Notes under the pieces: model-generated
The model's database searches: none
The model's input: only the letters and a program-made list of their open reading frames with translations
Told to the model about the DNA's origin: nothing
In this document: piece by piece, positions 1 through 64,000 of the stretch
Layout of the letters: each line of letters starts with the position of its first letter
Numbering within the stretch: position 1 is the first letter of the stretch
Assembly (NCBI RefSeq): GCF_013315695.1
Contig: NZ_CP054353.1
Origin: Escherichia coli
Lineage (GTDB): Bacteria; Pseudomonadota; Gammaproteobacteria; Enterobacterales; Enterobacteriaceae
Length of the DNA stretch: 64,000 nt
Strand: one strand, 5' to 3'
Position numbers and translations under genes: made by a program

Positions 1-1041
1 AATGACATAGTAACCTCACTATACACAGATATAAAAGCACTGCAATTCTGGCTATTAATAGCAAAAATAGCAGTCAAATCAATATGAGGTAAAATTTTTT
101 GTTGATTTAATGGTTAAATAATAACTACAGTGTATTTTGCTGCTGAAGAAAGACAAAATGAATCTGTGTGTCCCCTCCTTCCCTTCGGAGCACATCCACT
201 ATTCAAATTTTACACAACCACGTACGAACAAAAAGCATCATCCCGGGTATTGCAGATACCGGTTTCCTGCCGGGAAGAATCATAAACAGAACACCGGGAA
301 TAACGCCTTCAGGAATCACCCCCCCCGATGAGAATGGATTAAAATAACACTTCTTCGACAAACACAAAAACAGCCTTCATTTTACATCATCATCCAGTTT
401 CAGTTAACCCCGGACGAGCGACAGTGTTTCAGTACAGGAATTAAAAGCCAGCTTTTGCTCAGTAAAACACACTCAACTAATAATATCTCAGCAGATATTA
501 TCCTGACCAGGACACCTCACATTACTGAATTCTCTTCCGACAGTATCACTGCACAAATAAAAAAGAACGGGATAAATATTCAGACCGGAAGAATGGTGTC
601 ACAAAAGCATTTAATCATTACGCATGACCAGGAAGGGAAACACTTAACCACATGGTATCAACAGATATCATTACGTGTGCACTCTTATAAAAAACACACA
701 GAAGAAGTAAGATAATTATAAACGTAAATTTAATATCTCCCACTGACATCTCCCCCACAATACACTAAAAAATACTCACAGCAGTAAACACAGACACACC
801 TGATAATCATACAGCCGATAAATATTTTCCCCTTTACGGAGAAATCAGCCTGCTGTTTAACAATAACGGCGTATTTTCATGGAAGGAGATCACCCAGTAA
901 CGGATAAGTCCTGATCTCCTTCATGTTAATACGCAACAATCCCATCGATTCAAAACAATTTCAGACAGATATTATCTCCGTGAATCCCCCGCCACCTTTC
1001 CGGTGCGCGGGGTTTTGTCTTTTTTCACCGGGAATACATGT

Positions 1042-1914
1042 ATGAATCCGTCTGATGCCATTGAGGCAATTGAAAAACCGCTCTCCTCCCTGCCTTACTC
1101 ACTTTCCCGTCACATCCTGGAACATCTGCGCAAACTCACCAGTCACGAACCCGTGATTGGCATTATGGGTAAAAGCGGGGCCGGTAAATCCTCACTCTGT
1201 AATGCACTGTTTCAGGGGGAGGTCACCCCGGTCAGTGATGTTCACGCCGGCACCCGGGAAGTGCGGCGCTTCCGTCTGAGTGGCCACGGTCACAGCATGG
1301 TTATCACTGACCTGCCCGGGGTGGGCGAGAGCCGGGACAGGGATGCAGAGTATGAAGCCCTGTACCGTGACATTCTGCCCGAACTGGACCTGGTGCTGTG
1401 GCTGATTAAAGCCGATGACCGCGCCCTGTCTGTGGATGAGTATTTCTGGCGACACATCCTGCACCGGGGACATCAGCAGGTGCTGTTTGTGGTGACGCAG
1501 GCCGACAAAACGGAGCCCTGCCATGAATGGGATATGGCCGGCATTCAGCCTTCTCCCGCACAGGCACAGAACATTCGGGAGAAAACGGAGGCGGTATTCC
1601 GTCTGTTCCGGCCCGTACATCCGGTTGTTGCCGTATCGGCCCGCACCGGCTGGGAACTGGATACGCTGGTCAGTGCGCTAATGACAGCACTTCCCGACCA
1701 TGCCGCCAGTCCCCTGATGACCCGCCTGCAGGACGAGCTGCGCACGGAATCTGTCCGCGCTCAGGCCCGTGAACAGTTTACCGGTGCGGTGGACCGGATA
1801 TTTGACACGGCGGAGAGCGTCTGTGTTGCCTCTGTTGCCCGTACGGTTCTGCGTGCCGTCCGTGACACGGTGGTCTCTGTTGCCCGCGCTGTATGGAACT
1901 GGATTTTCTTCTGA
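1042..1914 (+). CDS. YeeP/YkfA/YfjP-family GTPase-like protein (CP4-type island)
   Basis: ORF 1003..1914; likely start at internal ATG (MNPSDAIEAIEKP...). P-loop GKSGAGKSS and DLPG motif in translation; family typically sits upstream of flu in CP4-44-like islands. Confidence 0.8.
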   Translation: MNPSDAIEAIEKPLSSLPYSLSRHILEHLRKLTSHEPVIGIMGKSGAGKSSLCNALFQGEVTPVSDVHAGTREVRRFRLSGHGHSMVITDLPGVGESRDRDAEYEALYRDILPELDLVLWLIKADDRALSVDEYFWRHILHRGHQQVLFVVTQADKTEPCHEWDMAGIQPSPAQAQNIREKTEAVFRLFRPVHPVVAVSARTGWELDTLVSALMTALPDHAASPLMTRLQDELRTESVRAQAREQFTGAVDRIFDTAESVCVASVARTVLRAVRDTVVSVARAVWNWIFF

Positions 1915-2029
1915 ACAGTCTGCCAGGGAAATGCCTGATAACATTACGTTAACCAACTGAAAACATGACACAAACCCCTCATACTCCTCCTGTTTCTCTT
2001 GCGTGACCGCCTTGTCATTAATAGAATAA

Positions 2030-2070
2030 AACGATCGATAAAACAGGTATCTATCGTTGCTATCGATCGT
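2030..2070. promoter_or_regulatory. GATC cluster upstream of flu (candidate Dam/OxyR phase-variation switch)
   Basis: Canonical GATC at 2033-2036 and 2065-2068 in CGATCG contexts, with a GATC-like TATC at 2052-2055; position matches the agn43 regulatory region. Confidence 0.4.
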
Positions 2071-2285
2071 TTATAGTGGTTAATGGTCTGCGAAAAGGCA
2101 GCTGAATCTCTTCATCATGCAGAACGGAATTGCACACAACGGACTGATACTTCTCTGGCGGATGAGAGAGGGGAAGCATTTATGTCCGGGAAAAACCACT
2201 TTATCTGAGCATGCTGTTTTGTACCTGCCGGTATCCACATTTGTGGGTACCGGCTTTTTTATTCACCCTCTGTAAGGAAAAGCTG

Positions 2286-5200
2286 ATGAAACGACATCTG
2301 AACACCAGCTACAGGCTGGTATGGAATCACATTACGGGCACCCTGGTGGTGGCCTCCGAACTGGCCCGCTCACGGGGAAAACGCGCTGGTGTGGCGGTTG
2401 CGCTGTCTCTTGCTGCTGTCACATCAGTCCCGGCACTGGCTGCTGACAAGGTTGTACAGGCGGGAGAAACCGTGAACGACGGAACACTGACAAATCATGA
2501 CAACCAGATTGTCCTCGGTACGGCCAACGGAATGACCATCAGTACCGGTCTGGAGTATGGGCCGGATAACGAGGCCAATACCGGCGGACAATGGATACAA
2601 AATGGCGGTATCGCCAACAACACTACTTTCACCGGTGGTGGTCTTCAGAGAGTGAATGCCGGAGGAAGCGTTTCAGACACGGTTATCAGTGCCGGAGGCG
2701 GACAGAGCCTTCAGGGGCAGGCAGTGAACACCACTCTGAACGGCGGTGAGCAGTGGGTACATGAAGGCGGGATTGCAACGGGTACCGTCATTAATGAGAA
2801 GGGCTGGCAGGCCATCAAATCCGGCGCAGTGGCAACCGACACGGTTGTGAATACCGGCGCGGAAGGGGGACCGGATGCGGAAAATGGTGATACCGGGCAG
2901 ACCGTCTACGGAGATGCCGTACGCACCACCATCAATAAAAATGGTCGTCAGATTGTGGCTGCTGAAGGAACGGCAAATACCACTGTGGTTTATGCCGGCG
3001 GCGACCAGACTGTACATGGTCACGCACTGGATACCACGCTGAATGGGGGGTACCAGTATGTGCACAACGGCGGTACGGCGTCTGGCACTGTTGTAAACAG
3101 TGACGGCTGGCAGATTGTCAAAAACGGGGGTGTGGCCGGGAATACCACCGTTAATCAGAAGGGCAGACTGCAGGTGGACGCCGGTGGTACAGCCACGAAT
3201 GTCACCCTGAAGCAGGGCGGCGCACTGGTTACCAGTACGGCTGCAACCGTTACCGGCATAAACCGCCTGGGAGCATTCTCTGTTGTGGAGGGTAAAGCTG
3301 ATAATGTCGTACTGGAAAATGGCGGACGCCTGGATGTGCTGACCGGACACACAGCCACTAATACCCGCGTGGATGATGGCGGAACGCTGGATGTCCGCAA
3401 CGGTGGCACCGCCACCACCGTATCCATGGGAAATGGCGGTGTACTGCTGGCCGATTCCGGTGCCGCTGTCAGTGGTACCCGGAGCGACGGAAAGGCATTC
3501 AGTATCGGAGGCGGTCAGGCGGATGCCCTGATGCTGGAAAAAGGCAGTTCATTCACGCTGAACGCCGGTGATACGGCCACGGATACCACGGTAAATGGCG
3601 GACTGTTCACCGCCAGGGGCGGCACACTGGCGGGCACCACCACGCTGAATAACGGCGCCATACTTACCCTTTCCGGGAAGACGGTGAACAACGATACCCT
3701 GACCATCCGTGAAGGCGATGCACTCCTGCAGGGAGGCTCTCTCACCGGTAACGGCAGCGTGGAAAAATCAGGAAGTGGCACACTCACTGTCAGCAACACC
3801 ACACTCACCCAGAAAGCCGTCAACCTGAATGAAGGCACGCTGACGCTGAACGACAGTACCGTCACCACTGATGTCATTGCTCAGCGCGGTACAGCCCTGA
3901 AGCTGACCGGCAGCACTGTGCTGAACGGTGCCATTGACCCCACGAATGTCACTCTCGCCTCTGGTGCCACCTGGAATATTCCCGATAACGCCACGGTGCA
4001 GTCGGTGGTGGATGACCTCAGCCATGCCGGACAGATTCATTTCACCTCCACCCGCACAGGGAAGTTCGTACCGGCAACCCTGAAAGTGAAAAACCTGAAC
4101 GGACAGAATGGCACCATCAGCCTGCGTGTACGCCCGGATATGGCACAGAACAATGCTGACAGACTGGTCATTGACGGTGGCAGGGCAACCGGAAAAACCA
4201 TCCTGAACCTGGTGAACGCCGGCAACAGTGCGTCGGGGCTGGCGACCAGCGGTAAGGGTATTCAGGTGGTGGAAGCCATTAACGGTGCCACCACGGAGGA
4301 AGGGGCCTTTATCCAGGGGAATAAGCTGCAGGCCGGTGCCTTTAACTACTCCCTCAACCGGGACAGTGATGAGAGCTGGTATCTGCGCAGTGAAAATGCT
4401 TATCGTGCAGAAGTCCCCCTGTATGCCTCCATGCTGACACAGGCAATGGACTATGACCGGATTCTGGCAGGCTCCCGCAGCCATCAGACCGGTGTAAGCG
4501 GTGAAAATAACAGCGTCCGTCTCAGCATTCAGGGCGGTCATCTCGGTCACGATAACAACGGCGGTATTGCCCGTGGAGCCACGCCGGAAAGCAGCGGCAG
4601 CTATGGCTTCGTCCGTCTGGAGGGTGACCTGCTCAGAACAGAGGTTGCCGGTATGTCTGTGACCGCGGGGGTATATGGTGCTGCTGGCCATTCTTCCGTT
4701 GATGTTAAGGATGATGACGGCTCCCGTGCCGGCACGGTCCGGGATGATGCCGGCAGCCTGGGCGGATACCTGAATCTGATACACAACGCCTCCGGCCTGT
4801 GGGCTGACATTGTGGCCCAGGGAACCCGCCACAGCATAAAAGCCTCATCGGACAATAACGACTTCCGCGTCCGGGGCCGGGGCTGGCTGGGTTCGCTGGA
4901 AACCGGTCTGCCCTTCAGTATCACTGACAATCTGATGCTGGAGCCGCAACTGCAGTACACCTGGCAGGGACTCTCCCTGGATGACGGCCAGGATAACGCC
5001 AGTTATGTGAAGTTCGGGCATGGCAGTGCACAACATGTGCGTGCCGGTTTCCGTCTGGGCAGCCACAACGATATGACCTTTGGTGAAGGCACCTCATCCC
5101 GTGACACCCTGCGCGGCAGTGCCAAACACAGTGTGCGTGAACTGCCGGTGAACTGGTGGGTACAGCCTTCTGTTATCCGCACCTTCAGCTCCCGGGGGGA

Positions 5201-5405
5201 CATGAGCATGGGTACAGCCGCAGCCGGCAGTAACATGACGTTCTCACCGTCACAGAATGGTACGTCACTGGACCTGCAGGCCGGACTGGAAGCCCGTGTC
5301 CGGGAAAATATCACCCTGGGCGTTCAGGCAGGTTATGTCCACAGCGTCAGCGGCAGCAGCGCTGAAGGCTATAACGGTCAGGCCACGCTGAATGTGACCT
5401 TCTGA
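2286..5405 (+). CDS. flu: Antigen 43 self-associating autotransporter
   Basis: 1039-aa product from MKRHLNTSYRLVWNHITGTLVVASELARS..., extended signal peptide, Gly/Thr/Asn-rich beta-helix passenger, C-terminal beta-barrel ending ...LNVTF. Confidence 0.92.
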   Translation: MKRHLNTSYRLVWNHITGTLVVASELARSRGKRAGVAVALSLAAVTSVPALAADKVVQAGETVNDGTLTNHDNQIVLGTANGMTISTGLEYGPDNEANTGGQWIQNGGIANNTTFTGGGLQRVNAGGSVSDTVISAGGGQSLQGQAVNTTLNGGEQWVHEGGIATGTVINEKGWQAIKSGAVATDTVVNTGAEGGPDAENGDTGQTVYGDAVRTTINKNGRQIVAAEGTANTTVVYAGGDQTVHGHALDTTLNGGYQYVHNGGTASGTVVNSDGWQIVKNGGVAGNTTVNQKGRLQVDAGGTATNVTLKQGGALVTSTAATVTGINRLGAFSVVEGKADNVVLENGGRLDVLTGHTATNTRVDDGGTLDVRNGGTATTVSMGNGGVLLADSGAAVSGTRSDGKAFSIGGGQADALMLEKGSSFTLNAGDTATDTTVNGGLFTARGGTLAGTTTLNNGAILTLSGKTVNNDTLTIREGDALLQGGSLTGNGSVEKSGSGTLTVSNTTLTQKAVNLNEGTLTLNDSTVTTDVIAQRGTALKLTGSTVLNGAIDPTNVTLASGATWNIPDNATVQSVVDDLSHAGQIHFTSTRTGKFVPATLKVKNLNGQNGTISLRVRPDMAQNNADRLVIDGGRATGKTILNLVNAGNSASGLATSGKGIQVVEAINGATTEEGAFIQGNKLQAGAFNYSLNRDSDESWYLRSENAYRAEVPLYASMLTQAMDYDRILAGSRSHQTGVSGENNSVRLSIQGGHLGHDNNGGIARGATPESSGSYGFVRLEGDLLRTEVAGMSVTAGVYGAAGHSSVDVKDDDGSRAGTVRDDAGSLGGYLNLIHNASGLWADIVAQGTRHSIKASSDNNDFRVRGRGWLGSLETGLPFSITDNLMLEPQLQYTWQGLSLDDGQDNASYVKFGHGSAQHVRAGFRLGSHNDMTFGEGTSSRDTLRGSAKHSVRELPVNWWVQPSVIRTFSSRGDMSMGTAAAGSNMTFSPSQNGTSLDLQAGLEARVRENITLGVQAGYVHSVSGSSAEGYNGQATLNVTF

Positions 5406-5519
5406 CAGAACCATCGCCTCTCTGTGGTCCCGGTCATCATGATCGGGACCCGGACCGGCGCAACGGATATTCAACGCCACATTCGCTGGCATTAACAATA
5501 ACATGATATTCATCACGGA

Positions 5520-8042
5520 GTGACTATGTTACAGATAGTCGGCGCGCTGATCCTGCTGATCGCAGGATTTGCCATTCTTCGCCTTTTGTTCAGAGCATTA
5601 ATCAGCACGGCTTCTGCGCTGGCAGGGCTCATATTGCTGTGTCTGTTCGGCCCGGCCTTACTGGCTGGCTATATCACCGAACGCATAACCCGGTTGTTCC
5701 ATATTCGCTGGCTGGCAGGCGTATTTCTGACGATTGCCGGAATGATCATCAGCTTCATGTGGGGACTTGATGGTAAACATATCGCGCTGGAGGCTCACAC
5801 CTTTGACTCTGTGAAATTTATTCTGACCACCGCTCTCGCCGGTGGTCTGCTGGCTGTTCCCCTGCAGATCAAAAACATTCAGCAGAACGGGATCACACCA
5901 GAAGATATCAGCAAGGAAATTAACGGGTATTACTGCTGTTTTTATACTGCCTTTTTCCTTATGGCGTGTTCTGCATGCGCACCATTGATCGCGTTACAGT
6001 ACGATATTTCACCGTCACTGATGTGGTGGGGCGGGTTGTTGTACTGGCTGGCTGCATTAGTGACGCTGCTATGGGCGGCCAGCCAAATCCAGGCGCTGAA
6101 AAAACTGACCTGTGCCATCAGCCAGACACTGGAAGAACAACCGGTGCTCAACAGTAAATCGTGGCTGACCAGTTTGCAAAACGATTACAGCCTTCCTGAC
6201 TCACTGACGGAGCGCATCTGGCTGACGCTCATTTCTCAACGGATTTCCCGGGGAGAACTGAGGGAATTTGAACTGGCAGACGGAAACTGGCTACTGGACA
6301 ATGCCTGGTATGAAAGAAACATGGCGGGTTTCAACGAAAAGCTGAGAGAGAGCCTGTCATTTACCCCTGATGAACTGAAAACCCTCTTCCGGAACCGCCT
6401 GAATTTATCACCGGAAGCGAATGACGATTTTCTCGATCGTTGCCTGGACGGCGGTGACTGGTACCCCTTTTCAGAAGGTCGCCGTTTTGTATCATTCCAT
6501 CACGTGGATGAGCTTCGTATCTGTGCCTCCTGCGGGCTGACAGAAGTACATCATGCCCCGGAAAATCATAAGCCGGATCCGGAATGGTACTGCTCCTCTC
6601 TTTGTCGCGAAACAGAAACACTGTGTCAGGAAATTTATGAACGCCCTTACAACAGCTTTATTTCCGATGCAACGGCGAATGGTCTGATTCTCATGAAACT
6701 GCCGGAAACCTGGAGTACAAATGAGAAAATGTTTGCTTCCGGAGGGCAGGGACATGGGTTTGCCGCTGAACGGGGAAACCATATTGTCGACAGAGTCCGT
6801 CTGAAAAACGCACGGATCCTCGGTGATAATAATGCCAGAAATGGAGCAGACAGACTGGTCAGCGGAACAGAAATCCAGACGAAATATTGTTCAACTGCAG
6901 CCCGTAGCGTCGGTGCGGCATTCGACGGACAAAACGGACAGTATCGTTACATGGGAAATAATGGCCCCATGCAACTGGAAGTCCCCCGTGATCAGTATGC
7001 CGGCGCTGTTGAAACCATGAGGAATAAGATCCGCGAAGGTAAAGTACCCGGTGTAACCGATCCCGCAGAAGCGTCCAGGCTGATTCGTCGGGGACATCTG
7101 ACTTATACCCAGGCCCGTAATATCACCCGGTTCGGGACCATCGAATCGGTCACTTATGATATTGCCGAGGGTTCGGTTGTCAGTCTGGCGGCCGGAGGGA
7201 TCAGTTTTGCCCTGACGGCATCGGTCTTCTGGCTCAGCACCGGCGATCGCGATGCTGCCCTGCAGACAGCTGCTGTCCAGGCAGGAAAAACCTTCACCCG
7301 CACACTGGCTGTCTACGTCACAACCCAGCAACTCCACCGGCTCAGTGTTGTTCAGGGTATGCTGAAGCACATTGATTTTTCGACTGCCAGCTCGACTGTC
7401 CGACTGGCTCTTCAGAAGGGGACCAGTGCAGGAAATATCAGTGCCCTGAACAAAGTGATGAAGGGTACGCTGGTGACATCTCTGGCACTGGTAGCTGTCA
7501 CAACCGGCCCTGACATGATCAAAATGTTGCGGGGACGGATCTCCGGTACGCAGTTCATCAGGAATCTTGCCGTGGCATCTTCCGGTGTGGCAGGTGGTGC
7601 TGTCGGGTCAGTGGCGGGCGGAATACTGTTCAGTCCACTGGGACCATTTGGTGCACTGACAGGGCGTGTGGTTGGCGGTGTTCTGGGGGGAATGATTGCC
7701 TCCGCTGTATCAGGAAAAATTGCCGGAGCGCTGGTTGAAGAAGATCGCGTCAAAATTCTGGCAATGATTCAGGAGCAGGTGACATGGCTTGCCGGCAGTT
7801 TCCTGCTGACCGGACATGAGATTGAAAATCTGAACGCGAATCTGGCCCGTGTTATCGATCAGAATGCTCTGGAGATCATTTTCGCCGCCGGTATACAACA
7901 ACGGGCCGCGACCAATATGTTAATCAAACCACTGGTGGTCAGTATCATCAGGCAACGCCCCGTCATGGAATATGATGCATCCCATCTCGGCAATATGGTT
8001 AACCGACTGGAAGAAGCATTACCCCCGGAGTTACCGGCATAA
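5520..8042 (+). CDS. YeeR-like inner membrane protein (island-encoded, unknown function)
   Basis: 840-aa ORF with N-terminal hydrophobic segments, Cys-rich CASCGLTEVHH...WYCSSLC motif and C-terminal Gly-rich hydrophobic region; position after flu as in CP4-44. Confidence 0.6.
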   Translation: MTMLQIVGALILLIAGFAILRLLFRALISTASALAGLILLCLFGPALLAGYITERITRLFHIRWLAGVFLTIAGMIISFMWGLDGKHIALEAHTFDSVKFILTTALAGGLLAVPLQIKNIQQNGITPEDISKEINGYYCCFYTAFFLMACSACAPLIALQYDISPSLMWWGGLLYWLAALVTLLWAASQIQALKKLTCAISQTLEEQPVLNSKSWLTSLQNDYSLPDSLTERIWLTLISQRISRGELREFELADGNWLLDNAWYERNMAGFNEKLRESLSFTPDELKTLFRNRLNLSPEANDDFLDRCLDGGDWYPFSEGRRFVSFHHVDELRICASCGLTEVHHAPENHKPDPEWYCSSLCRETETLCQEIYERPYNSFISDATANGLILMKLPETWSTNEKMFASGGQGHGFAAERGNHIVDRVRLKNARILGDNNARNGADRLVSGTEIQTKYCSTAARSVGAAFDGQNGQYRYMGNNGPMQLEVPRDQYAGAVETMRNKIREGKVPGVTDPAEASRLIRRGHLTYTQARNITRFGTIESVTYDIAEGSVVSLAAGGISFALTASVFWLSTGDRDAALQTAAVQAGKTFTRTLAVYVTTQQLHRLSVVQGMLKHIDFSTASSTVRLALQKGTSAGNISALNKVMKGTLVTSLALVAVTTGPDMIKMLRGRISGTQFIRNLAVASSGVAGGAVGSVAGGILFSPLGPFGALTGRVVGGVLGGMIASAVSGKIAGALVEEDRVKILAMIQEQVTWLAGSFLLTGHEIENLNANLARVIDQNALEIIFAAGIQQRAATNMLIKPLVVSIIRQRPVMEYDASHLGNMVNRLEEALPPELPA

Positions 8043-8117
8043 CGGCTATTCTGCGCCTTTTACGCTTTATCACCTGATTTGTCAGTGTCATCGTCATGAC
8101 TCAGAGAGGTAAATACC

Positions 8118-8573
8118 ATGATTCACCTGTTCAAAACCTGCATGATTACCGCCTTCATTCTGGGGTTAACGTGGTCTGCCCCACTCCGGGCACAGGATCA
8201 ACGTTACATCAGTATACGCAATACAGATACGATATGGCTCCCGGGAAATATTTGTGCTTACCAGTTCCGGCTGGATAATGGCGGAAACGATGAAGGATTT
8301 GGCCCCCTCACCATCACTCTGCAACTCAAAGACAAATATGGTCAGACGCTGGTGACCAGAAAAATGGAAACGGAAGCTTTTGGTGACAGTAATGCCACGC
8401 GAACCACAGACGCATTTCTGGAAACGGAGTGCGTGGAAAATGTCGCCACAACCGAAATCATCAAAGCAACTGAAGAAAGTAACGGCCATCGTGTCAGTCT
8501 GCCGTTATCGGTTTTCAATCCCCAGGACTACCATCCACTGCTGATTACCGTTTCCGGAAAAAACGTTAACTGA
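8118..8573 (+). CDS. hypothetical exported protein (signal peptide)
   Basis: 151-aa ORF with N-terminal hydrophobic leader MIHLFKTCMITAFILGLTWSAPLRA; island context. Confidence 0.5.
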   Translation: MIHLFKTCMITAFILGLTWSAPLRAQDQRYISIRNTDTIWLPGNICAYQFRLDNGGNDEGFGPLTITLQLKDKYGQTLVTRKMETEAFGDSNATRTTDAFLETECVENVATTEIIKATEESNGHRVSLPLSVFNPQDYHPLLITVSGKNVN

Positions 8574-8651
8574 TCCCTGAAGTCAGTTTCATGCTTCAGC
8601 CTCTGTCACAACGCGTGGCAGAGGCTTTTTATTTATCAGGAGAAAACAGAT

Positions 8652-8885
8652 ATGCCGGGTTACACAGAGTATGTCCTGGCTGAAGGATCTTTCTCATACG
8701 GGCAGGCGGTTGCTGTCATAACCGCTTACCGCAATGTGTTTATCCAGGATGACCCGGGAATGCATTTCCGTCGGGTTATCCGCAACGCGGAAGGTCAGCG
8801 ACGCTGGCGCTGCCGGAATTCTGAACCCGATGCCGGAAAGGTGCTTAATACGCGGCTCGCCAGTGACGGTCTTCTCAGACAATAA
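8652..8885 (+). CDS. small hypothetical protein (possibly DUF905/YkfF-like)
   Basis: 77-aa ORF in the usual position of a small conserved gene upstream of the DUF932 gene; identity not verified. Confidence 0.3.
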
Positions 8886-8984
8886 ACGTCATTCATTTCA
8901 CCCATCAGGCCGCGTCTTCTCCGGGAGACGTGGCTTTTTCATTTATTACACCAGTAAATCTTAACCACCGATAAGGAGCAAATT

Positions 8985-9803
8985 ATGCGACTAGCCAGTC
9001 GTTTTGGTTATGCGAACCAGATACGCCGTGACCGTCCGCTGACACACGAAGAACTGATGCACTATGTGCCGGGGATTTTCGGGGAAGATAAACACACGTC
9101 CCGAAGCCAGAACTATACGTACATCCCCACCATCACCGTACTGGAAAGCCTGCAGCGGGAAGGCTTTCAGCCATTCTTCGCCTGCCAGACCCGCGTACGT
9201 GACCCGGACCGCCGGGAATACACCAAACACATGCTGCGTCTGCGGCGGGCCGGAGAGATAACCGGACAACATGTCCCTGAAATCATTCTGCTCAACTCCC
9301 ATGACGGTACCTCCAGCTACCAGATGCTGCCGGGTTACTTCAGGTTCGTCTGCCAGAACGGATGCGTCTGTGGTCAGTCTCTGGGGGAAGTGCGTGTTCC
9401 GCACCGGGGAAATGTGGTGGACAGAGTCATTGAAGGGGCTTACGAGGTGGTGGGCGTGTTTGACCGGATTGAGGAAAAGCGTGATGCCATGCAGTCGCTG
9501 ATTCTGCCGCCACCGGCACGCCAGGCGCTGGCACAGGCGGCACTGACTTACCGTTATGGTGACGAACATCAGCCCGTCACCACCGCCGACATTCTGACGC
9601 CACGACGCCGGGAGGATTACGGTAAGGACCTGTGGAGTGCTTATCAGACCATTCAGGAGAATATGCTTAAAGGCGGAATTTCAGGTCGCAGCGCTAAAGG
9701 AAAACGTATCCATACCCGTGCCATTCACAGCATTGACACTGACATTAAGCTCAACCGCGCATTGTGGGTGATGGCGGAAACCCTGCTGGAGAGCCTGCGC
9801 TGA
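8985..9803 (+). CDS. DUF932 family protein (YafZ/YfjQ-like)
   Basis: 272-aa ORF; size and order (before anti-restriction and RadC genes) match the CP4-type module. Confidence 0.7.
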   Translation: MRLASRFGYANQIRRDRPLTHEELMHYVPGIFGEDKHTSRSQNYTYIPTITVLESLQREGFQPFFACQTRVRDPDRREYTKHMLRLRRAGEITGQHVPEIILLNSHDGTSSYQMLPGYFRFVCQNGCVCGQSLGEVRVPHRGNVVDRVIEGAYEVVGVFDRIEEKRDAMQSLILPPPARQALAQAALTYRYGDEHQPVTTADILTPRRREDYGKDLWSAYQTIQENMLKGGISGRSAKGKRIHTRAIHSIDTDIKLNRALWVMAETLLESLR

Positions 9804-9857
9804 TTCAGCCATTACCCTGAAAACCACGCATTTATTTGTCCTTTAAGGAGTCATTTC

Positions 9858-10343
9858 ATGAAAACCATTTCACATAATTCCACCACATCTTCTGTTTCCG
9901 TAACCGCTGCATCAGGGAATGACCAGCCTCAGTTGGTTGCCACCCTCGTCCCTGATGAACAGCGCATCAGCTTCTGGCCGCAGCACTTTGGCCTCATTCC
10001 ACAGTGGGTGGCCCTGGAGCCCCGTGTCTTCGGCTGGATGGACCGTCTGTGTGAAGACTACTGCGGTGGTATCTGGAATCTGTACACCCTGAACAACGGC
10101 GGGGCATTTATGGCACCCGAACCGGATGACGATGATGACGAAACATGGGTACTGTTCAATGCCATGAACGGTAACCGCGCTGAAATGAGCCCGGAAGCCG
10201 CCGGCATTGCCGCCTGTCTGATGACGTACAGTCATCACGCCTGCCGTACGGAGTGTTATGCCATGACGGTTCATTATTACCGTCTGCGGGACTACGCCCT
10301 GCAGCATCCGGAATGCAACGCCATTATGCGCATCATCGACTGA
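9858..10343 (+). CDS. anti-restriction protein (ArdB/KlcA-like, YfjX/YafX family)
   Basis: 161-aa ORF with acidic stretch PEPDDDDDETW; conserved position upstream of RadC-like gene. Confidence 0.7.
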   Translation: MKTISHNSTTSSVSVTAASGNDQPQLVATLVPDEQRISFWPQHFGLIPQWVALEPRVFGWMDRLCEDYCGGIWNLYTLNNGGAFMAPEPDDDDDETWVLFNAMNGNRAEMSPEAAGIAACLMTYSHHACRTECYAMTVHYYRLRDYALQHPECNAIMRIID

Positions 10344-10358
10344 ATGGAGAGAAGTACA

Positions 10359-10835
10359 ATGCAACAGCTTTCCTTTCTGCCCGGAGAGATGACGCCCGGC
10401 GAGCGCAGCCTCATTCAACGGGCCCTGAAAACCCTGGACCGCCATCTTCATGAACCCGGCGTGGCCTTCACCTCCACCCGTGCGGCACGGGAATGGCTGA
10501 TTCTGAACATGGCGGGACTGGAGCGTGAAGAATTCCGGGTGCTGTATCTGAATAACCAGAATCAGCTGATTGCCGGTGAAACCCTCTTCACCGGCACCAT
10601 CAACCGCACGGAAGTCCATCCCCGGGAAGTGATTAAACGCGCCCTGTACCACAATGCCGCTGCCGTGGTGCTGGCACACAATCACCCGTCCGGTGAAGTC
10701 ACACCCAGCAAGGCAGACCGCCTTATCACGGAACGTCTGGTACAGGCACTGGGCCTGGTGGATATCCGGGTGCCGGACCATCTGATAGTCGGTGGCAGCC
10801 AGGTTTTCTCCTTTGCCGAACATGGTCTGCTTTAA
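10359..10835 (+). CDS. RadC-like JAB/JAMM domain protein (YeeS/YkfG/YfjY family)
   Basis: Translation contains HNHPSG JAMM motif (VLAHNHPSGEVTPS); start taken at MQQLSFLPGEM. Confidence 0.85.
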   Translation: MQQLSFLPGEMTPGERSLIQRALKTLDRHLHEPGVAFTSTRAAREWLILNMAGLEREEFRVLYLNNQNQLIAGETLFTGTINRTEVHPREVIKRALYHNAAAVVLAHNHPSGEVTPSKADRLITERLVQALGLVDIRVPDHLIVGGSQVFSFAEHGLL

Positions 10836-10897
10836 CCCGTCACAACCACATCACACCTGTTTTCACTTTTATCTTCTGTCTTCAGAGGTATCCCACT

Positions 10898-11119
10898 ATG
10901 AAAATCATCACCCGTGGCGAAGCCATGCGTATTCACCGTCAGCATCCGGCATCCCGTCTTTTTCCGTTCTGTACCGGCAAATACCGCTGGCACGGCAGTG
11001 CTGAAGCGTATACCGGTCGTGAAGTGCAGGATATTCCCGGTGTGCTGGCCGTGTTTGCAGAACGCCGTAAGGACAGTTTTGGTCCGTATGTCCGGCTGAT
11101 GAGCGTCACCCTGAACTGA
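10898..11119 (+). CDS. DUF987 protein (YeeT/YkfH-like)
   Basis: 73-aa ORF directly upstream of the antitoxin gene, conserved order. Confidence 0.65.
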   Translation: MKIITRGEAMRIHRQHPASRLFPFCTGKYRWHGSAEAYTGREVQDIPGVLAVFAERRKDSFGPYVRLMSVTLN

Positions 11120-11281
11120 TGTTCCGTCACCCGGAAAACGAGTACGACTGGCTGAGCTCAGACGCCGCTGTGGATGAGGCCCTACTCATCAACGAATACA
11201 CCTTCACCGAAGCCGGTCTGTGCACCGGCTGACCCGTCATCGTTAAACTATCATTCACCGATTTTCTGTGAGGATTTTATC

Positions 11282-11650
11282 GTGTCAGACACACTTTCCG
11301 GGACAACGCATCCCGATGACAATGACGACCATCCCTGGTGGGGACTACCCTGCACAGTGACGCCCTGTTTCGGCGCCCGTCTGGTGCAGGAGGGTAACCG
11401 GTTGCATTACCTTGCCGACCGTGCCGGTATCAGAGGCCGGTTCAGAGATGCGGATGCGTACCCTCTGGACCAGGCCTTTCCGCTGCTGATGAAACAACTG
11501 AAATTAATGCTCACCAGTGGTGAACTGAATCCCCGCCATCAGCATACCGTGACACTGTATGCGAAGGGGCTGACCTGTGAAGCAGACACCCTCGGCTCCT
11601 GTGGTTACGTTTATCTGGCTGTTTATCCGACACCTGAAACGAAAAAGTAA
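11282..11650 (+). CDS. CbeA/YeeU-family type IV antitoxin
   Basis: Product ...[48 protein letters not shown]...; probable GTG start at 11282 in frame with ORF 11174..11650. Confidence 0.8.
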
Positions 11651-11739
11651 ACCACCAGAATAACCTTCTGCTCCGGCCTGGTGTTTTCACCACGCCACTG
11701 TCCCATTTTTTATCTCTGCATATCAGGAAAATCTTCAGT

Positions 11740-12114
11740 ATGAAAACATTACCCGACACGCATGTACGGGAGGTATCGTGCTGCCCGTCTCCCGTCACCA
11801 TCTGGCAGACACTGCTCACCCGGTTACTGGACCAGCATTACAGCCTTACGCTGAATGACACACCGTTCGTGGATGAACGCGTGATTGAGCAGCATATTGA
11901 GGCAGGCATTTCACTGTGTGATGCAGTGAACTTTCTCGTGGAAAAATACGCACTGGTACGAACTGACCAGCCGGGATTCAGCGCAGGAGCCTCGTCGCAG
12001 TTAATCAACAGCATTGATATTCTCCGGGCTCGCCGGGCAACAGGCCTGATGACCCGCCACAACTACAGAACGGTGAACAATATCACCCTGGGTAAGTATC
12101 CGGAGGCGAAATGA
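11740..12114 (+). CDS. CbtA/YeeV-family type IV toxin (cytoskeleton-targeting)
   Basis: 124-aa [46 protein letters not shown]...; immediately downstream of antitoxin. Confidence 0.85.
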
Positions 12115-12602
12115 TGAAACTGGCCCTGACACTGGAAGCCGACAGTGTTAACGTACAGGCACTGAATATGGGGCGAATTGTCGTTGACATTGATGGTGTT
12201 AATCTCGCTGAACTGATTAACATGGTCTGCGATAACGGCTACTCCCTTCGTGTTGTTGATGAATCTGACCGGACCTCAGCAGACTGCACGCCACCATTTG
12301 TTGCCCTTACCGGCATACGCTGCAGTACCGCACATATCACGGAAACGGACAACGCCTGGCTGTACTCGCTGTCACACCAGACCAGTGACTTCGGTGAATC
12401 AGAATGGATTCATTTTACCGGTACCGGTTATCTGTTACGTACCGATGCGTGGTCATACCCGGTTCTGCGGCTTAAGCGCCTGGGGCTGTCAAAAACGTTC
12501 CGTCGTCTGGTCGTCACACTCATCCGGCGTTATGGTGTCAGTCTCATTCATCTGGATGCCAGTGCCGGATATCTGCCGGGTTTACCCACTTTCGACTGGT
12601 AA
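12111..12602 (+). CDS. YeeW-like protein
   Basis: 163-aa ORF overlapping the toxin stop (ATGA), conserved position after cbtA-like gene. Confidence 0.6.
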
Positions 12603-12618
12603 TCCGGAAATTCACAAC

Positions 12619-12795
12619 ATGAAATCATTAACCACGGAAACAGCGCTGGATATTCTGATTACGTGGCTGCAGGACAATATCGACTGCGAATCGGGAATTA
12701 TCTTCGACAACGATGAGGATAAAACAGGTTCGGCAGCACTGTTGCGCTGTATCGAACAGGCCAGGGAGGGTATCCGTACCCTGCGCCAACAGTAA
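12619..12795 (+). CDS. small island protein (YpjJ-like)
   Basis: 58-aa ORF MKSLTTETALDILITWLQDNIDCESGIIFDNDEDKTGSAALL...; ORF-track entry 12250..12795 is an upstream extension of this frame. Confidence 0.4.
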   Translation: MKSLTTETALDILITWLQDNIDCESGIIFDNDEDKTGSAALLRCIEQAREGIRTLRQQ

Positions 12796-13293
12796 CTTTT
12801 GCACCAGAACCAGTGAAGATCACTCACCCGATTTCACTTCCCTGACGTCAGCCTGAACACGGCTGGCGTTTTCATTTATAAACAGAAAGGAAAAATGATG
12901 ATGTCAGATACCACACTCTCCCGCCCGGAGGTGGTCAGCGGGCATACGGACGTTATCTATTCCACCTCAGTCTGCCACATTCTGGCTGTACGAAAGAGTA
13001 CACTGTTGCCAATCGACACAATTATCCGGCATCAAGTAAGCGATATCAGTTAACCGATATAGATGGGGAAGATGCTTTTATCCGGATTGGTTCTATCGCG
13101 ATGGTGCGAGTACCACTTGATGCAATGGAGCCTGTCGAGGAAGATGACGAGTAACAGAGCTCGGTATCTCAATCAGGACCTGATTGTCCTGGTTCGATGC
13201 CGAAAACCAGTGATTTTTCGTGTTGGTATCTGTGTTGGTATAGGATGGTGTTGTTTATTATTAACAATTTTAAATCATGAGGTTAAATCGCAT

Positions 13294-13316
13294 GTTTGAG
13301 TCCGGTCTTCGCACCA
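13294..13316 (+). repeat. tRNA-Leu (leuX-type) 3'-end-like sequence, probable island att remnant
   Basis: gtttgagtccggtcttcgcacca resembles the 3' end of a tRNA-Leu gene (GTTCGAGTCCGGCCTTCGGCACCA from memory); no upstream tRNA body. Confidence 0.4.
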
Positions 13317-13704
13317 CATCGTATGCAAATCGAGTCGCTCAAGGGCGGCTTTTTTTGTACCTGTGTTTTCACTACTTTGTTTGCATGTAACGCTGATAAT
13401 CTAAGAACTTCGGAAGCCCCATTTCCATCAATGATGTTCATTCATCATCCTGAAAATTAAGTAGATATAAAACTTCATTGCCTTGGTCTAATGGCACAGA
13501 AATAGATTGCATTTGGCGAGTGGCATTCTTAGTGCGTCGTTGTTTAGTCATGAAACGATGCGTAAAATTGCTGATTTTATGTGTCAAAGTCCCGCAACCG
13601 GAGATGGCCTTACTTCAATGATCAACCACTATTGACGTATCCTTTTAATATCTTGATTCAATTCAGCAGGTTATCGTCCAAAGTACAGCGAAGAGAGAGA
13701 AAAG

Positions 13705-16596
13705 ATGATTGGTACAACACCTTATCATGCGAAATATTTTGCGCATGAACTTTCCATTCTTCATTCAAACAATGGGGTGGACCGTCTGTCTCAATCGCTG
13801 TTTGATGCAAGCGTAGATCTAAACCCTCATCAAATTGAGGCGGCTCTTTTTGCTATCGAAAATCCGCTAAGCAAAGGTGTTGTGCTTGCCGATGAAGTTG
13901 GTTTGGGTAAAACCATTGAAGCTGGACTAGTGCTTTGCCAGTTGTGGGCTGAAAGAAAACGTAAACTGTTGATCATTTGTCCTGCTTCACTGCGTCGCCA
14001 ATGGGCGAGCGAGTTACAGGAAAAGTTCAATCTACCTTCTCAGGTGTTGGACGCGAAAATGTATAGCCAGCTTCAAAAAGAAGGGATCCATAATCCCTTA
14101 AATAATAAATCGATCACTATTATGTCATACCACTATGCTGCTCGGTTAGAAGAGAAATTGGTGGCTGAAATGTGGGATCTGGTTGTTATCGACGAAGCCC
14201 ATAAACTGCGTAATGCTCATCGAGAAAGCAACAAAATGGGGCAAGCGTTAAAGCGTGCGCTTGATGGGCGGAAGAAATTACTACTGACCGCAACGCCTTT
14301 ACAGAACTCGTTGATGGAACTGTATGGCATGTCGACGCTTATAGATGAACATACCTTCGGCGAAGTTAAAGCGTTCAGAAAGCAATATATGCAGGCAGAT
14401 AGCGATATTGCGGAGTTGAAGGGGCGATTGTCGCGTTTTATCAAACGAACTCTACGCAAGAATGTGCTGGAGTATATCAAGTATACAGAACGTAAAGCGA
14501 TCACTATTCCTTTCTATCCGAGCGAACAGGAGCAGGATCTTTATGAACGCGTACAAAAATTGCTTGAACGTGAGGATAGCTATGCCTTACCAAAACGACA
14601 CCGGCATCTGACGGGGCTTATACTCAGAAAACTACTTTCCTCAAGTACGAAAGCCGTATTGAATAACTTGCAGATCCTTAAGACTCGTTTAGAAAGGTTA
14701 AAGCTGGAAGGTATCGTTGAAGATGATATGGACATCATCCAACAGATCATAATGGATGATGATCTTGAAGATGACATCGTTGAAGATGCCGAATCAGTAG
14801 CGCCAGATACAGAGTGCAAATCTGTGGATTCAGATGCGCTTCAGGCAGAAATCAATGAGCTGGAATCACTCATTGTTAAAGCAGAACAGATTGGCACTGA
14901 TACCAAATCAAAAGAGTTGCTTTCTGGCCTGGAGCAAGGTTTTGCACAGCTTGCCGAAATGGGGGCTGCAAAAAAAGTCATCATCTTCACGGAGTCGATG
15001 CGAACTCAACAGTACCTTGCACATTTTCTGGAAAACAATGGCTACCAGGGAAAAGTAGTAACCTTTAGTGGCACAAACAATACACCGCAGGCAAACAAGA
15101 TCTACCAGCAATGGCGCGAGGAATATCAGGGATCTTCTCGTATTACCGGGTCGGCGCAAATTGATAAACGCTCGGCTTTGATCGACCACTTCAAAGATCA
15201 TGCTGAAATCATGATAGCTACAGAAGCTGCAGCTGAAGGGGTGAACCTGCAATTTTGTTCGCTACTGATCAATTACGATTTACCCTGGAACCCACAACGC
15301 ATTGAGCAGCGTATTGGACGTTGTCACCGATACGGGCAAAAATTTGATGTGGTTGTTATTAACTTCCTCAATCAGCGAAACCAGGCCGATCAACGCGTTC
15401 TTGAACTCTTAACTGAAAAGTTCAGCCTGTTTGATGGCGTGTTTGGCGCATCGGATAGTGTGCTTGGCAGCATAGAAAATGGTGTGGATTTTGAAAAAAG
15501 GATCCAGTCAATTTATGAGTCATGCCGTACCCCCGAGGAGATAGAGCTGGCTTTTGAAAGGTTGCAGAAAGAGCTGGAAGATGAAATCAATCTCAAGATG
15601 CAGAAGACGCAAGAACAGTTGCTTGAGCATTTTGATGAAGATATTCACGATATCCTTAAAATAAGGCTTGATGAAGCTCGGGAGCGCCTGGATAAAGTCG
15701 GTCGTTGGTTTTGGGCCGTGACCTGTCAGCAGCTCAAACAATATGCTGATTTTGATCATGAGCATCATCGTTTCACTTTACGTGAATCAGTCAATGAACT
15801 GCCTGTCGGGCAGTACCAGCTGTTGCGCAAAGATGGCAGGCAAAATAGTGCGTTACAAATGCAGGATCACCACAGTTTTGCATATCGGATCAATCATCCA
15901 CTGGGTGAGTACGTCATTGACGGAGCCAAAGCCCAGGAGACGAAAACAGCTGAAGTCATCTTCGATTACAGTAACCACACAACGAAAGTTTCGGTGGCTG
16001 AGCAGCTGAAAGGGCAATCAGGATGGTTAACACTAAATTTGCTTACTGTTGATGCGTTTAACAGGCAGCAATTTTTAGTCTTTACCGCGAAAACTGACAA
16101 CGGACGTGTGGTAGATGGTGAAGCTTGTAAACGTCTGTTCAACTTGTCTGCAATAACCAACGAAAAGCTGGATAATTCGGCAAGTTTAGATGCATTACCT
16201 GATGACTTGATCTTACTCAAGAACAGGCAAATTGACGCCAGGCTTGCAGAAGTTTTGGAGCAGAACAATGTCCTTTTTGAAGCGGAAAGAGATAAGCTGG
16301 AAAAATGGGCTGAAGACATGATCTTTGCGGCGGAAGAAGCATTACGCGATACCAAAATGCAAATCAAGTCGTTGAAGCGAGAAGCCAGGCTGGCGCAATC
16401 GATCGAAGAACAAAAGCAAAACCAGGAAAAGCTTAAGCTCCTGGAACGGCAGCAGAAGCGCCAACGTATGGAAATTTTTGACATTGAAGATGAGATCGCC
16501 GACAAGCGGGATGAACTCATCAGTGCCCTTGAAGAGCGGATGAAGCAAAAGACGGATATCACCGAGCTGTTTACCATCCGCTGGAAAGTTATTTAA
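13705..16596 (+). CDS. SNF2-family helicase-like ATPase with C-terminal coiled-coil region
   Basis: Motifs in translation: LADEVGLGKTIEAG (Walker A), VVIDEAHKLRN (DEAH-like), LLLTATPLQN, INYDLPWNPQRIEQRIGRCHRYGQ (motifs V-VI); C-terminal ~350 aa rich in E/K/Q heptad-like repeats. Strong RBS aagagagagaaaag before ATG. Confidence 0.85.
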   Translation: MIGTTPYHAKYFAHELSILHSNNGVDRLSQSLFDASVDLNPHQIEAALFAIENPLSKGVVLADEVGLGKTIEAGLVLCQLWAERKRKLLIICPASLRRQWASELQEKFNLPSQVLDAKMYSQLQKEGIHNPLNNKSITIMSYHYAARLEEKLVAEMWDLVVIDEAHKLRNAHRESNKMGQALKRALDGRKKLLLTATPLQNSLMELYGMSTLIDEHTFGEVKAFRKQYMQADSDIAELKGRLSRFIKRTLRKNVLEYIKYTERKAITIPFYPSEQEQDLYERVQKLLEREDSYALPKRHRHLTGLILRKLLSSSTKAVLNNLQILKTRLERLKLEGIVEDDMDIIQQIIMDDDLEDDIVEDAESVAPDTECKSVDSDALQAEINELESLIVKAEQIGTDTKSKELLSGLEQGFAQLAEMGAAKKVIIFTESMRTQQYLAHFLENNGYQGKVVTFSGTNNTPQANKIYQQWREEYQGSSRITGSAQIDKRSALIDHFKDHAEIMIATEAAAEGVNLQFCSLLINYDLPWNPQRIEQRIGRCHRYGQKFDVVVINFLNQRNQADQRVLELLTEKFSLFDGVFGASDSVLGSIENGVDFEKRIQSIYESCRTPEEIELAFERLQKELEDEINLKMQKTQEQLLEHFDEDIHDILKIRLDEARERLDKVGRWFWAVTCQQLKQYADFDHEHHRFTLRESVNELPVGQYQLLRKDGRQNSALQMQDHHSFAYRINHPLGEYVIDGAKAQETKTAEVIFDYSNHTTKVSVAEQLKGQSGWLTLNLLTVDAFNRQQFLVFTAKTDNGRVVDGEACKRLFNLSAITNEKLDNSASLDALPDDLILLKNRQIDARLAEVLEQNNVLFEAERDKLEKWAEDMIFAAEEALRDTKMQIKSLKREARLAQSIEEQKQNQEKLKLLERQQKRQRMEIFDIEDEIADKRDELISALEERMKQKTDITELFTIRWKVI

Positions 16597-16616
16597 TTGA
16601 TTTGAAAGAGAAAATA

Positions 16617-19600
16617 ATGAGTAAGTACAACGAATTAGTTAAGAAGCTAAAAGAAATTTTTCAGATTGATCGACCAGAACTGGATTTCGGTATTTATCGT
16701 ATTTTAAATGCGCGTGCTGATGAAATTAACGACTATCTGGATAATAAGCTGAAGGCCAAAATCCAGTCTGCGCTGGCGGATGCAGGAAATGCCAATAAAT
16801 CAGAATTAGAACATCAGTTGCAACTGACAATAAAAGCGGCAACTGATGCGGGTGTAGACCCTGCTGATAGCCCAAAAGTACAGGAGCTTAAAAAGCAACT
16901 GGCGGCTATGGCATCCGGAGCAAATGAGCATGAAAATGCAGTATTTTCCCATCTGCTCACTTTCTTTTCGCGTTATTATGACAACGGCGATTTTATCAGC
17001 AAACGCCGTTATAAAGGTAATACCTACGCCATCCCCTATTCTGGCGAAGAAGTGATGTTGCACTGGGCAAATAAGGACCAGTACTACATTAAAAGCGGTG
17101 AAAACTTCGCTAATTATTCGTTCAAATTAGAAGACGGTCGTAAAGTTAGCTTTAAATTGCTCGCAGCGGACACAGCAAAAGATAACCGTAAAGATAATGA
17201 ATTAGATCGCTGCTTTGTACTTATTGAGCCACATGTTCGTACCAAAATTGATGAAGAAGGCGATGAGTACGAACAAGAATATAAGCCAGTAGAAGTGGTG
17301 AAAAACTCATCTGTGGTGGACGGTAAACTCGTTGAAACAGAAGAGTTAGTTATTCACTTCGAATATAAGGCAATGAAAAAGGGCACTAAGCAGGATGCTT
17401 TAGTACAGTCCGCCATTTCAACAATTCTGGCAGATAAAACAGTTCAACAGCATTGGGTTGATCTTGCTAAACGTGCGCCAACAGAAAAGAATCCGTCACG
17501 TACAGAGTTGGAGCGTCACCTTACAACTTATACCCAGCGTAATACAGCAGACTACTTTATCCATAAAGATCTCGGTGGTTTTTTAACGAACGAACTGGAT
17601 TTTTATATTAAAAATGAAGTAATGAATCTCGATAATGTGCAAAATGCAGAAGTGTTTGCCAATGTTGAGAAACAATTGCGCATGATTCAATGTTTGCGTG
17701 CTGTTGCGCTGGAACTCATTACATTTTTGGCACAAATTGAGAATTTCCAGAAAAAACTTTGGACTAAGAAGAAGTTTGTTGTTGGGCATGAGTATCTTGT
17801 GTCACTTTCAAATCTATCAGATTCGCTTTACGATAAAATTCGAACTAATAAAGGGCAACATGATGAATGGGTTGAGCTTTATGCTGTAAATAAAATTCCT
17901 GGATATTCATTTCCATTCACAAAAGATTTCTTGTATAAAAATAATGGTATGATATTGGATACAAAATATTTTGATCCGTCATTTAAGGAGGTTTTTTTAA
18001 CAGAGTTAACTAATGTTGACGATAATTTAGATGGTCTCTTAATTAATTCAGATAATTATCAGGCCATTAATTTTTTGGAGGGGCGGTATAAGGACTCAAT
18101 AGACTGTCTTTATATTGATCCTCCGTATAATACTGCGGCTTCAGAAATTTTATATAAAAATGAATATAAGCACAGCAGCTGGAATTCATTAATGTATGAA
18201 AGGATATCTAAAAGCTATAATTTACTGAAAATTTCTGCAATTAATTTTACCGCGATAGATCATGCGGAATTATATAATCTTGGTAAGATCAAGGATGAAA
18301 TCTATGGAGAACAAAACAGGATAGCAGTTGTTACTGTTCAGCATAATCCTAAAGGGCGTAACCAGGCAAAGTTCTTTTCTGAAAATACTGAGTATATGTT
18401 AGTATATGCTAAAGATTTTAATGCTGCTAACTTTAACTCTGTAGCTATCGATGAGGATGTGCTTTTAACATTCACAGAACAAGATAATATAGGCCGTTAT
18501 CGTTGGGAAAACTTTATTCGTGCAAGAACAAGTTGGTCCAGAGCAAATAGACCAAATAACTGGTATCCTTTATACGTCTCTTCCGACTTAAAATCAATTT
18601 CTGTTGATTATGTAGATGGGTATATCGAAGTATATCCTACAACTAAACAGGGGGATTTTTCGTGGAAAAATATTAAAGAATCATTTGTTGAATTAAATAA
18701 AGATAATTATTTTAAAGCTGTAAATGAAAATGGAGAAATAAAAATCTATCATAAATATAGGGAGCAGCAAGTCTTTAAAAATCTTTGGATTGATAAGAAA
18801 TATCAGTCTGAGTTTAATGGTACAAATTTACTGAAAAACATACTTGGACAATCACTATTTGATTATCCGAAATCATTATATGCAGTACAAGATGCAATCA
18901 AAATGTCGACACCACACAATGGTATTGTATTGGACTATTTTGCAGGTTCAGGGACAACTTCTCATGCAGTAATAAACCTTAATAATTCAGATAATCTCTG
19001 TATGAAATTTATCAATGTTGAAATGGGTACTCATTTCAATACAGTAGTTATTCCAAGATTGAAGAAAATTGGATATTCAAACTTATGGAAACAATGTAAA
19101 CCAATCGGTAAACCTCAAAAAATGACTATCAAGTATTTGAAACTTGAAAGTTATGAGGATGCTCTTAATAATATACAATTACGAAGTTATTCATTGCATC
19201 AGGATATTTTCGACATTTTGGTGGAAGATGTAAAATCAGAGTTTGCTCTTAAATATATTTTTGAAAATGAATTATTTTATTCACTATTAAATACTGATAA
19301 TTTCAAAAAACCATTTAACTACGAAATGGATATTGCGACGGATTCCGCCGGTGCCACTGAGCGTAAAAACATCGATTTAGTTGAAACTTTCAATTATCTC
19401 ATTGGCTTACATGTGAAATCCATCGAATCTGATATCGCACGTGGCTATGTGCGTATTGAAGGAACGCTGCCAACAGGCGAGCGTACCCTTATTCTGTGGC
19501 GCGATTGCGACAAGATCGGTTATGAAGAATTGAATAAATATGCCAACCGATTTGATTTGTATGCAAAAGAAAACACGTTCGACGTTATCTACATCAATGG

Positions 19601-19721
19601 CGATCATAACTTACCTACCGCCTTTACCGTTGATGAAGAAGACGGCGAGATTGTTCGTAGCCTGAAAATTCGCCAGATCGAACCTGAATTCTTGAACCTG
19701 ATGTTTGCGGAGGAGGTTTAA
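16617..19721 (+). CDS. Mod-like amino-methyltransferase (beta-class, DPPY) with ~500-aa N-terminal domain of unknown function
   Basis: ORF 16602..19721; preferred start ATG 16617 (RBS gaaagag). DCLYIDPPYN (motif IV) precedes VLDYFAGSGTTSHAV (motif I) by ~270 aa, the order seen in Type III Mod enzymes. Stop overlaps SD of next gene. Confidence 0.85.
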   Translation: MSKYNELVKKLKEIFQIDRPELDFGIYRILNARADEINDYLDNKLKAKIQSALADAGNANKSELEHQLQLTIKAATDAGVDPADSPKVQELKKQLAAMASGANEHENAVFSHLLTFFSRYYDNGDFISKRRYKGNTYAIPYSGEEVMLHWANKDQYYIKSGENFANYSFKLEDGRKVSFKLLAADTAKDNRKDNELDRCFVLIEPHVRTKIDEEGDEYEQEYKPVEVVKNSSVVDGKLVETEELVIHFEYKAMKKGTKQDALVQSAISTILADKTVQQHWVDLAKRAPTEKNPSRTELERHLTTYTQRNTADYFIHKDLGGFLTNELDFYIKNEVMNLDNVQNAEVFANVEKQLRMIQCLRAVALELITFLAQIENFQKKLWTKKKFVVGHEYLVSLSNLSDSLYDKIRTNKGQHDEWVELYAVNKIPGYSFPFTKDFLYKNNGMILDTKYFDPSFKEVFLTELTNVDDNLDGLLINSDNYQAINFLEGRYKDSIDCLYIDPPYNTAASEILYKNEYKHSSWNSLMYERISKSYNLLKISAINFTAIDHAELYNLGKIKDEIYGEQNRIAVVTVQHNPKGRNQAKFFSENTEYMLVYAKDFNAANFNSVAIDEDVLLTFTEQDNIGRYRWENFIRARTSWSRANRPNNWYPLYVSSDLKSISVDYVDGYIEVYPTTKQGDFSWKNIKESFVELNKDNYFKAVNENGEIKIYHKYREQQVFKNLWIDKKYQSEFNGTNLLKNILGQSLFDYPKSLYAVQDAIKMSTPHNGIVLDYFAGSGTTSHAVINLNNSDNLCMKFINVEMGTHFNTVVIPRLKKIGYSNLWKQCKPIGKPQKMTIKYLKLESYEDALNNIQLRSYSLHQDIFDILVEDVKSEFALKYIFENELFYSLLNTDNFKKPFNYEMDIATDSAGATERKNIDLVETFNYLIGLHVKSIESDIARGYVRIEGTLPTGERTLILWRDCDKIGYEELNKYANRFDLYAKENTFDVIYINGDHNLPTAFTVDEEDGEIVRSLKIRQIEPEFLNLMFAEEV

Positions 19722-19723
19722 GA

Positions 19724-22700
19724 ATGGCTAAAAAACCGACCACCGGTAAAGCAGTTAAAAAAGAGACTAACAGCAAGCTGAGCTTTCATAAACAACTGGT
19801 TTTAAACCGCTTTATGTTCCATTTTTTCAAAGATGGCACATTGCAAGGTTTGAAGAATCGGTTAGGCGAGGATCGCTTTGAAGGCATCCATGAAGATGGC
19901 CAAAGCTTGTTCTTCCATGAGCTGAGTAACTATTTATTCGAGGTCGATCTAATCGATCTCGATGAACTGCGTCGTTACGATCTCAATATCGTGCAGCACT
20001 GGCAGCAGATAACCGAGCACCGTAATCGTAAAGAAGACACTGTGCTGAACATGAAATATTTTCAGTACTTGTCGCTTCTGTTTACCGAGATCTACCTGGA
20101 CTGGTACTTCAATCGTAAACAGCAATTACTCGATGGGCTAAATAACGAGCTGGCAGCATACAATGCTGAAAATGATAAAACAGCAAAAGACCGGGCTAAT
20201 CAGTTCAAATCATATGTTCTGGATGATTTGAATAAATTGGCATACTGGAACGCTACTGGTTCTGGTAAGACACTGCTATTACATGTCAATATTTTGCAAT
20301 ATTTACATTATTTCCAGAACGGTAATAGCCATCATTATCCGGATAAAATCATCCTGCTTACGCCGGATGAACGCCTGTCGAAGCAACATTTAGATGAACT
20401 GGAAAACTCAGGGTTTACCCAATACCAGTTGTTCGATAAGAGTAAATCAGCGCCCTTCAAAGGCACGATTGAAGTCATTGATATCAATAAACTTGATGAT
20501 AAAATGGGCGACAAAACTGTTGCCGTTGAGGCATTTGAAGGCAACAATCTGGTCCTGATTGATGAAGGGCATAAAGGCACAGGAAGTGCTGCTGGTGCCT
20601 GGATGCGCCGTCGTGACAAGTTAACTCGTGACGGATTTGCGTTTGAATATTCAGCAACTTTTGGCCAGGCAGTAGCCGGTGGCAATAATGTGGAGGCAGT
20701 TGAAACAGAAATTCAGAAGAAAAAAGCAAAGCTGCTTTTTGAAACAACTGCCTTAGGCAAATTGAGCGAAGAAGAGTTAGCACAAATAGCATTAACCAGC
20801 GAAGAACAACGTGATGCGCGTATTCAGGCGACGCGAGAAGTCTATGGGAAATCGATTCTGTTCGATTACTCCTATAAATTCTTCTATGAGGATGGTTATG
20901 GCAAAGAATCACTGATTCTTAACCTTAATCCGCAAGATGATAAAAAAGATGAGCGTCGGTATGAGTATTTTACCGCGTGTTTGCTCAGCTTTTATCAGCA
21001 ACAATATTTATTCAATAAAAATAAAGAAAAATTAAATGAATTTAATATCGAAAAACCGCTGTGGGTTTTTGTCGGTAATTCTGTAAGTGGTGAAGATTCA
21101 GACATTCACGCAGTATTGCGTTTTTTAGCATGGTTTTTAAACCACGAAACGCAGGCAAAAGCGTGGATTAACGATCTCATTAAAAATAAAGCGCGAATCC
21201 TCGATACCAAAGAGCGTAACATTTTTGAAAATCGCTTTACTGCACTAATGAACGCTCCGGAAGATATCTACGCAGATATTCTTTCTCGCTTGTTTAACAC
21301 CACTCACTCTGGTCAGCGACTGCGAGTTCTGAATTTAATAGGCAGTAAAGGTGAACTGGCATTACAGGTTGGTGAGGCCGAACCGTTTGGCCTTATCAAT
21401 ATTGGTGATGCACCGTCTCTTTACAAAATGTGTGAAGAGGATACGACATTTGATTATCAGAGAGATGATTTTGCAAAGTCGCTCTTTCATACGTTAAATG
21501 ACAAAGACTCGCGACTACATATTTTGATCGGCTCGCGAAAATTTACTGAAGGCTGGAGCAGTTGGCGCGTCTCAACGATGGGATTGCTCAATATGGGCCG
21601 TGGAGAAGGTTCACAGATCATTCAGTTATTTGGCCGTGGCGTTCGCCTTAAAGGTCGCAATTATTCTTTGAAACGCAGTACACCCGGTGAGCGTCCGAAA
21701 GGGTTGCATCTGGAAAAATTAGAGACACTGAATGTATTCGGTGTACGTGCCGATTACATGGCAACCTTTAAACAATACCTGGAAGATGAAGGGATTACGC
21801 CAAGTGACGAGATCCTTGAGCTGAATTTTGAAACTCGGCCAAATATGCCAGCAACCAGGCTTAAAACACTTAAGCTCAAAGATGGTTATAAAGATAATCA
21901 AAGACTCGGCTTTAAACGTGTCTATTTTCCCGAATTGTATGAAGTTCCTGCTGATTTTCAGGGGAAAATTAAGCAGCCGCATATTAAGCTGGACCTATAC
22001 CCGAAACTTGAGTCGATTGATACCAGCAGAAAAGGGGAAAATACTCCGGTTAACGTGCGTAATGAAGCGAAGTTAGATTATAAAATCATTAGTGCGTTTG
22101 ATTTTGATCGGCTTTATCTCGCCATTCAGAATTATAAACTACAACGCGGCTGGTCAAATTTACGTGTGGATAAACAACGTTTGATCGACTTTTGTACCGG
22201 TAAGACAAAGATCGGAAATAGTTGGTATACCCTTTTGATTCCAGCTTCAGAACTTGAGATTAAGCAATATGCAGATATTGCTAAGCAGGAAGATATTATG
22301 CTTCGTCTGCTGACTGATTATACTGATCGCTTTTACAACACATTGAAAAATGCTTATGAAGGTCAGTTTTATGAAGTCACGCAGGTGAAAGAAGATGATC
22401 CTGGTATGATCAAAATGTACCATTTCGAGATCGAAGAAACTGATGATGGGTTGGCATATGCCAGTCGGCTGGAACAATTACAACAATTGGTCATCGACGG
22501 CGAAATCGGTAAAGCAAAATCCTGGAGTGCATCCGGGATGGTTGCTATTACCTTTGATAAACATCTCTATTATCCACTTCTTTCGATTGAAAAAAATGCC
22601 AACATACCGCTAAAAATGCGACCGGCAGCACTGGGTGCATCAAGTGAGATTACTTTTGTCCATGATCTTCAGTCTTTTGTTGATTCGACAAAAGGGCAGA

Positions 22701-32103: not shown

Positions 32104-32829
32104 GTGAGTAATAAAAACGTCAATGTAAGGAAATCGCAGGAAATAACATTCTGCTTGCTGGCAGGTATCCTGATGTTCATGGCAATGATGGTTGCCGGAC
32201 GCGCTGAAGCGGGAGTGGCCTTAGGTGCGACTCGCGTAATTTATCCAGCAGGGCAAAAACAAGTGCAACTTGCCGTGACAAATAATGATGAAAATAGCAC
32301 CTATTTGATTCAATCATGGGTAGAAAATGCTGATGGTGTAAAGGATGGCCGTTTTATCGTGACGCCACCTCTGTTTGCGATGAAGGGAAAAAAAGAGAAT
32401 ACCTTGCGTATTCTTGATGCAACAAATAACCAATTGCCACAGGATCGGGAAAGTTTATTCTGGATGAATGTTAAAGCGATTCCGTCAATGGATAAATCAA
32501 AATTGACTGAGAATACGCTACAGCTCGCAATTATCAGCCGCATTAAACTGTACTATCGTCCGGCTAAATTAGCGTTGCCACCCGATCAGGCCGCAGAAAA
32601 ATTAAGATTTCGTCGTAGCGCGAATTCTCTGACGCTGATTAACCCGACACCCTATTACCTGACGGTAACAGAGTTGAATGCCGGAACCCGGGTTCTTGAA
32701 AATGCATTGGTGCCTCCAATGGGCGAAAGCGCGGTTAAATTGCCTTCTGATGCAGGAAGCAATATTACTTACCGAACAATAAATGATTATGGCGCACTTA
32801 CCCCCAAAATGACGGGCGTAATGGAATAA
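32104..32829 (+). CDS. fimC: periplasmic fimbrial chaperone
   Basis: 241-aa product with signal peptide; between fimI and fimD. Confidence 0.92.
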   Translation: MSNKNVNVRKSQEITFCLLAGILMFMAMMVAGRAEAGVALGATRVIYPAGQKQVQLAVTNNDENSTYLIQSWVENADGVKDGRFIVTPPLFAMKGKKENTLRILDATNNQLPQDRESLFWMNVKAIPSMDKSKLTENTLQLAIISRIKLYYRPAKLALPPDQAAEKLRFRRSANSLTLINPTPYYLTVTELNAGTRVLENALVPPMGESAVKLPSDAGSNITYRTINDYGALTPKMTGVME

Positions 32830-32892
32830 CGCAGGGGGATTTTCGCCTGAATAAAAAGAATTGACTGCCGGGTGATTTAAACCGGAGGAATA

Positions 32893-35529
32893 ATGTCATA
32901 TCTGAATTTAAGACTTTACCAGCGAAACACACAGTGCTTGCATATTCGTAAGCATCGTTTGGCTGGTTTTTTTGTCCGGCTCTTTGTTGCCTGTGCTTTT
33001 GCCGCACAGGCACCTTTGTCATCTGCCGAACTCTATTTTAACCCGCGTTTTTTAGCGGATGATCCCCAGGCTGTGGCTGATTTATCGCGTTTTGAGAATG
33101 GGCAAGAATTACCGCCAGGGACGTATCGTGTCGATATCTATTTGAATAATGGTTATATGGCAACGCGTGATGTCTCATTTAATACGGGCGACAGCGAACA
33201 AGGGATTGTTCCCTGCCTGACACGCGCGCAACTTGCCAGTATGGGGCTGAATACGGCTTCTGTCTCCGGTATGAATCTGCTGGCGGATGATGCCTGCGTG
33301 CCATTAACCTCAATGATCCATGACGCTACTGCGCATTTAGATGTTGGTCAGCAGCGACTCAACCTGACGATCCCTCAGGCATTTATGAGTAATCGCGCGC
33401 GTGGTTATATTCCTCCTGAGTTATGGGATCCCGGTATTAATGCCGGATTGCTCAATTATAATTTCAGCGGAAATAGTGTACAGAATCGAATTGGGGGTAA
33501 CAGCCATTATGCATATTTAAACCTACAGAGTGGGTTAAATATTGGTGCGTGGCGTTTATGCGACAATACCACCTGGAGTTATAACAGTAGCGACAGTTCA
33601 TCAGGTAGCAAAAATAAATGGCAGCATATCAATACCTGGCTTGAGCGAGACATAATTCCGTTACGTTCCCGGCTGACGCTGGGTGATGGTTATACTCAGG
33701 GCGATATTTTCGATGGTATTAACTTTCGCGGCGCACAATTGGCCTCAGATGACAATATGTTACCCGATAGCCAAAGAGGATTTGCCCCGGTGATCCACGG
33801 TATTGCTCATGGTACTGCACAGGTCACTATTAAACAAAATGGGTATGACATTTATAATAGTACGGTGCCACCGGGGCCTTTTACCATCAACGATATCTAT
33901 GCCGCAGGTAATAGTGGTGACTTGCAGGTAACGATTAAAGAGGCTGACGGCAGTACGCAGATTTTTACCGTACCCTATTCGTCAGTCCCGCTTTTGCAGC
34001 GTGAAGGGCATACACGTTATTCCATTACGGCAGGAGAATACCGTAGTGGAAATGCGCAGCAGGAAAAACCCCGCTTTTTCCAGAGTACATTACTCCACGG
34101 CCTTCCGGCTGGCTGGACAATATATGGTGGAACGCAACTGGCGGATCGTTATCGTGCGTTTAATTTCGGTATCGGGAAAAATATGGGGGCACTGGGCGCT
34201 CTGTCTGTGGATATGACGCAGGCTAATTCCACACTTCCCGATGACAGTCAGCATGACGGACAATCGGTGCGTTTTCTTTATAACAAATCGCTCAATGAGT
34301 CAGGCACGAATATTCAGTTAGTGGGTTACCGTTATTCGACCAGTGGGTATTTTAATTTCGCTGATACAACATACAGTCGAATGAATGGCTACAACATCGA
34401 AACACAGGATGGAGTTATTCAGGTTAAGCCGAAATTCACCGACTATTACAATCTCGCTTATAACAAACGCGGGAAATTACAACTCACCGTTACTCAGCAA
34501 CTCGGGCGCACATCAACACTGTATTTGAGTGGTAGCCATCAAACTTATTGGGGAACGAGTAATGTCGATGAGCAATTCCAGGCTGGATTAAATACTGCGT
34601 TCGAAGATATTAACTGGACGCTCAGCTATAGCCTGACGAAAAACGCCTGGCAAAAAGGACGGGATCAGATGTTAGCGCTTAACGTCAATATTCCTTTCAG
34701 CCACTGGCTGCGTTCTGACAGTAAATCTCAGTGGCGACATGCCAGTGCCAGCTACAGCATGTCACACGATCTCAACGGTCGGATGACCAATCTGGCCGGT
34801 ATATACGGTACGTTGCTGGAAGACAACGACCTCAGCTATAGCGTGCAAACCGGTTATGCCGGGGGAGGCGATGGAAATAGCGGAAGTACAGGCTACGCCA
34901 CGCTGAATTATCGCGGTGGTTACGGCAATGCCAATATCGGTTACAGCCATAGCGATGATATTAAGCAGCTCTATTACGGAGTCAGCGGTGGGGTACTGGC
35001 TCATGCCAATGGCGTAACGCTGGGGCAGCCGTTAAACGATACGGTGGTGCTTGTTAAAGCGCCTGGCGCAAAAGATGCAAAAGTCGAAAACCAGACAGGA
35101 GTGCGTACCGACTGGCGGGGTTATGCCGTGCTGCCTTATGCCACTGAATATCGGGAAAACAGAGTGGCGCTGGATACCAATACCCTGGCTGATAACGTCG
35201 ATTTAGATAATGCGGTCGCTAACGTTGTTCCCACCCGTGGGGCGATCGTGCGAGCAGAGTTTAAAGCGCGCGTTGGGATAAAACTGCTCATGACGCTAAC
35301 CCACAATAATAAGCCGCTGCTGTTTGGGGCGATGGTGACATCAGAGAGTAGCCAGAGTAGCGGCATTGTTGCGGATAATGGTCAGGTTTACCTCAGCGGA
35401 ATGCCTTTAGCGGGAAAAGTGCAGGTGAAATGGGGAGAAGAGGAAAATGCTCACTGTGTCGCCAATTATCAACTGCCACCAGAGAGTCAGCAGCAGTTAT
35501 TAACCCAGCTATCAGCTGAATGTCGTTAA
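32893..35529 (+). CDS. fimD: fimbrial outer-membrane usher
   Basis: 878-aa usher-size ORF. Confidence 0.92.
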   Translation: MSYLNLRLYQRNTQCLHIRKHRLAGFFVRLFVACAFAAQAPLSSAELYFNPRFLADDPQAVADLSRFENGQELPPGTYRVDIYLNNGYMATRDVSFNTGDSEQGIVPCLTRAQLASMGLNTASVSGMNLLADDACVPLTSMIHDATAHLDVGQQRLNLTIPQAFMSNRARGYIPPELWDPGINAGLLNYNFSGNSVQNRIGGNSHYAYLNLQSGLNIGAWRLCDNTTWSYNSSDSSSGSKNKWQHINTWLERDIIPLRSRLTLGDGYTQGDIFDGINFRGAQLASDDNMLPDSQRGFAPVIHGIAHGTAQVTIKQNGYDIYNSTVPPGPFTINDIYAAGNSGDLQVTIKEADGSTQIFTVPYSSVPLLQREGHTRYSITAGEYRSGNAQQEKPRFFQSTLLHGLPAGWTIYGGTQLADRYRAFNFGIGKNMGALGALSVDMTQANSTLPDDSQHDGQSVRFLYNKSLNESGTNIQLVGYRYSTSGYFNFADTTYSRMNGYNIETQDGVIQVKPKFTDYYNLAYNKRGKLQLTVTQQLGRTSTLYLSGSHQTYWGTSNVDEQFQAGLNTAFEDINWTLSYSLTKNAWQKGRDQMLALNVNIPFSHWLRSDSKSQWRHASASYSMSHDLNGRMTNLAGIYGTLLEDNDLSYSVQTGYAGGGDGNSGSTGYATLNYRGGYGNANIGYSHSDDIKQLYYGVSGGVLAHANGVTLGQPLNDTVVLVKAPGAKDAKVENQTGVRTDWRGYAVLPYATEYRENRVALDTNTLADNVDLDNAVANVVPTRGAIVRAEFKARVGIKLLMTLTHNNKPLLFGAMVTSESSQSSGIVADNGQVYLSGMPLAGKVQVKWGEEENAHCVANYQLPPESQQQLLTQLSAECR

Positions 35530-35538
35530 GGGGGCGTG

Positions 35539-36069
35539 ATGAGAAACAAACCTTTTTATCTTCTTTGCGCTTTTTTGTGGCTGGCGGTAAGTCACGCTTT
35601 GGCTGCGGATAGCACGATTACTATCCGCGGCTATGTCAGAGATAATGGCTGTAGTGTGGCCGCTGAATCAACCAATTTTACTGTTGATCTGATGGAAAAC
35701 GCGGCGAAGCAATTTAACAACATTGGCGCGACGACTCCTGTCGTTCCATTTCGTATTTTGCTGTCACCCTGTGGTAACGCCGTTTCTGCCGTAAAGGTTG
35801 GGTTTACTGGCGTTGCAGATAGCCACAATGCCAACCTGCTTGCACTTGAAAATACGGTGTCAGCGGCTGCGGGACTGGGAATACAGCTTCTGAATGAGCA
35901 ACAAAATCAGATACCCCTTAATGCCCCATCGTCCGCGATTTCGTGGACGACCCTGACGCCGGGTAAACCAAATACGCTGAATTTTTACGCCCGGCTAATG
36001 GCGACACAGGTGCCTGTCACTGCGGGGCATATCAATGCCACGGCTACCTTCACTCTTGAATATCAGTAA
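35539..36069 (+). CDS. fimF: type 1 fimbrial minor subunit FimF
   Basis: 176-aa pilin-like product [22 protein letters not shown]...TLEYQ. Confidence 0.9.
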
Positions 36070-36081
36070 CTGGAGATGCTC

Positions 36082-36585
36082 ATGAAATGGCGCAAACGTG
36101 GGTATTTATTGGCGGCAATATTGGCGCTCGCAAGTGCGACGATACAGGCAGCCGATGTCACCATCACGGTGAACGGTAAGGTCGTCGCTAAACCGTGCAC
36201 GGTTTCCACCACCAATGCCACGGTTGATCTCGGCGATCTTTATTCTTTCAGTCTTATGTCTGCCGGGGCGGCATCGGCCTGGCATGATGTTGCGCTTGAG
36301 TTGACTAATTGTCCGGTGGGAACGTCGAGGGTCACTGCCAGCTTCAGCGGGGCAGCCGACAGTACCGGATATTATAAAAATCAGGGGGCCGCGCAAAACA
36401 TCCAGTTAGAGCTACAGGATGACAGTGGCAACACATTGAATACTGGCGCAACCAAAACAGTTCAGGTGGATGATTCCTCACAATCAGCGCACTTCCCGTT
36501 ACAGGTCAGAGCATTGACGGTAAATGGCGGAGCCACTCAGGGAACCATTCAGGCAGTGATTAGCATCACCTATACCTACAGCTGA
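36082..36585 (+). CDS. fimG: type 1 fimbrial minor subunit FimG
   Basis: 167-aa product MKWRKRGYLLAAILALASATIQA... Confidence 0.9.
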   Translation: MKWRKRGYLLAAILALASATIQAADVTITVNGKVVAKPCTVSTTNATVDLGDLYSFSLMSAGAASAWHDVALELTNCPVGTSRVTASFSGAADSTGYYKNQGAAQNIQLELQDDSGNTLNTGATKTVQVDDSSQSAHFPLQVRALTVNGGATQGTIQAVISITYTYS

Positions 36586-36604
36586 ACCCGAAGAGATGAT
36601 TGTA

Positions 36605-37507
36605 ATGAAACGAGTTATTACCCTGTTTGCTGTACTGCTGATGGGCTGGTCGGTAAATGCCTGGTCATTCGCCTGTAAAACCGCCAATGGTACAGCTATC
36701 CCTATTGGCGGTGGCAGCGCTAATGTTTATGTAAACCTTGCGCCCGCCGTGAATGTGGGGCAAAACCTGGTCGTAGATCTTTCGACGCAAATCTTTTGCC
36801 ATAACGATTATCCGGAAACCATTACAGACTATGTCACACTGCAACGAGGCTCGGCTTATGGCGGCGTGTTATCTAATTTTTCCGGGACCGTAAAATATAG
36901 TGGCAGTAGCTATCCATTTCCTACCACCAGCGAAACGCCGCGCGTTGTTTATAATTCGAGAACGGATAAGCCGTGGCCGGTGGCGCTTTATTTGACGCCT
37001 GTGAGCAGTGCGGGCGGGGTGGCGATTAAAGCTGGCTCATTAATTGCCGTGCTTATTTTGCGACAGACCAACAACTATAACAGCGATGATTTCCAGTTTG
37101 TGTGGAATATTTACGCCAATAATGATGTGGTGGTGCCCACTGGCGGCTGTGATGTTTCTGCTCGTGATGTCACCGTTACTCTGCCGGACTACCCTGGTTC
37201 AGTGCCAATTCCTCTTACCGTTTATTGTGCGAAAAGCCAAAACCTGGGGTATTACCTCTCCGGCACAACCGCAGATGCGGGCAACTCGATTTTCACCAAT
37301 ACCGCGTCGTTTTCACCAGCGCAGGGCGTCGGCGTACAGTTGACGCGCAACGGTACGATTATTCCAGCGAATAACACGGTATCGTTAGGAGCAGTAGGAA
37401 CTTCGGCGGTAAGTCTGGGATTAACGGCAAATTACGCACGTACCGGAGGGCAGGTGACTGCAGGGAATGTGAAATCGATTATTGGCGTGACTTTTGTTTA
37501 TCAATAA
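36605..37507 (+). CDS. fimH: type 1 fimbrial mannose-binding adhesin
   Basis: 300-aa product MKRVITLFAVLLMGWSVNAWSFACKTANGTAIPIGGGSANVYVNLAPAVNVGQ...; lectin domain then pilin domain ending GVTFVYQ. Confidence 0.95.
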   Translation: MKRVITLFAVLLMGWSVNAWSFACKTANGTAIPIGGGSANVYVNLAPAVNVGQNLVVDLSTQIFCHNDYPETITDYVTLQRGSAYGGVLSNFSGTVKYSGSSYPFPTTSETPRVVYNSRTDKPWPVALYLTPVSSAGGVAIKAGSLIAVLILRQTNNYNSDDFQFVWNIYANNDVVVPTGGCDVSARDVTVTLPDYPGSVPIPLTVYCAKSQNLGYYLSGTTADAGNSIFTNTASFSPAQGVGVQLTRNGTIIPANNTVSLGAVGTSAVSLGLTANYARTGGQVTAGNVKSIIGVTFVYQ

Positions 37508-37579
37508 AAAAATTACAGCACATTGCTAATGCTGGTACCTGAGGCGCTACGCTATCAGACCTACAAAACCTGCACGTTA

Positions 37580-37622
37580 GCCCTTTGTAGGCCAGATAAG
37601 ACGCGTCAGCGTCGCATCTGGC
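37580..37622. repeat. REP-like extragenic palindrome
   Basis: gtaggccagataagacgcgtcagcgtcgcatctggc between fimH and gntP, REP-family pattern. Confidence 0.55.
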
Positions 37623-37654
37623 ATAAACAAAGCGTACTTTGCCGACAATCCGAA

Positions 37655-37689
37655 CAGAGCCTGCCATTGGCAGGCTCTGGTGTTCTTTT
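37655..37689. terminator. bidirectional rho-independent terminator between convergent fimH and gntP
   Basis: Hairpin cagagcctgcc-attgg-caggctctg followed by T-run gtgttctttta. Confidence 0.6.
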
Positions 37690-39031
37690 ACGCTACCATG
37701 CTAATAATCAGCACAATAATAAGCCCAACCACGGAGTTGACCAGCTCCAGCAGACCCCAGGTTTTCAACGTGTCTTTTACTGACAGGTCAAAGTATCCTT
37801 TGAACAACCAGAAAGAAGCATCGTTAATGTGGGTGAGGGTGTTGGAACCCGCAGCCGTCGCCAGTACCAGCAGCGCCGGATTCACGCCAACCAGCTGACC
37901 AGTTGCTGGATCAAGGATTGCAGCACTGATAATCCCGGCGGCGGTCATCGCCGAAACGACACCCTGACCCGTCGCCAGACGAATTAGCACAGTGATCAGC
38001 CATGCCATGATGTAGGGCGAGATATTGCCGTGGGACATCAACATGCCGATGGTGTCGCCAATGCCGGTGTCGATGATGGTCTGCTTCAGCACGCCACCCG
38101 CACCGATGATCAGAATCACCATTGCAATACTCTTCACCGCGCTTTCAAAAGCGTTCATCACCCACTGCATGTCATGACCACGTGCGGTGCCAAAGAGTAC
38201 GAATGCAACCACCATCGCAATAAACATTGCAATCGGCGAGGAACCGATAAAGTTAACCACTTCCCAGGCAGGGGTATCTTTTACCAGCCAGATATTGGCG
38301 ATGGTGGTAGAGATCATAATGATCGCCGGGATCAGCGGCACCAGAATCGAAACGCCGAAAGAGGGCAGATTATTCATATCTACCGGTTGATCTGCTTTCA
38401 GGAATGATGGCGTTGGGCGCTCAAGATTGCCGAGGAACTTCGGCAGGATCAGACCTGCGCAGATTACACTTGGGATCGTCACCAGTACGCCATAGATATA
38501 AACCATCCCCATATCCGCGCCATAAGCATTCACCAGCGCCACCGGACCCGGCTGCGGTGGGAACAGTGAATGTGCGGTAGTGGCAGCTGCTACTGCCGGG
38601 ATCGCCAGTTTCAGGAACGGAATTTTAGCTTCGGCGGCAATAACAATAACCAGCGGCGCTAACATGATAAAGGCCACTTCATAGAACATCGCCAGACCAA
38701 AAATCAGGCCGATGATAATCACCGACAGCTGTACATAGCGCAGACCGAGACGCGCCAGCAGCGTATGCGCTATCTGGTGAGCCGCGCCGGAGTCGACCAT
38801 CAATTTACCGATGACCGCACCGAACACCACGATGATAGCCAGTTCCCCCAGCGTGTTGCCGAAGCCCGCTTTCATAGTGTGCAGCAGCGACATCAAATCC
38901 ATGCCCGCCAGCATCCCGACGGACAGCGCCGCCACCAACAAAGCCACCATTGAATTGATTTTGAACTTCAAATTCAGTACCAGCATCAGGCCAATGCCGA
39001 ATACCACCCAGAGAATGTTAAGCACATGCAT
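37688..39031 (-). CDS. gntP: GntP-family gluconate/fructuronate transporter
   Basis: 447-aa polytopic membrane protein [24 protein letters not shown]...; next to fim and uxu as in E. coli. Confidence 0.9.
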
Positions 39032-39370
39032 AACGTTTTACCTTACCTGGTTGAACCGTTGTTATTTTGGGCGATATGTTATGTAAATTGGTCAACCATT
39101 GTTGCGATGAATGTCACATCCTCTGATCAATAACCATCGATTACCCTTTGCTGCAATTTGCAGCAACAACCATGAGAGTGAAATTCTTGTGATGTGGTTA
39201 ACCAATTTCAGAATTCGGGTTGACATGTCTTACCAAAAGGTAGAACTTATACGCCATCTCATCCGATGCAACGCCACGGCTGCGGTCTGGTTGTTCATCC
39301 GGATACCTAAACAACTCCAGGGTTCCGCGTCTCTTTGCTGTGGAACCCACTATGTGAAAGAGGAAAAATC

Positions 39371-40555
39371 ATGGAACAGACCTGGCGCTGGTACGGCCCA
39401 AACGATCCGGTTTCTTTAGCTGATGTCCGTCAGGCGGGCGCAACTGGCGTGGTTACCGCGCTGCACCATATCCCGAACGGCGAAGTATGGTCCGTAGAAG
39501 AGATCCTCAAACGCAAGGCGATCGTTGAAGACGCAGGCCTGGTGTGGTCTGTCGTAGAAAGCGTACCAATTCACGAAGATATCAAAACCCACACTGGCAA
39601 CTATGAGCAGTGGATCGCTAACTATCAGCAGACTCTGCGCAACCTGGCGCAGTGCGGCATTCGCACCGTGTGCTACAACTTCATGCCGGTGCTCGACTGG
39701 ACCCGTACTGACCTCGAATACGTGCTGCCAGACGGCTCCAAAGCGCTGCGCTTCGACCAGATCGAATTCGCTGCATTCGAAATGCATATCCTGAAACGTC
39801 CAGGCGCGGAAGCGGATTACACCGAAGAAGAAATTGCTCAGGCTGCTGTTCGCTTCGCCACTATGAGCGACGAAGACAAAGCGCGTCTGACCCGTAACAT
39901 CATTGCTGGTCTTCCGGGCGCGGAAGAAGGCTACACCCTCGACCAGTTCCGTAAACACCTGGAGCTGTACAAAGATATCGACAAAGCGAAGCTGCGCGAA
40001 AACTTTGCCGTCTTCCTGAAAGCGATTATTCCAGTTGCTGAAGAAGTCGGCGTGCGTATGGCTGTTCACCCGGACGATCCGCCGCGCCCGATCCTCGGCC
40101 TGCCGCGCATTGTTTCCACCATTGAAGATATGCAGTGGATGGTTGATACCGTAAACAGCATGGCAAACGGTTTTACCATGTGCACCGGTTCCTACGGCGT
40201 GCGTGCTGACAACGATCTGGTTGATATGATCAAGCAGTTCGGTCCGCGTATTTACTTCACCCATCTGCGCTCCACCATGCGTGAAGATAACCCGAAAACC
40301 TTCCACGAAGCGGCGCACCTGAACGGTGACGTTGATATGTACGAAGTGGTGAAAGCGATTGTTGAAGAAGAACACCGTCGTAAAGCGGAAGGCAAAGAAG
40401 ACCTGATCCCGATGCGTCCGGACCACGGTCATCAGATGCTGGACGACCTGAAGAAGAAAACCAACCCAGGTTACTCCGCAATTGGTCGTCTGAAAGGCCT
40501 GGCCGAAGTTCGCGGTGTCGAACTGGCGATCCAGCGCGCTTTCTTTAGCCGTTAA
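39371..40555 (+). CDS. uxuA: mannonate dehydratase
   Basis: 394-aa product [40 protein letters not shown]... Confidence 0.93.
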
Positions 40556-40635
40556 TATCCACCGGCATGGCTGCGCGCCGTGCCGGTTCCTTCTTCCTTG
40601 CCGTCACTCTTTGAAGACGGATTCTGGAGTTTACG

Positions 40636-42096
40636 ATGACTACTATTGTTGACAGCAATCTGCCGGTTGCCCGCCCGTCATGGGATCATTCTCGTCTGGA
40701 ATCACGCATTGTGCATCTCGGTTGCGGGGCGTTTCACCGCGCGCACCAGGCGCTGTATACCCATCATCTGCTGGAAAGCACCGACAGCGACTGGGGCATC
40801 TGCGAAGTTAACCTGATGCCAGGCAACGACCGCGTGCTGATCGAAAACCTGAAAAAACAGCAACTGCTGTACACCGTAGCGGAAAAAGGCGCAGAGAGCA
40901 CCGAGCTGAAAATTATCGGTTCGATGAAAGAAGCGCTGCATCCGGAAATCGATGGCTGCGAAGGTATTCTCAACGCGATGGCGCGTCCGCAAACGGCGAT
41001 TGTCTCTCTAACGGTCACGGAAAAAGGCTACTGCGCTGATGCGGCAAGCGGTCAACTGGATCTCAATAACCCACTGATCAAGCACGATCTGGAAAACCCG
41101 ACTGCGCCGAAGTCCGCGATTGGTTACATCGTCGAAGCCTTGCGTCTGCGTCGTGAAAAAGGGTTGAAAGCGTTTACGGTGATGTCCTGCGATAACGTGC
41201 GTGAAAACGGTCATGTGGCGAAGGTCGCGGTACTGGGGCTGGCTCAGGCGCGTGACCCGCAGCTGGCGGCATGGATTGAAGAAAATGTCACCTTCCCGTG
41301 CACCATGGTTGACCGCATCGTTCCGGCGGCGACGCCAGAAACCTTACAGGAAATTGCTGACCAGCTGGGTGTTTACGACCCGTGCGCCATTGCCTGCGAA
41401 CCGTTCCGTCAGTGGGTGATTGAAGATAACTTCGTTAATGGTCGCCCGGACTGGGATAAAGTGGGCGCACAGTTCGTTGCAGACGTTGTGCCGTTCGAAA
41501 TGATGAAGCTGCGTATGCTGAACGGCAGCCACTCTTTTCTGGCGTACCTCGGTTACCTCGGCGGCTATGAAACCATTGCCGACACCATGACTAACCCGGC
41601 TTATCGCAAAGCGGCCTTTGCCCTGATGATGCAGGAACAAGCGCCAACGCTGTCGATGCCGGAAGGTACAGACCTGAACGCCTATGCGACGCTGCTGATC
41701 GAGCGTTTCAGCAACCCGTCTCTGCGTCACCGTACCTGGCAGATTGCGATGGACGGCAGCCAGAAGTTACCGCAGCGTCTGCTGGACCCGGTGCGTCTGC
41801 ACCTGCAAAACGGCGGCAGCTGGCGTCACCTGGCGCTGGGCGTGGCTGGCTGGATGCGTTACACCCAGGGCGTGGATGAGCAGGGTAATGCCATTGACGT
41901 GGTCGACCCGATGCTGGCGGAGTTCCAGAAGATCAACGCGCAGTATCAGGGCGCAGACCGCGTGAAAGCGCTGCTGGGCCTGAGCGGTATTTTTGCCGAT
42001 GATCTGCCGCAGAATGCCGACTTTGTTGGCGCGGTGACGGCGGCATATCAGCAGCTGTGCGAACGCGGTGCGCGCGAGTGTGTGGCTGCGCTGTAA
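40636..42096 (+). CDS. uxuB: D-mannonate oxidoreductase
   Basis: 486-aa product MTTIVDSNLPVARPSWDHSRLESRIVHLGCGAFHRAHQALYTHHLL... Confidence 0.93.
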   Translation: MTTIVDSNLPVARPSWDHSRLESRIVHLGCGAFHRAHQALYTHHLLESTDSDWGICEVNLMPGNDRVLIENLKKQQLLYTVAEKGAESTELKIIGSMKEALHPEIDGCEGILNAMARPQTAIVSLTVTEKGYCADAASGQLDLNNPLIKHDLENPTAPKSAIGYIVEALRLRREKGLKAFTVMSCDNVRENGHVAKVAVLGLAQARDPQLAAWIEENVTFPCTMVDRIVPAATPETLQEIADQLGVYDPCAIACEPFRQWVIEDNFVNGRPDWDKVGAQFVADVVPFEMMKLRMLNGSHSFLAYLGYLGGYETIADTMTNPAYRKAAFALMMQEQAPTLSMPEGTDLNAYATLLIERFSNPSLRHRTWQIAMDGSQKLPQRLLDPVRLHLQNGGSWRHLALGVAGWMRYTQGVDEQGNAIDVVDPMLAEFQKINAQYQGADRVKALLGLSGIFADDLPQNADFVGAVTAAYQQLCERGARECVAAL

Positions 42097-42118
42097 CTAA
42101 CTGATTACCCTACAGACT

Positions 42119-42167
42119 TACTGGTCAATCAAACTGATATTTGGTTGACCAGTTTTCGTTTTTTTGC
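42119..42167 (+). terminator. rho-independent terminator after uxuB
   Basis: Hairpin ctggtcaa...ttgaccag followed by ttttcgttttttt. Confidence 0.6.
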
Positions 42168-42242
42168 CCACCTGTACGTGCCAACTTCCAGTGCTAATGG
42201 TATAGTTTGAGATTAACGGGGGCCGTAAAATTGCCCGTTGTA

Positions 42243-42272
42243 GGCCGGATAAGGCGTTCACGCCGCATCCGG
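42243..42272. repeat. REP element
   Basis: ggccggataaggcgttcacgccgcatccggc, canonical REP-type palindrome. Confidence 0.6.
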
Positions 42273-42310
42273 CAAAAATTTGATTAACCGCACCTAACGG
42301 ACACAACACC

Positions 42311-43084
42311 ATGAAATCTGCCACCTCTGCGCAAAGACCTTACCAGGAAGTCGGGGCGATGATCCGCGATCTGATCATAAAGACGCCGTACAACCCTGGC
42401 GAACGGCTGCCGCCGGAGCGTGAAATTGCAGAAATGCTTGATGTCACGCGGACGGTGGTACGTGAAGCGCTGATCATGCTGGAGATCAAAGGGCTGGTGG
42501 AAGTGCGTCGGGGTGCCGGTATCTATGTTCTTGATAGCTCAGGCAGCCAGAACACAGACGGTCCGGATGCCAACGTCTGCAATGATGCCGGTCCTTTTGA
42601 GCTGTTACAGGCGCGTCAGTTACTGGAAAGTAACATCGCGGAATTTGCCGCCCTGCAGGCTACCCGCGAAGATATCGTCAAAATGCGTCAGGCATTGCAA
42701 CTGGAAGAGCGTGAACTGGCTTCCAGCGCGCCGGGCAGCAGCGAAAGTGGTGACATGCAATTCCATCTCGCCATTGCCGAAGCGACGCATAACAGCATGC
42801 TGGTGGAGCTGTTCCGTCAGTCCTGGCAGTGGCGGGAAAACAATCCGATGTGGATCCAGTTGCACAGCCATCTGGATGACAGCCTGTATCGCAAAGAGTG
42901 GTTGGGCGATCACAAACAGATCCTCGCCGCGTTAATCAAAAAAGATGCCCGAGCGGCGAAGCTGGCAATGTGGCAGCATCTGGAAAACGTTAAGCAACGT
43001 CTGCTGGAATTCTCGAACGTTGACGATATTTATTTTGACGGCTATCTGTTTGATTCATGGCCGCTGGATAAAGTCGACGCCTGA
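42311..43084 (+). CDS. uxuR: GntR-family repressor of the uxu regulon
   Basis: 257-aa product with N-terminal wHTH and FadR-like C-terminal domain. Confidence 0.92.
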   Translation: MKSATSAQRPYQEVGAMIRDLIIKTPYNPGERLPPEREIAEMLDVTRTVVREALIMLEIKGLVEVRRGAGIYVLDSSGSQNTDGPDANVCNDAGPFELLQARQLLESNIAEFAALQATREDIVKMRQALQLEERELASSAPGSSESGDMQFHLAIAEATHNSMLVELFRQSWQWRENNPMWIQLHSHLDDSLYRKEWLGDHKQILAALIKKDARAAKLAMWQHLENVKQRLLEFSNVDDIYFDGYLFDSWPLDKVDA

Positions 43085-43243
43085 CTTATTATAATAAGCG
43101 CAAGGGTAAACGTTCCTTGCGCTTTCTTAAATTAAGAAGTCGCAATGAGTATTACTTTGTAAATTGCAGGGTATTGTTTAGCTATCTGTATAACCTGAAC
43201 GTGAGTACTCATTCTTCTCAGTGGCTATTTACCAATATAATTC

Positions 43244-44011
43244 GGTAATGACTCCAACTTATTGATAGTGTTTTATGTTCAGATAATGCCCGATGACTTT
43301 GTCATGCAGCTCCACCGATTTTGAGAACGACAGCGACTTCCGTCCCAGCCGTGCCAGGTGCTGCCTCAGATTCAGGTTATGCCGCTCAATTCGCTGCGTA
43401 TATCGCTTGCTGATTACGTGCAGCTTTCCCTTCAGGCGGGATTCATACAGCGGCCAGCCATCCGTCATCCATATCACCACGTCAAAGGGTGACAGCAGGC
43501 TCATAAGACGCCCCAGCGTCGCCATAGTGCGTTCACCGAATACGTGCGCAACAACCGTCTTCCGGAGCCTGTCATACGCGTAAAACAGCCAGCGCTGGCG
43601 CGATTTAGCCCCGACATAGCCCCACTGTTCGTCCATTTCCGCGCAGACGATGACGTCACTGCCCGGCTGTATGCGCGAGGTTACCGACTGCGGCCTGAGT
43701 TTTTTAAGTGACGTAAAATCGTGTTGAGGCCAACGCCCATAATGCGGGCTGTTGCCCGGCATCCAACGCCATTCATGGCCATATCAATGATTTTCTGGTG
43801 CGTACCGGGTTGAGAAGCGGTGTAAGTGAACTGCAGTTGCCATGTTTTACGGCAGTGAGAGCAGAGATAGCGCTGATGTCCGGCGGTGCTTTTGCCGTTA
43901 CGCACCACTCCGTCAGTAGCTGAACAGGAGGGACAGCTGATAGAAACAGAAGCCACTGGAGCACCTCAAAAACACCATCATACGCTAAATCAGTAAGTTG
44001 GCAGCATCACC
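43244..44011 (-). mobile_element. IS1 (768 bp), simple insertion with 9-bp target duplication
   Basis: Ends ggtaatgactccaacttattgatag ... cagtaagttggcagcatcacc; insA (43681..43956) and insB (43259..43762) ORFs; ATATAATTC at 43235-43243 and 44012-44020. Inserted 4 codons before the stop of the split yjiC-like gene. Confidence 0.93.
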
Positions 44012-44418
44012 ATATAATTCCATTCACCATTTTTTAATTCAAACAGCTCTGGAAGAGATGACGGTTGCAGAGTCATACGTTTGAGTGGTGCATTTTCATC
44101 ACCCGGGATAACTTTATATCCCATTTTTGCATGGATCTCCGCTGTACCGGGATAGGCTTCTATACCAATTATTGGGTCATTACCCAACTCAATATTAGCA
44201 TTAAGTAATGCGGCAAGGGCGAATCCGGAAGAGTTTGCCACCCCTGAGACAGTCATTATCTGATCAATATAGATATCAATCCTTGGCTGCTCATTGGTCC
44301 ATCTTTTTGCCTGAGAAGTTGGAAGAGTTGAAATATATCCTATCGTGGTTCCGGCGTAACCTGGAACATTGCAGCCAGGGCCTAATGTTATTTCATGAAC
44401 TGTATAGTCCTCAACAGG
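44012..44418 (-). pseudogene. C-terminal half of an IS1-split gene (yjiC-like by position)
   Basis: Minus-strand frame is open from the IS1 junction at 44418 (PVEDYTVHEITLGPGC...) through ...ELKNGEWNY into the IS1 at 44011; bypassing the IS1 the frame continues IGK-stop at 43225-43227. Confidence 0.6.
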
Positions 44419-45186
44419 GGTAATGACTCCAACTTACTGATAGTGTTTTATGTTCAGATAATGCCCGATGACCTTGTCATGCAGCTCCACCGATTTTGAG
44501 AACGACAGTGACTTCCGTCCCAGCCTTGCCAGATGTTGTCTCAGATTCAGATTATGTCGCTCAATGCGCTGAGTGTAACGCTTGCTGATAACGTGCAGCT
44601 TTCCCTTCAGGCGTGATTCATACAGCGGCCAGCCATCCGTCATCCATACCACGACCTCAAAGGCCGACAGCAGGCTCAGAAGACGCTCCAGTGTGGCCAG
44701 AGTGCGTTCACCGAAGACGTGCGCCACAACCGTCCTCCGTATCCTGTCATACGCGTAAAACAGCCAGCGCTGACGTGATTTAGCACCGACGTAGCCCCAC
44801 TGTTCGTCCATTTCAGCGCAGACAATCACATCACTGCCCGGTTGTATGCGCGAGGTTACCGACTGCGGCCTGAGTTTTTTAAGTGACGTAAAACCGTGTT
44901 GAGGCCAACGCCCATAATGCGTGCACTGGCGCGACATCCGACGCCATTCATGGCCATATCAATGATTTTCTGGTGCTTACCGGGCTGAGAGGCGGTATAA
45001 GTGAACTGTAGTTGCCATGTTTTACGGCAATGAGAGCAGAGATAGCGCTGATGTCCGGCAGTGCTTTTGCCGTTACGCACCACGCCTTCAGTAGCGGAGC
45101 AGGAAGGACATCTGATGGAAATGGAAGCCACGCAAGCACCTTAAAATCACCATCATACACTAAATCAGTAAGTTGGCAGCATTACC
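44419..45186 (-). mobile_element. IS1 variant copy (768 bp)
   Basis: Divergent insA/insB (Ins[17 protein letters not shown]...); left flank ctcaacagg is the reverse complement of CCTGTTGAG, which flanks the fourth IS1 copy at 58846-58854. Confidence 0.9.
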
Positions 45187-45456
45187 AAATTTTAATTACA
45201 CTTAAGGTGTATATTTTCTATGCAAGCCATCAATTAAAGAGGTGTAATGTGCTGATGACTATTTGTAATCGTTATACATTCTGACCTGGAGTCAGAAGGT
45301 ATTTCTCTGTCGGTGTGTTCACAGGCAGTGTGGTTGATTACATGAAATTCAGTACATTTGCAGTCTCGTTGCCCTTCTCGCCTGCCTTTCGTCATTACCG
45401 ACGGTATTGAATTTCGTTTTGCCCGTTGGGGTTCTCCGGACAAGGAGTTGTTTGTT

Positions 45457-46689
45457 ATGCCACGTTTTTTTGCCCGCCATGCCGCCACGCTGTTTTTCCC
45501 GATGGCGTTGATTTTGTATGATTTTGCCGCGTACCTGTCGACGGACCTGATTCAGCCGGGGATCATTAATGTGGTCCGTGATTTTAATGCCGATGTCAGT
45601 CTGGCCCCGGCAGCCGTCAGTCTCTATCTCGCGGGCGGTATGGCGTTACAGTGGCTGCTGGGGCCGCTTTCCGACAGGATTGGCCGCAGGCCGGTGCTGA
45701 TTACCGGGGCGCTAATATTTACCCTTGCCTGCGCTGCGACAATGTTCACAACGTCTATGACACAGTTTCTTATCGCGCGTGCAATTCAGGGCACCAGTAT
45801 CTGTTTTATTGCCACCGTTGGTTATGTCACGGTGCAGGAGGCGTTCGGCCAGACAAAAGGGATCAGGTTGATGGCGATTATCACCTCCATCGTACTGATT
45901 GCGCCGATTATCGGCCCGCTTTCCGGCGCAGCTCTGATGCACTTTGTACACTGGAAAGTCCTTTTTGCCATCATTGCGATTATGGGTTTTATCTCATTTG
46001 TTGGCTTACTGCTGGCGATGCCAGAGACGGTGAAGCGCGGCGCGGTTTCATTTAGCGCCAAAAGCGTCTTGCGCGATTTTCGTAATGTCTTTTGCAATCG
46101 GCTGTTCCTCTTTGGTGCAGCAACCATCTCTTTAAGCTATATCCCAATGATGAGCTGGGTGGCTGTCTCGCCGGTGATCCTGATTGACGCAGGCGGCTTA
46201 ACGACCTCGCAGTTCGCCTGGACACAGGTTCCGGTATTCGGCGCGGTGATTGTCGCGAATGCCATCGTGGCGCGTTTCGTTAAAGATCCGACCGAACCGC
46301 GCTTTATCTGGCGTGCCGTACCCATTCAACTGGTTGGCCTCGCGCTGTTGATTATCGGCAATCTGCTGTCACCGCACGTCTGGCTGTGGTCGGTGCTGGG
46401 CACCAGTCTGTATGCTTTCGGGATTGGTTTGATTATCCCGACCTTATTCCGCTTTACGCTGTTTTCCAATAAATTACCGAAAGGGACCGTCTCCGCATCG
46501 CTGAATATGGTGATCCTGATGGTGATGTCTGTCTCGGTCGAAATCGGCCGCTGGCTGTGGTTTAACGGCGGTCGCTTGCCGTTTCATCTGTTAGCCGTCG
46601 TGGCGGGCCTTATCGTCGTTTTCACCCTGGCGGGATTGCTTAATCGCGTGCGCCAACATCAGGCTGCCGAGCTGGCGGAGGAGCGGTGA
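45457..46689 (+). CDS. mdtM: MFS multidrug efflux transporter
   Basis: 410-aa product [35 protein letters not shown]...; 12-TM MFS; yjiN-mdtM synteny. Confidence 0.85.
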
Positions 46690-46729
46690 TTTTTGCGCGA
46701 TCCTGCCGTCAGGCTCTATTCTTAACATT

Positions 46730-48010
46730 ATGAATAAACTCATTGAACTCAGACGCGCCAAAATGTTGGCGCTCTCTTTACTGCTTATCGCCGCTGCTAC
46801 CTTTGTCGTTACGCTGTTTTTGCCACCCAATTTTTGGGTGAGCGGTGTGAAGGCGATTGCTGAAGCGGCGATGGTCGGCGCGCTGGCAGACTGGTTTGCG
46901 GTGGTGGCGCTGTTTCGCCGCGTGCCGATTCCGATCATTTCTCGTCATACGGCGATTATCCCGCGTAATAAAGACCGGATTGGCGAAAATCTCGGTCAGT
47001 TCGTGCAGGAAAAATTTCTCGATACCCAATCGCTGGTGGCATTGATTCGACGTCACGAACCGGTGTTGTTGATTGGCAACTGGTTTAGTCAGCCAGAAAA
47101 CGCCCGCCGCGTTGGTCAGCATCTGTTGCAGATCATGAGTGGTTTTCTTGAACTGACCGATGATGCGCGTATTCAGCGCCTGCTTAAGCGCGCAGTCCAT
47201 CGGGCGATTGATAAGATCGATCTTTCCGGCACCAGTGCGTTGATGCTGGAGAGTATGACCAAAAACGATCGTCATCAGGTGCTGCTGGATACGCTGATCG
47301 CGCAGTTGATTGCTCTTCTCCAGCGCGATAAATCGCGCAAGTTTATTGCCCAGCAAATTGTTCGCTGGCTGGAGAGCGAGCATCCGCTGAAAGCCAAAAT
47401 TTTGCCTACTGAATGGCTGGGCGAACATAGCGCGGAGTTGGTTTCTGACGCGGTGAATTCTTTGCTTGATGATATCAGCCGCGATCGTGTACATCAGATC
47501 CGCCATGCGTTTGATCGCGCCACTTTTGCCCTGATCGACAAGTTGAAAAACGATCCGGAAATGGCAGCGCGAGCCGATGCCGTAAAAAGTTATCTGAAAG
47601 AAGATGAAGCTTTTAACCGCTATCTCAGTGAATTGTGGGGGGATTTACGGGAATGGCTGAAAGCGGATATCGACAGTGAAGATTCTCGTGTGAAAGAACG
47701 TATCGCGCGGGCGGGTCAATGGTTTGGCGAAACGTTAATTGCCGATGATGCCTTGCGGGCGTCGTTAAATGGTCACCTGGAACAAGCCGCGCACCGCGTC
47801 GCGCCTGAGTTTTCCGCATTCCTGACGCGCCACATCAGCGATACGGTAAAAAGCTGGGATGCGCGGGATATGTCGCGGCAAATAGAGTTAAATATCGGCA
47901 AAGATCTGCAGTTTATCCGTGTCAACGGTACGCTGGTCGGCGGTTGTATTGGGCTAATTTTGTATTTGCTGTCGCAGCTCCCGGCCTTATTCCCCCTCAG
48001 CAATTTTTAG
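46730..48010 (+). CDS. yjiN: DUF445 inner membrane protein
   Basis: 426-aa [33 protein letters not shown]... Confidence 0.8.
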
Positions 48011-48125
48011 AAATCCATGAAAAACTAAGTGGCTAACCGCGAGAGAGATCAAATAAACCACACTAAAAGAATGGTAATAATGTGGCCTCTTTTCATTATC
48101 TCCCGTGGTACGGGGAAGGAAAATC

Positions 48126-51233
<3,108 letters not shown>

Positions 51234-51300
51234 CAGGCTGGCATGTTTCACCTTTTTGTTATTAACTTGTTAACAACAAAAATGACAAACAAGGTTAAAC

Positions 51301-52479
51301 ATGCCTTCGCCCTCGCATCCCGTAGAACGCTTTTCTTTCAGCACCGCGCTTTTCGGGATGCTGGTTCTGACCTTAGGTATGGGTTTAGGCCGCTTCCTTT
51401 ATACGCCTATGTTGCCCGTCATGATGGCGGAAGGATCGTTTTCATTTAGCCAGCTCTCGTGGATTGCCAGCGGCAACTATGCGGGGTATCTGGCTGGCAG
51501 TCTGCTATTTTCGTTTGGCGCATTTCACCAGCCATCGCGCCTGCGCCCATTTCTGTTGGCTTCTGCCCTAGCGAGCGGGTTGTTGATCCTCGCAATGGCA
51601 TGGTTGCTGCCATTTATTCTGGTGTTATTGATTCGCGTCCTGGCGGGTGTCGCCAGCGCCGGTATGCTGATTTTTGGTTCGACGCTGATTATGCAGCACA
51701 CGCGCCATCCTTTTGTGCTGGCAGCTTTGTTTTCTGGCGTTGGCATTGGCATCGCACTGGGCAATGAATATGTTCTGGCAGGCCTGCATTTTGACCTCTC
51801 CTCGCAAACGTTATGGCAAGGCGCCGGGGCGCTTTCTGGCATGATGCTGATTGCACTTACGCTTTTAATGCCCTCGAAAAAACACGCCATCACACCAATG
51901 CCATTGGCAAAAACGGAGCAACAGATAATGAGCTGGTGGTTACTGGCTATTCTGTACGGCCTGGCGGGATTTGGTTATATCATCGTCGCGACTTACCTGC
52001 CGCTCATGGCGAAAGATGCAGGCTCACCATTGTTAACCGCCCATCTCTGGACGTTAGTCGGCTTATCAATTGTGCCTGGTTGCTTTGGCTGGCTATGGGC
52101 AGCAAAACGTTGGGGGGCTTTGCCCTGCCTGACGGCGAATTTGCTGGTGCAGGCTATCTGTGTGCTGCTTACTCTCGCCAGCGACTCGCCTCTCTTGCTT
52201 ATCATCAGCAGTCTTGGTTTTGGCGGTACCTTTATGGGCACGACATCTCTGGTGATGACTATCGCCCGCCAACTGAGCGTACCGGGAAATCTCAATCTTT
52301 TAGGCTTTGTGACGCTCATTTACGGCATTGGACAAATCCTCGGCCCGGCGCTGACCAGTATGCTCGGCAATGGAACATCGGCGCTTGCCGGCGCCACTCT
52401 CTGCGGCGCGGCGGCGTTGTTTATTGCTGCGCTTATCAGCACAGTACAATTATTTAAGCTGCAAGTGGTCACTTCATGA
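51301..52479 (+). CDS. yjiJ: MFS-type inner membrane protein (DUF1228)
   Basis: 392-aa polytopic protein. Confidence 0.8.
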
Positions 52480-52491
52480 GGAGTGTTTCCC

Positions 52492-53046
52492 TTACCACTC
52501 AAGAAATTCGACCGCAACCGTTGATGTCAGCCAGACCCCGTTTTCCGCTTGCCAGAAAGGGAGGCCTCGTTTCGCCATTTCCTGTGCTTTGACGGTTAAA
52601 ATAACCGGCGATCCGTGTCTTGCTCCCACTTTGCGTGCCGTTGCTTCATCAGCAGAGAGATGTACGTAGTGACGCTCACCTGCAATCAGCCCCTGTTTTT
52701 TTATCTCGTCAAGGAAACGGCTTGCCGTACCGTGGTAGAGAAACTGTGGCGGTGTTTTTTCGGCAAAGGAAATAGCGACCTGCGAAGTCGAATGCCCCTG
52801 AACCGCGCGGATGCACCTACCATCACTGGAATAACTAAAACGCTTTTTATCGCTGGTGGCAACCACGGTATCCAGCAATGCACGGGTTAACCGCTTGCCC
52901 GCTTTTTGGGCACAAAGTATGAGCTTATCGATATCCGCCCATCCTTCACGGTCCAGTACGATACCAATCGCCTCCGGTTTGTGTCGGAGGACAAAACTTA
53001 AAAACTTGCTCGTATCCGCCAGCTCTTTTTCGTTGTACTTTGCCAT
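52492..53046 (-). CDS. kptA: RNA 2'-phosphotransferase (Tpt1 family)
   Basis: 184-aa product [43 protein letters not shown]... Confidence 0.9.
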
Positions 53047-53295
53047 CGCGTTTTCGTCCCTGGATTATCTGTTTTTTATTTACTATGTCATTGTCACTGG
53101 GTTTATGAATTTTCTGCAACTCAATCCTGCGTAGAACCTTTTCCACACAGCGTAATTTTACCGCTATGCAAAAAACGCATAGTCAGAAACATACTTGCAT
53201 TTTCCCCATACCCACATGGCTGATAAGGTTTTTCAGCTCCAGGAATTTTCCTGGCTCAAGCAACACACAAACACAAAAAAACAATGGGGATTGTT

Positions 53296-53979
53296 ATGAC
53301 ACAACAAGGGGATGCTGTAGCCGGGGAGCTGGCGACAGAAAAAGTGGGCATTAAAGGGTATCTGGCTTTTTTTCTCACCATAATCTTTTTTTCCGGTGTT
53401 TTTTCCGGGACAGACAGTTGGTGGCGCGTTTTTGATTTTTCCGTTCTGAACGGATCGTTTGGGCAACTGCCTGGTGCGAACGGAGCCACCACCTCGTTTC
53501 GCGGCGCGGGTGGCGCGGGGGCTAAAGATGGCTTTCTCTTTGCGCTGGAGCTGGCACCGTCAGTCATTCTCTCTCTGGGGATTATTTCAATTACCGATGG
53601 TCTTGGCGGATTACGCGCCGCGCAGCAGTTAATGACGCCAGTGCTAAAACCGTTGTTGGGCATTCCAGGGATCTGCTCGCTGGCGCTGATCGCTAACCTG
53701 CAAAACACCGATGCCGCCGCAGGTATGACCAAAGAGCTGGCGCAGGAAGGTGAAATTACCGAACGCGATAAAGTGATTTTCGCCGCATATCAAACCAGCG
53801 GTAGCGCCATTATCACCAACTACTTCTCTTCCGGCGTCGCGGTGTTTGCCTTTCTGGGCACGTCCGTAATCGTACCTTTAGCAGTCATCCTGGTGTTTAA
53901 ATTTGTCGGAGCCAACATTTTGCGCGTCTGGCTTAACTTCGAAGAACGTCGCAACCCAACGCAAGGAGCGCAAGCATGA
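53296..53979 (+). CDS. yjiH: nucleoside-recognition-domain inner membrane protein
   Basis: Start taken at MTQQGDAVAGELA within ORF 53284..53979. Confidence 0.8.
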   Translation: MTQQGDAVAGELATEKVGIKGYLAFFLTIIFFSGVFSGTDSWWRVFDFSVLNGSFGQLPGANGATTSFRGAGGAGAKDGFLFALELAPSVILSLGIISITDGLGGLRAAQQLMTPVLKPLLGIPGICSLALIANLQNTDAAAGMTKELAQEGEITERDKVIFAAYQTSGSAIITNYFSSGVAVFAFLGTSVIVPLAVILVFKFVGANILRVWLNFEERRNPTQGAQA

Positions 53980-54437
53980 CAACTCAGGTCCGCAAAAACG
54001 TCATGGATATGTTTATCGATGGTGCGCGCCGTGGCTTTACTATCGCCACGACCAACCTGCTGCCAAACGTGGTGATGGCGTTTGTCATCATTCAGGCGCT
54101 GAAAATTACCGGCCTGCTCGACTGGGTGGGGCATATCTGTGAACCCGTAATGGCGCTGTGGGGATTACCCGGTGAAGCGGCAACCGTCCTTTTAGCCGCA
54201 TTAATGAGTATGGGTGGCGCAGTCGGTGTTGCCGCCAGTCTGGCAACCGCTGGCGCATTAACCGGTCACGATGTCACCGTTTTACTGCCCGCGATGTATT
54301 TAATGGGCAACCCGGTGCAAAATGTCGGTCGCTGCCTGGGGACAGCCGAAGTGAATGCCAAATATTACCCGCATATCATTACGGTCTGCGTGATTAACGC
54401 ATTGCTGTCGATCTGGGTTATGCAGCTTATTGTTTAA
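53976..54437 (+). CDS. yjiG: SpmB-like inner membrane protein
   Basis: 153-aa ORF overlapping yjiH stop (ATGA). Confidence 0.8.
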   Translation: MTTQVRKNVMDMFIDGARRGFTIATTNLLPNVVMAFVIIQALKITGLLDWVGHICEPVMALWGLPGEAATVLLAALMSMGGAVGVAASLATAGALTGHDVTVLLPAMYLMGNPVQNVGRCLGTAEVNAKYYPHIITVCVINALLSIWVMQLIV

Positions 54438-54449
54438 CAAGGAGTTACC

Positions 54450-55622
54450 ATGATTGATTATACCGCAGCCGGTTTTACCCTGCTGCAGGGAGCGCATTTG
54501 TATGCGCCGGAAGATCGGGGAATTTGCGATGTCCTCGTCGCTAACGGCAAAATTATCGCCGTTGCCAGTAATATCCCTTCTGACATTGTACCGGACTGCA
54601 CGGTTGTCGATCTCAGCGGGCAGATCCTCTGCCCAGGTTTTATTGATCAACACGTCCATTTGATTGGCGGTGGCGGCGAAGCAGGTCCCACGACGCGCAC
54701 GCCGGAAGTGGCGTTAAGTCGTCTGACGGAAGCAGGCGTCACGTCAGTGGTTGGTCTGCTGGGCACCGACTCTATCTCTCGCCACCCGGAATCCCTGCTC
54801 GCCAAGACCCGTGCGCTCAATGAAGAAGGCATCAGCGCCTGGATGCTGACCGGCGCTTATCATGTCCCTTCCCGCACTATTACGGGTTCCGTGGAAAAAG
54901 ACGTGGCGATTATCGATCGCGTGATTGGCGTGAAATGCGCCATCTCTGATCACCGTTCTGCCGCACCGGACGTTTATCACCTGGCTAATATGGCGGCGGA
55001 ATCCCGCGTTGGCGGTTTGCTCGGCGGTAAACCTGGCGTCACCGTGTTCCACATGGGCGACAGCAAAAAGGCGTTACAGCCTGTCTATGACCTGCTGGAA
55101 AACTGCGATGTGCCGATTAGCAAGTTGCTGCCGACCCACGTTAACCGCAACGTTCCGTTGTTTGAGCAGGCGCTGGAGTTCGCGCGCAAAGGCGGCACCA
55201 TCGATATCACCAGCAGCATTGACGAACCAGTCGCCCCTGCCGAAGGTATTGCCCGCGCCGTTCAGGCGGGTATTCCGCTGGCACGCGTCACCCTCAGCTC
55301 CGACGGCAACGGTAGCCAGCCGTTCTTCGATGACGAAGGGAATTTAACCCATATCGGTGTTGCCGGTTTTGAAACGTTGCTGGAAACCGTGCAGGTGCTG
55401 GTCAAAGATTATGATTTCAGTATCAGCGATGCCCTGCGCCCGCTCACCAGTAGCGTAGCCGGTTTCCTTAACCTGAGCGGGAAAGGCGAAATTCTGCCAG
55501 GCAATGACGCAGACTTACTGGTCATGACGCCAGAATTACGTATTGAGCAGGTATACGCTCGCGGCAAGCTGATGGTCAAAGACGGCAAAGCCTGCGTGAA
55601 AGGAACGTTTGAAACGGCATAA
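54450..55622 (+). CDS. iadA: isoaspartyl dipeptidase
   Basis: 390-aa amidohydrolase with HVHLIGGGGE metal-binding motif. Confidence 0.9.
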   Translation: MIDYTAAGFTLLQGAHLYAPEDRGICDVLVANGKIIAVASNIPSDIVPDCTVVDLSGQILCPGFIDQHVHLIGGGGEAGPTTRTPEVALSRLTEAGVTSVVGLLGTDSISRHPESLLAKTRALNEEGISAWMLTGAYHVPSRTITGSVEKDVAIIDRVIGVKCAISDHRSAAPDVYHLANMAAESRVGGLLGGKPGVTVFHMGDSKKALQPVYDLLENCDVPISKLLPTHVNRNVPLFEQALEFARKGGTIDITSSIDEPVAPAEGIARAVQAGIPLARVTLSSDGNGSQPFFDDEGNLTHIGVAGFETLLETVQVLVKDYDFSISDALRPLTSSVAGFLNLSGKGEILPGNDADLLVMTPELRIEQVYARGKLMVKDGKACVKGTFETA

Positions 55623-55686
55623 ACGGTTGTCAGCCGCCCGAATGGACGTAGAATGCCCGCAAGGGCGGCTGACAGAGTAAAACGTA

Positions 55687-56598
55687 ATGGATGACTGTGG
55701 TGCGGTTTTGCATAATATTGAAACTAAATGGCTTTATGATTTTCTGACCCTGGAAAAATGCCGCAATTTTTCCCAGGCAGCAGTCAGTCGCAACGTCTCG
55801 CAACCGGCATTCAGCCGCCGCATCCGTGCGCTGGAACAGGCGATTGGCGTTGAATTGTTTAACCGCCAGGTGACGCCGCTGCAACTCTCGGAACAAGGTA
55901 AAATATTCCATTCGCAGATCCGCCATCTGTTGCAACAGTTAGAGAGCAACCTTGCAGAACTCCGTGGTGGCAGCGATTACGCGCAACGCAAAATTAAAAT
56001 AGCCGCTGCACACTCTCTTTCCCTCGGGCTGTTACCGTCCATTATCAGCCAGATGCCGCCGCTCTTTACCTGGGCAATTGAAGCTATTGATGTCGATGAA
56101 GCGGTCGATAAACTGCGTGAAGGGCAAAGTGACTGTATTTTTTCCTTTCACGACGAAGATTTGCTGGAAGCGCCGTTTGACCACATTCGCTTATTTGAAT
56201 CTCAATTGTTCCCCGTTTGCGCCAGTGACGAACACGGAGAAGCACTTTTTAACCTCGCGCAGCCACACTTTCCGTTACTGAATTACAGCCGCAACTCCTA
56301 CATGGGGCGATTGATTAATCGCACCCTGACGCGCCACAGTGAGTTAAGTTTCAGCACCTTTTTTGTCTCTTCGATGAGCGAGCTTTTAAAGCAGGTTGCC
56401 CTCGACGGCTGTGGGATTGCCTGGCTACCGGAATACGCCATCCAACAAGAAATTCGCAGCGGGCAGCTCGTTGTACTGAATCGGGACGAACTGGTGATCC
56501 CGATTCAGGCCTATGCATACCGGATGAATACCCGCATGAATCCAGTTGCCGAACGCTTCTGGCGTGAACTGCGCGAGCTGGAGATTGTGCTTAGCTGA
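55687..56598 (+). CDS. hypT: LysR-type transcriptional regulator (hypochlorite-responsive HypT/YjiE)
   Basis: 303-aa LysR-type product with N-terminal wHTH ([29 protein letters not shown]). Confidence 0.85.
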
Positions 56599-56983
56599 CA
56601 TTCTCCAGCGTCGCACTGCGCCAACCGCCATTATCCCAGACCAGATCAAACGTTAGCGATTCATCGTCGTGATACAGCATTATCTCAAGGCTGATCGCCA
56701 GAGTGTGGCAGTACGCTTCTTTCAAATTAACCTGCAACGCCGCAATCCGTGGCTCATGAAATAACAGTGCAGAACGCAGCTGACGGCAATACCAGCTCTG
56801 GAGATGTTTGTCGCTCGGGTTATGCACTTGCCACTCGGGCATGCCTGAAACAAGTAATGACGGTAATGCCGAATGAGGAGAATTAAAAAGAGTGAGGAGA
56901 TCGCTGCATACTGATTTACGCAGCGGTGACGTTTTATTGCCTGAAATTTCAGGTAAAACAGCCTGAAGTGATTGGCGCATCAT
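56591..56983 (-). CDS. iraD: anti-adaptor protein IraD
   Basis: 130-aa product [25 protein letters not shown]...; convergent with and overlapping hypT 3' end. Confidence 0.8.
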
Positions 56984-57440
56984 TTTGCGCACTCCTGACG
57001 TTTAGCAACATATGCGGCTTGCCCTGAACACCGGGCACCACTGTATTGATGCTCATTTTCCATAGCCATTCCCTTTTGTTCATTACATCCATGTCAGTCT
57101 GAGACAGGCCTGAATCCTGTCAGCAAAGTATAAAACCTTACTTGCCTATGAATATCTACTGACTTTTCAGGAAAAAAGTCATGATTTGATAAAAATCATC
57201 AAACTCAAAAAAAAACCGCTAGTATATTCTGAATATTCCGAATAGTTACGTAGATGAAAATACTTGTCACCACCGCTACTTAATTCCGGTGGGAAATTAT
57301 TTATTTCCGCATAATCAGCCATGTATTATTTAAAACAATTAGTTTGTAAATAATATAAATTGATAACATATCAAATACATCAAAAATACCATTCACAGGC
57401 ATTATTAATATAGACATCAATATAGCAACATCAAATTCCA

Positions 57441-58208
57441 GGTAATGACTCCAACTTATTGATAGTGTTTTATGTTCAGATAATGCCCGATGACTTTGTC
57501 ATGCAGCTCCACCGATTTTGAGAACGACAGCGACTTCCGTCCCAGCCGTGCCAGGTGCTGCCTCAGATTCAGGTTATGCCGCTCAATTCGCTGCGTATAT
57601 CGCTTGCTGATTACGTGCAGCTTTCCCTTCAGGCGGGATTCATACAGCGGCCAGCCATCCGTCATCCATATCACCACGTCAAAGGGTGACAGCAGGCTCA
57701 TAAGACGCCCCAGCGTCGCCATAGTGCGTTCACCGAATACGTGCGCAACAACCGTCTTCCGGAGCCTGTCATACGCGTAAAACAGCCAGCGCTGGCGCGA
57801 TTTAGCCCCGACATAGCCCCACTGTTCGTCCATTTCCGCGCAGACGATGACGTCACTGCCCGGCTGTATGCGCGAGGTTACCGACTGCGGCCTGAGTTTT
57901 TTAAGTGACGTAAAATCGTGTTGAGGCCAACGCCCATAATGCGGGCTGTTGCCCGGCATCCAACGCCATTCATGGCCATATCAATGATTTTCTGGTGCGT
58001 ACCGGGTTGAGAAGCGGTGTAAGTGAACTGCAGTTGCCATGTTTTACGGCAGTGAGAGCAGAGATAGCGCTGATGTCCGGCGGTGCTTTTGCCGTTACGC
58101 ACCACCCCGTCAGTAGCTGAACAGGAGGGACAGCTGATAGAAACAGAAGCCACTGGAGCACCTCAAAAACACCATCATACACTAAATCAGTAAGTTGGCA
58201 GCATCACC
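57441..58208 (-). mobile_element. IS1 (768 bp), simple insertion with 9-bp target duplication
   Basis: InsA/InsB proteins identical to the copy at 43244-44011; CAAATTCCA on both flanks. Start set from the ORF track; my base count of the printed lines gave 57439, a 2-bp ambiguity. Confidence 0.9.
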
Positions 58209-58431
58209 CAAATTCCAATTAGTAATAAGATATGCTTTTAAATTGCATGCAAATAATTTTAAATGAGCGTTTTTTGATACTTTAGAGTGTTTCCCACCAT
58301 TTAATATCACTGTGTAGAGTTGATATCACTACAACAGAAACATGCATGTCATTTGTTTACTTCTCTTTTTACTACAGAAAAATTTATCTATTTTTCTAAG
58401 CATCAGTGAAATACTCATAAAGGTAACTATT

Positions 58432-58854
58432 ATGTCTATGCCATTAAGCAATGCCCTTCAGAGTCAAATTATTACAGATAATCACTTCCTTCATCATCCA
58501 AAAGTCGACAGTGAGTTAACACGTAAACATGAACGTGGACGCATGGATACGGAAAATATCTATCTTCCGCCTCTTGCTCGTGGCAATAACCATAATTACG
58601 ATGGAAAAAGCGTTGTCGAAATTAGAAAACTTGATATTAGTAAAGAGTCCTGGCCATTTAATTATGTGACAGAAACATGCAGAGAATTCAATGGTATTAC
58701 AACAACAGGACGTATGCTCTATCGAAACTTGAAAATCACCTCAGCTTTAGACGAAATATATGGTGGTATATGTAAAAAGGCGCATGCTGCCACAGAGTTA
58801 GCAGAAGGATTACGGCTAAATTTATTTATGAAAAGCCCTTTCGATCCTGTTGAG
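58432..58854 (+). pseudogene. N-terminal half of the same IS1-split gene (yjiC-like by position)
   Basis: AT-rich frame MSMPLSNALQSQIITDNHFLHHPKVDSELTRK...LFMKSPFDPVE runs into the IS1 at 58855; joins the 44418 fragment across the CCTGTTGAG duplication to give ~276 aa. Confidence 0.6.
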
Positions 58855-59622
58855 GGTAATGCTGCCAACTTACTGATTTAGTGTATGATGGTGATTTTAA
58901 GGTGCTTGCGTGGCTTCCATTTCCATCAGATGTCCTTCCTGCTCCGCTACTGAAGGCGTGGTGCGTAACGGCAAAAGCACTGCCGGACATCAGCGCTATC
59001 TCTGCTCTCATTGCCGTAAAACATGGCAACTACAGTTCACTTATACCGCCTCTCAGCCCGGTAAGCACCAGAAAATCATTGATATGGCCATGAATGGCGT
59101 CGGATGTCGCGCCAGTGCACGCATTATGGGCGTTGGCCTCAACACGGTTTTACGTCACTTAAAAAACTCAGGCCGCAGTCGGTAACCTCGCGCATACAAC
59201 CGGGCAGTGATGTGATTGTCTGCGCTGAAATGGACGAACAGTGGGGCTACGTCGGTGCTAAATCACGTCAGCGCTGGCTGTTTTACGCGTATGACAGGAT
59301 ACGGAGGACGGTTGTGGCGCACGTCTTCGGTGAACGCACTCTGGCCACACTGGAGCGTCTTCTGAGCCTGCTGTCGGCCTTTGAGGTCGTGGTATGGATG
59401 ACGGATGGCTGGCCGCTGTATGAATCACGCCTGAAGGGAAAGCTGCACGTTATCAGCAAGCGTTACACTCAGCGCATTGAGCGACATAATCTGAATCTGA
59501 GACAACATCTGGCAAGGCTGGGACGGAAGTCACTGTCGTTCTCAAAATCGGTGGAGCTGCATGACAAGGTCATCGGGCATTATCTGAACATAAAACACTA
59601 TCAGTAAGTTGGAGTCATTACC
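58855..59622 (+). mobile_element. IS1 variant copy (768 bp), inverted relative to the copy at 44419-45186
   Basis: Left end ggtaatgctgccaacttactgat; insA 58910..59185 and insB 59104..59607 encode the same variant proteins as the 44419-45186 copy; left flank CCTGTTGAG. Confidence 0.9.
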
Positions 59623-59778
59623 CGACAGCGAGGTGTTTAGTGTGCCATGTCAGGCGAGAAATTCTATTGGATGAATCAAGTCCAACTTACTCATTGTCAA
59701 TTTCATGGTTGATTATTCGAAACGTGATGCTATTTCCAACATCAACGCTATAATTGCAGAATAATTGTAGATACATTT

Positions 59779-60068
59779 TTGTATATACAATTAGGGATGG
59801 CAATTATGCCAATGGAGTTTGAATGGGATGAAAACAAGGCCAAAAGTAATCGGGTGAAACATGGCATCCGCTTTGAAGATGCGGTGTTATTGTTTGATGA
59901 TCCACAACATTTGTCACAGCAAGAACGCATAGAAAACGGTGAGTATCGCTGGCAGACATTACGGCATCGTGGTTATTCTGGTTGCGCATACCATCCGTTT
60001 CGAAAGCGGAAATGAAATTATTCGAATCATCAGTGCACGAAAAGCAGATCGTAAAGAGAGGAATCGCT
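59779..60068 (+). pseudogene. BrnT-like (DUF497) toxin, frameshifted
   Basis: N-terminal MPMEFEWDENKAKSNRVKHGIRFEDAVLLFDDPQHLSQQERIENGEYRWQT then an aberrant tail; the expected C-terminus (...RFESGNEIIRIISARKADRKERNRYEHG) is encoded in another frame at ~59990-60070. Confidence 0.6.

Positions 60069-64000: not shown

Follow-up and report, generated by a model that had tools for sequence, protein, structure and literature searches.

We analysed a 64,000-nucleotide stretch of Escherichia coli DNA (hereafter the window) in which two genes on the + strand, iadA and hypT, are separated by a spacer of 64 nt. iadA (54450-55622, stop codon TAA at 55620-55622) encodes a beta-aspartyl peptidase and is the last gene of yjiH-yjiG-iadA; hypT, also called yjiE or qseD (55687-56598), encodes a LysR-type hypochlorite-responsive regulator. 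Both coding sequences were delimited from open reading frames and RefSeq annotation, that of matching E. coli records in the case of iadA, and both gene names were confirmed by the RefSeq annotation of matching genomes. The N terminus of the HypT reading frame, MDDC, agrees with the published 'Cys4' numbering. The iadA-hypT region is present in 5,389 of 5,426 complete E. coli genomes. HypT (YjiE/QseD) is among the few hypochlorite-specific regulators of enterobacteria, and we found no account in the literature of what sets its level. At its 3' end hypT overlaps the 3' end of the convergent gene iraD by 8 nt (56591-56598), an overlap that leaves no room for a terminator, so that transcription of each gene must continue antisense into the other. 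Disrupted alleles of hypT were seen in two E. coli strains. Strain 106 (L004, 588-645) carries an early premature stop (TGGCTTTAAG) and RefSeq places the start 57 nt later; this HypT/QseD variant is N-terminally truncated, and the palindrome described below is intact with two loop substitutions. In strain ETEC4075 (L006, 2693-2705) a deletion fuses the C terminus of iadA to the middle of hypT, with loss of the palindrome and of the hypT N terminus, and both genes are annotated as pseudogenes.

The spacer between iadA and hypT contains a long palindrome. A repeat search identified two 12-nt arms, at 55628-55639 (TGTCAGCCGCCC) and 55663-55674 (GGGCGGCTGACA), that are 100% complementary and lie 23 nt apart, and RNAfold adds a U55627.G55675 pair to give a 13-pair helix. 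The left arm of this helix, (T)TGTCAGCCGCCC, therefore spans 55627-55639 and the right arm, GGGCGGCTGACA(G), spans 55663-55675 on the + strand, on either side of a 23-nt loop (GAATGGACGTAGAATGCCCGCAA, 55640-55662). The helix starts 5 nt past the iadA stop and ends 11 nt short of the hypT ATG. As RNA, the + strand folds with -30.8 kcal/mol (z = -4.1) and the - strand with -31.0 kcal/mol (z = -4.7), and for neither strand was any of 200 dinucleotide shuffles as stable. The palindrome folded as single-stranded DNA gives -15.3 kcal/mol (z = -3.8). The first-pass annotation had described a perfect stem of about 12 bp between the iadA stop and hypT with no T-run after it, and this description is borne out by the complementarity of the arms, by the + strand folding energy relative to shuffles and by an empty terminator scan.

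The window contains three perfect inverted repeats whose arms reach 12 bp or more and whose loops do not exceed 40 nt, against 0.2 +/- 0.4 expected in first-order Markov simulations. We conclude that the palindrome is not a product of chance. Its arm sequence occurs once per strand, with no second copy elsewhere in the window. A scan of 54000-57500 with the covariance models of Rfam 15 (E <= 10) gave no match at the palindrome, and the hairpin is annotated neither in the RefSeq records that we inspected nor in Rfam. Other repeats were noted along the way. The longest perfect inverted repeat of the window is a 15-bp repeat at 23116-23148 (TCTGCTCCATATCTC / GAGATATGGAGCAGA) with a 3-nt loop and no T-run; a perfect 12-bp repeat with a loop of 20 nt lies at 2029-2072 (AAACGATCGATA / TATCGATCGTTT), and the hypT coding sequence holds a perfect 11-bp repeat at 56476-56508 (CTGAATCGGGA / TCCCGATTCAG). 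Part of the right arm (55664-55672, GGCGGCTGA) is also perfectly complementary to 55811-55819, the FSRR codons in the helix-turn-helix of hypT, and positions 55621-55638 and 55802-55819 are 78% alike. This complementarity is probably due to chance, and we rejected an alternative pairing of the right arm with 55811-55819, as a partner fixed by the FSRR codons cannot follow the changes in the inner arms that are described below.

We detected a sigma-70-like promoter site inside the palindrome, a feature absent from the first-pass annotation. A -35-like hexamer in the left arm (TTGTCA, 55627-55632, five of six matches to TTGACA) is followed, after a 16-nt spacer, by a -10-like hexamer in the loop (TAGAAT, 55649-55654, also five of six), which amounts to 10/12 matches. 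In a consensus scan of 55000-56200 this was the sole promoter-like site. Sites scoring this well number 15 when both strands of the window (128 kb) are counted, so that a chance occurrence within a 64-nt spacer, oriented toward hypT, is unlikely. The geometry of the site places the predicted start of hypT transcription at an A at 55661-55662, 7-8 nt past the -10, which would make the right arm approximately the first 13 nt of the hypT leader. In E. coli K-12 (NZ_CP152466.1) position 55661 corresponds to about 4,558,345 on the minus strand. A weak Shine-Dalgarno sequence of hypT, AGAG (55674-55677), straddles the 3' foot of the helix, and orthologs have AGGA, AGGT or AGGTGAT there. Among orthologs, the -35-like hexamer is invariant in Escherichia, Salmonella, Citrobacter, Pluralibacter and the junction L208, the -10-like hexamer reads TAGAAT, TAAAAT or TACAAT, and the spacer is fixed at 16 nt throughout the E. 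coli-type clade defined below. Variation in the -10 is confined to its third position, which matters least. The 5' two-thirds of the loop, including the -10, is conserved, and the remaining third, 3' of the -10, differs in sequence and length. Judged by its sequence, the site appears to be under promoter-type conservation, with hexamers and spacer held and -10 position 3 free.

The position of this site changes which transcripts can form the hairpin. With a predicted start at about 55661, just 5' of the right arm, both arms would be present only in RNA that reads through from iadA. The predicted leader of own-promoter transcripts, 25-26 nt long, begins with the right arm, lacks the left arm and is unstructured (z = +0.67). 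In more distant clades the arrangement differs in detail: Hafnia has a -10-like GATAAT or GCTAAT and, on our reading of the sequence, no -35 at a usable spacing, and in Serratia fonticola a TAGAAT is located in the right arm. The predicted start falls at or past the right arm in every clade, so that an own-promoter transcript would never carry the whole helix. Genomic SELEX with RpoD lists a site between iadA and yjiG and none in the iadA-hypT spacer. We found no start for hypT in the transcript-end literature that we consulted (Adams 2021, Dar and Sorek 2018, SMRT-Cappable-seq, Cappable-seq, a Rend-seq annotation paper and a Term-seq study of 3' UTRs); iadA, yjiE and hypT are absent from the Term-seq tables that we searched, and neither gene had a mapped transcript end in these sources.

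Among E. coli strains the spacer hardly varies: two variable positions were seen, both in the loop. Near-identity over so short an evolutionary distance carries little weight. We therefore compared other enterobacteria. A scan for HypT in one genome per species gave 73 loci, and iadA lies directly upstream of hypT in Escherichia spp., Salmonella arizonae/diarizonae, the Citrobacter amalonaticus group, Pluralibacter, Entomohabitans and Hafnia; additional junctions were taken from contigs encoding IadA and HypT relatives. We aligned 19 iadA-hypT junctions of the E. coli type, from Escherichia, Salmonella, Citrobacter, Pluralibacter, Entomohabitans and L208. In this alignment 85.7% of cells are paired, and sliding the 3' partners by 1-3 columns lowers pairing to 24-43%. 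Changes on both sides of a pair account for 13 cells at five pairs, compared with 4.1 +/- 1.6 in shuffled alignments, none of which reached 13 (0/500). The left arm is invariant over its outer 10 nt in 17/19 junctions; its inner 3-4 nt change together with the right arm. In Citrobacter sp. Awk4, NCU1 and R56 the inner pairs CCC/GGG have become TTC/GAG; C. amalonaticus has arm changes of the TGT/ACA type, Pluralibacter has TCC/GGA, and in L208 the inner stem is CACCA/TGGTG, fully compensated. In Salmonella the helix is lengthened to 15-17 bp. These compensating changes arose in separate lineages. Pairs of a possible inner helix within the loop are invariant or vary inconsistently and provide evidence neither way.

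The position of the helix relative to hypT is also maintained. In all members of the E. coli-type clade, 10-11 nt separate the right arm from the hypT ATG, and the Shine-Dalgarno sequence begins with the last two nucleotides of the stem. In Salmonella a 54-nt insert separates the iadA stop from the palindrome, and the distance from palindrome to hypT ATG is still 11 nt. This insert (L013 and L014, ~2380-2435; L203, 2674-2730) has a hairpin of its own, without a T-run. The conservation that the first-pass annotation had left to be looked up is there: the helix is kept at every iadA-hypT junction sampled except that of Entomohabitans, whose helix is degenerate. Scanning metagenomes with the outer arms added little diversity. 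The scan returned 120 stretches, of which 77 are identical to E. coli and a few are Citrobacter or O157 variants; the remainder are palindromes of different lengths with no relation to the element, in line with the chance matches that a 20-base pattern would produce.

Beyond the E. coli-type clade the helix is re-made from other sequences. Hafnia paralvei, a Hafnia-like contig and S. fonticola have helices of 15-20 bp whose arms differ from those of E. coli. The H. paralvei arms (CTGTTGTCGCGTTGCGTCTC / GAGACTCGGTGCGACAACAG) form 19/20 pairs, three of them G.U. The Hafnia-like contig has CC where H. paralvei has TT, forming C-G pairs in place of U.G, and its helix contains one G.U pair. In S. 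fonticola we found another helix of 15 bp with two G.U pairs and a 4-nt loop. The junction segments of these three lineages fold 8-17 kcal/mol better on the + strand than on the - strand. In the E. coli-type clade the strand bias is mixed, as single C.A mismatches in S. diarizonae and P. lignolyticus would be G.U on the - strand.

We next considered which gene arrangements carry the element. The palindrome is missing wherever iadA is not followed by hypT: the 3' side of iadA has REP-like hairpins in C. freundii and C. rodentium (L200, L202) and a canonical terminator in Enterobacter hormaechei (L201). In these three species yjiH-yjiG-iadA occupies another chromosomal site, beside bcp/gcvR/dapA or groES, and in the C. 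freundii group the hypT-like gene (60% identity) is found at a different location. We examined and rejected a counterpart in Edwardsiella, whose hypT orthologs have no iadA upstream; there GC-rich inverted repeats flank a TATAAT, changes in the left arm are uncompensated, and we take the repeats for low-complexity chance matches. Homologs of hypT at ~43-60% identity (the C. freundii-group copy, Providencia, Proteus, Pectobacterium, Dickeya and others) showed no comparable hairpin. The absence of the palindrome without hypT, together with the uncompensated repeats without iadA, indicates that the element is specific to the co-directional iadA-hypT junction, the only gene order that would place both arms on a read-through RNA. 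Two further observations concern these relatives. A small dyad, ATGTGAATT-N4-AATTCCCAT, recurs 60-160 nt upstream of hypT homologs of 50% identity in Pectobacterium, Dickeya and Brenneria (L058-L070), and from its sequence it looks like a classical regulator box. In Photobacterium sp. JCM 19050 (L073) an iadA-like gene (44% identity, 623-1519) is divergent beside a hypT-like gene (43%, 2501-3358). The association of iadA with hypT may predate their co-directional order.

Three features speak for a structure in + strand RNA and against an operator bound by protein: the covariation, the helices re-made from other sequences, and the G.U pairs. The first-pass annotation had offered a regulator binding site as one interpretation, and we consider a DNA operator unlikely, if the best placed of the alternatives. 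The arms would then be inverted half-sites, 35 bp apart centre to centre, and a repressor binding there as a dimer or tetramer would bracket both the -35 and the +1 of hypT. The arms do lie exactly over the -35 and the +2 to +13 region, and their outer 9-10 bp are invariant in four genera. The inner positions, however, covary and are not conserved, the Hafnia and Serratia arms differ in sequence, and the one to three G.U pairs per helix would be mismatches in duplex DNA. The Edwardsiella orthologs, with no iadA upstream, show no compensated palindrome. Autoregulation is common among LysR-type regulators, and HypT itself is one candidate for such a repressor. On our reading of the sequence the arms are not LysR boxes of the T-N11-A form. 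A 158-bp 'hypT promoter' fragment is shifted by HypT in electrophoretic mobility shift assays, although the protein excess was 300-fold (PMC3792123). For reduced Salmonella HypT, a docking model suggests a pair of DNA motifs spaced by 25-30 nt; in Salmonella, hypT mRNA is unchanged with HOCl (PMC6397515). The footprinted Salmonella HypT sites TTACGTTATCATTCA and AACCCTTCCTTTTCA have no match near the palindrome at up to three mismatches. A 7-mer over the hypT start codon, AACGTAA, is shared with the HypT footprint motifs, within what chance would give.

A second possibility, a weak non-canonical intrinsic terminator, is in our view improbable. Here the hairpin alone would stop or pause a fraction of the RNA polymerases leaving iadA. 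Its GC-rich stem of 12-13 bp (-30.8 kcal/mol) directly past the stop codon is like that of an intrinsic terminator, and the yjiH-yjiG-iadA operon of E. hormaechei does end in a canonical one. The description 'terminator-like' in the first-pass annotation accordingly holds for the shape of the element; canonical intrinsic termination does not. E. coli RNA polymerase requires a U-tract for efficient hairpin-dependent release. Taking a U-run as at least 5/8 U starting 0-2 nt past the stem, we found none after the stem in E. coli (the 12 bases past it are GAGTAAAACGTA) or in any ortholog sampled, and a terminator consensus scan of 55000-56200 returned 0 sites. The loop is 21-23 nt (17-23 nt across the E. 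coli-type clade) rather than the 3-8 nt of intrinsic terminators. The right arm, moreover, lies downstream of the nested promoter, so that a terminator would not protect that promoter.

We regard a structure in - strand RNA as very improbable. In that case the hairpin would end antisense transcripts entering hypT from convergent iraD, whose overlap with the hypT 3' end leaves no terminator room; the E. coli - strand folds equally well, and the C.A mismatches of the two orthologs would be repaired as G.U. Against this, the Hafnia and Serratia lineages fold 8-17 kcal/mol worse on the - strand, there is no T-run directly past the stem on that strand either, and the antisense RNA would have to survive ~900 nt untranslated. 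That the dyad symmetry is a functionless by-product of the promoter is just as hard to credit, for the promoter-like hexamers account for part of the conservation and leave unexplained both the invariance of the right arm and the compensatory changes in at least five lineages, with the helix re-made in Hafnia and Serratia. A promoter regulated by cruciform extrusion was judged unlikely in view of the 23-nt loop and the G.U pairs.

Our preferred interpretation, held with middling confidence, is a boundary hairpin that forms on read-through RNA around a nested hypT promoter and is not a classical terminator. The palindrome would act as a + strand RNA stem-loop at the boundary of two expression units, with a hypT promoter nested in it whose -35 belongs to the left arm and whose -10 belongs to the loop; transcription would begin 1-2 nt ahead of the right arm. 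If this promoter fires, its transcripts would carry the right arm only, in an open leader. If transcripts run on from yjiHG-iadA, they would carry both arms and form a helix of about -30 kcal/mol with no U-tract, which most likely does not terminate RNA polymerase. Two effects on such RNA may be envisaged. The hairpin could block 3'-to-5' exonucleases, so that a stable yjiHG-iadA mRNA with its 3' end at the hairpin would remain. In addition, the hypT ribosome-binding site would abut the base of a highly stable helix, and translation of hypT from read-through RNA should be reduced. The two effects may reinforce each other, as poorly translated hypT RNA would invite Rho and then be trimmed back to the hairpin.

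Folding calculations bear on the second effect. Across nine taxa, the calculated cost of opening positions -20 to +12 relative to the hypT start is 17-27 kcal/mol on read-through transcripts and 6-10 kcal/mol on own-promoter transcripts, which makes this footprint 10-17 kcal/mol dearer to open on the former. The Shine-Dalgarno sequence alone is just 0-5 kcal/mol harder to open in read-through RNA; its first 2 nt are paired in the helix, and the hypT AUG is free. The S. fonticola hairpin is 18-30 nt away from the start codon, a spacing that argues against occlusion of the ribosome-binding site as a universal property. Of the two, an exonuclease barrier is the more general effect, and crowding of the ribosome-binding site is plausible in the E. 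coli-type and Hafnia clades. With regard to Rho, the first 80 nt downstream of the hairpin have C/G = 0.53, a G-rich composition that is not rut-like, and bubbles with C/G of 1.4-1.9 begin at ~55736 and ~55976.

A stronger version of this interpretation is possible, and we put it forward tentatively. In it a 'promoter-in-hairpin' module would insulate hypT from the operon upstream. Selection would preserve the complementarity between the -35 region of the hypT promoter and the initial 13 nt of the hypT leader, such that HypT would be made efficiently solely from its own promoter; read-through RNA would fold, be translated poorly at hypT and be trimmed to a stable iadA 3' end.

The element may be compared with three described systems. 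At steady state, Rho-dependent transcripts of E. coli end at stable stem-loops that lack a U-tract and shield them from PNPase and RNase II (Dar and Sorek 2018, PMC6061677). Like that class, the iadA-hypT hairpin is stable, lies just past a coding sequence and has no uridine-rich tail and no upstream A-tract, and by analogy its expected role would be that of a barrier to PNPase and RNase II. Unlike that class, it is known from sequence and not from a mapped 3' end, its loop is 23 nt in place of terminator-like loops, the 80 nt downstream are G-rich and not C-rich, and it encloses a promoter-like site of the next gene. It also resembles the REP/BIME stabilisers, for example that of malE-malF, in being a stable hairpin that lies between two genes of like orientation and would give the upstream part of the mRNA a longer life than the downstream part. 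We rejected membership of that repeat family, in that the hairpin is present in a single copy in the window and has no REP consensus, and metagenome matches sharing its sequence appear to be the same element.

The third comparison is with the transposase genes of IS10 and IS50. In these elements the resident promoter lies between complementary segments, and only incoming transcripts fold, hiding the translation signals of the transposase. The iadA-hypT junction is alike in that the predicted hypT start at 55661-55662 falls between the arms and that the own-promoter leader is unstructured in silico. It differs in that only 2 nt of the hypT Shine-Dalgarno sequence are inside the helix and the AUG is free, and in that hypT is a chromosomal regulator gene and not part of a mobile element. 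Sequestration of initiation signals by a hairpin of the IS10/IS50 type is mentioned in a recent preprint (10.1101/2025.01.24.634351).

What the element means for enterobacteria depends on which of these effects operates. If the hairpin is only a stabiliser of the upstream mRNA, it is an ordinary member of a described class. If HypT is indeed shielded from read-through, a housekeeping stress regulator would be employing the protection logic of IS10 and IS50, preserved in several genera through compensatory changes, and a fold-back device of insertion sequences would work in core genes too. The architecture, a nested promoter together with a hairpin specific to read-through RNA, would uncouple the dosage of the regulator from the neighbouring yjiHG-iadA operon. 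The junction would also exemplify a hairpin without a U-tract that is selected as RNA and is yet no terminator, a kind of element that automatic annotation ignores and that shapes operon boundaries.
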